This document shows, one piece after another, positions 1-64,000 of a DNA stretch of 64,000 nt. The notes under the pieces were generated by a model. The model had not been told where the DNA came from. It searched no databases and saw nothing but the letters and a program-made list of their open reading frames with translations. The DNA comes from Paraphysomonas bandaiensis. Lineage: Eukaryota > Protista > Chrysophyceae. The stretch spans positions 1-64,000 of the forward strand of contig CBFFRP010000068.1 of NCBI GenBank assembly GCA_965644295.1. The letters run 5' to 3'. The first letter of the stretch is position 1. The number at the start of each line of letters is the position of its first letter. Both the position numbers and the translations under genes were made by a program.

Positions 1-780
1 AATCGGTTTCCGTCGTTGATTGTCGTGACGAGGTACTGTCTTATTTATATGCTTTGACCTTTCTAATAGGCTGAATTTTATATGCGTTTTTTTATCTTTA
101 GTTTTATATGCATTAATTCTTTAACTTTTTAGGGTAAGGACTGTGCTGTTGCCGATATTGACGATGTACCTCCTGTTGAAAGAAATTCCAGTAGTCTTCG
201 GATGCCATCTGCGATAACACGAGACCGAGGGTCTCCTGCAAGGCAAAACCAAGGATCCAAGCATCTATTGCTTCTTTCAACATCGTCGTCATCGAACTCT
301 ATAGGTGCAGCCGTAGCTGTTACATCAGCGAAGGCAAGCACACCAGAGCGTAAAAGTGGAACTCTGTGTTCGCCGAAATTATCTTCGCCAAACCCGCTCA
401 GTCCCGAACCCTCTATGCCTGATACGGGCTTTCGAACACCGGAACGCAACGGCATGCTTGCAGATTTATCTCTGTCAAGTCTCTCTCATTTGTCAAATGA
501 GTATATGGAGAAGTTTTCTTCGGGGTCACGGAAGAGTCTTGCAACTCCATCATCTGATATAGATTTGTCAAAGTATGCAAGTTCTTCCGCTCTCAAAAAT
601 AGCTCTCCACACTTTTTGTTTGATGAAGAGGCCGTGTACCGCGACCCGACTCCTGTGAAGTCTGTCCTACATAAGAGAGAATATGAAAGAGATAACTTCA
701 ATACTTATTTTGCCAGACGGCCAAGTTTGGAACTGACTGATGACGAAAGTAATGACTATGGTGTTGGAGAAAATAACTAG
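1..780 (+). CDS. 3' part of a Ser-rich hypothetical protein (partial; exons <1-32, 133-780)
   Basis: GT at 33 and TTTTAG at 132 join SVSVVDCRDE to GKDCAVADIDD..., in frame with ORF 202-780; low-complexity, no recognisable domain. Confidence 0.7.
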
Positions 781-1774
781 CGATGATGTATTATTAGTTT
801 CATATATCAGATGTATTGTCAGATGGTGTCAGGAGATAATGCAGCTGTAGATAGTACATTCTGGTAATAATATATACAGAGTTATATCATTTGTACAAAG
901 TTTTATTGGTGTGAATTAGAAAACATCTTAAAACCCTCATATGATATTATACATGTTATCAATGGTATTTGAATAGACCGTGGCATTTTTCCTGTATGTT
1001 TTCTTAAAGAGATACCGATAGTAGAAATGCTTCATCAGCCGGAATATTAACATCGCCTGACCTGGGCCAGAGAAGTACATGGTGCCAATATCAAGTACCA
1101 ATATAAATTATATTTCGTGTTCTCTATAGTTGTCATGACGCTGGGCAGCAGAATGCAAGAGGTGCGACGACATAGTCTACAATATATAAATCAATAAGTT
1201 ATTCTTGGTTGAAATCGCACCAAGTCATGAACTTTTTCTATAGTTACAGCACAACAGAATAGGGGAAACTTATGCTGCGTAAGAACACACAGCTGCGTTA
1301 AGCTTTGGTAAATATTTGCGACCATAATTGTTCTGTTGTGTACCGCTGTACTGATGAAATCATGCACACGAGAAAAGAAAATGTTTTATATCATTACAAG
1401 ATTCTTTGAGTGAATGTCCTAGGAACTGGTAAAAGTTCATAATTTGCAATTTGCAAATCAAACAAAAAAACAATGACTATTACCACAACTGTATCTAAAA
1501 CAAACAAACATACTATAATATGAACTGGTGTTATCTCTACTAGATTGTCATCAGATAAAAGTAACGCATTAAAGTAAGCCTATTTTGGCAGGGTATATAC
1601 ACATATTACACACGTATTTAAACTTTACTTCATTAGTTGCAATAATCGACGTACTAGTTTTCTATATCAATCTTACGTACAATAACCACTGATACAGGTG
1701 TATATATACAAAAAACATTACAGCAACGAGTGTGTTCAGTTAGATTAAAGTATGTATAGTACTCATTGGAGTTG

Positions 1775-2178
1775 TGTTAGGGCCTGTCTTAGTAGGAATA
1801 CTCAATACTTGCGTGTATGCTCAGAATTCAGTAAAAATGGTTTGTTTTATTAGTGAAACTGAATAAAGAATGCTGGAACGATTGCTTGTAGTAATCTGTA
1901 AACTGTATAGCAGCACATGTGTGTGAGTACTATATATGTATATGTATGAGGGGCTACTAGTCCGAAGTGGTGTGTTGATATTACTAAACACGCATATGAG
2001 TGAATGCAGTTACGACTCTCATTGTATCGTAATGGATGGCTTATGTGGTATGAAATAACTAGTAGGGATAACTGACTAGTTGTGATATCATCTGAAGCCT
2101 TCATAGTGTTGTTTCTGTATGTGTTATATATGTCATACTGTCTCTCCGACTACAATATAATTCATAGTGTCGGGTACA
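1775..2178. repeat. Possible LTR relic
   Basis: TGT...ACA boundaries, AATAAA at ~1862, purine-rich TGAGGGATA abutting it on the minus strand, gag relic nearby; no second copy or TSD. Confidence 0.25.
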
Positions 2179-2300
2179 TATCCCTCACTGCTTACTGTGG
2201 AAGCATGCATGAAGACAATACTTGAAGATCCAAACCCTCTGTCTGTACACACCTATAGTATACGTACATACATACATATACATACATACCTACATACATA

Positions 2301-2490
2301 CCGCAGAGAAAATTACGGTACTCGGTCTACTCGTTAACGGATGTTACAGATCGTACAGGGACAGAATACCCCCGGTACCTTTTCGTACAGTCTACACTGC
2401 AGGTAGTCAAAAGGTAGCGGGGGTATTCTGTCCGTGTACGATCTGTAACATCCGTAAACGAGTAGACCGAGTACCGTATTTTTCTCTGCG
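2301..2490. mobile_element. Foldback MITE (~190 bp), TA-flanked
   Basis: ~80-bp near-perfect inverted arms CGCAGAGAAAATTACGGTACTCGG... / ...CCGAGTACCGTATTTTTCTCTGCG; TA at 2299-2300 and 2491-2492. Confidence 0.85.
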
Positions 2491-2502
2491 TAAGAGGAAA
2501 TT

Positions 2503-3400
2503 ATGAAGAAAACAACGAACGACAAGCCAACAAGATATGCAAGATTTGGCAAGAAACCGAGCACCGATAAACCAGAACATGTCCCGATATTAAGATACGG
2601 TGCCTACTCGAACCTTGCCACATTCAAACAGAGGCTTGTAGTGGTGGGCATGCAAAAGTACGGTAACTTTGCACGCCTAGTAGAGCTGGACAAAGATTAT
2701 GAGCCCGATGCGATAAACCAAGAGAAATTTGACTTGGACAATGACCCCTATGGAGTCAACCTCGACTTGATGAAGGACAAGATCAAGACCAGAGGGAGAT
2801 TGATAGACAAGATGTTGTATGCAGATCGGCATTGTACTCGTCCATGATAGACCATCTGAGCCAAGAATCAATGAACGCAGTCAAGCTGTTAGATGAGTAC
2901 GAGATTATGAACAGGACCAAGGATCCACTATTGCGATGGTTAGCTATCAAACGAACGCACAAGGTGTCTACTAACTCCAGCGTAAGTACAGTGGTACGCG
3001 CGGAAGCAAGGAGAAAGTACCAGGAGGCCAAACAAGGCGCATATGAGAGCATAGATACTTACAAGGAGCGATTTGACCACCTATTGGAGGCATACAAAGA
3101 CATGAATAATGCAGAAATGAATGAAGAAGATATTGCGATGAACTTCTTCGAAGGGTTAGATGACACAAGACTAGCTATCTCAATGATCTAACAATGGGAA
3201 CACAGGAAGCATCTAAGCATGTCAACGAAATATATACAAAGGTATCAAAATATCTGACGCCAATGAGAGCGCTGAGAACGAGCGGCGGAGCTGCATTCGT
3301 GAACAAATCGAGCACCGGCAAAGACAAGAAATCAGCAGATAGTGATGCTATACCAGAGCAACAATAGAGGAATGACACGAAATCACACAGCAGCAAACGT
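2503..3400 (+). pseudogene. Frameshifted LTR-retrotransposon gag relic
   Basis: ORFs 2503-2847 and 2832-3191 overlap in different frames; motifs DPLLRWLAIKRTH, KQGAYESIDTYKERF, AMNFFEGLD resemble copia-type gag; no pol follows. Confidence 0.7.
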
Positions 3401-3596
3401 GCTCAGAAATCCTGGAAGCAGCAGCATGTGAGGCAGGAAATTATGCTTCACTCCTACACAACGTATCGGCTTCCTGTGTATATTTTTGTTCACATATGCC
3501 TCTAATATTGAGACAACAATTATGTGTATTCCAGCCGTATTTGTATGTAATTAATATAGAGTAGTTTTACTTCAAGTAATTACCGAAAAATAAGAT

Positions 3597-3900
3597 GCAT
3601 ACGTAAACTCTGCATAACAAAACACCATACGTACATACACAATACATACATACATACATACATACATACTGTACGTACATACATACATACATACTGTACC
3701 TACATACATACATACATACATACATACTGTACGTACATACATACATACATACATACATACATACTGTACGTACATACATACATACATACATACTGTACCT
3801 ACATACATACATACATACATACATACGTACATACATACATACACACATACATACAAGAGCAGTACGTACGTACTGCTGTATATGAATGTATAAGTACATA
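3597..3900. repeat. Compound (TACA)n microsatellite with interspersed TACTG/TACG variants
   Basis: Direct reading. Confidence 0.95.
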
Positions 3901-4023
3901 TATCACAGACATTGATTTGAAAAGGAGTGTTTCAATCTCAGCAGATATACATACAGTCCATCATACCCACCTCATACATATCACACACTCTGATCCCACA
4001 CATACATCCCTAATTAATCAAAC

Positions 4024-4823
4024 ATGCCAGAAGTGCATTTCATTGGGACAATAGACTCTGTAACAGGCCTTCCAGTTCAATCTCTATCTCTCACATGGGC
4101 TATAGTTCCACGTACATACATACATGCATACATATACATATAGTGACATATATTTACAGGAAATTCGAAATGGTTTATACAAAAAGGTTCATTTTTTGGT
4201 GAAACACATACAGGAAATGTAACGGTAATGATCACATATAGATATGTATGTGTATGTAATCGTGTGTATGTATGTATAGGAAGAAGGGACGGCTACTATG
4301 AACCATCCAATAGATGCACAGTTTAATACATCTACATCAGAAGGATGGCCATTTTTAGTTTGTGAAGTAATTTTCTTTCTTTTTATTATTGATTATATAT
4401 AACGTTAGTTATATGATAGGTATGGGACAGATCATTCGATGGATCGAGAGGGTTTTGTGGATGTGGATGTGTTTGGCTTCCTAGTAGTTATGGAAAACAT
4501 GACCTTGAAATTATATTATGGAAGCCGACTGTTCATAAGTTGTTGAGCATTCAAAAGTTGTCTGGTAATGTGTGTTGTGTGCTTGGTTTCTCAAGTAACA
4601 TCTAACAGATTACTACATCCCAAACGTACCTGACCTTGAAAACATGAGAGAGATAGCGATTAATGCCAATCTTAGATCAGCAACAAAGGTTTGTCGCGCT
4701 GCGTGATATGTGTACCGTTTAACATGTATTTGTCTCCTTCAGACGGCCAGCATTGGTACTGTTTCCGTAACAATGTACACCCTGACCACAAGTGATTTTT
4801 CCACTTATGGGGTGGAGTTGTAA
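4024..4823 (+). CDS. B9D2: B9 domain-containing protein 2 (ciliary transition zone, MKS module); 6 short exons, absent from the ORF track
   Basis: Spliced translation MPEVHFIGTI...WAIVP-GNSKWFIQKG..GETH-..MNHPIDAQF..EGWPFLVCE-VWDRS..GCGCVWLPSSYGKHDLEIILWKP-...TASIGTVSV..FSTYGVEL* follows the B9D2 pattern (MAEVHxIG, HPID, GWP, WRP, YGVE). Confidence 0.9.
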
Positions 4824-5224
4824 GAAGAGGGGTAGTATAGTATATTATAGCGTAGTGAAAAGTTATATATTGTTTGTTGTGTGTTAGAAAGGTACTTTTT
4901 GCATGTTTAGGAATGCTGTTACTGTGTGCGATAAATCATTGTGATCGATACTGAGCATAAATAGTCAAAATTTGGATATTTCGGGACATGCTCGCGCCAC
5001 GCCACATGGAAATACTTTGACGAAGGGAAGATACATTCAGCATTAATTGTAATTTCACATATCCACTGTTTAACTTCTACTTATTTCTCCATAGATTCAA
5101 TATGGTTGAATTATCTTGTCAATGATAATTATGGGATTGGAAAAATAATTAATGGTTCAAATTAGTCAGCTTTCAGTTAAAAACTAGAAATTATTCTCGC
5201 CTCTTGCTACTTGCTATGCTAATC

Positions 5225-5500
5225 GAATAAACAGGCATCCGGAAATGGGCCCACCACAAGGGCATCCGGGACAGGGCCCACCTGAAGGGTAACCGGGGTA
5301 TTGGGTATTGGGCTGCCTGCTGAAGTCAAGCATCCGGGATGTTCACCTTAAGAACTCAGAGCGGAAGTGGTTGCACCTTGGTGCTTGCGGTGACGCACAA
5401 GCAGCTTTCGTGGCGTTAAATAGTAGGGTAATAGAGTTTGTACTGATTAGTTACAGGTAGAGGTCTAACTAGGTTGACTAGCATTCATCTAGCTACTGAA
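5225..5500 (+). repeat. Dispersed LTR-like repeat family A, copy 1
   Basis: Shares GAATAAACAGGC...GAAGTGGTTGCACCTTGGTGCTTGCGGTGACGCACAAGCAGC core with 5648-6002, 20861-21344 (rc) and 63135-63510 (rc); internal ~26-bp tandem duplication. Confidence 0.75.
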
Positions 5501-5647
5501 TCGGTGCAGGCTTTATATATGGGGGATAAGTACCGGAGACATTTCTCCCGGAAACTAACGTGAGTCTCATATATAGTCAGCAGATATATTTCTGCCCACT
5601 CATTGTCAAATACTTGTGTGGTACAAGGGACAATAAGAAGTGTAGAC

Positions 5648-6002
5648 GAATAAACAGGCGGCACCCGGGAATGGGACCTCAAGGCTGCTTGCTAAAGTCA
5701 CACATCCAGGCCGTTCATTTTAAGGACTCAAAATCCTGAAGTTAGCAGATGTCAGGTATATCAACATTCTGCTTGCTCACTGCGTTTGCTTTGAGTGATA
5801 GAGCGAAAGTGGTTGCACCTTGGTTCTTGCGGAGATGCATAGTAGCGCTAAATATAGTAGGATATTAGAGTTATGCACTAAGTAGTTGCATTGTTTTGCT
5901 ACATTAGTTCGGACTCTTACACTCCTATTGCTAATAATCAGACATTCACTACTGACTTCTCCATATTTATAATGATCTGTAGTATGAGTTTCTCTCGTCA
6001 CA
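5648..6002 (+). repeat. Dispersed LTR-like repeat family A, copy 2
   Basis: Colinear similarity to 63135-63510 (rc) and to copy 1. Confidence 0.75.
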
Positions 6003-6833
6003 CTCTGTGTTCTAATGCGCTAGCGACGCCTATGCTTTTGAACTACGATTAAACTGCCATATTTTTACTACTTAGACTATTATCTTGAATCATAGTACAA
6101 GCTACAAGCAATGCATACAGCTGGTGCCGTATATATTACAAAGTCACTAATATTGCATATTTCATCATTTGTATATAGGTATATTTCAAAGTAGACAGGT
6201 TAACAATTCAAGATTAATATATGACAAGATACACTACTAGAAAAACGCATTTGAGATTGTGCAGTATATCTACTTTCACAGGCTAACTCCAATATTAATT
6301 TTTTGTATGATGCTTTTTAGGTGTCCCATAATTCAATGTGAATACATCAAAGTAGCAATACTTGATTCAGCGAATTTGTTTCAACAACTCTATCCATATG
6401 TAGTCTAATATACTATATAGCAATATAGTACTCAGACATTACTGTTATATATCTAGAAATAGTGTGAACATCTTCTCCATTAATTCGTACATTATTATCA
6501 AGATAGACAACTATTCAAAAACGCTGTTTGAGTTGAGCATTGCCTTGTTGAATTAGGACTAATTTTTGATTATCGACAAGGCAACCAACCCGTCTTACCA
6601 GATATACGGCTTTGTTTATTTTACAAGTATGTTATACGCTTTGCACTATGATAAGAGCAATTTCTACTATGGTCACTGCTGTCCACTATTCAAAAGGAAC
6701 TGGTCCAGGGCATCAACTTATAACTACAAATTGCATACTAGAATGAGGATATAAACAGGGCACAATCATACTCGACTATCTGCTGTTAGAACTAGAATTC
6801 ATATGTAGTAGTTACGTAATGAGACTGATAAAA

Positions 6834-9800
6834 CTATTTTTTCTTGTCTCGATTGGTGAACATCATAATCACCATGGCGGCGACGGCATATCCGAAGCCA
6901 TTCCACATTAACGCCGTGATATCGTAATCAAAGTTATCGACATTATATCCAATTTTATCCAGTCCGGCATCCACGTCCATGTATTCCTCTCCTTCAAGTG
7001 GTCCAGAAGGGACCGTTTCATAGTACTTAATCTGAGACACATAGAATGCCTCGATAGCCCAACGGGTTCCGGATAGACGCCATAGCCAACGAATTCCATC
7101 CGGAAGGTCCTGAACTTCATTTATTGTGGGATTGGACCCAGAAAATCCAACAGCATAGATCAATGCAAATAACACCCCCGTAAGAAATACATTCTTTGGG
7201 GACACGATGGTCGAAAGAAAAAAACCAAGAGACCATGCCCACCAGTACATCGCAAAAAAGAGTTCATACAATTGTCCAGAAGTTCCTGTGTTTGGAAATC
7301 GAATAAGAAACGCTAACCAGAAAAATAGCGCAGCGCATATAATATTAGGTACTTCAACGATCCACTTGGCAATGAAGTAAGAGGAAGTCTTGAGCCCTGC
7401 AGAGTTCTCGCGCCAGTAGTTGACTTGTTCATTCCCAAAGGTCAGAGTAGATATAGAAATCGCCGCGAAAATAGTTCCAAATGTTAGAAAGTTAGCAGTA
7501 CCTTGGTAGCTGTCAAACAGTGGCGACGTACATGTCGCCTTTAAATCACGAGTTACTGTCGCACAGATAACGTCCGGTAGTGGACCAACATACTGAAGGT
7601 CCGAAGAAACTGAAGACACCACCAATGCAACACCAAGATGAATCATCATTTGACCCATGAATGCTCCAAATCGACGATACTTCTGCTTAAAAGCTCGGAC
7701 AGTGCACACATAGAGCTGAACAAAAAACCCTGGACAATTTCGAATTTCGTCGGTACGAGTGATATTCTTCACGGTCTGAATAGTCATATGGCGTATGTGG
7801 TCAAGGAAATCTGACACAATACTGATAAAGAAATTGATCAGTGAGTCAACAAATATGACACATGCTGCTGGACTCAGAAACGGATTCAATTCAGCTCGTA
7901 CACGAATTGCATGCTCTGCAGAGTGTACTGACACAGGGTTCGCGATCCATCTATTGTTTTCGGCCTGTTCTACCGCAGATTCAACGTCTTTCAATAATGT
8001 GTCTCCCTCAACACTTCTTAGATCACCGTTCAAAGCTTGAGAACTGTTATAATCCACAGGGAATCCATTAATCTGCTAAATGTCATGCAAAATACGAAAG
8101 TTTGAGAGTGTAGTGATACCTTATTCTCCCAAAACCTAAAAAGGTCAGCTGGTGTGAAGTCTGGGTCACCCAACCGATCCACTGCTCCGTTAGCAACATC
8201 TAAATAGAAGTCCGCTGGGTTTGTGAGTCCCTTTGAAACAAACCCAATCGACTCGAAATAAGCTTGGGCATCGACAATAGGACCATGATAGACCACTTGC
8301 CCACCTTTTCCCAGCAACAACAAATCATCGAATTCCATGAAGGCCTGGATTGATGGCTGGTGTATAACAGAGGCAATAGTTACACCAGACTGGATTGCAA
8401 TGTCCTTCAGCTGTCTGGCGAGTACGGCAGATGATGTCGAATCCAAGCCACTAGTAGGCTCATCCTGAACATATGTGACATAAATCAATACAATTGACGT
8501 CTGAATGAACATACCAAAAATAATACTTTGGGAAGCGCGACTAGCTCAATACCAATATTCACCCTATGTACGACTTCATCAGTAACAAATCACTATAAAA
8601 TAATAGAGGTCAAGTACCTCTTTCTCTGCCCACCCGACACACCGCGCTCCCGCTCATCACCTAGGTATGCCATTGTTACGCACAAAAATTCAAAAAATCC
8701 ATTCATTACCGATGATAGAATTGTGTACATGATCAATTCCAAGAGATAAGAGGGTTTCATTTACCACAGTATCTCTCTCAGCTTTACTCATTTCAACTGG
8801 AAGGCGATACGACGCCGAAAATTCAAGATTGTCCCTGACAGTCAGTTGACGAATCATGACATCCTCTTGGGGCACAAATCCCACAAGTTTCTTCCATCTG
8901 TACACTGTTAGCACAGCTTTGCAAGAAGTAGCTTACACATACTTAGATAAATCGTCGACTGTTTCCCCGTTCACCTTGATCGTTCCGCTTGTTTTACGAG
9001 CTTTGCCTGTGATGAGGTTTATGATAGTCGTTTTCCTATTTATTCGGACGATAGAGATCAGGTGTGAACGATACTGCAATAAAATAAACGTACCCCGCTC
9101 CTGAAGGCCCCATAATAGCACACATTCTCCTCGGCTCGAATTTACCCGAGACACCCTTCATGATTTGCACACCAGACGGCAGTATCATTCCCATGTCACT
9201 GAATTCAATCACATATGTGATATCACTATTTACTTGGGCCTGTTCCACTGGGTACATCGGGTCTTCCTTGGTCGTAACTTGCATATGGGTTGGAGAAGGA
9301 TTGGCTCGTACAGACAATGGTCTCTCACCTCCACTCAAGGTTGAGTTACTCGACTGGCGTACTAAAGGATGTCTTCCATCGACAGTATTAAGGCGTTCAA
9401 TGGCCGCGTATGATAACTCTTCGATGTCTTTTCCGTCTTCTCTCGCTAGGGTAAGTCTGTAGTTGTTAGACTCCTGTACCTTCGTCTCAATGTAGTATTT
9501 GACAAGGAATATAAGATAGCAAATAGCTGCGATAATTGGTATAGCTATGAGGGCACTACTTCTACTGGAATCTTCTGAACCAGCGGGACAACCACTACCA
9601 GTACATTGTAGTCCTTCAACAAAGCCAGTCTTACAGTAGTATCCCTCTTTACACTCCGCTATAACCTCAGGCGTCTCACAGAAGTGCTGAAACAATAAAT
9701 AAGATGACGCGGAAAACAGCAATATGATCATACTCCTGCACAACAGTATGACGGCGTCAAAGTATTTGGAGGACAATAGAAGCCTATGAAAGAGACCATG

Positions 9801-10179
9801 AGTACACTATAAGCACACTATAAGTACATTATACATACATACACATACATACATACAACATCCATCCATGCATACATACATGCATACATATCTATATATA
9901 AGACACGTATAGTAGTATCTTCTGACCTGGTGTACATGGACATTGTAATTCATTATCACTTGATCGAATAATACAATTAGCTTTTAAAATAGTATCAATA
10001 TTACTATTAATTTCATCAGCTGTATATCCAGGACAGTAATATCCAGCTGGACATGTGAGATTGCCATCTGTTTGTTGACATTTACATGATGATGAGCTTG
10101 CACCTGGACATACAACAGTTTCTCCAAAACATGGTATAAGAATAGAAGAAAATAAACCAATCCAATAAATGAAATTCAT
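6834..10179 (-). CDS. ABCG-family half transporter with N-terminal signal peptide and Cys-rich extracellular domain (multi-exon)
   Basis: Signal peptide MNFIYWIGLF...; CPAGYYCP repeats; TM helix; Walker A GPSGAG|KTT split by an intron; GFVPQED; VSGGQRKR; DEPTSGLDS; IHQP; C-terminal ABC2 membrane domain with YWRE. Confidence 0.93.
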
Positions 10180-10239
10180 TTGATTATCTATATGATGATA
10201 CAGACTTATAGTTTGTTAATTATGATACATAGAGATATT

Positions 10240-10289
10240 CATACATACATACATACATACATACATACATACATACATACATACATACA
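10240..10289. repeat. (TACA)n microsatellite upstream of the ABCG gene
   Basis: Direct reading. Confidence 0.9.
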
Positions 10290-11573
10290 GTGAGAGTGAA
10301 GTCAAAGTACGTAATTGTTATATAGGGGAATGTTCTCAGCTTAATATTTCTGTGGCTCATAGGGAATTTCTAAGAATTCCTACTTTGTTTATCTATAAAT
10401 CTGGACATTTTAATTCCCTAAAGTCCCGAAATCCCTAAAAAATCCCTCATGTGGACAATACAGACGAAAAATGCAATGAAATTACATATTTTCTAGAGCA
10501 CTGTACACATGTAGAGTGAATGGGACATACAATAGTGGTGCCATTTTATATGCGTGGAAACAACTTTTGCTTTAGGGCAACTATTTTACAGAAATGAAAT
10601 CTGATATATTGTATAGTACCTGAATTCATCGTAAAGGTCAGAAAATCAACGGATAGTACTGACCATCTCGATAGGGATGTATTTATTTCAAACAGATGCT
10701 GCCGACAGTGATGGCGACGAACGTAGCACCCGAAGTGATAGTAACTGAGAATCTGCGGCTGAGGGTTGGTCGTCTGTGAATTGGTCAGTGCCTCTGAGTC
10801 AATGTCTTTCCTTTTTTCATAGGGACTAAACGCCAGAGAGGTTGTAGAAAGTCGTCCATTCTAATAGCTCTCAATTAGTAGTAGAGGTTTCTTGAACAAC
10901 AGATTGTTTCTAGTTGTGATATATGGTTATTACTGACTATGATAAGGTACTTGTATCGTGTAATCAATACTTTTAATAACCAAGGACTGAGGGTAATCGC
11001 AGGACTATTGCTTTGTGAGCCGTGTAAGTAAATAACTTGTGGTATTCTTTCCACTATAGGCCAATACTCACTACAACGCAAACGACGACAGCTCATGTAA
11101 AATATAATCATGCAAACTCTTTATTGATTAATATCAAATACTGATAGGTTATTCCGCTGATTTCTGTAACAACGTAGCTATGACCACAGCAGAATAACTA
11201 CGATACACTCACGTATCGCTTCAACACATTTATGCTCTATTAAGAAGTGAAATTAAAGTAAGTGGGACAAAGTGTACAGAACGTAGAAAACATACAGTTT
11301 CTAGACTTTAGTACACTTGGCTGAGTCCGAAATTATGCAAGGTCTGTACATTTAGTCTAACAATACAGTTGTAAGTAAGAAGATTTCTGTTTTATATAAC
11401 ACAAGAATAGCAAACGGCTTGTGTGAAGTAGAATTGTTCAAGTGAGATAGCTCAAGAATACAACAGATATTATATTAAACTATGGGATATATTTCTCAAC
11501 CTAGTCAATTTATTGACAGGTCCTCTAATAGATCCCTTGAGCTACTAAAAACACCTTCTCACAACGAATAGCA

Positions 11574-12659
11574 CTACACAGCTGCTCCTACCCCAAAGCG
11601 TTCTATGTATAACTCGAGCCACTTTCCATTTTTTTCCCTATCTTCATCGGTGAATCTATCTATAAAAAGTACCTACATACAATGTCAGAAATTAGAGGAA
11701 TCTCGAAAGTCTCGGTGCTACTATGTGTGTATTGCTCATTCAGCTCTACGACATCATACATAATACAAACGTAGCATTTAAATTCACCACTTCACATGTC
11801 GTTAGTAATCACCTGGTCGATATGATCATACTCATGCTGCACAATCCTAGCCAACAGCCCCATAAACTCAATTCGACTATGATTTCCGTTTATGTCCTGA
11901 TATTTCAATTGAACACGCTTACTTCGAGTAATTATACCACTAATTTTAGGAAATGACAAGCATAACTCTTCGTCTTGGTCACATTCAGGTGACATGTTAA
12001 TAATCTACGGATACTACGTCAGCGGCTGCTTACACATCAGCATTTCAAATTCACGTACAACCCTTTGCATAGTCAGAAGTCAACTAAATGCAACATACCT
12101 GTGGGTTTATGAGAACTATTTCCGAGTCTTTCCTCGATGGATCACCATGCTCATTGAAAACTAGTAACCGCTTATTTATTCCAACCTTATATCATATATA
12201 TTAGGCATATGCGGGTACGTATTATCATTTCTGTAACCTGTGGGGCAGCCAGACCAACACCACCTTGCATATACATCGAATAGAACATATTCTTCACTAC
12301 ATTCTTTAATTCAGTATCAAATTCCGTTATAGTTTCATTCTCTGCTCGTAACTAATAACCCATAAATTAGACAACTCTATATGATGTATGGTATCATCAT
12401 GCCACAGTACGATAGCAATACCTGTGGATGAGGATACTTTAGAATTCTTAGATACTTGGGTGTATTCTTACTACCAACACTCTGAATTAATAATAATTAA
12501 TTAATTAAGTTTCAGTTTTATTGAGAGTATTTATATATATGTATGCATGTATGTATGTGTATGTTGTTATCAGTAGATTGTATATTGTACACTTACCCTG
12601 GCAAAACTCCTGACATTCTGTCGTATGGGTGTTATTAAACGTAACCGAGTATGACTCAT
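11574..12659 (-). CDS. PDF: Peptide deformylase, organelle-targeted (multi-exon)
   Basis: ILKYPHP, GVGLAAPQ|VG, EELCLSFP, ARIVQHEYDH, VLFIDR; Arg-rich N-terminal presequence MSHTRLRLITPIRQNVRSFA. Confidence 0.9.
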
Positions 12660-12934
12660 GATTATATTGATTGAGTTACAAATAGTTGTTAAGTATATGT
12701 GTTCTTATAAACATAATAGTGATGTTTTCATAGCATAGATACAGCACATCCATATGTACCTGTACATGTACAAGCAAATGCTGCTGTATAAAGGGTACTG
12801 TGGTACTGTACATACAGTATAGAAGCACAGAGTATAGTGATAATGAGTGGTCAAATTCCTTTTACGAATCATATTTCTCGAATACATATTCCTGTAATAT
12901 GATTTGTTAATACCCTCTCCGCCCATAATATTTA

Positions 12935-13108
12935 CGTATCGGCAGTCAGCATCTTATTTTTCGGGAATAAATTGAAGCAAAAAAACTCTATACAACTGCA
13001 GTATAACTACGGCTACAATATATATAATTGTTATCTCAATAGTAGAGGCATCTTTGTACAAAAATATACCCAAGGATGCCGATAGCTCCATATACACTGC
13101 TGTGTACA
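12935..13108 (+). repeat. Dispersed repeat family B, copy 1 (MITE-like relic)
   Basis: Colinear with 26487-26650: GGCAG.CAGCATCTTATTTT..., AGAGGCATCTTTG.ACAAAAATATAC..AAGGATGCC, CACTGCTGT. Confidence 0.85.
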
Positions 13109-13193
13109 TATATATATATATGAAGATGCATGATAGTGAACATCTCATACATAACTATACCATTACAATACCAATACCCTAAAGAATAAGACT

Positions 13194-14863
13194 ATGATAT
13201 ATACTCATTGCTACTCTCCATATGAATATATTACGAATGAACTATCTTGTAAAGCTTATACTGTACGTCTATCCAGTAACTCTATACGACACGCTCCATC
13301 TCATAGAAACAATACACTTATAGAGATCTATAATTTAGAATCTAAATTTGTAATAAAAATATTACAATTTATTATGAAAGATAATAACTGTGTTGATATA
13401 ATCCGTAAAACAGGTGTTGTTAATGCAGATAGTAGTGATTCATTACCACAAGTGGATGTCTTGAACTTAGTACAACGCCGATTTGCGATATTACAAGAGA
13501 GTATTATGCCGTTGACCCGTCTTTATATGCGAGGTGGATTGGATGCTTTAGATAACAAGCACCGCATAGTATCTATGCATGAAGTTGTTAGCAATATGGC
13601 TTTGGCTTATAAGCATGCTGTGCATACCACTGATGCTTATGTATGGCACACTCTTGGGGGAGATTACTTCATGCCATCAGGGAGTACATTTATATGGGAT
13701 GATATACGAAGTGGATTGAAGCTCTGTAATGGCATTTCGAGCATGCGAAACAGATACCGCACGATTGTGGTTGATCCCCCTTGGCCGAACAGGTCTGCCA
13801 AAAGGGGAAGAGAATACCAAACATCACTCACCAAACACGACCTCATTTCATTGGGCTTACACCTTCAGCCGCTTTGTGCAACTAGTGGGTGCTTGGTTGC
13901 AATTTGGGTTACGAATAGTAAAAGTATAATTGAGTTCACGATTGAAGAGCTGTTGCCTGCGTGGGGACTGGAATATGTATCCTGCTGGTGGTGGTTGAAA
14001 CTCTCTCCCTCAGGAGAACCGATATTCCCTCTCAATAGTTCTCATAGAAGACCATATGAAAGAATTATAATTGGTTATAGAGGACCTCAAACGCTTTCTA
14101 AAGTACAAATAAGAACTTCATTGGAAAGCTTCGGTGTGCCACCTGATCGCGCAGTATGTGGGTGTTACATGAACAGTATCGATATCAATAGTATGATGTC
14201 TTGGTCAATTGAGGGCGAAAATACATGTGTGTGTTGCTCCAGATGGCGTGCAGAGGAAAATGTAATTCTATCTGCTGCAGACGCTGGGCGTGTTCCTTCC
14301 GAGGAATGTAATGATAACCCTAGCATCTCTTCTGATAGCGACTTGGTTGGAACCGTGGAAGATATCTTGTGTCCTGTCCACGTCATTGCCTCAGTCCCTG
14401 TGCGACACTCATGGAAGCCTCCCTTACACGGTGCTTTACGAAATGTTTTGGATGGGTTTCGGAAATGTCAGGAGACAGCTAACACAGTTCAAGATTCTTC
14501 TGTTGGTACCAACATGGAGCTATTCGCTAGGTATGTTAGAATTACCAAAATCTAGTATGTGAGCGTGTTAGTGCGGTAATACGTATATGCCATGGTGGTG
14601 GTGAATCTTCATGTATGTTGAGTTGTTGTATTTCTCATTGATTTCCATTTTGCTAGAGAACTGAGACCGATGTGTACAAGTATTGGAAACGAAGTCTTTT
14701 TGGGTCAAGCGGTAAGTGTTACATACACGCTCTTTCACAGTACCACTACCATACTTATAATACATTTATGTCACAGATTAATTCGCTGATTCCAAATGAC
14801 GACGTGTCACAGTCAACAGAAGTTGGCTTCTTAGACATTAGTGCTCAGAGTGAACAAATTTAA
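13194..14863 (+). CDS. METTL4: MT-A70 family N6-adenine methyltransferase, METTL4/DAMT-1-like (exons 13194-14530, 14657-14711, 14778-14863)
   Basis: IVVDPPWPNRSAKR, AIWVTN, WWWLKLSPSGEPIFPL..HRRPYE, HSWKPPL, ELFAR|ELRP..SIGNEV. Confidence 0.88.
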
Positions 14864-15225
14864 TGTATCTATGTGATAAATTGTGTGGTATACTACATGT
14901 ATAAATAATAGACTTCTTTTAAACTTATAGTCTCGGAAATAGAAGTAAGCGCTAAAATTATACTTTAATGTGCTTGAAATATGACTTCCAAAGTGATCTT
15001 TGCCGGCTTATATTGCAGCCAGTGTATAAATTAGCACTACACTAGTGTGAGGTGTGAGTTAGGCATTCCATTGGAACATCAAACCCATGTAGTGTATCAC
15101 AGTTATTGCAATACTGCCTCTATGTATCAGAGCTACGAACTATATATACATTTTAATAATATTGAGCAATATGGTGATCTTGTGGTATGAAATATACATT
15201 GAGGATAGGAAACCTATTACAATAC

Positions 15226-15483
15226 TATTAGGAGTCATTGAATCACGTATATCTCTTAACGCGTGAATACAACACACATATACAATGAAATACCAAATAG
15301 ACTGAATAATTACCAAACTATACATGATACGCGACTGTACAAGATACGCACATGTGTGTGGTGCTAACGCTCTGCTCAAACGTGTCTTGCTATTATACTA
15401 TTAGGCCTTATCGTTCAATCTTTATCTCTAATAATATCAAGTATATTCTTACTAAATATTAAGACTAACTTTAAATCTTATTT
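15226..15483 (+). repeat. 5' LTR
   Basis: Direct repeat of 20598-20855. Confidence 0.97.
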
Positions 15484-15501
15484 TGGTAGCGGATGGTAGT
15501 T
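15484..15501 (+). promoter_or_regulatory. Primer binding site, probably tRNA-iMet
   Basis: TGGTAGCGGATGGTAGTT directly after the LTR; TGG-T-AGC is the complement of CCA, discriminator A and the A1:U72 acceptor end typical of initiator tRNAs. Confidence 0.7.
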
Positions 15502-15560
15502 CTAAGACTAACAGTTACGATAACTCCGACTCCGACTCATCGGACAAGAGGAAGGATTCC

Positions 15561-18500
15561 ATGCCACCCTTCGACGCCAAGAACTTCTCAAAATGGCAGA
15601 AGAAAAGTAGAGCCTGGTTCTTTCGTAAGCCTAAGATAGTATACATCCTAAGAAACGATGCGCCAGAGGAGCCTATACGTCAAGAGGAAGAAACAGAAGA
15701 GGACTACCTATACAGGAAAAACGCCTACGACGAAAATATGCAGTATTTCGAGGAGGGCAACAATTACCTATGGTCACTTCTATCCAGCGCGGTGATTGGC
15801 CAAAACGAGGAAGCAGAGGGTATTATCGAAACAGTCCCTGAAGGAGATGGAAAAAGGGCATGGTCAGAGATCGAAAAGCATTTCAAAGACAAGACCTCAA
15901 ATGATACGATAACCGACCTCATTGGCCAACTGCAATCAATCAAAATCAAGCAAGCTCAAACAATCAATCAATTCCTGGACGAAGTCGAAAAATTGCGATT
16001 AAAGCTCGCTACACATGGCCACAAAGTCTCTGAACAAGACCTTATTTCAAGAATACGACAAGGGATGGTCTCAAATGAGAACCAGACCTATAAGGACCTG
16101 GCAATCAACCTCCAAATGAACCCAATTGATGATTATAAAACGCTGATAAGAAGATTGAGAGCATTCGAGCATTCCACTGTAGGCTCCCTACTATCACAAA
16201 ATACGGAAACCAAACGGGACAGCGCAAACTACAGCTCAACAGGCAAACAGCCGTTTAACCCCCGTCTACCGAAGAAGCAGAAGCACAACAACGGGCAGCG
16301 AAAACAGAAGAAATTCAACAAGCCCAGCAAAGTCACAAGAGCCTCGCGCGAAGTTAAGTGCTTCAGATGCAATGGATCCAACCACATTGCAGCAGAGTGC
16401 AAGCACTCGTGGGAACACATACAACAGATGCAGAAGTCCACAAACAAACGAAACGACGACAAAAGAGGGAAAGGGCATCACTCCAAGAACACATCATCAA
16501 AATACCCAAGAAACAGTCATCGGGATTCGAACTTAAGACTGGAAGACTATGACGATGAGGGGCCAAACGATGACAATGACTACAGTGCATTCTCCGGGAT
16601 GATCACAGACAACCACGTCCTACATACGGAACACGAGAAGCAGGAATTTGGCATTCTAGACTCTGGCTGCACAATATCAATTACAGCAGCACGAAGCTTA
16701 CTCTCCGAATTCACTTACGATCAAACCACAATTTACACCGCCAAATCAGGATCAGAAATGCAGGCATTGGGATACGGCAAGCTTGGACTGATTAGCAAGT
16801 GCAGGCTAGTTCCAGACGCGTCAAAGACTTTAATTTCCATCAGCCAGTTGACAACAGACGCCAACTGCAATATTATATTCGGACCAAACGAGGCACGCGT
16901 ATACCACGATGGAATTTTGTTAACCACAGCCAGGAAACAAAACGGTCTATACGAGATCAAATTATCCGATTTAGGTTACATCCAAGACCAGTGCAACTTG
17001 GCATCTACATCAAGCGGTTCCTCGATCTCCCTGGCACATCGAAGGTTGACCCACGCATCCATTGGCTTAATTCAAAAAGCATTAAAGTTGAATCTTGTGA
17101 AAGGAATCACTATTTCAAAATCCGACCTGAGCTCGCCACAGCTACCAGAAGGTCTTTGTGATGGCTGCGCACAAGGCAAGGCTCACAGGAGGAAACATAG
17201 GCGCGAGACAAGGCAAATGATACCGACAAAAACCAGAAGATCGCAGGAGCTTGGAGGACTTATAGCAGTTGATTTTACTGGACCATTTTCACCTCCAGCA
17301 ATAGTCACAGGAAACACCGTAGTCTTTGGAGCTACCGATGCAGCTTCAAGATACAGTTGGACATTCTATGGAAAACACAGAACCGAGGATTTTGTCATTG
17401 AGTGCATTCAGAAAATTGTGGATTATCTGCATTCGAAAGGCAAACGGCTAATACACTATCATGCTGATGGTGGCCGTGAGCTAGTATCACATCGTGTACT
17501 GAACTTGCTGAGAAAATTAGGATCAACCTGGACCTTCAACGCTCCATACACGCCAGAAGACAACCCCATACAAGAACGACCATGGCGCACGACCAAGGAA
17601 AGAACGCTTGCATCCATTTGCAACTCGGGCCTACCACCCAACTTCTGGGAACAGGCTATGTCCACCGTCACGCATATGAAAAATCGCCTGCCATGCGCCA
17701 CTGCAAAGGGATTCATATCACCGTATCAGTTCATCCACGACGAGGCCCCCGATTTATCTTACGCCAGGATTTGGGGCTGCAAATGCCATACATTCATAGA
17801 CAAGTCTCAGAGAAGAAACGATTGGTCTCCACATAGCCATATTGGGTACTTCATGGGATACCGAGAAGATGGACCAGGGTACGTCATATATGTACCTTCA
17901 CTCAAGGACTTCGTAATCTCAAGTCACGTCTTTTTCAATGAGTGCATCCCCGACGTCAAGGAAAACTACTACGCTGAAATCGAATCATCACTGAGAGAAG
18001 AAAATTCAGAGAATCGAACAACCGAGAGCTTCCAATACCTCGTTGGAATGACCCACACAGATCCACAGGATGGCCTCCAATACATCACGACAAGAATCAC
18101 AGTCATCAAAGGCCACGTGGCTGCTTACAGAGGATTGGCCCCACGAGAAAATGAAGGGCGAGTCATCGAGTTAAATGACCCAATACACGCTGCGGACATC
18201 GAAAGATACACCGCCGAGCACTTCAGTTATCAGAACGCGGTATCACCCCCGCAAGAGGAACCAGGATGCCCCGTGGAAGGAACAGCTCCAGGGAGGAGCA
18301 GTTCAACCGACAGCCGTCATGACGCCACACGGGGCGGGAGTCACAGCCATTTGAGAGGACCCTACTCAAATGAAAAGGAGGCAAGGCCTCGCCGCACAGC
18401 AGAAGCTCAGCGGAATACAGTGCCGAAGGAGGCACGGGGTGACAACAAGCGTAATCACCCTGCTCGTAAGGTCAAACGAGCTATCAAGACTGTGAATTCC

Positions 18501-20432
18501 CAGGGTGACAGGAGCCGGCAAAGCCCGGATGGCACAATTACGGGTGTAAGGACACCCCACCGACACAAGGTGAGCCGTTGCGTAAAGAAAAGTCTCCACA
18601 GCAAGAGGCAGACCAGGAAAAGGGTAATCATGAATGTACACAAATTCGGTGATAATATATACCACTGTGATGTTGATAAAAGATATTTGTACAACCACAA
18701 AACACCTGATAAACATGATAGTTACAGAACATTATACATGAATGATGTTGACATCATTATGCATGCAAATGACACATGTAGCAATGATGTACCTAACACA
18801 CCTAACAATGTTGGCGAGGCACTATCAGGCAGGTGCAAGGAACAATGGCTGAAAGCCATCAACAAAGAAATCAAGTCTCTAGAGAGCAAAGGCTGTTGGA
18901 GGATAACGACACCACCAGCAAATTCCAACATTATAAGGGGAAAATTCGTGTTTAGGGTAAAGGTCAAGCGAGATGAGGTTACCTTCAAGGCGAGGTTAGT
19001 GGCTCAAGGTTTCTCCCAGGTCGAGGGTAAAGACTACAACGAAACCTACAGCCCAGTCGCAAAGGCCACATCAATGAGAACAGTCATAGCACTAGCAACT
19101 ATACTTGGGTTGGAGCTTCACCAGGTAGATTTCTCTACTGCTTACATCAATGCAGACCTCCAAGAGGAAATTTACATGTATCCACCCGCTGGTCTCAATG
19201 TTCCAAACGGTAAAGTCCTCAGACTTCTAAAGAGTATATACGGACTCAAACAGTCCGGGTTAAATTGGTATAAATGTTGTACTAATTATCTGTTAGACTG
19301 TGGTTTTACCAGATTAGTGTCCGACCCGTGCATATTCACGAAATCAATCAATGGTCGACCCATAATTCTGGCAGTTTACGTCGATGACATCATTATCGCC
19401 GGTAAAAGTAGGACTGACATCATCCAAATCAAGAATTCGTTAGCTGAAAAATTCGACATTCATGATCTCGGCCTCCTAGATTACTACCTCGGCATATTCG
19501 TCAAACAGGATATACAGAATCGAACTACGACACTAAATCAATCTCAATACATACGGAACCTACTCCACAGATTCAACATGGAAGATTGCAAGCCACGTAG
19601 TCACCCCATGACAACAAATTTTCATATAGACATTCTCGAAAAGAAACAACTATCTCAAGAAAATCAAGAATTTGTCCAAAATTTTCCTTACAAGGAGCTC
19701 ATAGGTTCACTTATGTATATTGCTGTGTGCACTAGACCTGATATTGCATATGCTGTAAACACCCTTGCTCGTTTCAGTACTAATCCAAATCTAACTACAT
19801 GCAAAGCCGCATTAAACATACTTAGGTACCTCAAAGGCACTATCGATCAAGGTCTACAGTACTCCGGGAAGTCTGTTACTTTAACTGGATTCGCTGACAG
19901 TGATTGGGCACGCTGTAACTTAACTCGCAGGTCGACCACAGCGTTTTGCTTCTTTATTGGAAATTGTCTCATTTCCTGGCAATCACGACTCCAGACCACT
20001 GTAGCTCTATCCTCTACAGAAGCGGAGTACATGGCACTATCAACAGCATGTCAAGAAGCTATTTGGCTACGGTCACTACTCTCGGAATTGGGCTTCCACA
20101 TGCCATACTCAACAACCATATGGTGTGACAACAAAGGTGCAATTCAACTATGCCTAAACCCCGTACACCACCGACGAACAAAACATATTGCCATCAGATA
20201 TCACTTCATAAGAGAACAAGTCGCATCGCACTCTATTATTGTTGATTACATGCCTACAAACGAGATGCTGGCCGACATTCTAACTAAACCCCTCACATCA
20301 AACACGTTTCACAGATTGCGGGATTCACTAATGGGGGGGGGAGGTATCAACATACCTGCTAGTAATAAAAGAACAAAAGTATCTATCCCACCGGCAGAGA
20401 ACTCAACCAAGAGACCACGATGGATGACTTAG
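15561..20432 (+). CDS. Copia Gag-Pol polyprotein (Gag, CCHC, PR, IN, RT, RNase H)
   Basis: CFRCNGSNHIAAEC; ILDSGCT; HRRLTH...CDGC; integrase D(FTG)-D(GG)-E(RPW); KARLVAQG; YGLKQS; YVDD; ADSDWA, EAEY, DNK, ADILTK; first in-frame ATG at 15561. Confidence 0.96.
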   Translation: MPPFDAKNFSKWQKKSRAWFFRKPKIVYILRNDAPEEPIRQEEETEEDYLYRKNAYDENMQYFEEGNNYLWSLLSSAVIGQNEEAEGIIETVPEGDGKRAWSEIEKHFKDKTSNDTITDLIGQLQSIKIKQAQTINQFLDEVEKLRLKLATHGHKVSEQDLISRIRQGMVSNENQTYKDLAINLQMNPIDDYKTLIRRLRAFEHSTVGSLLSQNTETKRDSANYSSTGKQPFNPRLPKKQKHNNGQRKQKKFNKPSKVTRASREVKCFRCNGSNHIAAECKHSWEHIQQMQKSTNKRNDDKRGKGHHSKNTSSKYPRNSHRDSNLRLEDYDDEGPNDDNDYSAFSGMITDNHVLHTEHEKQEFGILDSGCTISITAARSLLSEFTYDQTTIYTAKSGSEMQALGYGKLGLISKCRLVPDASKTLISISQLTTDANCNIIFGPNEARVYHDGILLTTARKQNGLYEIKLSDLGYIQDQCNLASTSSGSSISLAHRRLTHASIGLIQKALKLNLVKGITISKSDLSSPQLPEGLCDGCAQGKAHRRKHRRETRQMIPTKTRRSQELGGLIAVDFTGPFSPPAIVTGNTVVFGATDAASRYSWTFYGKHRTEDFVIECIQKIVDYLHSKGKRLIHYHADGGRELVSHRVLNLLRKLGSTWTFNAPYTPEDNPIQERPWRTTKERTLASICNSGLPPNFWEQAMSTVTHMKNRLPCATAKGFISPYQFIHDEAPDLSYARIWGCKCHTFIDKSQRRNDWSPHSHIGYFMGYREDGPGYVIYVPSLKDFVISSHVFFNECIPDVKENYYAEIESSLREENSENRTTESFQYLVGMTHTDPQDGLQYITTRITVIKGHVAAYRGLAPRENEGRVIELNDPIHAADIERYTAEHFSYQNAVSPPQEEPGCPVEGTAPGRSSSTDSRHDATRGGSHSHLRGPYSNEKEARPRRTAEAQRNTVPKEARGDNKRNHPARKVKRAIKTVNSQGDRSRQSPDGTITGVRTPHRHKVSRCVKKSLHSKRQTRKRVIMNVHKFGDNIYHCDVDKRYLYNHKTPDKHDSYRTLYMNDVDIIMHANDTCSNDVPNTPNNVGEALSGRCKEQWLKAINKEIKSLESKGCWRITTPPANSNIIRGKFVFRVKVKRDEVTFKARLVAQGFSQVEGKDYNETYSPVAKATSMRTVIALATILGLELHQVDFSTAYINADLQEEIYMYPPAGLNVPNGKVLRLLKSIYGLKQSGLNWYKCCTNYLLDCGFTRLVSDPCIFTKSINGRPIILAVYVDDIIIAGKSRTDIIQIKNSLAEKFDIHDLGLLDYYLGIFVKQDIQNRTTTLNQSQYIRNLLHRFNMEDCKPRSHPMTTNFHIDILEKKQLSQENQEFVQNFPYKELIGSLMYIAVCTRPDIAYAVNTLARFSTNPNLTTCKAALNILRYLKGTIDQGLQYSGKSVTLTGFADSDWARCNLTRRSTTAFCFFIGNCLISWQSRLQTTVALSSTEAEYMALSTACQEAIWLRSLLSELGFHMPYSTTIWCDNKGAIQLCLNPVHHRRTKHIAIRYHFIREQVASHSIIVDYMPTNEMLADILTKPLTSNTFHRLRDSLMGGGGINIPASNKRTKVSIPPAENSTKRPRWMT

Positions 20433-20597
20433 AGATCTACGGAGTTTCCCACGAGTACGCTGTATGTTGACATCAGTGTAATCCACAATCTGTGATTGCA
20501 CTCGTGGGTTTTACCCTCAGTAGAACTATCTCCAAATATATACACCTATATCCATATATCAATGTATACGCCATATGATTATTTCATTGAGGGGGAG

Positions 20598-20855
20598 TAT
20601 TAGGAGTCATTGAATCACGTATATCTCTTAACGCGTGAATACAACACACATATACAATGAAATACCAAATAGACTGAATAATTACCAAACTATACATGAT
20701 ACGCGACTGTACAAGATACGCACATGTGTGTGGTGCTAACGCTCTGCTCAAACGTGTCTTGCTATTATACTATTAGGCCTTATCGTTCAATCTTTATCTC
20801 TAATAATATCAAGTATATTCTTACTAAATATTAAGACTAACTTTAAATCTTATTT
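20598..20855 (+). repeat. 3' LTR
   Basis: Direct repeat of 15226-15483, preceded by PPT. Confidence 0.97.
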
Positions 20856-20860
20856 AATAC

Positions 20861-21344
20861 TATTGCTATATATATATAGCAATCAATAGTATAAGTGTGA
20901 AAGTCTTATTATTAGCAGTAGGCGTCAAGAACCAACACCATATAAGTAGTTAGATGAAGACTAGTCAAGCTAGATCGATCGCTACCTGTAACTAACAAGT
21001 GAAAATTCTCATATCCTACTATATGTAACGCTACAGAAGCTGCTTGTGCGTCGCCGCAAGCAACAAGGGGCGACCACTTCCGTTCTTGTACGTTAGTCCT
21101 CAAAATACAGAAGGATTAGTCAGGGGGCCGCCCCTTGGGGTAGGGCTCCTCAGGACTCTGTGGAGAAGGATTCTGTATCAGTGAGTCAACTGTTTTAACA
21201 TGAGATACATGGACGAGGGGGTCAGTTGGGGCCCCTGCGAGTCTTTGAATGGCTCCAGCTGCAAGTTGGGCCTGTGGCAGAGGAATATCTGATGGAGTTA
21301 GCATCGTGGCTTATCTGCTGAGGCGGGGGTGGTTGTAACCCACA
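20861..21344 (-). repeat. Repeat family A, copy 3: LTR-like host element interrupted by the copia (remainder probably 15181-15225)
   Basis: Reverse complement matches 5360-5495 and 5915-5955; reconstituted ends TGTGG (15181) ... CCACA (21344); no TSD found. Confidence 0.6.
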
Positions 21345-21460
21345 TCGATGACGTCATCATCATCAGAACATTTATTCAAAATTAATTAAAACATGCATGC
21401 ATTTGGCCACAAGTGTCACTTAGCTTGCAGACACAACACCATAATAAGTGTAATAAGATG

Positions 21461-22756
21461 GGGATCTATTATTGGACCTAGTCAAATTGGTGTAATTTCC
21501 TAGTCACACCAAAATTGGTGTAAAAACCTAGTCATTTAATAATTCATATTTTTAGTTTACAATGACTAGGTGTTTATGGTATTCACCTAGTCAAAAATAA
21601 AAATTTTCATTCAAACATGGGAGCATACTCTAGCCATCAATTAATAAATGTATATATTGTATACATGCAATATATAACATTATAACGTTGCATTCCAATG
21701 AGAATTGGACAGTTTCTCGTGACCATGTCCGGTGCAGTTCCATAGCTTCCCAAGGGCCATGACATCGGTGGGTTCACCGTTGATGAGGGACCTCGCTGCA
21801 TTGTGAGTCTAAATGGAAATCAACATGTTCTTCACATCATGTCCCCTGAGCACATAATTAAGATATGTAGAGAGCTATAAATGTATTTTACATACCTCAC
21901 AAGCGATATTGGGTTTGCGCTTGATCATTAAGGGATCTCCCGTACAACATACATAATATTATACTGTGGTGCCTGTCATACAATGATTAGCACTCACAAG
22001 ATTGTAAAATATATTGTGTCATACAATGATTAACAGTCACAAGATCGTAAAATATATTGTAATATATGTATGCAGAGTAGGATCTCACAAATGATGTACG
22101 GCTTGAGGTAGGATCAGTACGTAAGACGGATGAGAGACACTCCTCATGCTCATGATTCTGATGTTCTGCTGCAGCTCTACACTCTACAGTCCACTTCAAT
22201 GATGCTATTTTTGCAAACTTGTTCCCTGAAACCTCTTTTTTTTCTTTGTTGGATTAGAAACATGGGGATTTATGCATCCCTGAAAAAGCCAATGCACTCA
22301 TTGAAGCCATTCAGCAGAGAAGTGAAGGAAGGTGAGCGCCATCTCTCGCAGCATATAAAGATCTCAAGATGTCCTGCGGATCATAGAGTGAGTTATACCC
22401 ACAGCTTCATGGAACCTCCTCCCCATAACACTCACAGGGACCCATCGCTATATACATACATGCTACAGATAGGCTAGATAGACATACACGTACACCTGTG
22501 TTATGTAGATATGTATATATGAGCTTATTGTTATGTTTGAGTGTTTGTTTTGATGCTCTGTAAGCCACTAATATATTGTGTGGTGTGAGATGGTATCTTA
22601 GACAGTCACAGCGTGTAATCAATGGATATAAGAACGACTAGGTTGAATACCAAAGTTGACTAGGTTGAGTCATTTATTACTTTGACTAGGTTATTCCACC
22701 AAAAATAGCGTGACTAGGTAATTCAACCAATTTGACTAGGTTGAATAACATTTCCC
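21461..22756. mobile_element. Non-autonomous Mutator-like (MULE) element, 1296 bp
   Basis: 9-bp TSD AATAAGATG (21452-21460, 22757-22765); GGGA...TCCC ends; ~120-bp imperfect TIRs built from repeated CCTAGTCA motifs. Confidence 0.9.
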
Positions 22757-23671
22757 AATAAGATGAATACTTTTGCGCAACACTGAGATAATAAATTTAG
22801 CTGCACTAATTAGGCGTACACATGTACTTCTACTATACAACTGGTTCACCTGTACTTAAATATATCAACTTTTCGTGTAGTGCCCCCCGTAGCATGTTTT
22901 TGTATGGTTACGTGTTGCAGATGAATCCAGATTAAGCACATGCGTGATCATTGTAGCTTCACAGTTTCATATCATGCAACATATCCAGCTGTCAGACTAT
23001 TCTATAGCAAGTGGTCGACTACTATTACCGTTAGTTATAATAGATGTACATGCATGCATATCCGGCTGTGTCACATAACTATAGGTATTCTGTATATCGT
23101 CCATGTATTCACGCTATGCGGTTGTTGACCCCTGTAGATTTATCCACTTTGAATGGTCTGTATTATTCATATAAACAGTATCTTCTTGTAATAACTGTCT
23201 CAAGCCATTTTCCTCAATCCATTGTTTATCGTCAGCTCTCTGTTGTTGGTGGTGGTGGGATGCAAGACGCATTGCTTGTGGGTATGTATCAATTGATGTC
23301 TTCACACAGCCGCAAATCCTCTTTGCAATAATTGTGTGTATGGTCCAATAGGATTGCAGCGATAGATAAAGTATTCACATAATTGGTGAACATGTCTCAA
23401 GGTAAAATACTCTGTACTCTGTATATGTATGTATATATTTTGAATATTCTGTGAGAATTCTTAGTCTGGACTTTATTTTTTTAGCTATTTCACAATGCAT
23501 TTTTCCCCTATTTTTGAATAAAATGTCTAAAATATAGGTTTAAAAAATACTGAGATTACAAATCTTAGACAGTTTAGTGTAAAGTATTGTGTGGCTAGGA
23601 TTTGTTGCATCGAATGCCTTTGCATAAATCAATCACCATTCATATTCACAATTTCCCATTACATTGACAGA

Positions 23672-25247
23672 ATGAAATCGATTCGGCTGTCATGGAGTGG
23701 TATATTTATTGCATGTCTGAGCTTCCTGTGCATTGTTGAGTGTTTCAGGACGCCCCCGAATAGAGACCCTCCTGTTTTAAAATTTGATATATATAACATC
23801 AAGACCCCTCAATTGATTGGGATAATTGCAGGATGCATTGTCTTTACAGCCACAGTCTTCAGTGTGATCGTTCTGCTATATAAGAGTGGAACGTTTTCAA
23901 GGTTCGCTAAGGAAGTTGCATCTGGTCAGGAGTTGCGGTATATATCCAAAGCGGAAGCAGCAACTCCTCAAATCGCCGACCTTCCAGAATTATATGACCA
24001 CTTGCTAGATGCCAGGGCAAAGCTTTCTACGAAGCCATCGATTTTAACATTGAAAGGAAAGCATATGATTCTACGCGAACTTAAAGCTTCAGATATGAAG
24101 GATGTATACGAGGCTAGTAGTGGACAGGCGCTATTCCATGAGAGCGCATACGATCCAGAAAGAATATGGGGCTGGCTCCCAAATTTCAATGGAATGAAAC
24201 CCTATTCGTCGTTTGAAGAATTTCAGCGCGCAATGGTGGAGTCACCGAATTCTCGTCACTGTGTAATGGTTGATCCCGCTCTTGATAGAGTAGTTGGTAT
24301 GATCAGCTTGATTCACAACAACACCACTGATCTCACCATTCAGCTCGGTAAGAACATCGCTACAAAAATGTATTGTATTAATTAATACGTTAATTATAGA
24401 AAACATATGGGTTACTCCGGCATATCAGGGCAAGAAGTACTCACATGAAGCTGTGCTTATGGTATTGGAGCTATTGGTGGCCTCCGGCTATCGCCGTGTC
24501 ACTGCAGAAGTAGACTCACGACATCTCATTGGTAGAAAATTTTTAGAAAGGTACATTATCTTGTTGTATACATCTACATATTGTATTGTATGCTTTGGGC
24601 GAAGTACCATGGATCATCTGAAGTGACCGCTCCTGGGGTATCCCCCAGGATCGCAGGACGCTGTTGATTTTGCTCTATACTAGTAGCCCATATAGTATTG
24701 CACCCTCGATGTCGCCTTGAGCCGCCGTATACGCATCTTGTGTATCACGGCTGGCTCGGTGCGTCGTGAGGTGATGATAGAGTATTTTTCTTGGTGGGGG
24801 TTAGAGTGTAGGACCGCTCTTCGATGTCTGATAACGACTCTATAACCCACTCGCTCGGACATATATTTCACAAACTGTATTGGAATTGTTGTTCTCATAC
24901 ACTTTTGCAGATGTGGATTTCGAATGGAAGCCGTCCTCAGAAAGCACCGTGTCGTCAATAACCGGAACAGGGACACTGCTCTATATGTCATGCTAAACTC
25001 GGAGTGGGATCATGCCGCAATAAAACTCAAAAAGTACCTCGGAATTGATCCCAAGCCGAAAGGGGTTAAGCTTGCAGACATTGAGTCGGCTACGTCTGCT
25101 GTTCCAAAAAATAGGTCCACCCAGTCTAATGGCATCGTCGACTTAAATGCACAACAGAACCTTTCTTCCTTTTTGCAGAGTAAGCCTGTTGGTGGCAGTG
25201 ATAGCAGTAAGGGAGCGAAAAAGAAGAAAAAGAGCAAGAAAAAATGA
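23672..25247 (+). CDS. GNAT acetyltransferase (RimJ/RimL-like) with N-terminal signal and TM segments (exons 23672-24347, 24400-24550, 24911-25247)
   Basis: IQL|ENIWVTPAYQGKKYSHEAV...GYRRVTAEVD...FLER|CGFRMEAVLRKHRVVNNRNRDTALYVMLNSEW; two hydrophobic segments N-terminally; Lys-rich tail. Confidence 0.88.
24596..24864 (+). ncRNA. Candidate intron-encoded H/ACA-type structured RNA (three hairpins)
   Basis: GC-rich block in a 360-nt intron; hairpins 24596-24690, 24701-24773, ~24789-24858; ANANNA boxes at 24692 and 24779; ACA at 24859. Confidence 0.6.
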
Positions 25248-25591
25248 GTCACTGTTGTAGCATGATTTTTATATAGTGTATATAGCTTGTGTATTTATGT
25301 AACATATGTCTCATTAACGTGAGTAAATATCTATTTGTCACTGTCTTGATTCGAGTGGTTTTGAATAAAACTTACACAAAGTGGAGCAGATAAGATTGTG
25401 TATAAGCGTATAAGTTAGTATTGGCTCAACTGACATCTGATACGATAACACCAGTAATTCAGCCAACTACTATGTACCAGGCACTTATATGTAAATGCTG
25501 TAATAAAATACCAAGCATAGGCATTACAGCGATAGGAGAATGGTGATGTACGCATACATGACGAGTTTTACTTAAGACAAGGTCAATATTC

Positions 25592-25669
25592 CAGGGCCTG
25601 GTAACCATTAATGGTAGTGCAGTTCCCGGCAATTATATTGGGATTACCATTAACGGTTACCAGGCCTTG
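25592..25669. mobile_element. 78-bp hAT-type MITE
   Basis: 8-bp TSD CAATATTC (25584-25591, 25670-25677); 25-bp TIRs CAGGGCCTGGTAACCATTAATGGTA with 2 mismatches. Confidence 0.9.
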
Positions 25670-26486
25670 CAATATTCTAGATATGTACGACAAGTTCACT
25701 AGGCGCAAAGCTATGGCTTATTGTCTTTGAGTGCAAAAATCTAGTGGGAAGAGGAATATGAATCTACTATATGTGTCGAAGGAGATATGAACACGGCAAA
25801 GTCAGTCAGATCAGACACGTTTAGACAGTGGGTGCAATAAAATGATAATACCATCATATTGTTTGTAGGGATTGGTCACAGGAAACAAGAGTATTTTGCC
25901 GACACACAGTGTCGATGATGTGGAAACTTCACAAATGTTTAATGCGTTACAGAAGGAAGGAGGGCATCACTGAAAATAAAGATAAAGCAGTCATCCGAAA
26001 CGAGGATTTCCAGTTTGAGTTGAAGACTTACTTCTGCTAAGAAGTGGAGGAACAATAAACAATACTGACAACAAAATATAGCACATGATCTCCGTATGAT
26101 AAATGCATGAAATATTGAGTAATAGCCATCATCTCGCGTGTGTGACTGTGTTAATAGATGATTAGCAAGCTCCCAGCTACGTATCATTGATGAGATTGTT
26201 GATATTATTGCTTCTACAGTCCATGATTGCTAGAATATCTCTTTGGATTGCAAACTATTACCTGAATGACGAGGTTGGTGCATGCTGGACCCTGTATGGA
26301 CATCTGTCTCAATAGGCAGTATATATGTGCTCCTATACATTCTAGTGTATGCAGTGTATACCTGTGTATACAGTGTATATAATACCGTACTCTCTACAGC
26401 AGAGTACAAAATTGTCCAGTTTTGTTTGTTATCATTCATCTATAAATTCCTGATTTCTGCAAATGTATATAGAATAGCTGTAACAT

Positions 26487-26650
26487 CGTATGGGCAGGCA
26501 GCATCTTATTTTTCGGAAATAAATTGAAGTAAATATACTCTATATAATTTTAATAAACTACAGCTGGAATACAGATAATTTTTGTCTCAATATTAGAGGC
26601 ATCTTTGAACAAAAATATACAAAGGATGCCTATACGATCACTGCTGTATA
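26487..26650 (+). repeat. Dispersed repeat family B, copy 2
   Basis: Colinear with 12935-13108; possible outer ends TA-CAGCAG (~26395) ... CTGCTG-TA (26648). Confidence 0.85.
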
Positions 26651-26737
26651 TCCTCTACTTTAAATATGACATCATATCATCATAAGATATGAAGTGCTTA
26701 TAGATTATCAACTCACACTACTGTCAATACAATTGTA

Positions 26738-27433
26738 ATGTATAAACGTCAAAAAACTTCATCAAATTCTAAAGCTAAAAGCAGAAATTCAGATCGGATA
26801 CGGAATCTTACAGGAATTTTCTCTCCATATCGTAAGATACAATCAATGCTAGATATAGGCTGTGGGAATGCTGAAATAACATTAGAAATTGCACATCAAT
26901 ACAATATACATGAAATATATGGTGCAGATATATATCCTATTGATCAATTTCATCAACCATCATCTATATATCATATAGAATATATTCCTGTTAGTAATTC
27001 TACACTATCACTTACAGATTGTTCAATTGATTTTATTACATGTTTTATGTCTATTCATCATTTTGAAAACTTTCATAATATGATGAGAGAGATATCTAGA
27101 GTGCTGAGATCTGGAGGTTAAACTATAATTGCCTCAGCTTTCACGTGTTACGTGTTTACTTTATTTTTTATAGGTTGGTTGTTTATACGAGAACATGATG
27201 TTCCAAACCATGACACACGTCTAAAAGGTTTTTTAGACAAAATCCATGAGCAGTACGATGATCACCCTCCAGGCCCTATAAACTACTGGGACAGAGATGA
27301 CCTTGCCGATAACCTTATGCGCACATATGGGCTCATTCGTGTTGCAGATTCTGACTACCCAAAGTGTGTAAAAAACAAGATGGCAATTTATCATACACTA
27401 TTTTATAATATAGGGACTATGTACTTCATATAA
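26738..27433 (+). CDS. Class I SAM-dependent methyltransferase (exons 26738-27116, 27174-27433)
   Basis: MLDIGCGNA, IYGADI, IDFITCFMSIHHF, EISRVLRSGG|WLFIREHD. Confidence 0.88.
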
Positions 27434-28916
27434 TGATAATCAAGTGATTGAGACGGTTCATTTCCATTCAGAAAATCTGATTAGAAGTGGAACTGTGAAC
27501 ATTGGAGGTATTGTATATTGTATATTGTATACAAAATGGCATTTAAGATTGTAAGTTCCACCATATAGTACTTAACATAATTAATGTGATACTAGGATGT
27601 CTTTGGCTTCTATGTATGTCATCAACTATTGCCTTCTTCATTACTATATTTCTTCAATTACTATTCATAGTTCATAGTAACGCTAGCGCTATCAGTGTAA
27701 CTCTAGAAAAATTGGGTATCATGATGAGTATGCGGTATTTAGGAGGCCATTATAAGAAAGAAATAGTGTAGGTAGTAGTATGAGATGAGACGTAGATGGT
27801 AGTTATGATGAGATTAGAAGGTATGAATACTAAGGCCAGATATAGGGGTGGAGTGGTGTATATACGGACATTTATGGTACCCGTACAGTTTTATTGTGGT
27901 ATAGCTACTTAGTACTTAGATATTCTGTAGAATGATTTAGGAGTAGGTAGTAGGATGTTAAGGGATTGGTATATACTATTTCTGGAAGTAAAAAACTAGC
28001 TATTTATGGCTGCGAAAAGGCTTCTAGAATTAGCCATGAGAGAGTAGGGATACGGGTATGGACTTTTAGATATAGCAAAGTTTAAAGAGAATCAAGAGTA
28101 AGAAGTTTTAGGTGTTGTGAGAATACTTTCGTACTACTTTCTATCCCATATCATCTGTATACATAAAAGAGGAGGTTACAACTAGTCTCCACCAGTGATG
28201 CTTTGACACCCCTAGTCACGTCATATCAGTATACAGTGTACAATATACTGCAATGTGCAATATATTGGTCTCTGTCCCTGGTCTAGATCTTGTCTTTTAG
28301 GTTCAAGAGCTACCGTAAAGTATTCTGTGCAAGCATAGGCATGAACTAAAGCGAAAGTTAGTAATTGTAGGTCGTTTGAAATTACGTCTTCTTCATCAAT
28401 TCCACATGCAATCTGTAACAAATATTTATTTCCGTAAAATTATTTTTAGTATAGTGAGACCTTACTGTAAATATCGAACCAATGATAAACCGGTTCAGGT
28501 ATGTGATTTCTGCACTATTAGTACTACAAGCAGACGCTATAGAAAATAGAAACTATAAATCTCTAAACACTTTAAGCGTAACAACATGATTGTGTTTGTT
28601 TATAAAGTAGGAATTGTTTACAAATGCTACATTCGAATATTTCATAATATAATAGTTATTATACTGCTCTCGAAAATCTTAAAGCAAAGTCATTGCTTAA
28701 TTTTATACTCTTTTAGCAGCGGTGCCCACTTAATTAAGTGAAAACGGTTCAGTTGAATATTGTGTGTTGGTCGCGGGTTATCCTTACCGAATAATAAAAC
28801 TTACCGACTCCACACAGCCAGAATATAATGAATGAGAATAAACCAAGTGAATATCTACAATATTAGTACAAAGTAAGTTATATTGGTGAGGGCTAGAGTC
28901 CTCACATTTGCTATTT

Positions 28917-29294
28917 TTATTCTGCCTTATCTGTCGGCCTCTCTTCTATCTCTCGGCTGGAAGAGGATTTACTCTTGCCAATGAGAAGCGAATTTTTAAG
29001 AGCTTTGAGCTCCCCTTCGATTTTCGCCAAGTCAAGATCCATTTCTGCCAGTATGTTAGCTCTCTCAATATCTTTCTTTGCTATCATTATCTTGTGTTTA
29101 CGTTCCTCTCTCCAGTGCACAATGAAGCCTACTATGCCTCCAACTACAACCGTGAATCCAGCCAACCAAGTGATGCCGCTGCTATGTTCTTCTAATAGTT
29201 TGAAAGTTTCGTTTGCTCCTTTTGATGTGGAAGATTTTCGTGTAGTACCAACTGAACGCAAGAACGAACGAAATTGATACATTATTCCAATCAA
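28917..29294 (-). CDS. Small single-pass membrane protein with coiled coil, unknown function
   Basis: 125-aa ORF; TM WLAGFTVVVGGIVGFIVHW followed by charged heptads. Confidence 0.6.
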   Translation of the reverse strand: MIGIMYQFRSFLRSVGTTRKSSTSKGANETFKLLEEHSSGITWLAGFTVVVGGIVGFIVHWREERKHKIMIAKKDIERANILAEMDLDLAKIEGELKALKNSLLIGKSKSSSSREIEERPTDKAE

Positions 29295-29345
29295 TTATTT
29301 ACTTTATGTTGTATGTGTTGTGCTGAGTCATTGTAGTTTTGTAGT

Positions 29346-29565
29346 GGGTGACTACCTAAATTGCACAAACACATAAATGCATAAAAAATAGGCTGCATAA
29401 ACTCATGAATTTATGCAGATTTATGATTTTTTAGGAGACCCCTCCGGACCCCTCGTACAAACTATCCTATATGCATAAACATATGCAGAAACTGGGTCTG
29501 AATAGATTTTTATAATCCCAGACTTTTTATGCATTTATGTATTTATGCAATTTAGGTAGTCACCC
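29346..29565. mobile_element. 220-bp MITE, PIF/Harbinger-related (ANT-type 3-bp TSD)
   Basis: 42-bp TIRs GGGTGACTACCTAAATTGCA... with 2 mismatches; AGT on both sides (29343-29345, 29566-29568). Confidence 0.88.
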
Positions 29566-29802
29566 AGTGTATCGAGATAATATGCTTCTGGTGGGCACAG
29601 TCAGTGTATGAGAAGATGAGCACCCGGAGTATATACTACACACTACGACTACAATGTATATTGTTGTATCAGTTGGGGTGCATTTCTAGAGTTGAGACTG
29701 TATTCTTGTATTCTTGTATGCATACACGTCTGTAGTCTCAAATCTAGAAAAATAGGGACCCACACGCTCCATCTTCTCCGCAACACTCAGCAAGAAGGAC
29801 AT

Positions 29803-32800
29803 CCAGTCGCCGTCAAAAGTCCGAACAAGTCAAAAGTCCGAACAACCGTTTTTTGATCAAAAGTCCAAAAATGTCGTTCGAAACTCTCATATTTCTCTCA
29901 CTTCAGTGACATTGAAATCCAATTAACACAACACTTGAACTGACCTGACACTGGAGACTTATCATTCTATGGCAATCATGGACCACTGGACACGAATATG
30001 CAACCAGATTTTCATTTCATACACTGCTTCTCTCAATATCACAAGGTTTCTTATATCGTTCCAATTCATCGAGTACCCCTCACATCCGGCACCATTTCTC
30101 AAAATCCCTACATTGAATTTTCAACATGACGATCTTAAAAGGTTTGTATACAGATGGACTCTCACATATATGAGTGCTGTGCAATTCCTACGACTTGTTT
30201 TTGAATAATGTCTGATTTGTGTTCTTTCAGTGACTCGTCTATGCGACTACAAGAATCTTCGCAAAAAGAACCGACAAGACGCCATAGACAAGCTCCGGGC
30301 AGCTAAATTTGCAAAAGCACAGTCGAAAGACAGCTATGGATCAGATGTTGACCTCAATAATGACTTTAGTTGGTCAAGGTTGCGCAGTTAAGCAGTGTGA
30401 ACCAGTACTGCTGAGAGCAAAATATTTCTCGAAGAGTGCTCCTCAGGTAGCTGTTTTTGTCTATCTATGCGTTTATACATATTTATGAGGAACAATCTAT
30501 CTTATAGGACGTAGACAAATGGTAATTGTAGCTATTCGGGTCTAGAATTGGAAGAATGAAGCGCGTGTGTTCGTTCCGGCTGGCCAGGCGTATGAGGAAG
30601 CTGTTACTGTGATCTTGTCCACTTCTGTGCCCTACGGGGATTACATAGAGACACGAAGGAGTGTAAAGAGTGTCAACATTCAAGGGAGCAAGTTTCTTAA
30701 GCAGTTCATGATAACCTCTTGGATAATATCACTCTACCTAAAGACCAAATTAGACAATGCAAACAAGAACTAGATAGTACTATCTACATATTCGTTGCTG
30801 AATTCTTATTAACAACTGGAGTGGTAATCCGATTAATTCGTAAGTTTTATTTCTTCATGCTCCACTCTCTTGAATTTGTAGACATAGCTAGCTAGGTTGT
30901 GGTATCATGATAGGTGATAACAGACAGTGGCTACATAAAATCGTTTGATTGTACTACCAGCTATGCGACACATATCATGCAGCAGCACAAAATTAACTTT
31001 ATTATAGTAATATACAATAACGATTGCTAATATATTTAGTGACGATAGCTATTAGTGTACCACTACAAGAAGAAAATAATCATAAATCAGCGGTATTAAA
31101 ACAACGTAAATAAGCGTATTAAAACAACATAATTAAGCTAACTATACTTTGTATCTGTGGCACACTTCACGGAACAGGGCCCAACAAGATCTTACGTCTG
31201 CGAGGGGCAAGTGTGGCACAGCTATCTTACAATTGTCTTTACTTTAGTTCTATCTTCTTGGCAGCCTCTGCTTTCTTCCTCTCCCTTTCAACAGCATTTT
31301 CTGTCTTTTCTCGTTCTCTCTTCTCGGCAGCCTCTTCTTTTTTACGCTTTCTCGCCTTGATAGCTTCCGCCTTTTTGTGCTCAGCCTCTGCCTTTTTGTG
31401 CTCAGCCTCGGCCTTCTTGCGCTCCTTCTCAGCAGCTTTCTCAGCTTTGGCTCGGGTAGAAGCACGTAGCATATCATTGCGTCTTTCGACCTCAACGCTA
31501 TGATTGAGCCATACAGCTCTCTGGCGGATAATACTAAGCTCGTTCAAATTCAACATAGGTGTAGCTAACTTAACGTCATGCTTAGTAAGGATTGCGGAGA
31601 TGTCATCATCACGTGTTAGACCGCGAAGGCTGGCAAGCTGTATGAGTTCTGGTATAACATTATTAAGAAGGCGGGACGCTTCTTCTTCAGGAAGTTGGCA
31701 GATATGAGGGTTTTTCCGAAGCAGGACTTCAGCATCAAACGGCTCGAAAGCGGCCGAGGCGAAGCCAGATATAATGTTGTCACCAGTGTAACACTTGGTG
31801 ATCATTGTAGGCAAGCGATGAAAGAAATTTCTATACGTTGTTATCGAGTCGCTATCCATCTTGATGTCCTTCATATACTGGACAACGTATGGAAGGAAGA
31901 TGGGAGTTGCGCCCTTCGTCTTGGGGTCGTAAAATTCCGCCTTCTTACAATACTCATTGCACAAAGCAAAACATCGCGTGAGATCACAAGGCTGTGCACA
32001 CATGGTGTATGCGGCTGCTAACTTGACAAACTCGATGGAGAAAGAACCCCATTTTTCCATTAGTACGTCGATAAGAGCACGTATGAGTCCATATTCGCCA
32101 TCAAGTGACCAAAGAATAGGGACCTGCTTCTCTATACTCGAGTAATTCACATCGAGTTTCTTCAATGTTCTCTCTTTTCGGTCTCTGTTTTTAACAACTA
32201 CAGGGAGAATGTGTTCATCAATAATAAACATTCCGAAAGTTGCCTCTGCACTGAGTGGTTTCTTTTGTGTAGCATGTGCCTCTTCCAGCTTATCACATTC
32301 ACGGTCGTCATGCTGCTCCCGAAGGGCTCGCATTTGATCCCGTGTGTCCAAGTCAGGACCGGAGCAATAATCATCCCCATTTCCGCTTGGGTTTAGTCCT
32401 TTATCATCGTTACTTTTACATTTTGAACCTTTATCATCTTGAGCAATTTCTTCCTTCTCATCACTACCCTCAACTTCCTTCAAACCCGGCATAGCTTCAT
32501 CACTCTCCTCCATATCAACGTCCTCCCAGACTGTTTCAGCGTCATCTGTAGTTTTGCTCTCAGTGCACTGTTTGATCCTGTGTGCAGGACGAAAAATAAT
32601 GCTCTGTACCCATCCATTCATGTTGAACTTGAAACACTTCAACTCCTTGCATTTTCGTTCCCGGATGACAACAATATGGCTGAGTAGAGCAGGCTCTGCA
32701 CTCATAGTAGCCGTGCACTTAACGGATCGTATCTTCTTCTTGTTGGTAATGGCGACAGAAAGACGGTTAAGTTTCATCAGTTTTTTCATATTCTATGTCA

Positions 32801-34033
32801 AAATTTTGTAAATAAAGTAACCACGAATCGCCAACTATACATACCTGTGGACAACGTGCCCGCCTCTGCTTACTATATCCTAGCATGATGTTGTGAGTAT
32901 CCGAATTGGTCTTGTTCCACGGATGAAATCGGTTGCCTTGAGGATTTTCTGGTGATACCCCTAAGATGGCACCTACTATGGCTACGCTGGATAAGGGATT
33001 GAATGCATCATTGATGGCCTCCTGCCTTCGCGCATTGACTGTGGACGGAGCATCCACACTTTCAGGTGACACCTTTTTCAAATACCTGCCTATGGTGGAA
33101 TTTGAGGGTGCCTTACGATTCTTAAGGAAGTTCCCCCCTTGCTTGTTGACAGTCCCTGCACTGGTCAGTGCTTTAACAAAATCCCCATCGGATGCAGAAG
33201 TGAATGAGTTCCCAGTTGCAGTGGCCTCATGGCTCATGTCGGACAACATTGCCACACCGTCTTCGTCCGTCCAGGTCGGGCGCCCAAGATAGCTACGATT
33301 GGGATCTAGCCCTCTTTCTCGTTTATCTTTGGCCCTACAAAGCAGATATTCCATCAGAAATACGTATGTTATGACAATAAAGAGTTACCTGAAGAACACT
33401 CCACGAGTGATGTTGTGATTGCGACAAAACTCACTAACATTACTAGGTTTATCCTTTTCATATTCATCGAGAATAGCATTGAGGTCAACATCAGATCCAT
33501 AGCTGTCTTTCGACTGTGCTTTTGCAAATTTAGCTGCCCGGAGCTTGTCTATGGCGTCTTGTCGGTTCTTTTTGCGAAGATTCTTGTAGTCGCATAGACG
33601 AGTCACTGAAAGAACACAAATCAGACATTATTCAAAAACAAGTCGTAGGAATTGCACAGCACTCATATATGTGAGAGTCCATCTGTATACAAACCTTTTA
33701 AGATCGTCATGTTGAAAATTCAATGTAGGGATTTTGAGAAATGGTGCCGGATGTGAGGGGTACTCGATGAATTGGAACGATATAAGAAACCTTGTGATAT
33801 TGAGAGAAGCAGTGTATGAAATGAAAATCTGGTTGCATATTCGTGTCCAGTGGTCCATGATTGCCATAGAATGATAAGTCTCCAGTGTCAGGTCAGTTCA
33901 AGTGTTGTGTTAATTGGATTTCAATGTCACTGAAGTGAGAGAAATATGAGAGTTTCGAACGACATTTTTGGACTTTTGATCAAAAAACGGTTGTTCGGAC
34001 TTTTGACTTGTTCGGACTTTTGACGGCGACTGG
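29803..34033 (-). mobile_element. Apparently autonomous DNA transposon, pogo-like, with 556-bp TIRs
   Basis: TIRs 29803-30358 and 33478-34033 (one mismatch seen, at 30343); flanked by ACAT (29799-29802, 34034-34037); three CAAAAGTCC(GAACAA) repeats near each end; internal transposase gene. Confidence 0.95.
31239..33710 (-). CDS. Divergent pogo/DDE_1-like transposase, DD38D (exons 33710-33695, 33605-33389, 33334-32845, 32792-31239)
   Basis: Phase-compatible GT-AG introns; HTH-like NVSEFCRNHNITRGVFFR followed by GRP; NSD (first D), SVKCTATMSAEPALLSHIVVI, WSLDG (second D), KLAAAYTMCAQPCD (third D), NIISGFASAAFEPFD, charged coiled-coil tail. Confidence 0.8.
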
Positions 34034-35460
34034 ACATGCATATCTAGCTGTGGATATCACCGACAGCCTCGTATCGCTCGTATCGCTCGTATCTATCTAA
34101 CATTGTGAACATGAGTAACATGATGAACATATCATAATACTATGAAATCAACTGCAGTGTGTATGAGAAAAGTTGATAACAGGGAAAATTGGCCTCTGAG
34201 TTTATGTAATGCTTGACAGTATTAGCTAAAGGACTAAACCTATTGAACAATGAGCAGAAACCACGTTGGCGAATCAGTCTATTTCCTACAGAAAATGGAA
34301 GAGTAATTGAAAGTGTTCAGATGAAGGAGTTGAACTACGCGTTATTGTTGATTTATTGGGTCAGGAAAATTACGACAATTTTCAGCAAAAGTAAAAGCCT
34401 CTAAGAAATACATTGTCCTATCTGATATCTGGAAGGTTTACCTAGTAGGTCTATGTCTATGTCTATGTTCATTTATTCTAGCGTTCTAGACAACCTTGGA
34501 TCGACTGCCGATGGGTTGCTACTTCTGCTTTATGGGTTAGTCACAATTACTCTATCACATAAGTGTGGCATCGATAATAACTCCATGAAGTTAAATTGAA
34601 TTCTGATTAATTCTAAACATTGTACTAGTTCTACCGACCTACACATATAGGTGAGTATAGGGTCACACTACAAATGTGAAACTCATGAACCGTGCACATG
34701 ATCAATGCATCAATAGATGTAGAAGCTGAATTAAACATCAAGGGACATAGAAATAATTACAATGATACTGGTTCAACTGTCATGAAGTATGTCTGAACTA
34801 TAATTATATATGTGTGTCATTCTGTCAACACTATGCGTTTTGGAAATGGTTCATACTAGGGACTATGACTGTAAATTGTAAATGGCCTTACGGTGTTCAC
34901 TTGGCTATAGCAATAATGAGTGAATCTGATAATATGATGTAATGTTAAGTTTAGAGCAAGCTGCTCTAATGAGCTACTCAGAGAGTTAGTTCATAACATA
35001 CTGTATAGTTAATATAATACTGCTGCGTTTAATTTCTTTGTGAATAAACAATAAACTTTGTTGGCAGTTGTTGGCAACTAGGCATTTTTCGGTGGAAAAC
35101 TTATGAGTGTATCTGAACCAGATACAAAGTAAAGATACAATTGTAGGCGGGAGGTGATTACACAGGATGGTTACGGGAATGGCATGCGGTTTGCAGAATA
35201 TAAGACTTATCCTTAACACACTTTGCTCGATATACTCTCCAACAGAATGTACTATACCAACTCAATAGTTTGACGGCGAGTTTCGAGATGCGCACGGTTA
35301 CATATATATAGTGATTTCTACACTCATTAAGAGACAGCAAGCAGAGAGTACCAGGAAGAAAATAAATCTTATTATGTATGCAAGAGGTTTACCAAATCTC
35401 CAAGCCGCACAGTATTCAACCTGCTCATTACTACACTATATACTCATACTTCAAAGTTTC

Positions 35461-36142
35461 TTACTCTTTTGAATTCGCGGCATTAAACATTTTATCATAG
35501 AAATAGTGGGTCGCAAAGCAAGGGAGTGCACAGTATCCGACCACAGGGGAAGCCATCCAGGGGTTGGGACGACAAGCCATTGCCACTAGTCCAACAGCAG
35601 CTCCACCGGCAAATGAGTTAAAGGGGTCATGCGTACCACGGATTACTTTCACGCACTGCTGTGCACCAGCAAAAGTAGCACCCACAGCGAACCCTTTGAG
35701 CTTTACAAAAAAATCAAACGAGTACAGTAGCAAACTTAATTTCATAAATATACATAACAATCAACTCATACCACTCTACAAATATCAAATTCATTCAAAA
35801 ACATAACTTACCCCAGTCTTAAGTACTTCCGCAGCAACTTCTCTTGGGCGGAATACTAATAGCAACAAGCAATTATATATGAGATGATAACATGCACAGT
35901 ACAATGATAGTTAATTACCATTCACTCCAGGCTGAGGGACGTAATAGTATAATATATTACGCATTTCAATAAATTGTCCAGTAAGTTGACCCAATAATCC
36001 CCATTGCCATAGAGCACTGTAATTAAGTGTAGTGGGTGACTCACGTGGTTTAAATTGAAAAAGAGGAAATCTTTGCTGAGCCCTACATATACATAACTTA
36101 ACAATGATATATAAGAGATGTATTTATAATGGTAACTTACAT
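35461..36142 (-). CDS. Tim17/Tim22/Tim23-family mitochondrial inner-membrane protein (4 exons)
   Basis: Spliced MAQQRFPLFQFKPRE...WGLLGQLTG...EVLKTG|LKGFAVGATFAGAQQCVKVIRGTHDPFNSFAGGAAVG (R-x3-DPxN-x3-GG motif). Confidence 0.8.
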
Positions 36143-36292
36143 TATATTATTTTTTTGTAGTAAGGATAGATAAGTCTAGTGTATATAGATGAGGTTATGG
36201 TCAACTTAATGCTGCCAGAGAAATGACTATAAGGAGCATGCGCTTGTGTCACTGTTTTATTTTGCACAAACACGGACCAAATACACCACCCC

Positions 36293-36610
36293 ATGTATGT
36301 ATGTATGTACGTATGTATGTATGTATGTATGTATGTATGTATGTATGTATGTATGTATGTATGTATGTATGTATGTATGTATGTATGTATGTATGTATGT
36401 ATGTATGTATGTATGTATGTATGTATGTATGTATGTATGTATGTATGTATGTATGTATGTATGGATGTATGTATGTATGTATGTATGTATGTATGTATGT
36501 ATGTATGTATGTATGTATGTATGTATGTATGTATGTATGTATGTATGTATGTATGTATGTATGTATGTATGTATGTATGTATGTATGTATGTATGTTTGT
36601 ATGTATGTAC
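36293..36610. repeat. (ATGT)n microsatellite, ~80 units
   Basis: Direct reading; lies between divergent genes. Confidence 0.97.
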
Positions 36611-36689
36611 GTGCTTCTACAGGTATATATATTTAAAGTAAGTTATCACAATATCAGTGTATTCAATCTAACACTACACACATTCAAAT

Positions 36690-37424
36690 ATGACCGACAA
36701 TGACCCATCAAACAATCCCCCTTCATCTGAACCTTCTAATAAACCAATTAAACGTAAACGAGAAAAAAGTAACTGTAAATCTGTTGAATTAATGGACTTA
36801 GAGGGGAATGTCTTACAAGTCTATCCAAGTGGTATAGCAATGGCTACAGCACTTGGTATACAACAAGGAGATATTAGTTTATGTTGTCGTGGATTAAAAT
36901 ATAGTGTTGGTAATTATCGTTTTAGATTTCATGGGGATACAGAGGATCAATATGAGGTCATGCAAAGACGTAAGAAAGAGATGAGAGAGCAAGCATTAAC
37001 AGTACCTAAAGAATTAAAAGATTCATTTAATAATCCTGAACCATTATCACGTACAAGACGTAGAACAACAATTAATTATGGTGATATGGGACTTGGAGAA
37101 TATGGGGAAGCGACAGAGTCGGGAGTGACACATCAGAGCACACATACTAAAGGCGCCCCCCCGAATTTAAATAATGTGAAAGAAGTCAAAGTAAGTGATT
37201 TTAGCACGTATATTTGATTAATCTGTTATGCCTAACTTTTATATGTGTACATCCAGGTAAGGAAGTGGAGAAAGGACACCAATGTAAAAGTAGGAAAAGG
37301 AACCTTCACTATTAGTAGATGGGTGCCCCAAGGAGGGACGAATCCGGCTTTCAAGGCCTTTTTGCCTAAGAAAACCAAGAAGAAACGGTACGAGCGGAGG
37401 AAGTCCCACACTTATGACAATTAG
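36690..37424 (+). CDS. Putative nuclear protein: NUMOD1-like HTH plus C-terminal BCL7-like motif (exons 36690-37190, 37257-37424)
   Basis: KSVELMDLEGNVLQVYPSGIAMATALGIQQGDISLCCRGLKYSVGNYRFRF; VK|VRKWRKDTNVKVGKGTFTISRWVP; basic NLS-like tracts. Confidence 0.8.
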
Positions 37425-39382
37425 ATACGTGTTGCTAAGCTGGAGGTGCTGTTGCCCTTCAGTATTTCTGCTGTATGTAATATTTACTAGCTGTATCTAT
37501 ATTGAGGGCGTATAAATATAAAGAACTGAATTGTAGGACTGGTATGGCATGAAATATACCAGTTTGTAATAATTGCGATACGGCACGAGAAATCTTGGAG
37601 AATTTCACACTCCGCGTTTTTGTTTCCTATTCATATGAAGTGCTAATACAAGCCTTCCTCCAATGTATACTGTATACATATATGCTATAGAAAGCCCCGA
37701 TAATTTTATTATTCCTCTAACTGAACTTGAACTCACTTAATATAGTTATATCTAATCATGGGTTATAAGGAGGATATAACGCCCTGTGCTCATAGTTTTG
37801 AAGCGAGGGCTAAAAAGCCAGAGTTTTAAAACTTTGACAAGGGATGATACTCTTTTTGCCTAGGTTTAATAGTAGATTATCACCATGATGTCGTAGACCT
37901 ACTATTTAGTACTTATAATATGTTGCTATCTTGCTGGTAGTGGAAATAGCTATTCCCTGAACAATATTTAGAGAACAAAAAAATTCAAGTATAGTTTCTA
38001 ATCAATTACACCTACACAATAAATGAATGGCAACTATGCTAAACTAAATCCAAACAATAAATTCCAACTGTACCCTATTCCCAGAAGGATGTTGAGGGAA
38101 TGGCAACTGCGAGGTATAAAAACTTGCGGAAGTGAGTTTTCCATGAATGTGAAAAATCTTAGTCGCTAGAAGCTTTTTGCTGTCACTTGTATCATCGTTA
38201 TCATCACAATTTACCCCTTCCATTGCAGCTGACTCAAACGCGTTTATCTTTATAGGGACAACAGAACCTATTTAACGTACAGTTCTGTTACCCATCATGT
38301 GCTTAGATGCAGACTCAACTCCACTTAAAGTGCAGATCACATTCTGGCCATAATTGAGTTTACGTGACAAATCCTTTATATCCTGTGTACATTAATGGTG
38401 TCGGAAGCCCGAAGTCTCGGCAATTCCCATCCCATAGTTTGATCTTAATTGTTTTCAATGAAATTGCTACAATAATTTATCGAAATGTGTTGTAAGCTTA
38501 CAAAAAAATGACCTGCACATCTAGAGGTAACCAGTTGTTGAGAGTACATAACCATACTTCACGAGGAAAATCAGTAATATAATTATCAAGAGATTCAATT
38601 TCAAGCATGCCAGATATTATTTGCCATGTACGGTCTGTGTTTCAAGAGAACTGGCGTGTAGTTAGCAGTGACTTATTTGGTCTGCGGGGCCAGTGCACTT
38701 GTGCGAGTTTTTGTAGTAGAGAGACGCTAATACTGTGCTACAAAGTATACTGTCAAAGTTTGGGTAAATTAATAGCTTTGCTCTTGATTACCGAGATGTT
38801 CCTTTTAAACGAGTAGGCAACTGTAAACATATATTTTCCCATTTACTCTGATTAGTTTCAACATTATCAGATCTCCACGGCCAGTAAAAGCCCTAAAACT
38901 TCCATCTTCTCATTGCTGTTGGTGATTATAATTATATTAATCTGAATACTTCACTTCTTCACTTTCATGTAACATCTGGTACATCACCTGTTCTCAGCAA
39001 CACCTGTTTATCATATGTTCACGAGTCACACCTATATCTTATATAGTCATACATTAATAACTGAATTTAATTCCTTAATAACTGTAATCACCCGTTACAC
39101 CTATGAGTTGACTTAACCTATTGCACACTATTCACTCACTTCAATTGCACACTATTAACTCACTTCAATTGCACAATATATAATATATATCACATCATAT
39201 TGCAGAACTCAACATTATATATACTACAGTTTTCAAGTACTGTATTCTTAAACTACTAAAAGTCAAATACCTAAAAATATATCTATTAAGTGCTTACGGG
39301 CTTACAAGTAAGCAAAACTCAACAAGCATGATATCAACGCACAACAACCTGCTGCAATGTGCATCTAAAGTGATATATATTA

Positions 39383-39463
39383 GTCAACCTAGTCAATTTG
39401 GTTGAATTTCCTAGTCATACTATTTTCGGTGTAAAATCTAGTCAAAGCAATAAATGACTCAAC
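39383..39463. repeat. Isolated TIR fragment of the CCTAGTCA MULE family
   Basis: Matches the reverse complement of ~22660-22745; ends abruptly at CAGGG (39464). Confidence 0.75.
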
Positions 39464-40234
39464 CAGGGCTAAGAAACAACATATTGCAGTACTATTGATA
39501 TAGATAGCGTTCCAACAATACTATTGATGGAGATTTTAAACAGGCTCAACAATACAATTACAATATATTACAATATATTGTCGATATATTGCAATATATT
39601 AGTATGACTAATCAGTAAGTAAACACATCCGTAGATTCCATTTTTAGTATTAGTCATTAAGATCATATGGCAACCAAACCCACAACTGCTTCTTATAGCT
39701 AATAAAAGTTCACCTCGTCCTCATCCTCTGAGCTATCATCATACCTACTAGCCTATTATAGTATTAAACCTAGTCATGAATTGTACTCGCATATAGCTAC
39801 GCATTGCAGGCCTATAGCTACACGATACCTTAACTATAATGTGGTATTTCAATGCATTGCTTTGTCCCAAAATGACATCCATATAAACTATCCTGGTAAA
39901 GAATTATTTTAAAAACGCCAGCTTCTCTTATAGTTGGGCACCCCTTAGTTCCTAGACACTATGATTTTTTCATTTTACAAGCGAATAATCCCAACCAATA
40001 TATATTCAAGCAACCCATACTATATCGTTAGCAGTGGACCTTCATTTCACATTCCAGTATTTTCCCCATACCAACACGACGTATGACACAATAATATGAT
40101 GCCCAAACTAGTTAATACTAAACAAAAATTACACTACACCGAAAACCTCATATCCTAGTTTCACTACCGCTCACACTTTCAGCGCCTCATGCTAAAGTTT
40201 CGCAGCTCTATGGCTTTAGCAGTCACCCAATTCA

Positions 40235-43200
40235 TTATATTGGTACACAGCGACTCTCCCTATTAAAAAACGCGTAATATTATAACATACGAGTAACACA
40301 CCCACTCCATGAACTTACCATATTCTATTCGCTACATGCCGCACCCTATATTCCAAAAAACCCTGCATAGCAACATCTATTAATATGAAAAATTGAACTA
40401 TATTTGATACGCAGGTATGGCAATGTAAATATATACTTACTACTACATATACATAAAAAAGACTCACCATACATAGCTTGGACAACATGTACGCAAGTCT
40501 GGCATCTTTCTTCTCCATCAGCTTAAACTCTCGCTTGCGGAGAGTCATGACTGTGGTATCTACTTTGGCAACTAAAGTACTTGCTCTGGGCTGAAAAAAA
40601 AGAATCAGAGGAGCTTGTATATAACTAGCCACATTATGGACACATAAATGAAATAAACACCACATTCATATTAATTTGATAAAAGGCCTAGCAAATGTAT
40701 CACGTAGCCCACAGCCACTAGACAACATCAGTGAGTAAGCCACGTACTTTGTTATTAATAAGGCCGTATTCCCCAAGGAGGTGTCCACAGCCAATCTCCT
40801 CTGTCGTGCCCGCCTCATCCTCAAGAATACTAATAACGATTCCTTCAACAATCAATATAGCTGAGGTGGATGACTCGCCCTGGTGCCAAAGTGTACTCCC
40901 TGCAGGGTAAGTATTTTCTGGTGAAAAATAAGACATCAGACGGTCTATATCAACTTCCTCATCACGGGTACATAGGAAGTAGAGTTGATGCAACTCTGGG
41001 GGCTTTGAACGAATATGTGGACGATCGCGAAGAGGATCGATTGGGTTTAAATGAGGCGCAACTCGTATTGTCACCTGGTTTTCACACCACTTGAGAGCAG
41101 CATTTAGGTCATTCGATATATGCACCAGAGTTGAGGGATCAACATAACTCACACTAAGAGTTGTATTTCCGGGGATAGTGATAGAATAAGCGGATTTTAT
41201 CGGTGATCGAGCATGGGAGCTCAACTCTGAATGACCTTTTTCCAGTCTGTCTGAAAGTGCAGCCTCGCACGGGAAACCAATATTAGATCCTCGAGCAAAG
41301 CAGACCTAATTGCATAGTCATGCGAGTAATATCGAACAAGTACACAAGCGAAAGTCACACGAAAAAGTATTTCACACCTAGGTACAATATACGAGTACAG
41401 CAACTCACACATCCTACCTTCACTCCGTGCCGTTTACATATCAGAGGTAAACTTGCGATCGTCTCAACCGCACTTGAATCAATTCCGAGAACTAATGTGA
41501 AATCCAGAATCAAACACCATATGCCCCCATTTGATTCCTGGAGTTTCTGCACAATTTCCTCCGACAGAGTGGTTGCATTACCAAAAAAGAGGTTGCCTTG
41601 AAGCTGCATAATATGAATACGTTTGGAATAGACATCTAGCAAAGCAGACATCTCTCTAGATCTTCTGGCATTAGACCGAACAGTTAAAGCACTCATCTGG
41701 CCCCGTAGTGGAGCAGTGTGTTTACTCATCTGAGAGGTGAAAGTCAAGGCAGCCAACACCACCCCTGCACCCAAACCAGCAGTCATGCCATAGGCTGTCA
41801 TAGTCGCTGTGATTATTAATATTGAACCGTATTCGAATATATCAAAGGCTCCGTATGAATCAAATACTGCCTCTGAAAAAAGATCAATACCGACATGAAT
41901 TAGAAGGCATCCCGCCATACATCGGGGAACAAAGTGCACTATAGAAGGCCCAACAAAGAAAAACACTCCTGTCAATAGCGTCAGTAGTAGCCCTGAAATA
42001 CGCCCCCCCCCATTGCATTTGAAATAGAGCAAACTATATACACATAAGAAACTGAGCCAGAGATAAAGAAAAGAATACATTTACGGAATATACAACTTAA
42101 TAATAATCAGTTACACATGCACACAATACACTGGTTTCTTTGAAAATAACGACAGGGAAAATTATATTTAATACATAAATCCCAAAACGTAATGATACTT
42201 ACGAGTTCGAGTAGCAGAGATAATTCTGAAGGCCTCCACCAATCCCAGAGAGAATATTGGATATGCCATGGGCCTTAAGCTCTTTGTTCATGTCCGCATT
42301 GATTTTGGTACTGATTCCCAGAGACGGAATGTTGATGGGTACATGCATTAGGCTGAAAACAGTGAGCGCAATCATCGTCGGAACCAACTTCACTATGACT
42401 CCCCATTGTACAGTTTCGAAGTCTATCAAAGTCCACATTAATTGAAAATCTGTTGGTTCAGATGATTCGAAGAACCATCCGTCTCGGTGCATAGACTCAA
42501 CAGGAATGCCAAGGGCAAAAATAACACCATAAAATATAGGAGGAATTAAGACAAAATAAAAGGGAGGAAGTAAAGGAAGGCGGAATAAAGCCATCAATGC
42601 CCGAAGCAACAATTCACATCCCAGGCTGCTTACCCAAAGAGGATACAGAGAAGGAGATGAGAAAGCCGAAACTGCCTGCCGCGTCCACGTCCACGGACGT
42701 CCTACAGAAACTTCTAAGCCAGTCTGCATAACGAAGACCCCAACTCCCCCAATACACCCGACGATAACGTGACGAGGAAAAAAGTAGACCGAATTACCAA
42801 GCTTGAGGGCTCCTAAGATATAAAAGAAGACTCCCACAAGTATGCTGCTAAGTGCAAATGCTACCAGGACTGTGGAGAAGGACTCTATGCCTTGCCCTTG
42901 ATAAGATACTACGATCTGGGCTATGGTGTGCATAAAGGGGATGTTCTCAACCATCATCATTCCCATCGCACAAGGAAACTCCGACTGAATTGTCATCACC
43001 AGTTGGCAAATGACAGTCGAAAACAAAAACATCTGAATTCCAATCGAACGCGGAACCTCTTCTGGAAACTCCCAATCCTACGTGGACATAATACAGAATT
43101 ATAATAATAAATCAAGATTATATATTGAATTACTATATATACATACGTAACATATATCACTACACACACATATATATACATATACAGGGCATATATATAC

Positions 43201-43589
43201 ATACATATACGTACCGATGGAAAAAATGCTTCTCCAAAACTTAATGATAAGAATAAATTTAATAAAGTAGCAATTAATAATCCAGGAGTACCATAAATAG
43301 TCGCATATAGCCAGTTATAACATGAGTTAGACTTTGTTTCTTCAATTCTATTAAAATCATTATCAGATATGATTTGAAAATCAATATTCTTTGATTCTTG
43401 TTTATTCCAATATTGTCGTAAACCAGGTGTACCACCCCATTGTTCATAATCATCTTGATGTATGTTCATATGTATACCATAACCATTTAATGGACTACTA
43501 CATCCACTTTCAATTTCACTTATATAATCTTCATTCCCTGTATATGAAGATGAAGTATGAAGTAAATGTGTTCTTTCATTTAATTCCAT
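40235..43589 (-). CDS. SulP/SLC26-family transporter with STAS and cNMP-binding domains (Vsb1/YGR125W-like architecture)
   Basis: MMVENIPF, FFPRHVIVGCIGGVG, LMHVPINIPSL, AHGISN, QNYLCYSNS, QLQGNLFFGNA, LDFTLVLGIDSSA, ALKWCEN, LWHQGE, LLGEYGL. Confidence 0.92.
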
Positions 43590-43802
43590 AGTATATTGTT
43601 GTTGAAGTATATTGAAGTGAGTTGAAGTATATTAAAGTGAGTTGAAGAATAAAAAAAAGGATGAAGATTATTATGTTGTAGAGATCATATGAGAATTGTG
43701 TATGAAGTGATATGATGAGAGGATTGGATGTGTCTTATAATAATATAAGATGGAATGAATGAGTTCTGTTTGAATATCTGATACGAAATATTTGCATACA
43801 AG

Positions 43803-43887
43803 ATACATACATGCATACATACATACATACATACATACATACATACATACATACATACATACATACATACATACATACATACATACA

Positions 43888-43921
<34 letters not shown>

Positions 43922-43960
43922 CATACGTACATACATACATACATACATACATACATACGT
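43803..43960. repeat. (TACA)n microsatellite
   Basis: Direct reading; lies between divergent genes. Confidence 0.97.
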
Positions 43961-44308
43961 ATATCGTATATTGTACATTCTATACCTTGAATACCTAGAT
44001 ATTCCAGAATTTCTATAAATATCGGATTTTGAGTCTAAGCAGACATATATTTCCTGATATTTTGTATCAGGCTGTCACTCTCATTCCACCACCAGGAACT
44101 TTAACAACTCCATACATGTACATACATACACCAATTGCCCCTCTCTCTTAACCACACTCTAATACCATACACTAATGGCTTAACTATCAACATAATCTTC
44201 ATTAGTTTCTATTAATTGAATAGATAGTAACTAGCAATACACATATATAACCAGATAGAAGGGCTCCCATATATATATATCCATATCCATATATATATAT
44301 ATATATAG

Positions 44309-46418
44309 ATGTTTGCTATTAAACGAGTTCATTTCCCTCTATATAATCAATCTATAATTAACTCTCAACGGAACTATCTTCATGAAAGATTCCGTTGTAT
44401 ACAAACTATTATTAATAATGATAATACAGATATACGATCTATTCTAAAGGATAGAATCAACCAGGCGATACATGTATCATATGGGAATATCTCTCATAAT
44501 ACTGATACAACTATCATTGCATGTAACTCAGAATATGGTCATTATCAGTGTAATATAGCAATGCGTTTAACTAAATTATTGCGAAAAAAACCAACAGATA
44601 TTGCGAAAACTATTGTATCGAACATTGATCGATCTCTATACATATCCACTGTAGATATTGCGGGGCCTGGCTTCATTAATTTCAGGTTTGAATGATTATT
44701 GAAACGTATTAAATGCCAATATATTATTATTACAAATGTAGGCTATCTGAACAGTATGTACAACAGACACTACAACGTGCATTCTATGATAACGAACATC
44801 GAGTTGGGATCCCGTTATGCAATCCAAAGAAACGCATCGTAATAGATTTCTCATCTCCTAATATAGCGAAGGACATGCATGTGGTACGTCAGTGTTATTT
44901 ATTTACTGTTCTTGTAGAGGCTAAATCGGTTGACAGGGTCATCTGCGATCGACCATTATAGGAGATTGCTTATCGAGAGTGTTATACTTTTTGGGCCATG
45001 ATGTGATTCGTGTTAATCACATTGGTGACTGGGGAACTCAATTTGGTATGCTAATTCATTATTTAAAGCTAGAAGCTCGAGAGACTGGTGTGTCTACACA
45101 CACTCTAGTTAAGAGTGGTGGCCTGGTGGATGTGTATAAGAGGGCTCGTGTGAGGTTTGATAGTGACCCAAATTTTGAGCGTGCCTCCAGGGCAGAAGTG
45201 GTACGCCTCCAATCTGGTGATTCGGAGAGCCTCAAGCTATGGAGTGAAATATGCCAAACAAGTCGGCAGGATTTCTCGGAGATATATTCTTTACTGGGTA
45301 TCGAAGATCTTGTTGAGCGAGGAGAATCATACTACAACGATTCACTACCCGGGGTAGTCGAGACTCTACTTGAGTGTGGAGTGGCAGAGAAATCTGATGG
45401 GGCAGTTTGTGTTTTTGATAGGGGTGCGAAGCAGCCCACTCCGTTATTAATTCAGAAATCTGATGGAGGATACTTGTACGGTACTACTGATTTGGCAGCG
45501 GTGAAACATCGTTGTGAAGTCGAAAAGGCTGAGAGATGCCTCTACGTCACTGATACCAGTCAATCAGAACATTTTCGGACCGTGTTTTCTGCTGCCAAGA
45601 GGGCAGGATTAGCACCACCGAATGTGTCTCTTGAACATGTTCCTTTCGGCTTGGTGCTTGGAGAGGACAACAAGAAAATTAAGAGCAGAGCTGGGGAGTC
45701 GGTACGTCTTCGAGACCTTTTGGATGAGGCCATTGAGCGTGCAAAGAGGGACCTTATATCAAGGCAGTCTGAAGAACATCGATGGCCTGATCATAAAGTT
45801 GATGCTGTCGCACGAGCTGTAGGTATAGGTGCCGTGAAGTATGCTGATCTCTGTATGAACCGCGAAGGCAACTACAAATTTTCGTTTGATAAAATGCTCT
45901 CACTGAGTGGGAATACGGCCCCATACATGTTGTACGCATATGTTAGGGTGCGTGGCATACAACGAAGAGTGCAAATGGAGTCCCACGTGAATGATCAGTT
46001 AGTGGGAAAAGATAGAGAGCTAGATCTAACGTTTTCCACTCCAGAGGAGATGGAACTGGCTGTGAGTCTGACAAGATTTAGAGAAGTGATAGAAGAAGTT
46101 GGGGATAAGCTGTACCCTAATCGGGTAAGTTCCCATATCTATTGACGTCGTTTAATGCTAACGGTATGGCTCTACGTAGCTGTGTGACTACATGTTTGAT
46201 TTGTCACAACGATTCAATATATTTTATGAAAGGTGCCCAATTCTTCACGTTGAAGAAGTGTCAATCAGAAAGTCACGGTTAGCACTCTGTCAGTTGACTG
46301 CGGGTATGTGATATTTGATTTCTTGTAACGTGAATATTAATGCTGCATTACTTTTATTGTAGACACTCTTCGACTGGGGTTAGGTTTACTAGGGCTGGAG
46401 ACGGTAGAAGAGTTGTAG
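44309..46418 (+). CDS. argS: Arginyl-tRNA synthetase, probably organellar (multi-exon)
   Basis: GHYQCN, AGPGFIN, DFSSPNIAKDMHV|GHLRSTIIG, NHIGDWGTQFGMLI, RGESYY, KSDGG, KIKSR, VKYADL, GNTAPY; N-terminal presequence. Confidence 0.95.
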
Positions 46419-46737
46419 TGCTGTGTGAATAATTTGTGGAGTATAATAATTTTTAATATATAGATTGACTTATTTGGAGTTAATTGGCTACAACCTACGC
46501 CACTTACTTGTTACGCAGCGCTGCTAAATAATAAATAATAGTTGAAATAAATTTACTTACACAAAGAAAGGAAGTATATGTCTGCCTGTTACGACAACAA
46601 CTTGCCCAAAGTTACCGTTAACTATGCTGCTCGAAACGTATCCTTATCTCATTGATTAGATCGATGACGTACATCAACGAGCTACGTGCAGATTGATAAA
46701 TACTTTAACATAGTTATTATTATCACAGATAATTCTG

Positions 46738-48412
46738 CTATGCCTTGCTTGATTTACTATTCGTTACGCCCTCTGAAGCAGATGAGCCCCTACTACTGTC
46801 GACATTGTCAGCATGCGTAGTACTAGCAGCTGACTGAACATGCTCTACATTAGGTTTCGCTGTATTTTCTTCTGACAGACTAGGACGCACTGCAAACGTT
46901 AAATATGCAGTATGTCCCTTCATTGACGGTATCGGTCGAGCTACTGATGTCGGAATGGGAGGAAACTGTCTGACGACGTATTTATTTCTTCTGCGTCGGT
47001 CTTCAACCTGTTCTCCAGATTCTTCCGCCCCTTCTTTCTTCGTCGAATTAACACCGTCATTCTCTAATCCAGCAGTCTCTACGTCTCGCTTTCTCCGGGA
47101 CATTTCCCCATCTGATGTTACTTTTTCGTTCTCTCCTTCACTCATCTCTGTACTTGAATTTGCCTCATTTAAGGCATCTGTGCCCATCTTGTCACTCTCC
47201 TCCTTTTGTTCGCCACTTGTACTTCCATCAGTCTGCGTGTCGTCTGGCTGACCAAGGTCGGGAACTTCCATTTGAACAACCCTACACACAGGTGTATTAA
47301 AATAAAGATCTCAAACATTACAATCAAACCTCTACCCAATACACACATCAATAATTCTCAAGAGTTTCATTGAATATACATATAACGCTACATCAAACAA
47401 TACATATAGATCACCTAGCATCGAATGGCCGTCTGCGCAACTCTACCATGCGAATGGAGTAGAACTCCTCTGCCCTCAGTGCATCACATGTTTTCATAAC
47501 CTGTTCTATGCATGGAGAATACGAACACAAGCTTCTTCCAGGTTTCAAAACGTCCTTGGCATACCGCACAGCTTTCCATGGTTCTGGGAGGTCTAAGAAT
47601 ACCGCATCCGCACTACACGCGGCAACGCCATCAAAGCCCCCGTACTCTGTGGAAGACTCGGCGGAGTGCTCAGGACGAGGGGGTGCGCACACATCTTTGC
47701 ATCTCACAGTGATAAGGTCAGAAACCCCCAGTCTGATGTATACATAAAAGTAGGAAGACATTAAACAAATAATCACAAGTCAGTAGTAATTACGTTGCAA
47801 ATTCTTTTGTTGCTTCCTCAGCTCTTCGAGCATTATACTCGTACGAGTTTACATGACCATTAGGCGCAACAGCTCGAGCAAGAGAGAGTGACATATTCCC
47901 AGATCCTGTGCCGCTTTCTACTACCTATTATACAGTCATTTTACTTTAAAAAATGCTCGTATAAAGGATATACACGTATAAACTCTATACATATGTAACT
48001 ACATTATACATAAACAATATATACATACATAACATCACATATAACCTCATATACACCATTATATACAATACTCTCTTACCGTACACCCAGGAAATACATC
48101 TAAACAAAATGTAACATAACTAGCATCGGAATCATCCACTATTTGAGTACGTGTATTCATTGCTTCACTCCATAATTCAGGTGTTGGTTCTAATGCATAT
48201 ATCCATCCAGAACCTGATTTTGAATATACTTTACTACCAAAATATTTTCCAATAAAATCATTATGATGAAATGAACCAAATTTATTATCTAGTATATGAT
48301 CAGGTGATAGTATAATATAATCTAAAGAGTTATGACTGAGATATATGATAACTAAATCACCTGATTTCATAAGTTTTTCATTATATCTATGATTAGATGA
48401 TATAAAATTCAT
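46738..48412 (-). CDS. TRM61: tRNA (adenine-58-N1)-methyltransferase catalytic subunit (Gcd14/Trm61)
   Basis: [49 protein letters not shown]. Confidence 0.93.
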
Positions 48413-48539
48413 TTGATTGTTATATTTATAATAGAAAGGAATGTAATTGTTGATATATAGTGATATGAATGGAGTATATGGAGACCATTAAATAACTTAG
48501 CATGGTATGCTATCTAAACACCACAACTCTCTATATGTC

Positions 48540-48810
48540 GATCTAGTGGATCCAGTGAAATATGTCGTTCAAAATACCCTTTTTTTATATCAATAAATGG
48601 CCTCATCATACAAATAATGTACATATATAAATGTAAAAAAATTATCAGGCAAAAAAATCGGATTTTTCTAGTTTTTTGTGTAATATATTGGTCATCAAAA
48701 AACAGTATCCATCAAAAAAGCCTGGTATTCCCACAGACAACCTCTGTATGTGTGTACCAATGGTGTTCACACATAGCCAGATGCGTATGTTGGGCTGTTG
48801 GGCATATCTG
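48540..48810. repeat. Diverged repeat family C (related to 52850-53110 and ~3480-3545)
   Basis: Shared words ATATTG.TCATCAAAAAACAGTAT, AATATGTCG, GTATTCC. Confidence 0.45.
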
Positions 48811-49138
48811 GTACACCTCTGATACTTCTCTATATATCAACAAATCAGATAACTTCATAATAATATTCTCTAATTTGATTCGTTCATATTAACCAAATTG
48901 CTTGTTAACTGAAATTTTTAACAATACTATCTTCTATTATACGAATGGATGCATCATCTACTGGACATACATGTGTGATATGAGCATAATAAAGCTTGAA
49001 ACGAATCAAAAGGATATAATTCTTATTAACAAACTATTGAAGTAGTGTAACTCTATCCTGTCATCTCATTTCTAATTGTATTAATCAATTATATAGTAAG
49101 CATTCACTGTATTACATCATATTACACGTATACACTAT

Positions 49139-50331
49139 ATGACAGATATCACAGAAGGGGTCATTAAACAGAAGAGTTATACATATAGTGATGGTAGTGT
49201 ATATTGTGGGGAGGTGTGTGTATATTGTCATATTTTTTTATAGTTTAATGTTTATTTAGTGGAAAGATGGTAAACGTAGTGGGAAAGGTACATTACAACA
49301 GAATAGAAACTATGCGATTTAATTCCTGTATTGTAGGCCGTATTGTTTATTCCAAGAATAGTATTACTTATGATGGAGAATGGAAGAATGATGTAAAACA
49401 TGGAAAAGGAAAAATAATGTAAGAAATAATTGCAAATTGTTTATTTCTATATATTTCTGAAGCGATATACAGTTATGCTGATGGATCAGTGTATGAAGGG
49501 GACTTCAAATTTGGACGCAAGGAAGGTCAAGGTGTACTTCAATACTCTAATGGTGGTCTTTATGTTGGACGATTCCTCGACAATAAACGTAATGGTCGAG
49601 GTAAAAGTGTAGACTAATTCCTCTATTTGGAAATGCTTAATTGTGGTACAATAGGGAAGATGGTGAATCATGAGGGCGATATATACGAAGGTGGATGGCA
49701 AGATGGCGTCATGCATGGGCAAGGAATGATGACGTATGGTATGTTCATTCAGTTATATGAAGTTCTCAATAATGTTCGCTAATGAAAAATATTTGTTATT
49801 ATTCCTGTATTCCTCGCAGAATATTGATGCTAGTGCATTGTATGTCTCAAGAAAGTGCTGATTAAACATGATTTAGTGTCGGGTGATGTATATGAAGGGG
49901 AGTACTGTGAAGGTCTTCCACATGGGCAAGGGAAATTCACAGAGTAAGTATTCGTAATACAAGAATCTAGTAATACAAAAACCTGTGTTATTATGTTATC
50001 ATACTAAATGCCATGTTCTTATGTATGCAGACGTGAAGGTGGACATTATGAAGGCGAGTGGGTAACTGGACAGAGGAGTGGACAAGGTAGATACACGAAT
50101 GCTAGTGGAAGCGAGATATACGACGGTATGTCCTTATATAACTGGATACTTCTCCCAATTAGCTGGAACGTTATTGGTGTACTAGGTGATTTTTTTGAGG
50201 GTCAAAGACACGGAGAGGGTCAGGTATTACGCATTGACCCCAATACAAAGGAAGAATATATATGGATTGAGGGAACATGGGATCACGATGACCTTGTGTG
50301 GCGCAAGGGCATGGCTTGTATTGTGAGCTAA
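49139..50331 (+). CDS. MORN repeat protein (many short exons; 3' end may extend to a further exon)
   Basis: Repeated Y-x-G-x-W/F-x-x-G-x-R/K-H-G-x-G units (YDGEWKNDVKHGKG, YEGDFKFGRKEGQG, YEGGWQDGVMHGQG, YEGEWVTGQRSGQG). Confidence 0.9.
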
Positions 50332-50872
50332 TATTGGCCTACTGATTAAATTCATAGTATAGCGGACAGGACATGACATTGAGGTGTTACAGTATGTATT
50401 AGCTTATAGTGTATTCTGTCATAGGTCCTTCAACTCAACTTTGAAGGGTGCTTTAATGCCAGCCCTATAGCATTCAGTGAATTAGTTTCAATGTATGTTT
50501 TGAATAAAATTTGTGTTATTAGCAGTAATAAACGAAGCTTTGCTCTACGAGCGTTTCCTTTTCGCTACTGTGTAATATGGTTTTGAGGCGTTCAAGTTGT
50601 ATGTTATATACAAAGCACTTTGGTCATGTATGGCTAAAGGCTTGAGTGTTTTTCCCGTATGAAGGGGAGGCTCTTGACGAGGACGAATGATGTGTGGCTA
50701 CCAAATTAGTATATATTTTAAACTATATTATCTTTTAAACTGTATTAATCCTACGCCATGATTCGTAATTCATATATTTTTCAATGTCATAATTGTTTTT
50801 CAATGTCATATATTGCAAAAACAACAATTAAGCTACTACAACATCATATATATACTAGGTACGATTTATTAA

Positions 50873-52474
50873 TTACAGAGAAATTGAAGGCCTAGAATTC
50901 ACAATAAAAAATTCTTCGATCTGTTCCAACGTGAGTCCTTTTGTCTCAGGAACGCGCTTTATAATGATAAAATACCAACCTACAGCAAGAATAATAGCGT
51001 AAATAAGAAATGTCGCAGATTCACCAATGGTATCCAACTCCACAGCAAACGAAAAAGTAACGACAGCATTAAAAAAGAAATTCGTAACTACAGCAGCACT
51101 AACTGCCCTTCCTCTAACATCCAGTGGAAAGAGCTCCGATATCAACAACCAGGCAATCGGCCCGAATCCAACTTGATATCCACCAATGTATAGAAATAAA
51201 GCTCCAAGAATAGTCGACTTCAATAAATTCAAGCCACCAACACCGCAACAGGAACATGGTGTCGTATCATCATGACACTTACATCCAGGAGCCCAATAAC
51301 AAAGATCAGGGCAGTCGGACTCAGAAATCATCTCATTGCATTCTTTCTCGCCCATGTATGGGTGGGTGAAGGAAATAGATAGAATCACAAGAGCGGAGAG
51401 CATCATCCCACACCCAATATAAAGAAGTTTTTTTCTTCCAAATCGATCCACACATAATGTTGACGCTGATGTGGCTATGAACTTAAAGACTGCAATATAG
51501 ATGGCTGCACCAGTATCCAGGCCCACGTCAGCGCAGAGCGTTGAAGCGTAATACAGCACACTTGGCTGTCCGGTAATCTGTTGTAATATTATCACCCCTA
51601 ACCCTGCCTGCAATGCCCCGCAAACAGAAGGTCGAGTGAGAGCCTGCCAGGACCCTCCTAATCGAGGCTCTGATGCAGCTGATGCCACTTCACGCAAATC
51701 GCGAAGTTCGACTTCGTCCACCACCGGCGAAACAAATTCCATTGAGCATTTAGCTTCACTAAAACGACCTTGTAATGCCAGCCACCTGGCTGAGGGAGGC
51801 AAAAATGCAATACCAACGCACATGACGACAGATATAGGCATCGCGATGCCATACACAAGCCTCCATCCTCCAGGGGTGTGTCGATAGGAATACGCAAGTG
51901 AATATCCAAGCAACATTCCCAGTACGATAAAACTTTCTTTCATAGACACCAATGCTCCCCGTATGGACGGCGGTGACATTTCTCCTATATAAGCAGGGGC
52001 ACTGTGCATAGAAAACCCACAGCCTGCACCATATACCAATCGCCCGATGAACAATAGAGTGATACTCAGAGTTGGTATCATATCTTCCGACCCACACATA
52101 TATTCCATAAATGAACCCAAAAAATATAAAATCGATGCAAAAATAAGTATTTTTTTCCTACCATATATATCAGCTATATAGAAACATACCATACTGCCAA
52201 TCATAGCACCCAATACGACAGTAGATGTAATCAATCCTTTCAATATATAGTTATGTGCTACAGTATTATACCATACGATATTAGAGTATTGAGAAGATGT
52301 CATTTGAGTTAAACATCCACTAGTTGCTCCAATATCATAGCCGAATAAGACCCCACCAATAGCTGGAAATAGAAATATATATAGAACAGATAGATTATTA
52401 TATGATCTTGTATTATTGGAAGAGATATGAGGGGGGAGTAATGGTTGATGTTCAGAGATATTATGTGAATTCAT
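50873..52474 (-). CDS. MFS sugar porter (xylose/H+ symporter-like, VGT-like), intronless
   Basis: LFGYDIG, ADIYGRK, YIGEMSPPSIRG, PPSARWL, QQITGQPSVLYY, DRFGRK, GPIAWLLISELFPLDVRG, VPETKGLTLEQIE. Confidence 0.95.
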   Translation of the reverse strand: MNSHNISEHQPLLPPHISSNNTRSYNNLSVLYIFLFPAIGGVLFGYDIGATSGCLTQMTSSQYSNIVWYNTVAHNYILKGLITSTVVLGAMIGSMVCFYIADIYGRKKILIFASILYFLGSFMEYMCGSEDMIPTLSITLLFIGRLVYGAGCGFSMHSAPAYIGEMSPPSIRGALVSMKESFIVLGMLLGYSLAYSYRHTPGGWRLVYGIAMPISVVMCVGIAFLPPSARWLALQGRFSEAKCSMEFVSPVVDEVELRDLREVASAASEPRLGGSWQALTRPSVCGALQAGLGVIILQQITGQPSVLYYASTLCADVGLDTGAAIYIAVFKFIATSASTLCVDRFGRKKLLYIGCGMMLSALVILSISFTHPYMGEKECNEMISESDCPDLCYWAPGCKCHDDTTPCSCCGVGGLNLLKSTILGALFLYIGGYQVGFGPIAWLLISELFPLDVRGRAVSAAVVTNFFFNAVVTFSFAVELDTIGESATFLIYAIILAVGWYFIIIKRVPETKGLTLEQIEEFFIVNSRPSISL

Positions 52475-53245
52475 GTTTGGTGTTGATTATTATGATATGA
52501 ATATATGGGTTGAATTAATAGAATAGATCAGAGGAATGAAGATCTAGATGGAGCGACGTCTATCTACTGCTAGTACTGCTGTATCTGGTGTATGTGGAGT
52601 GGAGTCTACAGTCTACAGCAGTCTACAGTGTCAACCATAGTAGGAATCCTACGAATTTATTTGGTTGGAATTCTTTGAAAAATATACCTTTTCCCAATAT
52701 ACAAACCTCAATATTCTTAAAAAACAGGCATATCTCACTCCTCATACTAGAAGTCGTACACAACAGGCATCATACCATCAAAAAAATATATCAAAAATAG
52801 AGTTCTTGTTCAATGTCAAGATGTACGTCGTAAGAATTCCAAGATAGGACATTTTTTTTGTTCAAAAAATGCCTCAAATATTTTGAAAACCCCATTGGAA
52901 TTCTGGAAAAAGTCGACCAGATGGGAATATGTCGAAAAATGGGGCCCGCCCTACTGTACGTCGTATATTGATCATCAAAAAACAGTATATTTCCTACAAG
53001 GAATTGTTGTATTCCAGCCGTAGTCAAACATACTGTATACAAGTATATGCTATACAATGTGTGTTGCAGTGTGGGTTCGTAGTTGGGTGACAGAATTCCA
53101 GGACATAAATTTTATATGCTGGTCCAACTCTGCAATACTGCAATACCTCAATACTGCACTGCAATGGCACATGCAGATAGATACAGTAACATAACACACA
53201 TCACAATTCTATCTACAATCTACCCTAGATTACAATTAACATACA

Positions 53246-54891
53246 ATGAATTTTGATGAAATTCCGATGATATCATGGCTTGGAGAGGATTGTATAAGTG
53301 TTGCGGACTCCAATTTGATGTCAGAGGATATCATGGATATTGATCTGGGGTAATCTTCCATTCCCATTGGGACTTGTTGCACAACCTTGTTCTATATGGC
53401 ATTAGTTATTCCCTTGAATTGTATAGTATATATATCTAATTACAATCTATAGGAGCAATGGACCACATGAGACTGATGAGACTGATAAGATCGATGAGAC
53501 TTATGAGACTGATGAGACTGATAAGATCGATGAGACTTATGAGACTGATGAGACTGATAAGATCGATGAGACTTTTGAGACTGATGAGACTGATAAGATC
53601 GATGAGACTTATGAGACTGATGAGACTGATAAGATCGATGAGACTTATGAGACTGATAAGGTCGATGAGACTGATGAGGCTGATGAGGAACTTATGTAAT
53701 ACTTCACTGCTTTTTAACTATATGAATAATATAAATTATAGGGGCCTTATTGATGAATTGATGTCTATAGAGGAGGGTACTGTGTTTGGTGAGGTGATCA
53801 AGGCATACGTTGGATTTGCCCTTCATATTGAATTTCAGAATATAACGTAATAGTTCATTACTTTTAAAATCTTTGAGTGATAATAAATTGTAGAAGCTTT
53901 TGTTCACCATCGAGCATCGCCTTGAACACGATTAATGGCAATCAGAGTATTGAAGTGGTAAGTTTTATGAAGATTATCAGTACTATGTGATTATCGACTT
54001 AATATTTAGGAATATATTGATGAAAAGTTCTTGCCAAATGAAAACATTGTGGTAGTCAATCTTCGTATCCTTGATTCCGAGAATAATAAGCTCTTGGTGG
54101 GAGAAGAGTTTAATGCATCGATATGGAATATGGGCAATGTCAGTCCTATTAAGTTTCGCCTAATGGGTTGCAAAATCGAGGTTGAAAACTTGGATAATAC
54201 TAAAATAACACAGTATGTTAATGCCCCTACAACTGCATGTTACAAGAAAATTGAGTTAAGTATTCAAGATACTGACAATGAAATTGTCAATTTTGAAGCC
54301 GCAACTATCGAAATGTCTCTGTGGTATGCCGATACACGTGACACAAAGTACGGCGAAACCGAGAGGGTGCGACCAGGTACACCATTCATGATAAATGACA
54401 AGGCCGTCAATGTTATACTATGCGGAGAGGATTACATGAAAATCAAACCCGCGCTATCTGGCTGCATGCACTTGAAACAATTTGAAACGAACAGTGGTCA
54501 TTTTGTTGTCAATCAAAAGTTACCTCGTAATATACATAGTTCTGGGGTAAAATGTATAACTTTGATCAAAGTGATGGTAGAAAATACAGTTTTAACTGCT
54601 TATTGTGGTCCTTACTTGGTTAAGACGAGATGTGATCCTACTGCAAAAGATGATCGTCTTAATCAAATTTTTAATCAAACGACAAAAGGTTTGAAGGCGT
54701 CTGCTATCGCTACCGTTAAAGATTGCAATACGAATTTGGATACAGTTGTTTTGGCTGCTGAGTTTGCTGCTCATGCATATATGGTGGGCTTTAGGGAGTA
54801 TTTAAAAAAGCAGTGCAAGCGCGCCCGGGACAACGACGGTATCGACATTTATACAAGCCGAAAAAAACCTTCCCAGTTGCAAACGTTTTGA
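53246..54891 (+). CDS. Hypothetical protein with acidic tandem repeat (5 exons)
   Basis: Phase-compatible introns link MNFDEIP...DLG|SNGPH(ETDETDKIDETY)n...EELM|GLIDELM...NIT|SFCSP...IEV|EYIDEKFLPNENIV... to stop 54891. Confidence 0.75.
53468..53688 (+). repeat. Coding minisatellite (9-bp subunits in a 36-bp higher-order unit)
   Basis: GAGACTGAT GAGACTGAT AAGATCGAT GAGACTTAT repeated about 6 times. Confidence 0.95.
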
Positions 54892-55528
54892 CTGATAATT
54901 GAGTAAAGAAACAAACTCTCGAGTGTTGAAATTTGTGAACGAGTACTATACTTACTCGGATAAGCAATATATGTGCTATCGATTCAATATTGATGATAAA
55001 TATGATATTAGCACTGAAATACACAGTCTAACTTTCATGTAGTAGTTTAAAAACTAACATAGCAAATGTTATTACACATTTCCCCGGAAAATCTGGAACA
55101 TCTAAAAGAGTAATAATGTCTTATTTTTAAAAGATTATGGTAATTCAAAATCCCTTTCCTCATCCTGAATGAATATGTTATCAGAACAAGATATGTTACG
55201 TAACTTTAAGCAAGGTGCAATGACGAATCAAGAATAGCTACCAGACACTACAGTCCTTCTGAAGAGACGATCAGCATGATGTCAATGCAAGTGATCTATC
55301 TTTCAACCAAGTTATTTCTCATATGATATGTACAGGAGTCAAGTGACTCATATGGCACTCATCTGGGAAGTAAACCGTTGTGCTTAAACACATAGTCTGA
55401 TCTAACTTTACTTGTACTTGAAGATTTAAGATAATTATGTACACTTTACACGACCAATAACGTAACATATTGCTAGAAGAGTAACACATACTGGCAATTG
55501 TTTATACTACAATTAAACTACATCAATA

Positions 55529-56267
55529 TTATATTTTGAGTTTCGGAATTGGTACACTAGGGCGTCTAGTTGGTGCTGGAGCTGGAGTTCCAAACGTCGC
55601 ATATGAGGCTTGTGATGACCTATCAGAAGCACGAGTTGACACACTAGACGTATCTGACCAACGACGAGCTGAATGGGCGCGTGGTTTAGCACCTTGTCCA
55701 CCAAGCGCCTCTCCCAAAGCCCCACGTTGAACACTTACGAGCTTGTGGAGAACATCTCTCTTCTGCTTCAATAACATCAACTGCACAAAGCATATATACC
55801 CCTTAAATCAGAACAACAACGAATAATAAAAGTACCTTCTTCTTCTCCGCATACTCGTCAAACCTTTCACGGCTACGATACTGCGCCATCCTAGCCTGAT
55901 GCTCCTCTACTCTAAATTCTTCTTGCTGAAATTTATGCAGAGATGGTGACACGAACCGGTTGGCATTCATCTTTTCTAATTTAGGGGGCACTTTCCCAAC
56001 TGGTTCTCGGTGTGTCATATCAATTTCTCCTCTCTGAACTGCAGTTGTAACCTGTTCTAACTCTGAAACAAGGTTTTTTATTCTTTCTTGGTCATGAGCC
56101 CTCTCTCTTTCATGTCTCGCACGCAGTTCCTGTTGTCTTAATATATGTGGAGCCTTAGCCATTTGTTTAGCACGTTTCTTTTCATTTTTCTCTGCCTCTT
56201 TTATTGTTTCCATAAGAGCCTTACGTTGAACATGAGTTATATCTTCCACTGTGCGACACTTTTTCAT
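55529..56267 (-). CDS. Hypothetical coiled-coil protein (2 exons)
   Basis: ORF 56267-55836 splices (AAG|gtac...gcag|TTG) to LMLLKQKRDVLHKL...PKLKI*. Confidence 0.75.
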
Positions 56268-57157
56268 ATTTATAGAGAACTAAATCTATTAATTAGCTTT
56301 ATTTAATGAGTAAACATGTTATGAACACAAGTACATAATAAGAGGATAATAGATTGATAGAAGAGTTTCGTAGTTATTCTTAAGAGTGTTTGATTAGAAA
56401 GAATAGACGACTATAACACTATTAAAACACATCATATATATGTATGTATCAGGTGCTTATGTATGTATGTACAGTATGTACATGTACAGAGTCAGTTATA
56501 CACATATACATACCATACTATCGTATATAAACAGGCACTACATACAGTATATATGCAGACAAACACAACAGATAGTGCACACAAAAACATAAAAAAGACC
56601 GATATTATAATACTGTACCTGGTATAGCATACTGCTCTACACTGCCATACATATCAAAAAATTCGAAAATACAAGAATTATAGATCCTAAAACTCCTGAA
56701 ATATATAATTTAATACTTTTTCAACTTTTTGTCAATTTGTTCATTGTATATTTCATTAAAAAGTCACTTTTTTTCACTTTTCACTGAAAAAACGATGATT
56801 TTTCAATGAACTTCTGTCGTTTTACTTGGTATGCAATGAAAATATTTTAAAGTCTCTACAATCAAAGTGTATGATAAATTATGACATATAGACTCATATC
56901 ACTATCATTAATCTTCATTGAGATAGTTATGATATGATCATATTATTCAAATTAATCATTATACATTATAATCTGTATATATATACACAGGTATGTCCCT
57001 CTAATATATACATACATACATAAACACTCCTAACTTAACATATACAGAATAATATGTATGTGATATACATATAAATCATATACTTTCTTGTTCATATTAA
57101 AACACACACACACATATATATATACATATATAGATCATAATACTATTCATCTACAGT

Positions 57158-60100
57158 ATGCATATTGAAGATCCTCAACTTATTATAAAAAAAACGAATG
57201 ATGTTTTAAAAGCATCTCAATTAAATGCAACATTAATATCAATTAAACAATTAACAATTGCTGCACCTGTTTTATTTGTTAAAGTTTATGAATCATTATT
57301 TGGTAAATTAAATGGAATTAACTATTCACCGGCAAGGGAAGAAGATCATATCAATAATATATCTCTGGTATTGAAAAGCTTATATCAGTTGTTTCCAGAT
57401 GAATCTCTTCGTCAAACTTGTGCTCATGATATTATATGTGGAGATAATGTTGCACTCGCAGCAGTGGTGAATGCTTTTCATTGTTACACCCAGAGTGGGA
57501 AGGATGAGCAGAATGGTATATTTTCAGATAGCAATGTCGATTTGAACCGAAAGTTGTATACAACGAAGAGGCAGGACTTAATTCCTGGAGAATTGCGTAC
57601 ACTTGTGGATAGAGTGACTTATTTGGAGGGAAAGCTACACGAAGTGAATGCCGAAACTCATTCTAACACAACCAATAACAGAAGGAGTGGCTCACCTAAT
57701 AAAGGAGATCAAAGAAGAAATCATAGTAACAATGTGACTCCTAAGAAAAAAAGGTCGAAGAGTGCTCGTAAATCTCCCACGAAAGCATACGAAATTGGCT
57801 TGCCGTCACAACGGTTTGACTCAGATCACCTTCGTCGTGTTGGTCGAACATATCCCTCTGAAAGTGATACCGGCGGAGACAAAGGCAGAAAGGAAATGGC
57901 CCATAGTAAAAGTACACCGAATTTGCGCCCAACGAGTGCTCCATTAGGCCGAGGTAGACAGCAAGCGTCCGATATGAGAGTTGCATTTGGGAGGTAACGT
58001 AACATCACCCTTGCAACACCACGATTTGCCATTGTTTATACCGTTGTGTGGGAATTTAATATAACGATCATACCCCGTGCCATGTAGGTGTGTTGGTGAG
58101 AGAACGCCAGATGATTCCCCTCCAGCTCAACCGTACAGGGATAATGGGCTCTATACGTATGACACATGGTCCGGGCGTAGAGTTTTGACTTGTGATTTGG
58201 AACGTATTCAAATGCGACGTCGAAAACAGTTTTTGGATACGACAGAACCTAAGAAAGGCCCCAGCGTTAGTAAGGGCCATTCTGCCTCACGGCTGACTAT
58301 TACCGAGGCAGAGTTTCCAGGTAAAACTTCTGTTTTTTTGTTGAGAAGTTGTTTATGTTGTCTTGTTGCTATCTTGCGCGATTATCTGTTTGTATAAACG
58401 ATGTATCTTATTTGTTGTCTTGACATTGTAGGCCATCGGACCGAGCAGAGTGTGGAACAATTCAACTCAAAGATGAAATCTTTTCGTGAGCCCACAGTGA
58501 AAGATCCCTGGGATTTTCTTGCTGCCGCTCGGGTACTCAACTCCTACCGTTATATGTCTCCTCAAGATATTTTAATCTCTGTGGAGCACTGTCATTCCTG
58601 TGGCTCCCACCCCCTCTCTCTTTGGCACGATGAAGGAGAGTATATTCAGCATGCCACGGATATATTACGTCACCTCACAATGGTTGCTCACACATACTCC
58701 CCATGTGCACGTGTCGGAGTCATCATGTTTCCCGCTTCCATAGGTCCCCAACCTACTCCGAATGCCCCATCTCGCATTGGAGCCCTTGAAGTTCAGGTAG
58801 CGTATAAGTCGACAAGTCAGCAAGTTATTCCTGAACTTTTGCATTCTAAACTGAAAACGCGCCGGTGGCCATCTAAATCGGTGCTTGAGAAGCGAATGAC
58901 GGCGTTTTTGACACAACAAAATGACATTCAAACATATTCGAATGATACAGGTAATACGTATTCGGGCGAGGCTGAGGAGGGTATTGCTCCATACCCAGTG
59001 GGGATAGGGCCATGGGAAGAAGTACCACTCGCTTGCAATACGTGGAGGTACGAACTACCTCCAGTCCCGAAGGCGACTAAGAGATCACTAGCCGACGCCA
59101 TTCAATGGGCTTTTGACTCACGGAGTTATGGGCATTTTCCGAAATATACTTCCGGTACCAGAGTTCGTATTCATTCATTGAACAACCCCTGGGGTGGAGT
59201 TGAAAAATACAGCCTAAGCGGTGTAATCAAGGATTCGTACAAAGACATTTCAAGTAATATGAATATGGTGAAAGTGTGCCTGCAGTACTATGAAAACGCC
59301 GACAGCTGTGTGATTTGTGCGGAGAGTAGCTGCATTCGGTTGAACGATATGGACGAACATGCCGCACCGACGGAACTGGAATGTGTTGAAAATGGAATGC
59401 CCAAGGCATTGCATAGTATCCTTTGTTACTGTATAGAGGAAGCGCTGACCCCATGGCAGCAACTTGAGGATATGGACCGAGTAGATATTGATAGTAAACA
59501 GATTACACACTATCATATTTGTCGGTCGTCTTTTTATAGGCAAATAAGGGAGCTGGTGTGGTGTGGAATTAGAGCAAGACCGGGAGAAAACGATACCATG
59601 CAGGATTGTACCAATCCCGACGAACATGTTGACGTACAGCTGGCATATTCTGAACCTGCACTTGAATGGGTATTTGTTAGATACGGCGTTTTGGCTGATA
59701 TCTCTGACTTACTCGAGTTAGCTGCTTCAATCGTTCAGAACAGGAATCAGCCTGTTGAAGAAGATAAGGATATCGTAACAGATGTCCCACGTACGAATGG
59801 TGATACTGAGAAGAATGTAGGCGATTTTCAGGAGCCAAAGGATGAAGAATTGCTGACGACGAGATCTCAGAAAGATCAAGAACGGGAAGAAATTCTGATG
59901 TCTATATCTCATGCTGTCCACGAGGACGACAACTATGACACTGTCATCAGGAGCACTTCTGCAAGTGATATTGCTGTGTCTCTGAGAAGCAAGATTCAAC
60001 AAGTGTGTCTATCTTTGGCCCCACCACAGGAGGATACTGGTGTGGATGGCGGAGAGACTATTCAAAACAGCAAGTATCGGCTCGGCGCGAAAAAGTTGTT

Positions 60101-62482
60101 TGATTTGTTTGACGTTGGTCAAACCGGTGAACTCGATATGAATGAATTCAATAATGCCCTCTGTAAGTTTGAGGTAGAATGCGATGATGAAGAATTACAG
60201 AAATTGTGGGCAACTTTGGATACAGATGGCAATACACACATTAGCCTTCCAGAACTACTTCAATTTCTGCACTTCAACACAAGAGATGGTTACAGAGAAT
60301 TAGGTATGTTTTACTATCTTTGAGTAAGTTGTAATGGATATACACAGGGGAAATTTGGGCGACAATCCGTACGTGTAGAGGGCCTAGAGATATATCAACC
60401 GTCGAAATAGATGAACAGACTTATGCTGATTTGGAGAATATGGAAAAGGATATGTTTGAGATGTGTGTTGCTAAGGACGGTGTGGGACACCTCATATCGG
60501 GCACACAATTTTTTGATATACTCGAAAAGTATGAGGTGAAATCACTATTAAAGCCTGGCGATGTGAATATTTTGATTGCATTCTTTGGAGTCAATGTCTC
60601 AGGACTACCCGTAACAGATGCTGTTCTTACTGATAGTGGAGCGGATATTAATGTTGCAGAGTATATGATGAGGTTTGACGACTTCTTCTCGTGGCTGCAA
60701 CCAGTTGACTTTGTCAAGGTCTGTAAGCGGCTTGCGAGGTTTTTAAAAGCACTTGAGAATAATGAAAAGGGATTAAGGGATAATTTGACTGATCTACGTG
60801 TGGTACAGACAGGTATGCACGAAATTGGATCTGTTAGTGACTGTGGTTCGAACACACTCAGAGTCAAGGAAACTGTGGTTACTCATGATGAGATTTACCT
60901 CGATGACGATATCACAATTAAAATAACTCCGTGCACGTTGGTCGACAGTGACCGTTTTACGTTTTCCACTACACGGTTAAGTACAACTACCTTCCAAGTA
61001 CGCACCGAATGTGCGGATGCAGATAGTAACTGGGGAGACGATTTTTCTGTAGTGTGGGAGATATTGCAACCGGAGGAATGCTTATGTGGTATTCCTCTGT
61101 CGGAAATAGACCCAACAGGGAATGGGGTAATATCAAAGAAAAACTTCCAGACTTACGTTGACAGCAACGGGCTGCCTATAAATGCCTCGGAAACTCGATC
61201 TCTCTTTCGGAATTTTGGATTAAGCGACGGAGAAAGTATGACTTACGACCGTTTTGAACAGATGATTCATTGCACGCGAATCACCCACAAGTTTGTCCCT
61301 CTAATAGGCAGTAAGTCATTTCGTAAAAAATCAGTAGTTAATCCTGCAATGGGAAGCGAAAACTGTGAAGAAAGCAATAGTGAAACTAATGATGCAATAG
61401 AACCTTCAGAAGTGAATAAGATTGAAAATGAGGTGGACAAGACCGAAGGTGAAGTAAGTAAGACCGAAAATGAAGTGGACAAGGCCGAAGGTGAAGTGAG
61501 TAAGACCGAAAATGGACAGATTGTACGGGATTCGTCGACAGGCAGCTGTGTCGATTCAGGTAAAGTTTGCTTGATCTTTACATTGCCAAACACTGATCAA
61601 TTTATTAACCATATTCTAGTTACACGGGAGCCAATGCAACTACATGTCACTGATGTCGAGCTTGATGGGGATATATTAGCATTGGATCCACCTCCCAGTA
61701 TTACCATCGTACTGAAATACCTCCTTCAGGAAATATCAGTGTGTATCGATGGGAGCTTTCGTGATTCAGACAATGGTAACAAGAGAATCGTGCACAATGT
61801 AATGTGGAGTCCTTTGTTGTTAGATGATTCGGCATTGAAAACTCAAGCAAACATTCGATGCGACTTGTTAGTGGACGGAAAGAAGAAACGTTTTGGGAGA
61901 TATCAGATTGCTCCACATAATCTGTTAGAAGATGCGAGGTATGATAGCACTCTGGTACTGGTTATTGCATATATATAACTAGTTTGTTTTATCAGCATTG
62001 GGAGCGGCCACACAGAGTTTTTAGTTGGGAAGTCAAGCGATGGTGGCCCGGTGACAGTACGCCTTACTTACCGAACACAATCCGTAGCGCCTAATTCGTT
62101 GTTTATGAATGAGCACTCAACATCTACTGTTAAGAATGAAGTACCTGTACCATCAAGTACCTCCAAGGAGAATGAAATGCCTGCTCCAGCAATTATTCCT
62201 AGTCAAGATGAGGAAACCATTTCAAATACTAACCAAACGAATCAACACGAGACGTTGAAGGAAAGTGCACGTTCTAATACCTCTCCTACTCGGGTTGTTT
62301 CTCAGGCTTCTAAATTGATAACTGCCGTTCAGGCGGAGATGTTAGCTGAGCAGCAGGAAGATTGTGAAGATTATCAAGAAGACTTTGATGTGGAGGCGGA
62401 GAAGAGCTTTTTGGAACAATTTGGTTTGACCTCAAATGACGAAGATGATTTGGGTGGTTATGATGAATCCTTTGATGATTAG
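57158..62482 (+). CDS. Large multidomain protein: CH-like N-terminus, Rdx/SelT-like CxxC domain, EF-hands, H-type-lectin-like insert, C2-like domain
   Basis: Five ORFs joined by phase-compatible introns; LFVKVYESLFG...HINNI...IICGD; ISVEHCHSC...RIGALEVQ...LLHSKLKTRRWP; DVGQTGELDMNEF, DTDGNTHISLPEL, DPTGNGVISKKNF; acidic tail. Confidence 0.8.
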
Positions 62483-63134
62483 TGTATCATATCATTCGTT
62501 GTAATAGTACTACATTTTATGCACAATGTAATTTCATGTTTACTAGTCATGTGTACTGTATTATGATCTTTAAATGAATTGTATAGTTTAACTGATATGA
62601 ATGGACTGGAAAATGCAATGATTTTTCCTGTTAAAGTGGATATGCGATGGCCCTCAATGTAGTAAACAGAACATAGTTGGACAAGACTATTCACCAGGTC
62701 AGAGTATTCCTCAGTAGCAGAAAAATGAATTACAGCTTGTAGGTTCAATTGATGACTTTCACAACCTAGAAGAGGTACAGAGAGCCCACATTACTCTTAC
62801 TGTATGGTTAATGTAGCCATATTAGGGTTGCAAACATGTCACAAAGAACAAGTTCCACACAACTGAAGCCCAATCCCGTTAACTGTAACTCGCCAAAACT
62901 ATAATCTCCGATGTAGTAAATAATGTGGGAATCCTCATCTTCATATTGGACTCCACTGCATAACAACACTTGTTGCACAACTCTTTGTCCGAAAACCGCA
63001 AACACAACTCCTCGATATTAACGCTAACAGATAAACCAAATGTGATAGGTTTAACCAAATGTGTAACATTTTCTTAAGGAGAGGTATATTCTCTATCGAC
63101 AAAAAGAATGATGTAGATATTTATAGCCACCCAG

Positions 63135-63510
63135 TTGCACCAGTGATACACATTTCAGGCGTAATAAGGCGACACCGTTCTCTTGACATTAGTAGCTTAG
63201 CAATAGGCGTTTAAGGGTCAGGAGTAATATAGCTATTAACTAAATAGTGCTTAACTCTTATATGCTATTATTTAACGCTACAAAAGCTACTTGAGCGCGT
63301 CACCGCAAGCACCTAGGTGCAACCACGTTTTCGCTCTATCACTCAATGCTAACGGAAATAGCAAGCACGACGTTGATACTCCTGACTTATGCTGACTTCA
63401 GGATATTTGAGTCCTTAAAGTAAACAGTCCGGATGCTTTACTTCAGCAGGTAGCCCAATGTCCCGAATGCTTTGAGGTGGGCCCATTCCTGGATGCCTGT
63501 TTATTCATCC
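63135..63510 (-). repeat. Repeat family A, copy 4
   Basis: Reverse complement colinear with 5225-5450 and 5648-5935. Confidence 0.8.
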
Positions 63511-64000
63511 ACGCTCAAAGACATCTACGCGTGTGACGCTTATTAGTGTCAATATATAATGCATCTAGAGCATTCTTTCTACTCTAATCTACATGGGACT
63601 GAGGCGTGTTTTGAGAATTGCGTTCACCCTTTTAGCCAATCTTTTGCTTCAATAGACCCTCTTTCATACTGAGCACTCTCTGCATTATTTCCATTATCTA
63701 CAAACCACGTTTGGTAGTTCCTCTTTAGTTCAAAAATACTCGGTGAAGAATAAAAATGCCATCCTGAAGAATAAATAACTATATATATATGCATTGGTTC
63801 CAAACAGATACACAACATCATTCAATATTTTGAAGGCATAGAATACCTTCAATCAGCTTATGTGGGGGTTGATCATTTTGTCCTTTGCCAACGATCTTTG
63901 ACATGATATTAAGCTTGCGTGATGAGGTAAAACTGTATACTGTCACGTAGTTATGATTAATAATGATAATGTGACTGTACGCAGTACGCAGTGCACATAG

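What the first reader, a model, noticed from the sequence alone, without database searches (positions are those of the whole stretch)
24596..24864. Three-hairpin H/ACA-like RNA hidden in an unusually long intron of the GNAT gene
Seen: the intron (24551-24910) is 360 nt, versus roughly 50-130 nt for most introns here, and holds a GC-rich core. It folds as hairpin 1 (TGGGC...TCCTGGGG/CCCCAGGA...GCCCA), ATAGTA, hairpin 2 (CACC...TTGAGCC GCCGT ATACGCA/TGTGTAT ACGGC GGCTCGG...GGTG), AGAGTA, hairpin 3 (GGGTTA GAGT/ACTC TAACCC), ACATAT. G-U pairs favour the plus strand. A GTGATGA (24771) and CTGA (24828) are also present. Established: typical eukaryotic H/ACA RNAs have two hairpins with guide pockets. 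Inference: a long atypical sno/scaRNA or non-guide H/ACA-stabilised RNA; hairpins 2 and 3 lack obvious pockets and snR30/U17 m1/m2 motifs are absent.
Basis: partly seen in the sequence, partly recalled or inferred. Interest (0 to 1): 0.78.

Follow-up and report, generated by a model that had tools for sequence, protein, structure and literature searches.

The report
Intronic C/D snoRNA under competing hairpin
A long intron in an algal acetyltransferase gene carries the perfect box motifs of a likely methylation-guide small RNA (box C/D snoRNA), whose front end is predicted to be hidden inside a very stable upstream hairpin, so each excised intron would fold into either the snoRNA or a separate hairpin RNA; the three-hairpin H/ACA RNA first proposed is not supported.

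Summary
The 360-nt intron 24551-24910 is real: it is spliced in all 4 RNA runs that hold the mRNA. Hairpins 1 and 2 are real too; hairpin 2 is the most stable of 3196 80-nt windows. Hairpin 3 is no better than chance. Its sequence is better read as a box C/D snoRNA of about 70 nt: perfect C (24771) and D (24828) boxes and 6 of 7 terminal pairs in kink-turn register, matched by 76 of 50,000 shuffles. The lower stem of hairpin 2 pairs over the C box, so the two folds exclude each other. In 3 studies, RNA contigs from inside the intron stop at 24766-24771, and two begin at the intron's first base. That is a weak hint of a stable piece of about 220 nt, not a 270-nt RNA ending at 24864. No Rfam family, convincing target or ortholog was found, so covariation is untested. 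Best reading: an orphan intronic C/D snoRNA with a competing fold, like SNORD86/SNORD2 (0.45). Bolder reading: two overlapping, mutually exclusive snoRNAs, one H/ACA and one C/D (0.15). The scan's earlier notes held nothing similar.

The parts
23672..24347 (+). Host gene exon 1 (coding; hydrophobic N-terminal segments, no Pfam hit)
   Evidence: 46 homologs; the named ones include Chlorochromonas danica proteins
24348..24399 (+). Intron 1, 52 nt, GT..AG
   Evidence: joint in mRNA contigs of X8 and X16
24400..24550 (+). Exon 2, GNAT acetyltransferase motif
   Evidence: PF00583 22 bits (cut-off 20.7); PF13302 E 0.0012, below cut-off
24551..24910 (+). Intron 2, 360 nt, host of the RNA
   Evidence: 360-nt skip in X8, X16, X9, X11
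24551..24771 (+). Stretch covered by stand-alone RNA contigs (strand not shown by contigs; + inferred from the start at the intron's first base)
   Evidence: X8 24551-24768, X9 24551-24771, X16 24611-24766
24596..24690 (+). Hairpin 1: 5-bp base, internal loops, 8-bp GC-rich apex
   Evidence: z -2.45; apex 24621-24668 z -3.5, 8/1000; base pair probability 0.46-0.6
24692..24697 (+). ANANNA (H-box-like) hinge
   Evidence: sequence; motif common by chance
24712..24761 (+). Upper hairpin 2, compatible with either fold
   Evidence: -27.8 kcal/mol, z -4.9, 0/1000
24701..24773 (+). Full hairpin 2; its lower stem (24701-24711 with 24762-24773) pairs over the snoRNA's 5' stem strand and the first three bases of box C
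   Evidence: base pair probability about 0.9, rank 1 of 3196 windows; lower extension matched by 87/3000 shuffles
24763..24838 (+). Box C/D snoRNA unit with terminal stem; mature ends predicted near 24766 and 24835
   Evidence: 76/50,000 shuffles, only such unit on the + strand of 64 kb; Rfam C/D model snoZ157 20.7 bits, far below its cut-off of 55
24771..24777 (+). Box C, GTGATGA (perfect RUGAUGA)
24793..24805 (+). Candidate D' guide (24793-24801) and degenerate D' box TAGA (24802-24805)
   Evidence: 10-bp duplex, -20.8 kcal/mol, with an 18S variant in L017 and L036; run length reached by 56/300 shuffles
24828..24831 (+). Box D, CTGA (perfect)
24794..24864 (+).
24894..24898 (+). Candidate branch-point motif CTCAT (consensus recalled, untested)
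   Evidence: sequence
24911..25247 (+). Exon 3 coding part to the stop codon

Best explanation
The intron is spliced out and carries perfect C and D boxes with a terminal stem, which likely make a box C/D snoRNA of about 70 nt (about 24766-24835) that would be trimmed from the excised intron, while a stronger upstream hairpin is predicted to pair over its 5' end and C box. Inferred mechanism: hairpin 2 is transcribed before box D exists, so it would form first and hide box C. Molecules in which Snu13 and the other core proteins win, or in which the upstream strand is removed by 5'-3' trimming, would mature into a methylation-guide snoRNP. Molecules left in the hairpin fold would be chewed back from the 3' side to the base of hairpin 2 and persist as the piece of about 220 nt that RNA contigs cover. 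The target is not established. The best candidate is an 18S cytidine in the run GAGACCCCCGCC, beside the site that human SNORD28 methylates (about 25% likely). Shown: splicing, motifs, computed folds, contig extents. Inferred: the snoRNP, the order of folding, the decay piece and the target.
For: Perfect RUGAUGA and CUGA with 6 of 7 flanking pairs in kink-turn register occurred in 76/50,000 intron shuffles, and in 23/50,000 when the extra pair next to box D was also required. It is the only unit with 5 or more such pairs on the + strand of the window. The best Rfam match is a C/D model over exactly this stretch, E 0.15 and 0.031. In naked RNA hairpin 2's base pairs (which take the first three bases of box C) have probability about 0.9, the C/D stem about 0, and forcing the C/D stem costs about 17 kcal/mol. 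Upper hairpin 2 ends one base short of the C/D stem. RNA contigs in 3 of the 4 mRNA-holding runs laid (3 studies) lie wholly inside the intron; two start at its first base and all stop at 24766-24771, where DNA contigs of X6 and X10 go on (a weak hint). cDNAs made inside a lariat are known to end at the intron's 5' end (PMC9908952, passages). An orphan intronic C/D snoRNA with two alternative folds is known (SNORD86; PMC11028025, passages).
Against: No guide target beats chance: D guide 12/60 shuffles as good and 275/300; D' guide 56/300. C' and D' are degenerate (best combined distance 5). No Rfam family reaches its cut-off. The lower stem of hairpin 2 is only modestly non-random (87/3000). 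X9's contig reaches 24771, inside box C, so the covered piece is not a clean cut-off leader of the snoRNA. X8's contig has 5 unaligned letters at that end, and X11 holds the mRNA but gave no intron contig. The mature snoRNA itself was not seen. None of the 14 distant orthologous loci that cover this exon junction has an intron there, so conservation is untested.
Confidence: 0.45

Rival explanations
1. Hairpins 1 and 2 form a two-hairpin H/ACA-type RNA of about 187 nt (24596 to about 24782; H box ATAGTA, tail ATA plus 3 nt). It overlaps box C, so it is either an alternative product to the C/D snoRNA or the only product.
For: Hairpin-ANANNA-hairpin-tail layout. Internal-loop closures can be drawn 14 nt before the H box and 15 nt before ATA. 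All intron contigs fall inside or 5' of this span and stop 11-16 nt short of 24782; X16's contig is short by 15-16 nt at both ends. Long 5' hairpins occur in AluACA RNAs and telomerase RNA (PMC5207380, passages).
Against: No ACA follows hairpin 2 (AUA as a tolerated variant is recalled). Opening both pockets costs 13 kcal/mol, and many closures can be drawn at any spacing. No conserved pseudouridine target of 8-9 bp or more recurs across the rRNAs tested. No Rfam H/ACA match at E 10 or better. Two contigs extend to the intron's first base, 45 nt upstream of hairpin 1.
Confidence: 0.2
2. One long RNA runs from hairpin 1 to box D (about 24596-24835): a 5'-extended C/D RNA or an H/ACA-C/D hybrid. 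The contigs stop early only because reverse transcriptase stalls at the base of hairpin 2.
For: Upper hairpin 2 and the C/D stem can coexist (constrained fold). The contig ends coincide with the base of a -43 kcal/mol hairpin. Contigs cannot show RNA ends.
Against: The only composite layout seen in the passages read is the U85 type; that its H/ACA domain lies between the C and D boxes is recalled. Here the hairpins lie outside the boxes, with no ACA before box C. No CAB box in the apical loops and no GU-repeat wobble stem of the kind described in PMC4041459 (passages).
Confidence: 0.12
3. One reading: a three-hairpin H/ACA RNA of about 270 nt ending at 24864.
For: The unconstrained fold gives three arms; ANANNA lies after hairpins 1 and 2 and ACA near the end.
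Against: Hairpin 3 is at chance level; the boxes are common motifs; the snR30 m2 motif is not 7 nt before ACA (sequence against PMC2664660, passages); the model leaves the perfect C/D unit unexplained; contigs stop about 93 nt earlier in three studies (weak hint).
Confidence: 0.07
4. Hairpin 2 is a microRNA-type foldback in the intron, next to or instead of the snoRNA.
For: Long, nearly continuous duplex, the strongest in the window. Brown-algal microRNAs that lie in protein-coding genes are mostly in introns (PMC4513859, passages).
Against: At 73 nt it is much shorter than the 170-nt average there. The contigs hold hairpin 2 intact. It does not explain the C/D boxes. No small-RNA data were available.
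Confidence: 0.08
5. A MITE or other mobile relic that created or enlarged the intron, with no RNA function.
For: The intron position is absent from 14 of 14 distant orthologous loci that cover it.
Against: No second copy in the window. DNA run X6, read whole at 80% likeness, gives one contig and flat depth over the intron. No long terminal inverted repeats. The C/D unit is non-random.
Confidence: 0.05

Closest known systems
Intron-encoded box C/D snoRNAs
   Same: Perfect RUGAUGA and CUGA boxes, terminal stem in kink-turn register, about 70 nt, in the 3' half of a spliced intron (definition in PMC11028025 and PMC10234308, passages).
   Different: No significant guide target, degenerate C'/D', and a 5' end buried in a stronger upstream hairpin.
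SNORD86 in NOP56 and SNORD2 in EIF4A2 (snoRNAs with alternative folds in cis)
   Same: An intronic C/D snoRNA that can pair with its own intron and adopt a non-snoRNP fold (PMC11028025 passages; PMC10324135 abstract).
   Different: No sequence relation. The host is a GNAT-domain gene, not a snoRNP or translation factor. The pairing partner lies upstream, not over the branch point. No alternative splice joint was seen in any contig.
snoZ157/R69/R10 (Rfam RF00333, clan CL00063)
   Same: Best Rfam match, over 24762-24839, sharing boxes and a U-rich stretch after box C.
   Different: 20.7 bits against a cut-off of 55; the guide before box D differs from the family consensus at 3 of 11 positions. 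Not a member.
U14 (domain B) and SNORD28
   Same: The D guide pairs 9 of 10 with the 18S site ACAUC(C/U)AAGG (that this is U14's site is recalled). The D' guide pairs at the 18S site that SNORD28 methylates (Cm1391: PMC13507652 table; placing that number on this sequence is recalled).
   Different: The U14-like duplex has a mismatch next to the target base and no domain A lies between the boxes. The SNORD28-like duplex predicts a base one position away and is not significant.
snR30/U17
   Different: m1 and m2 motifs and the 7-nt m2-ACA spacing are not met (and sequence).

Membership tests
Box C/D snoRNA | Box C RUGAUGA near the 5' end and box D CUGA near the 3' end | tested here: met
   GTGATGA 24771, CTGA 24828
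Box C/D snoRNA | Terminal stem in kink-turn register | tested here: met
   6 of 7 pairs; 76/50,000 shuffles; not favoured in naked RNA
Box C/D snoRNA | Internal C'/D' boxes | tested here: inconclusive
   best combined Hamming distance 5, several ties
Box C/D snoRNA | Guide of 10-21 nt complementary to rRNA or snRNA before D or D' | tested here: inconclusive
   no significant hit in rRNAs of other eukaryotes; the organism's own rRNA and all snRNAs were unavailable
Box C/D snoRNA | Accumulates as a discrete RNA bound by fibrillarin, Nop56/58 and Snu13 | not testable with these tools
   only assembled contigs were served, no raw reads
Box H/ACA sno/scaRNA | Hairpin-hinge(ANANNA)-hairpin architecture | tested here: met
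   hairpins 1 and 2 significant, ATAGTA between them; the motif itself is common
Box H/ACA sno/scaRNA | ACA box after the last hairpin, 3 nt from the end | tested here: inconclusive
   no ACA after hairpin 2 (ATA or AGA only); ACA at 24859 follows a chance-level hairpin; true 3' end unknown
Box H/ACA sno/scaRNA | Open pocket 14-15 nt from the box with a bipartite target | tested here: not met
   no target conserved across the rRNAs tested; pockets cost 13 kcal/mol to open; snRNA targets untested
snR30/U17 | m1 and m2 motifs pairing with 18S rm1/rm2, 7 nt upstream of ACA | tested here: not met
   the bases ending 7 nt before ACA read CCCACT; definition from PMC2664660 passages; no Rfam hit
U85-type composite scaRNA | H/ACA domain with CAB boxes enclosed by C and D boxes (layout partly recalled) | tested here: not met
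   hairpins lie upstream of box C; apical loops UAUC and UCU lack ugAG
snoZ157/SNORD74 clan | Rfam gathering score and guide sequence | tested here: not met
   20.7 of 55 bits; guide differs
MITE | Multiple copies with terminal inverted repeats | tested here: not met
   single in the window; one contig and flat depth in X6; whole genome not held

The most novel reading that the evidence does not exclude
One intron encodes two overlapping small RNAs of different classes: a two-hairpin H/ACA-type RNA (24596 to about 24782) whose last stem and tail are the 5' stem and C box of a box C/D snoRNA (about 24766-24835). Each excised intron becomes one RNP or the other, decided by which core proteins bind first, which couples the output of the two snoRNP classes at a single locus.
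Probability: 0.15. Interest if true: 0.72.

Novelty: new member of a known kind. Interest (0 to 1): 0.38.

Why it matters
Four literature searches (listings and abstract starts only) showed no description of snoRNAs in chrysophytes and no overlapping, mutually exclusive H/ACA and C/D pair. At the least this is an unannotated orphan C/D snoRNA with no Rfam family, in a lineage where these searches found none described. If the competing fold is used, it extends the SNORD86/SNORD2 kind of in-cis switch to stramenopiles. If both RNAs are made, it is a snoRNA gene layout that those searches did not show, and one northern blot can test it.

Tried and rejected
No genome is held for the window, so no genome-wide copy count or own rRNA/snRNA. 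Rfam: 0 hits at gathering score in 64 kb; at E up to 10 only snoZ157 and unrelated weak matches. Orthologs: 16 metagenome loci, 29-50% identical; 14 cover the exon 2/3 junction and none has an intron there, and blastn of the intron gave only 11-16-nt chance matches; no C/D unit in their introns, only two hits inside coding sequence of L015 and L016. Viral contigs: nothing for the host protein, the C/D pattern, an LSU motif or a U2 motif. Runs X21 and X22 (other organisms) gave nothing at 80% likeness, which is no proof of absence. No RNA contig covers 24772-24908 in X8, X9, X11 or X16; a hole proves nothing, and a 70-nt RNA would be lost in such libraries. Contig depths (135 and 146 in the intron, 858 and 1252 for the mRNA in X8 and X9) are not used as expression levels. 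Target scans used rRNAs of other eukaryotes found as contaminants (49 loci; 3 delineated by Rfam): perfect or one-wobble duplexes of 10-12 bp were scattered over the intron, by my rough estimate at about chance frequency (no shuffle control); anchored guide scans were not significant; the '0/300 with as many G-C pairs' figure is biased by shuffling a G run and is not used; pocket scans gave only lineage-limited hits. Six internal AG sites, if used as 3' splice sites, give a stop within 11 codons, and none is seen used. An RNase III cut in hairpin 2 was considered and set aside: no AGNN loop, and the contigs hold the hairpin intact. Resemblances to U1, U3, U6, U11, SRP, MRP and telomerase motifs were noticed from recall and dropped, since Rfam gave none of them at E up to 10. 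The hairpin 1 apex pair list was out of register and is not used. Earlier findings: nothing by sequence or by words, one unrelated note from the same genome. Supplementary files of the cited papers were not read; snoRNA predictions for Ectocarpus or other stramenopiles there could hold a relative.

Full report
Host and intron. The gene at 23672-25247 (+) has three coding exons. Exon 2 matches the GNAT family PF00583 above its cut-off. Exon 1 finds 46 relatives among 171 candidates at up to 54% identity, and the named ones include two proteins of the chrysophyte Chlorochromonas danica, so the organism is likely a chrysophyte-like stramenopile (inference). Of 23 runs listed, 20 hold the stretch or part of it; 8 runs were laid. 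mRNA contigs in X8, X16, X9 and X11 skip exactly 360 nt, GT..AG, which confirms intron 24551-24910; intron 1 is 52 nt. No whole genome is held.

Structure. The plus strand of 24590-24870 folds at -106.9 kcal/mol (z -4.1, 0/200); the minus strand at -86 (z -2.3, 5/200). Hairpin 2 is the most stable of 3196 80-nt windows on the plus strand. Shuffling only the 3' strand of hairpin 3 does as well in 739/3000 trials. ANANNA and ACA start at 3.5% and 2.6% of window positions. So the H and ACA boxes and hairpin 3 are weak evidence, and hairpins 1 and 2 are strong.

The C/D unit. GTGATGA (24771) and CTGA (24828) are perfect boxes. Read in kink-turn register, 24769 back to 24763 pairs with 24832-24838 at 6 of 7 positions, and the last base of box C pairs with the base before box D. 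This occurred in 76 (with the extra pair, 23) of 50,000 dinucleotide shuffles of the intron. It is the only unit with 5 or more such pairs on the plus strand of the window; two weaker ones lie on the minus strand. Rfam has no match at gathering score. Its best weak match is the C/D family snoZ157 over 24762-24839, 20.7 bits against 55, which reflects the boxes rather than membership. The candidate branch point lies about 62 nt downstream of the predicted 3' end; PMC10234308 (passages) gives 40-50 nt as the classic optimum but finds most human snoRNAs farther away, so this is neutral.

Two folds exclude each other. The upper 50 nt of hairpin 2 (24712-24761; z -4.9) end just before the C/D stem and fit either fold. 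The lower stem pairs 24701-24711 with 24762-24773, which takes the snoRNA's 5' stem strand and the first three bases of box C. In naked RNA the base pairs of that stem have probability about 0.9, the C/D stem about 0, and forcing the C/D stem costs about 17 kcal/mol, with kink-turn and protein energies not modelled. The lower stem is better than 2913 of 3000 shuffles of its 5' strand: suggestive, not strong.

RNA evidence. Three of the four mRNA-holding RNA runs also give a stand-alone contig wholly inside the intron: X8 24551-24768 (plus 5 unaligned letters at that end), X9 24551-24771 (all 221 letters aligned) and X16 24611-24766. They come from three studies; X8 and X9 are only guessed to be RNA, but hold spliced contigs. 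X11 gave none. DNA contigs of X6 and X10 run on through 24771. Two contigs start at the intron's first base with no exon overlap, which fits excised-intron RNA; cDNAs from inside a lariat end there (PMC9908952, passages). The shared stop near the base of hairpin 2 is a weak hint, since contigs cannot show ends. It fits a 3'-trimmed piece stalled at hairpin 2, an H/ACA-type RNA ending near 24782, or a polymerase stall on a longer RNA. It fits an end at 24864 least well. Because X9 reaches into box C, the piece is not simply a leader cut from the snoRNA.

Targets. With no own rRNA, I used eukaryotic rDNA found in 49 contaminating contigs. The D guide has no significant target (12/60 and 275/300 shuffles as good); its nearest site is a 9-of-10 match to 18S ACAUC(C/U)AAGG with a mismatch beside the target base. 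With TAGA (24802) as D', the guide forms a 10-bp, -20.8 kcal/mol duplex with 18S GAGACCCCCGCC, a variant found in 2 of the 20 loci that cover the site (L017, L036). From recall, that variant is typical of stramenopiles and the site lies beside human Cm1391, which SNORD28 guides (PMC13507652, table passage). But 56/300 shuffles reach the same run length, so it is a lead only. No H/ACA pocket gives a target conserved across the rRNAs tested. snRNAs could not be obtained. The snR30/U17 test fails against the definition in PMC2664660 (passages).

Conservation and copy number. Sixteen distant orthologous loci were fetched. Fourteen cover the exon 2/3 junction and none has an intron there; none resembles the intron or carries a C/D unit in an intron. 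Covariation is therefore untested, and the intron may be recent. There is no second copy in the window, and X6 gives one contig with flat depth at 80% likeness, which argues against a MITE. In X16 the only listed change inside the element is one extra base in the apical loop of hairpin 1 (depth under 5, may be an error).

Mechanism and comparison. The best reading (0.45) is an orphan intronic C/D snoRNA whose 5' end is masked by a hairpin that would form first during transcription. Core-protein binding or 5' trimming would release it, and unreleased molecules would be trimmed back to hairpin 2 and linger. Exonucleolytic maturation of intronic snoRNAs after debranching is described in PMC10557570 (passages). 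It works like SNORD86 and SNORD2, which adopt non-snoRNP folds with their own introns (PMC11028025 passages; PMC10324135 abstract), but it is not related to them, and no effect on host splicing was seen.

Verdict. A real, structured, intron-derived RNA locus, most likely a new member of the box C/D class with an unusual upstream domain. The overlapping H/ACA plus C/D reading is not excluded (0.15); searches (listings and abstract starts) showed no such case and no chrysophyte snoRNA study. Interest 0.38.

Noticed in passing
window 2337-2455: Near-perfect inverted repeat (121-nt fold -80 kcal/mol, z -15.3) whose arms appear to extend further; no other copy in the window at E 0.01. Could be a MITE or a long microRNA-type foldback.
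   Followed up: partly
window 15226-20855: Two identical 258-nt direct repeats around a 1658-aa open frame that looks like an intact, recent Ty1/copia LTR retrotransposon (family name from recalled motifs, no family scan).
   Followed up: no
window 29802-34034: Perfect 557-nt terminal inverted repeats enclosing open frames of 517 and 205 aa on the minus strand: a DNA-transposon-like element.
   Followed up: no
window 23672-25247: The host protein joins hydrophobic N-terminal segments to a GNAT domain and a lysine-rich tail; its function is unknown. Several orthologs have an intron before the GYRR motif that this gene lacks, and lack intron 2.
   Followed up: partly
window 3617-3886, 10197-10328, 36209-36640, 43771-43990: Long (CATA)n/(TATG)n microsatellites.
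   Followed up: no
L017-L065: Many prokaryote reference genomes hold eukaryotic rDNA contigs: 49 listed, about 390 stretches estimated.
   Followed up: no

Follow-up and report, generated by a model that had tools for sequence, protein, structure and literature searches.

A probably active pogo-like DD38D transposon with four-base target-site duplications and 556-bp inverted repeats in Paraphysomonas bandaiensis

The pogo superfamily of the IS630-Tc1-mariner group comprises Tigger, pogoR, Passer, Lemi, Mover as well as Fot/Fot-like; some of its families (Mover, Passer and Lemi) occur in stramenopiles (PMC7386202). It includes elements with TAA and TAAA duplications (Fot/Fot-like), with terminal inverted repeats (TIRs) of 392-856 bp and with DD29-59D triads (Gao et al. 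2020, PMC7386202). The baseline adopted in a sequence-only reading of the locus described here (TA duplication, short TIRs and a spacing of about DD29-36D) is thus out of date and the contrast drawn from it was overstated. Surprise is limited: duplications, TIRs and DDD spacers of differing length are already on record for the pogo superfamily. A second point of reference is Sola1, whose hallmark, as given for Bao et al. (2009) in the citing text of PMC3845634, is a 4-bp duplication with AWWT/AWDT preference. Sola2 duplications also read ATAT, AAAT and ATTT (PMC3627910). We analysed a 64-kb stretch of P. bandaiensis contig CBFFRP010000068.1, hereafter the window, which contains an element of 4231 bp at positions 29803-34033 (Table 1). 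This element is most likely an autonomous, probably active cut-and-paste transposon, whose DD38D transposase represents a highly divergent lineage within the IS630/Tc1/mariner/pogo group, nearest by fold and sequence features to pogo (DDE_1).

Table 1. Features of the element and its flanks, in window coordinates
Feature	Position	Strand	Evidence
TSD, left copy, ACAT	29799..29802	.	flank letters
Left TIR, 556 bp, begins CCAG	29803..30358	+	arm comparison
Subterminal repeats, predicted transposase-binding sites	29812..29866	+	sequence repeats
Left-end inward transcription unit, 58-aa ORF	30126..30391	+	ORF; plus-strand RNA contigs 30304-30833
61-nt GT..AG intron, 3' of the 58-aa ORF	30447..30507	+	joint 30444>30506 (cut +2) in X16 and X9
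Segment absent from the ~3.2-kb derivative	31085..32127	.	element positions 1283-2325 missing
Transposase gene, 758 aa	31239..33710	-	ORF frame and RNA joints
Transposase exons 1-4	33695-33710, 33389-33605, 32845-33334, 31239-32792	-	ORF frame and RNA joints
Transposase introns 1-3	33606-33694 (89 nt), 33335-33388 (54 nt), 32793-32844 (52 nt)	-	all GT..AG
Third catalytic Asp codon D511, motif QPCD	31983..31985	-	family alignments
Second catalytic Asp codon D472, motif LDGE	32100..32102	-	family alignments
Acidic, probably disordered insert, between D1 and D2	32208..32627	-	composition; matching stretch low-confidence in homologue model
First catalytic Asp codon D223, motif NSD	32899..32901	-	exon 3 against family profile
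Right TIR, 556 bp, with the promoter region of the transposase gene, its exon 1 and intron 1 and the start of exon 2	33478..34033	-	arm comparison
TSD, right copy, ACAT	34034..34037	.	flank letters

The two TIR arms, extending from 29802/3 to 30358 and from 33478 to 34033/4, differ at a single place, TIR position 541 (A at window position 30343 versus the complement of 33493). Read in the frame of the right arm, the mismatch is TCT versus TCA, which is Ser either way. The junctions are ACAT/CCAG on the left and CTGG/ACAT on the right. Such a near-perfect 556-bp inverted repeat, with the same ends at no fewer than six other loci, is far beyond chance. In mirror image, the left TIR carries the start of the transposase gene (promoter region, exon 1 and intron 1, together with 128 nt at the 5' end of exon 2). 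Close to the left end two tandem 17-bp units (29812-29828 and 29829-29845) are found, followed by a third AAAAGTCC core at 29859-29866. Six of the seven occurrences of AAAAGTCC in the window are inside the two element ends, and these repeats are putative transposase-binding sites. In a distant homologue contig from another sample (L076), CCAG is present at both ends and is followed by two tandem repeats and then CCGTTTTTT. Long terminal inverted repeats are also found in the homologue contigs L072 and L089.

The spliced coding sequence of 2277 nt has a single terminal stop and its frame is open across the intron joints. Lengths, junction contexts and motif positions were computed on this joined 758-aa frame, while homology searches used the separate exons; both of the exons searched align to the family. 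In the alignment of exon 3 with the family profile (hhalign probability 98.1%), D223 falls on the nearly invariant Asp of the family. In the family alignment of 17 sequences D472 and D511 are both invariant; in the one of 31 sequences D511 is again invariant and D472 nearly so. With 38 residues between D472 and D511 the triad is DD38D, and the signature order is NxD ... LDG ... QPxD, the core motifs of the family being NxDxxS, LDGxxxQIEA and QPNDL. By eye, the D-G-x-x-x-Q at the second Asp is the sole resemblance of this core to that of Sola2. The first and second Asp are about 250 residues apart, including the acidic insert, of which the best 100-aa window has 33% D+E and one 140-aa stretch contains 36 D+E. 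A GRP motif is present in the N-terminal region. Much of this anatomy had been proposed from the letters of the DNA, and it is borne out here: the 556-bp TIRs with one synonymous mismatch, ACAT at each flank, the intact spliced ORF (now with three RNA-supported introns), the NxD, LDG and QPCD motifs with a second-to-third Asp spacer of 38 residues, and an acidic insert of about 100 residues in the catalytic domain.

Joints for all three transposase introns on the minus strand occur in RNA contigs, from the polyA metatranscriptome X16 and/or from X9. On the plus strand, the joint of the intron downstream of the 58-aa ORF demonstrates inward transcription and splicing of the left end. None of these four joints is present in the DNA runs X13 and X15. 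Since the TIRs contain the promoter and 5' exons, both ends fire inward. The 58-aa ORF consists of 48 residues identical to the transposase N-terminus and 10 residues of its own; the mirrored intron 30142-30230 lies within it and its stop is at 30389-30391. The right end produces the transposase mRNA, and the left end a short spliced RNA with coding capacity for no more than this 58-aa N-terminal peptide. Any regulatory function of the left-end RNA is speculation.

At E<=1e-3 the transposase family has 193 homologues, in which Pfam finds no domain. The Pfam search of the window ORFs gave no match, with no transposase or HTH model at threshold. Neither the window protein nor its relatives reach the gathering score of DDE_1 (PF03184) or match DDE_3 or Transposase_1. 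One of 31 homologues, P0142, shows a weak DDE_1 match (E 0.048; 13.7 bits versus a cut-off of 22), whose extent is precisely that of the D2-D3 segment. Searched in six frames with DDE_1, the genome yielded ten canonical pogo loci, none from the window family. For the fold we used a model of homologue P0027 (uninterrupted, pLDDT 79), which shares about 22% identity with the window protein. Its best matches in the PDB are Mos1 (Z 13.0 and 12.9), the SETMAR transposase (Z 12.0) and Sleeping Beauty (Z 11.2), followed by integrases at Z<=7.6. Nine of its ten nearest Atlas fold clusters are of the DDE_1/Tigger/CENP-B type, and the best matches by language-model features (0.90-0.91, with 178-184 shared features) are all DDE_1. 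Foldseek against the PDB gave weak Mos1 rows only (E 0.06), and a search of PDB sequences with the family profile had no meaningful result. In the N-terminal region helices are predicted at model residues 3-112, and the Atlas alignments to HTH-bearing DDE_1 clusters begin at residue 1; pogo transposases have a paired HTH DNA-binding domain here (CENP-B_N, HTH_psq, HTH_Tnp_Tc5 or BrkDBD), whereas Pfam has no HTH match in the window family. The pogo-like character claimed in the sequence-only reading is thus supported by fold, by language-model features and by the weak match over D2-D3, with no Pfam model at threshold; it is a placement by predicted structure, embeddings and motif order rather than by phylogeny.

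A word-indexed profile search returned six proteins, each either without a name or annotated as no more than 'hypothetical protein'. The cluster members are all environmental, with names that are missing or uninformative, and relatives are known solely from environmental, mostly marine, assemblies. The family is probably a divergent pogo-like lineage of marine protists. That this lineage is undescribed, as also proposed earlier, holds relative to Pfam and to the literature consulted. A bolder version is possible but rather doubtful: the family may be a separate undescribed branch of IS630/Tc1/mariner/pogo at superfamily level, confined to marine protists, in which the stagger changed from 2 to 4 bp, the TIRs double as promoters and the short N-terminal peptide or RNA of the non-coding end tunes transposition.

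Three full-length copies of 4231 bp are found in the genome (C68, C263 and C438), with 100% and 99.98% identity to the window copy and with different flanks. A non-autonomous derivative of about 3.2 kb is present in three copies of one internal deletion (C395, C211 and C146), which takes out D472, D511 and the C-terminus; thus these copies were mobilised in trans. Each of the full-length and derivative copies has its own perfect duplication. Older subfamilies are also present, and dN/dS between subfamilies over the first 411 nt of exon 4 is 0.2-0.3, an unreliable value since the older copies are frameshifted deletion derivatives. The empty site whose search in reads had been suggested, visible as a joint across the element, was not seen in four sequencing runs, and neither a second haplotig for the flanks of C68, C438 and C263 nor an excision footprint was found. 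Judged from its copies, splicing and intact ORF, the element is recently copied, intact and expressed, and is probably still active. The earlier suggestion of a young, possibly active element is in line with the nearly identical full-length copies, the three derivative copies, their own duplications and the spliced transcripts.

A perfect 4-bp duplication is found in 8 of the 8 complete copies, as ATAT in five and as ACAT, ATGT and ATAG in one each. ACAT and ATGT are reverse complements and thus represent one target type in two orientations. The duplication is 4 bp, not TA, and the choice over 2 bp comes mainly from one paired copy (C258) together with unpaired ends, the six youngest copies being compatible with both readings. 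C258 is flanked by ATAG on both sides and its arms are identical at 649 of 649 positions, which makes a mutated terminal base unlikely. At other ends the base adjoining CCAG varies, being G in C78 and C435 and C in C348 and C662, and CCAG itself is kept there, or reads CTAG. Two parses of the window copy had been offered from sequence; the eight pairs and C258 favour the 4-bp duplication ACAT with CC...GG ends, and C258 and the variable bases beside CCAG argue against a 2-bp CA duplication with TCC...GGA ends. In other organisms, ten homologue contigs were examined for the duplication and most of them end inside repeats; in the one complete old copy (L076) the flanks are unmatched, AGTA versus AAAT.

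Could the element still be a canonical TA-duplicating member of Tc1/mariner/pogo, with ends TCCAG...CTGGA in an A-TA-T context, and with the window copy (CA) and C146 (TG) as off-target insertions? Sleeping Beauty prefers TA within such a context. Five of the eight pairs read A-TA-T, so that most other copies do carry a central TA, which goes halfway towards the refuting condition set in the sequence-only reading (other copies flanked by plain TA); the six youngest copies all have T left of CCAG and A right of CTGG, the fold is that of TA-duplicating transposases, and an empty site would look identical under the 4-bp and TA readings. However, C258, with its identical arms, has G beside the left CCAG and G as the fourth base of the right flank, and the T/A rule is also broken at the four other ends named above. 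Two of the six young copies would need to be non-TA insertions, which is far above the level known for the Tc1/mariner/pogo group. We therefore regard a TA duplication as improbable. Most improbable is a set of assembly duplicates or an immobile relic, with matching flanks produced by insertion into pre-existing AT repeats. Several insertions are indeed in AT-rich or repeat-rich flanks and no polymorphic empty site was found, but the copy flanks are mutually unrelated, the window copy's own flanks occur just once in the genome, and the duplications other than ATAT (ACAT, ATGT and ATAG) match on both sides. Furthermore, one deletion derivative now occupies three sites, and the intact ORF and spliced transcripts do not fit a relic.

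A Sola-superfamily element of Sola1 type, with DDD, 4-bp AWWT/AWDT duplications and no Pfam model, was initially preferred for the ATAT duplication and the missing Pfam match, and was dropped after comparison with Sola1-3 core sequences and the fold and feature searches. ATAT in five copies, ATGT in one and its complement ACAT fit the Sola1 hallmark, ATAG deviating at position 4, and the protein is DDD without a Pfam match. By eye, the core motifs of the family differ from those of Sola, which are FDLEK / YSDNCGGQNRN / ERGHT in Sola1-1_AP (PMC3985635 supplement), GDFAEN / TDGCAGQYKN / TSHG in Sola2-1_HM and KDYCQ / SDNASSYHGN in Sola3-1_HM (supplements of PMC3985635 and PMC3627910). In the family alignment, compared by eye with Sola1-1_AP and an aphid homologue, 0 of 3 motifs of the Sola1 core (FDLE ... 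YSDxCxGQN(R/K)N ... GH(T/S)) are found (PMC3985635), and the Sola2 (DF(A/K)EN ... (S/T)DG(C/A)xxx ... HGK) and Sola3 (KDYCQ ... SDNASSYHGN) cores are not matched by eye either (PMC3627910, PMC3985635). Published trees set the Sola families apart from PF03184, PF13358 and PF01359, the insect Sola1 TIR (GGACCGTTT...) is unlike the ends of the window element, and the fold and feature neighbours are DDE_1 and Mos1/Sleeping Beauty rather than unnamed or DUF clusters. A Sola1-like origin is thus quite improbable.

From the observed anatomy, copy set, target duplications, splicing and fold similarity, we infer the following mechanism for the pogo-like transposon. The putative N-terminal helix-turn-helix region would bind the AAAAGTCC-containing repeat units in the outermost 65 bp or so of either CCAG end. 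The two ends would then be paired and the element excised by the RNase-H-like core. Joining into an A-T/C-A/G-T site, mostly ATAT, would occur with cuts staggered by 4 bp, and gap repair would give the 4-bp duplication. An enzyme of Tc1/mariner/pogo fold that uses four bases at ATAT would provide a contrast to the 2-bp TA enzymes for target-site geometry, such as target bending and active-site spacing. Pfam-based transposon annotation does not see the family, whose members in marine protist genomes and metatranscriptomes probably go under "hypothetical protein" or "unknown repeat". Being intact, expressed and recently mobile, the element is a candidate from which to develop a tool for insertional mutagenesis or gene delivery in marine microalgae, for which few such tools exist.

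Compared with the known systems, the window element shares with pogo the DDD triad with a short spacer (38 versus 29-59), the NxD ... (L)D(N/G) ... QPxD order, an N-terminal region of predicted helices, putatively DNA-binding, with a GRP motif, and DDE_1 as nearest neighbour by fold and features. Unlike pogo, it duplicates ATAT/AYRT, a palindrome-like 4-mer, instead of TA, TAA or TAAA; its family is missed by Pfam DDE_1 and every HTH model; D1 and D2 are separated by about 250 residues that include the acidic insert; the TIR holds the promoter and first exons; and the relatives are environmental only. With Sola1 it has in common the 4-bp AWWT/AWDT duplication, a DDD transposase and no Pfam transposase match, and a fungal survey likewise found no Pfam similarity for Sola (PMC5751038). 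On inspection, neither the core motifs nor the TIR sequence show any relation, and Sola stands apart from Tc1/mariner/pogo in published trees. A Tc5-type cluster is among the feature neighbours of the window family. Tc4 and Tc5 of Caenorhabditis elegans have pogo-related transposases, TIRs of about 0.5-0.8 kb and a 3-bp TNA duplication; they differ in this duplication from the 4-bp ATAT, in their animal host and in being found by Pfam models. In structure the family model is most similar to Mos1, SETMAR and Sleeping Beauty (Z 11-13 over 196-267 residues, the whole catalytic domain), but at 8-10% identity, and the third residue of the window protein is in QPxD, not in Tc1/mariner motifs. The window element also has a 4-bp duplication and not TA, and its protein is about twice as large. 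Its ends, like theirs, start with (C)CAG, and the several binding-site-like repeats per end recall the IR/DR layout of Sleeping Beauty.

At window positions 29803-34033 lies a 4231-bp transposon of a divergent pogo-like lineage that duplicates 4 bp of its target; it is young, expressed and very probably active. Its terminal inverted repeats (TIRs; Table) are 556 nt long and differ at one place only, position 541 of the arm (30343 in the window against 33493), where the mismatch lies in a Ser codon and is synonymous when the right arm is read in frame. The junctions are ACAT/CCAG ... CTGG/ACAT. The near-perfect repeats with ACAT on both sides described in the sequence-only reading are thus confirmed. 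Each end begins with CCAG. A 17-bp unit then occurs twice in tandem and the AAAAGTCC core a third time, all within 65 bp, and CCGTTTTTT follows. The contig of a distant homologue (L076, 1096-aa protein) has a matching end plan with a different repeat sequence, and two more homologue contigs carry long inverted repeats at both start and finish. The subterminal repeats are likely candidates for transposase-binding sites. In some copies the two ends differ in unit number, one against two. Within the copies on contigs C395 and C258 (pieces L033 and L038), the 17-bp repeat occurs once versus twice per end with the remaining arm sequence identical. Putative binding sites are therefore variable and asymmetric in number between the ends of single elements.

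Coordinates of the element, its gene and associated features (window positions unless another sequence is named)
Feature	Position	Strand	Detail
Left TIR arm	29802/3-30358		
Right TIR arm	33478-34033/4		
Exon 1	33695-33710	minus	
Intron 1	33606-33694	minus	GT..AG
Exon 2	33389-33605	minus	
Intron 2	33335-33388	minus	GT..AG
Exon 3	32845-33334	minus	
Intron 3	32793-32844	minus	GT..AG
Exon 4	31239-32792	minus	
Left-end RNA contigs	30304-30833	plus	
Left-end intron	30447-30507	plus	61 nt, GT..AG
Left-end stop	30389-30391	plus	
No RNA-contig coverage	30866-31039		between convergent transcripts
Direct repeats	31247-31447		~36 nt, 4 copies, 61-100% identity
Tandem units	31093-31138		two of 23 bp, 91% identical
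222-bp unit	29345-29566		43-bp inverted repeats at edges, 95% complementary
Contig breaks or divergence	29345-29358, 29566-29571		several X9, X13 and X15 contigs
Very high X9 RNA depth	29300-29647		
Left flank of C263 copy	L002:1100-1496		C263:3894-4290
Long inverted repeat, L072	1-382, 3252-3571		
Canonical DDE_1 loci	C62:6714-7253, C558:1086-1502, C217:391000-391533		seven more

A search of the host genome (62.5 Mb, 669 contigs) finds three full-length 4231-bp copies: the window copy on C68 as reference, and those on C263 and C438 with 100% and 99.98% identity. One internal-deletion derivative (C395, C211 and C146; 99.6-99.7%) misses element positions 1283-2325 and therefore lacks the second and third catalytic aspartates, D472 and D511. 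An older subfamily on C232, C79, C258, C78, C348 and C412 has TIRs about 90% identical and interiors 78-80% identical, and a decayed copy (89%) is found on C363. The copies sit in differing flanks; those of the window copy occur once in the genome. Since the catalytically dead derivative sits at three sites, every one with a duplication of its own, it was mobilised in trans, which argues for recent activity. Together with the near-identical copies and expression, this supports the earlier view of a young, possibly active element.

High-copy repeats make up the left flank of the copy on C263. Their unit of 127-131 bp has at least 40 near-identical copies, often paired 2-6 kb apart, an arrangement that hints at LTRs, or at long TIRs, of a different element. 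Directly left of the window transposon lies a 222-bp unit, and contigs break or diverge at its edges, as they would at a dispersed MITE-like repeat.

The transposase exons were searched one by one and joined in silico, giving 2277 nt and 758 aa with one terminal stop. All introns are skipped in RNA-derived contigs: the joint over intron 1 is seen in run X9 only, those over introns 2 and 3 in X9 and in the polyA marine metatranscriptome X16. None of these joints is present in the DNA runs X13 and X15. The spliced ORF, earlier called intact, is indeed open across RNA-supported joints. Imperfect direct repeats encode its Lys/Glu-rich C-terminal tail, and two non-coding tandem units lie between its stop and the left-end transcript. 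The right TIR reaches from the region upstream of the gene through exon 1 and intron 1 to 128 nt into exon 2. The left end, its mirror image, is also transcribed, and its own intron is spliced out. This RNA can encode only 58 aa, 48 as in the transposase N-terminus and 10 unique. In the metagenome homologue contig L072 (34-39% identical), the long inverted repeat reaches the transposase start-codon region, and both ends carry a mirrored 63-aa ORF. Parts of the 5' gene region embedded in the TIRs thus seem characteristic of the lineage.

A Pfam search of the window ORFs gives no match, and no Pfam transposase domain is found in ten long homologues or in all 31 alignment members. With the exon-4 ORF as query, exhaustive HMMER searching returns 193 proteins at E<=1e-3. 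The relatives looked up all come from environmental assemblies (contigs of 0.6-5 kb), none informatively named; one related cluster of the Atlas carries the label Bacillariophyta. The element itself is found in several cultured-organism runs and in seawater/marine metagenomes and metatranscriptomes. Its host is taken to be a marine protist and may be a diatom. The family alignment shows, in order, a helical N-terminal part bearing a GR(P) motif, NxDxxS, a beta hairpin, a variable acidic linker, LDG(D/E)xxQIEA, QPNDL, and a helical C-terminal region with a Lys/Glu-rich coiled coil. Many members run on into a Cys-rich, zinc-finger-like C-terminus, which is absent from the window protein. Window exon 3 matches the family profile with 98.1% probability, and D223 falls on the nearly invariant first Asp.

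An AlphaFold model of the uninterrupted homologue P0027, used in place of the window protein and built from the 31-sequence alignment, has a pLDDT of 79. In a structural search over representatives it matches Mos1 (Z 13.0 and 12.9), the SETMAR transposase domain (12.0) and Sleeping Beauty (11.2), whereas retroviral integrases and Tn5 are clearly lower (Z <=7.6). Foldseek by itself gives weak matches only. Nine of the ten nearest ESM Atlas fold clusters are DDE_1/Tigger/CENP-B-type, with alignments beginning at residue 1. All of the best matches by language-model features (0.90-0.91, with 178-184 features in common) belong to DDE_1, one Tc5-type cluster among them. The homologue P0142 has a sub-threshold DDE_1 match (E 0.048) at residues 273-323, its D2-D3 segment (profile positions 76-122). 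Scanning the genome in six frames with DDE_1 brings up ten canonical pogo loci, of which some lie in open frames 385-499 aa long, and no locus of the element's own family. Ordinary pogo elements thus exist beside the divergent family in this genome. These neighbours, the D2-D3 match and the Pfam and DDE_1 misses indicate that the family is pogo-like in predicted fold, motif order and spacing, and is missed by the sequence model for pogo. The pogo-like assignment made earlier is upheld by the modelled fold, Atlas neighbours, DDE_1 features and motif order.

The flanks on both sides are ACAT for the window copy, ATAT at C263, C395, C211, C79 and C232, ATGT at C146 and ATAG at C258; C438 has ATAT on the left and ATA on the right, where the contig ends. 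ACAT is the reverse complement of ATGT, so both represent one target type in two orientations. We read the duplication as 4 bp and the element ends as CCAG...CTGG. As most sites are ATAT, the ends could also be TCCAG...CTGGA with a canonical TA duplication inside A-TA-T, which we consider unlikely. This corresponds to the second option of the sequence-only reading, a 2-bp CA at the window site, with the other copies reading plain TA. The two parses would leave an identical empty site and differ in the ownership of the base beside CCAG. In C258 it is G beside the left CCAG, and the fourth right-flank base is also G; the arms are identical at 649/649 positions, thus a mutated terminal base is very unlikely. 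Unpaired ends also violate the T/A rule, with G in C78 and C435 and C in C348 and C662, CCAG being kept or CTAG. The 4-bp parse is therefore preferred, and the 2-bp parse is improbable.

A 4-bp AT-rich duplication would also fit a Sola element. AWWT/AWDT is described as the Sola1 hallmark (PMC3845634), and AT-rich 4-mers including ATAT are reported for Sola2 (PMC3627910). The catalytic cores, compared by eye from published sequences, make membership in Sola very improbable. Around D1, D2 and near D3 the element's family has NxDxxS, LDGxxxQIEA and QPNDL; Sola1-1_AP has FDLEK, YSDNCGGQNRN and ERGHT, Sola2-1_HM/DFa-2 has DF(A/K)EN, (T/S)DG(C/A)xxx and HGK, and Sola3-1_HM has KDYCQ and SDNASSYHGN at D1 and D2. 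Published trees place the three Sola families together, apart from PF03184, PF13358 and PF01359. The sole likeness is the string D-G-x-x-x-Q at the second Asp, common to Sola2-1_HM and the element's family.

We found no description in the literature consulted of an ATAT/AYRT 4-bp target for a pogo-like element, of a pogo-like transposase so distant from DDE_1, or of a promoter and exons inside a TIR with a spliced left-end transcript. In C. elegans, Tc4 and Tc5 have long TIRs together with a TNA duplication. In the pogo superfamily, duplications are TA, TAA or TAAA, TIR classes reach 392-856 bp and the spacing is DD29-59D (Gao et al. 2020, PMC7386202), a wider range than the dated baseline of the first interpretation, which is otherwise supported. 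The superfamily's stramenopile and red-algal family Mover (DD36D) has a DNA-binding domain invisible to Pfam (PMC7386202), and Tigger TIRs are up to 741 bp (PMC9219625). Thus the long TIRs, the 38-residue spacer and the non-TA duplication each lie within or near known pogo variation.

Follow-up and report, generated by a model that had tools for sequence, protein, structure and literature searches.

BCL7 proteins are often altered in lymphoma. What they do in SWI/SNF complexes has recently been resolved as an anchor on the nucleosome acidic patch combined with a clamp on the ARP module. At the level of residues, R4, R7 and R11 of BCL7 bind the acidic patch and residues 26-51 form the hairpin that bridges the ARPs (PMC13279755). 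The hairpin tryptophans of plant BDH1 are required for binding to ARP7, and a structural analogy of yeast Rtt102 to BCL7/BDH has been proposed (PNAS paper). A phylogenomic survey of SWI/SNF places BCL7 in animals, Dictyostelium and plants, with stramenopiles unmentioned, and a 2026 review regards BCL7 as unique to multicellular eukaryotes.

Among HTH domains, those of I-HmuI, I-TevI and the sCTPs of Paulinella share one fold, in which the second helix enters the major groove when DNA is bound (PMC10319021).

The gene described here lies in a window of 64,000 nucleotides from Paraphysomonas bandaiensis (GCA_965644295.1, contig CBFFRP010000068.1, positions 1 to 64,000 of the forward strand). The window is about 38% G+C and contains short GT..AG introns and microsatellites. 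The original prediction, made from the letters and their open reading frames, was of a NUMOD1-type DNA-binding block fused to a BCL7-like motif. Such an architecture is apparently undescribed: the literature searched holds no report that joins BCL7 with NUMOD1, with diatoms or with stramenopiles, and none on NUMOD1 that deals with eukaryotic chromatin.

The two-exon gene and its transcript

The gene lies on the plus strand at 36690-37424, exactly as first proposed, and has two exons. The coding part of exon 1 (36690..37190) begins with an ATG and runs for 167 codons (aa 1-167); its product is 100% identical to aa 1-167 of the MMETSP ORF P0001 and comprises a low-complexity N-terminus, the HTH domain, a helix, the Arg motif, a linker and K167. 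A phase 0 intron of 66 nt (37191..37256), bounded by GT..AG as GTAAGT...CAG and carrying an in-frame stop, falls between K167 and V168, and exon 2 (37257-37424) supplies 55 codons plus TAG (37422-37424). Translation of exon 2 gives VRKWRKDTNVKVGKGTFTISRWVP; with the last codon of exon 1 placed before it, the joined sequence starts KVRKWRKDTNVKVGKGTFTISRWVP, that is, KVRKW...WVP.

The mRNA is spliced at 37190/37257, and the second exon, invisible among the open reading frames, is real. The junction is present in assembled RNA-derived contigs of three runs, each from its own study and each with one such contig: X3 (36670-37590) comes from a polyA marine metatranscriptome, and X1 (36667-37584) and X7 (36661-37488) come from organism-labelled runs whose RNA nature is a guess. 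Each skips the same 66 nt, from 37191 to 37256, with GT..AG borders, and together they put the approximate ends of the mRNA at about 36661..37590. The 222-aa P0001, marked complete, is exon 1 plus exon 2 with V178A as the sole difference. Whole-protein steps were run on P0001, one residue off the window's own product, and the two exons were searched apart.

The genome assembly searched amounts to 62.6 Mb in 669 contigs. Many silicon-transporter genes in this genome exceed the Pfam cut-off.

The N-terminal HTH module

Residues 30-80 (36777..36929, plus strand) form a NUMOD1 / I-HmuI-like module of DNA-binding type, with the order beta1-beta2-alpha1-alpha2-beta3. That this block is homologous to the DNA-binding HTHs of homing endonucleases, of both the HNH and the GIY-YIG class, is supported by Pfam matches of relatives, by phage sequences and by fold comparison, in agreement with the NUMOD1 pattern noticed at the outset. 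Taken alone, the window protein gives a Pfam NUMOD1 (PF07453) match of 16.6 bits (E 0.0098) on aa 30-65, sub-threshold against a gathering score of 22.8. NUMOD1 matches recur in 8 of 10 relatives (E 0.001-0.2); one relative, P0009, scores 31.3 bits on PF22083 (I-HmuI NUMOD-like) and so clears the cut-off of 27, and another, P0028, reaches 25.8 bits.

A profile of the N-terminal module found no meaningful match among PDB sequences (the best was an LRR protein, E 1.5), so fold comparison and tblastn were used in its place. Searching 50,697 phage records with aa 24-104 by tblastn matched 55 of them (best E 3e-4; 31-42% identity across 55-71 residues), and the 15 phage matches listed of these 55 carry the annotation HNH homing endonuclease, I-BasI or NUMOD4, apart from one unannotated record. 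Neighbors of the module in the ESM Atlas, which we treat as a lead only, are all phage endonucleases with NUMOD1-type domains.

An AlphaFold2 model built on the alignment of 23 sequences has a pLDDT of about 97 over aa 30-100 and places beta1 at 32-35, beta2 at 41-45, alpha1 at 48-55, alpha2 at 59-66 and beta3 at 76-80. A further predicted helix follows the module at aa 87-103 (36948..36998, plus strand; pLDDT 92-97); it is basic and corresponds to a KLKRG-type block in the alignment of relatives. The top PDB match of the model in Foldseek is I-HmuI (1u3e; E 9.5e-4), and VIA-align gives Z scores of 8.9 for I-HmuI, 7.3 for Paulinella sCTP-23166 (8b6e) and 6.0 for I-TevI (1i3j), with an rmsd of 1.8 across 51/52 residues in the superposition on 8b6e. 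When the protein was scanned with Pfam along with 10 relatives, no nuclease family, whether HNH, GIY-YIG or another, came up at E <= 10.

By analogy with these endonucleases and with the sCTPs, the module may be expected to bind DNA, and the predicted recognition helix is alpha2 (aa 59-66, QGDISLCC, within 36777..36929 on the plus strand). Within this helix Q59, D61, S63 and C66 are invariant in 23/23 fusion proteins, as is R67, the residue that follows it. Paulinella sCTPs vary at the corresponding recognition-helix positions (PMC10319021). Given so nearly invariant a helix, a single unchanging DNA target, or else contact of a generic kind, fits better than a diversified targeting of loci.

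The module also occurs elsewhere in the genome, as a 76%-identical exon-like fragment on C210, as four units in an 812-aa ORF on C380, as two units in a tandemly repeated gene on C369, and once more on C28. In this genome it thus forms a nuclear domain family with many copies. The idea that a mobile-element module had been domesticated holds as regards its homology to homing endonucleases, but such domestication would not be peculiar to this gene.

The C-terminal BCL7-like unit and its distribution

Behind the HTH domain, from about aa 118 and so away from the extreme N-terminus of the protein, lies a unit with the layout of BCL7. It opens with the Arg motif RTRRRT (aa 121-126; 37050..37067, plus strand), continues through a linker to the BCL7-type beta-hairpin VRKWRKDTNVKVGKGTFTISRWVP (37257..37328, plus strand, with K167 contributed by 37188-37190), and ends with an NPxF/LQ..LPKK block, a basic tail and the stop codon (aa 192-222; 37329..37424, plus strand). 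The NPxF/LQ..LPKK block is kept in fusion and stand-alone relatives alike. As the layout is that of BCL7, what is joined to the HTH domain would be more than a W...W motif: it would be a BCL7-like unit in full.

Homology of this C-terminal block to the N-terminal unit of BCL7 is supported, at a significance that required family profiles. Pfam run on exon 2 alone found no BCL_N (a VanA_C match at E 0.18 is spurious), and BCL_N run against P0001 gave no match; weak matches at profile positions 25-48 came from the relatives P0004 (14.9 bits) and P0038 (12.5 bits), below the gathering score of 25. Against 177,635 distinct PDB sequences, a profile of nine C-termini ranks BCL7A (8.5e-4), BCL7A again (8.8e-4) and BCL7B (2.9e-3) as its top three, and a profile of 23 fusion-only C-termini finds BCL7A at E 2.5e-4 and BCL7B at 1.1e-3. 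The nine-sequence profile retrieved 81 proteins at E <= 1e-3 from 1.84 billion representatives, and a Pfam scan of 75 of those 81 identified BCL_N in 8 (best 3.9e-8), NUMOD1 in 8, I-HmuI_NUMOD-like in 6 and a marginal CCDC90-like match in 1.

A link to recognized family members is provided by P0109 of Colponema vietnamica, which at 33.5 bits exceeds the gathering score of BCL_N and which hhalign aligns with the 23-sequence profile over 51 columns (95.3% probability, E 2.1e-8); a homologue search started from P0109 returned P0109 alone. The significant alignment to BCL7 spans about 25-50 residues. Its core is the hairpin, modeled by AlphaFold2 with strands at 170-178 and 185-192 (pLDDT 84), which Foldseek superposes on chain 9wc1_C, BCL7A in the ncBAF ARP module, over 27 columns with an rmsd of 1.8 and 44% identity, and which also matches 9wbz_O. 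W189 is invariant among the 23 fusion proteins, and W171 is replaced by F in 3/23. With significant profiles and a hairpin conserved in relatives, the BCL7-like motif of the original prediction is supported.

In the arginine tract, all 23 fusion proteins keep R124 and R121 is almost invariant, the consensus reads RTTRASRGEY, and a conserved RxxR stands at the N-terminus of stand-alone relatives; but no tool used aligned the motif residue by residue with R4/R7/R11 of BCL7, so that its role as a candidate anchor on the nucleosome acidic patch is one we infer by analogy.

The same fusion occurs in relatives. All four blocks (HTH, Arg motif, hairpin and basic tail) are retained in 23 proteins, each of a separate 50%-identity cluster; contigs that encode three relatives were short metagenome or SRA pieces that carried no taxonomy, and the named holders besides this genome are the chrysophytes Epipyxis sp., Ochromonadaceae sp. 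CCMP2298 (KAJ1421107.1) and Spumella/Pedospumella (A0A7S3HSC3). Tribonema, a xanthophyte (KAG5191582.1), and Colponema have the unit on its own; short stand-alone relatives start M..RTTRASRGE and continue, 20-30 residues later, with KVRKW...KWVP...P[TN]..LQ. The intron position is conserved as well. L015, about 40% identical over the aligned part, reads SIK/GTTTGT...TAG/SRTWHTEAVKAGPFTIEKWIP across it, and L016 has the same splice donor as L015. Most database models run past 'IKV' into the intron and end there after a few residues. The BCL hairpin is therefore missing from most automatic annotations, and the loss of its exon from gene models may be the reason that the fusion was overlooked.

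These proteins extend the BCL-domain family to unicellular stramenopiles, which contradicts its restriction to multicellular eukaryotes. The HTH module would likewise be the second case, after Paulinella, of a homing-endonuclease HTH recruited by eukaryotes for host functions. The gene adds a candidate subunit of SWI/SNF, and its module a family of DNA-binding domains that had not been listed before.

Proposed role and comparison with known systems

The gene probably encodes an ochrophyte-algal form of the BCL7/BDH (SMARCJ) subunit of SWI/SNF to which an N-terminal HTH has been added as a DNA arm; membership of the protein in SWI/SNF is suggested by analogy with its described counterparts. On this proposal, the lineage would have placed a beta-beta-HTH-beta module in front of a complete BCL7-like unit made up of the RTRRR motif, a flexible linker, the two-tryptophan hairpin KVRKW...WVP and a basic tail. 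By analogy with BCL7 and plant BDH, the hairpin would clamp the actin/ARP pair seated on the HSA helix of a Snf2-type ATPase, and the arginine motif would dock on the nucleosome at its H2A-H2B acidic patch. Placed about 40 residues before the arginines, the HTH could then come near DNA of the nucleosome or of the adjoining linker and contact its major groove, which would give the ARP module a third, DNA-directed tether. Such a natural variant, with a folded domain of DNA-binding type before the Arg motif, offers a way to probe the place of the subunit relative to DNA.

A more ambitious suggestion, tentative and in our view rather doubtful, is that the HTH derived from homing endonucleases still reads sequence and lets the ARP module recognize a conserved DNA element or a defined nucleosomal position. 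If so, it would constitute a direct route of DNA targeting that described SWI/SNF complexes lack via this subunit, and would indicate that the place of BCL7 between acidic patch and DNA can become a real DNA-binding arm.

The genome itself offers a setting for such a subunit. A six-frame search with PF04714 over the whole genome found no match, so the fusion family's own profile was required; its C-terminal profile found this locus only, in an exon-by-exon search that may miss a divergent second BCL gene. The locus thus appears, from sequence, to be the sole detectable BCL-type gene in the 62.6-Mb genome. SWI/SNF core genes are present: a SNF5 gene scores 97.9 bits, and of four HSA matches two have a SnAC match 2-2.5 kb away; HSA loci lie on C362 and C253.

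Among the alternatives, the one that survives best accepts the BCL7 homology and makes the protein a chromatin or transcription factor whose hairpin partner belongs to another HSA complex (INO80, SWR1, NuA4) or to no remodeler. Just two of the four HSA matches adjoin SnAC, ACT-ARP-HSA modules are common to INO80, SWR1 and NuA4 and hairpin proteins discriminate between ARPs (PNAS paper), beta-hairpin binders of ARPs are known outside SWI/SNF too, and the genome encodes further large proteins of nuclear type in which the HTH module recurs. This reading is nonetheless unlikely, in that the characterized BCL-domain proteins (BCL7A/B/C, BDH1/2) are all SWI/SNF subunits, and in that the only BCL-type gene found here coexists with SWI/SNF core genes.

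Quite improbable, by our estimate, is convergence or chance resemblance in a short basic Trp motif, which would leave the protein a member of a NUMOD1-like family with a lineage-specific tail. A short aligned core, BCL_N scores below threshold and modest PDB E-values (2.5e-4 to 1e-3) speak for convergence, but two different profiles place BCL7A/B at the top of the PDB, with the next non-BCL7 match at E 0.073 for the nine-sequence profile and 0.63 for the 23-sequence profile. The library-wide search yields BCL_N, NUMOD1-type domains, one marginal CCDC90-like match and no other family, and hhalign probability and the superposition of the predicted hairpin on BCL7A point the same way. Arg motif, spacer, hairpin and basic tail moreover follow each other as in BCL7, and the intermediates start at the Arg motif.

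A decayed homing endonuclease gene, carried as a remnant or passenger with no host function, is barely credible and was rejected: the nearest sequence relatives of the HTH module are phage HNH endonucleases, but the protein has no nuclease domain, its BCL part is single-copy in this genome, its spliceosomal intron is conserved in position, its spliced form is found in a polyA metatranscriptome, and its full-length architecture is kept between this genome and chrysophytes.

Seen as an added-arm form of BCL7/BDH, the protein stands closest to animal BCL7A/B/C (BCL_N, PF04714; SMARCJ of BAF/PBAF/ncBAF), with which it has in common a KVRKW...KWVP hairpin with two tryptophans, preceded by an Arg-rich motif that here is a candidate anchor and followed by a basic or disordered tail. 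In BCL7 the unit occupies the extreme N-terminus, whereas here it is the C-terminal half, behind a folded domain of DNA-binding type; about 40 residues separate the Arg motif from the hairpin here and about 15 in BCL7; and this protein, from a unicellular alga, stays below the Pfam gathering score. Plant BDH1/BDH2 are likewise BCL-domain proteins from outside the animals with a lineage-specific N-terminal domain ahead of the hairpin, but that domain makes contacts within the complex and is not an HTH of NUMOD1 type, and the BDH1 tryptophans (W28/W77) are spaced differently. Yeast Rtt102 is a small hairpin protein that stabilizes the Arp7/Arp9-HSA module, with no sequence similarity, Arg anchor or DNA-binding domain to compare.

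On the side of the HTH module, I-HmuI and I-TevI have the same beta1-beta2-alpha1-alpha2-beta3 fold, and the signature IS.C.xG...G[YF].[FW]R[FY] is common to both sides of the comparison. The gene described here differs from those of phage homing endonucleases in being nuclear and spliced, and in lacking the nuclease, the other NUMOD modules and the intron/intein context. Paulinella sCTP-23166 (8b6e) is a eukaryotic counterpart, an HTH that is nuclear-encoded and nuclease-free as here and whose DNA binding is experimental; the sCTPs, however, stand alone, are targeted to an organelle and vary in the recognition helix, whereas in this protein the helix is nearly invariant and the domain is fused to a unit of remodeler type.

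Gene models in the family and a two-HTH relative

Public gene models of proteins related to the fusion protein systematically end a few residues past 'IKV' (P0002, P0003, P0005, P0013, P0024, P0031, and many others), because gene callers run on into the conserved phase-0 intron; most database entries therefore lack the BCL hairpin. The relative P0009 (234 aa; NCBI/JGI/ENA) represents a form of the fusion with two tandem HTH modules, both of which match PF22083, and an Arg-type motif downstream of the pair. Its model stops at ...TNIKV followed by KLTL, and its hairpin exon is probably missing through gene-caller loss.

Related modules elsewhere in the genome

An exon-like HTH fragment lies on the minus strand of contig C210 (G000:C210 about 63005-63193; 1480-1668 of the extracted stretch L002), flanked by ...gcag on its 5' side and gtatgt on its 3' side. 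Its 62-aa product lacks beta1 and is 76% identical to the fusion protein's HTH domain (aa 29-96); the fragment belongs to a diverged paralogue whose exons are small, or else is a piece of a pseudogene. No BCL-type exon was detected elsewhere in the genome besides that of the fusion gene.

NUMOD1-like modules also occur in arrays. An 812-aa open frame on the plus strand of G000:C380 (L003 637-3075) encodes four, with signatures such as …SACCRG…GYRWRF, separated by acidic or serine-rich spacers; AT-hook-like RGRKKK stretches are present. On the minus strand of G000:C369 (L010 14-2801), near-identical genes, coding for 280-341 aa and two NUMOD1-like modules apiece, repeat in tandem about every 881 bp; the presence of at least three such copies within 3 kb points to recent amplification.

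Promoter region and candidate ATPase partners

A nearly perfect (ATGT)79 microsatellite, with 98% matches, occupies window 36293-36609. The earliest base covered by the transcript contigs (36661) lies about 50 bp downstream of its end, which places the repeat within the fusion gene's promoter region; changes in its length could affect expression.

Paired HSA and SnAC matches, 2-2.5 kb apart at each locus, were found at G000:C362:312326-315095 (minus strand) and G000:C253:144865-147531 (plus strand). The two loci are separate genes for Brahma/Snf2-type ATPases or else haplotype copies of a single such gene; the encoded ATPases are the likely partners of the BCL7-like protein.
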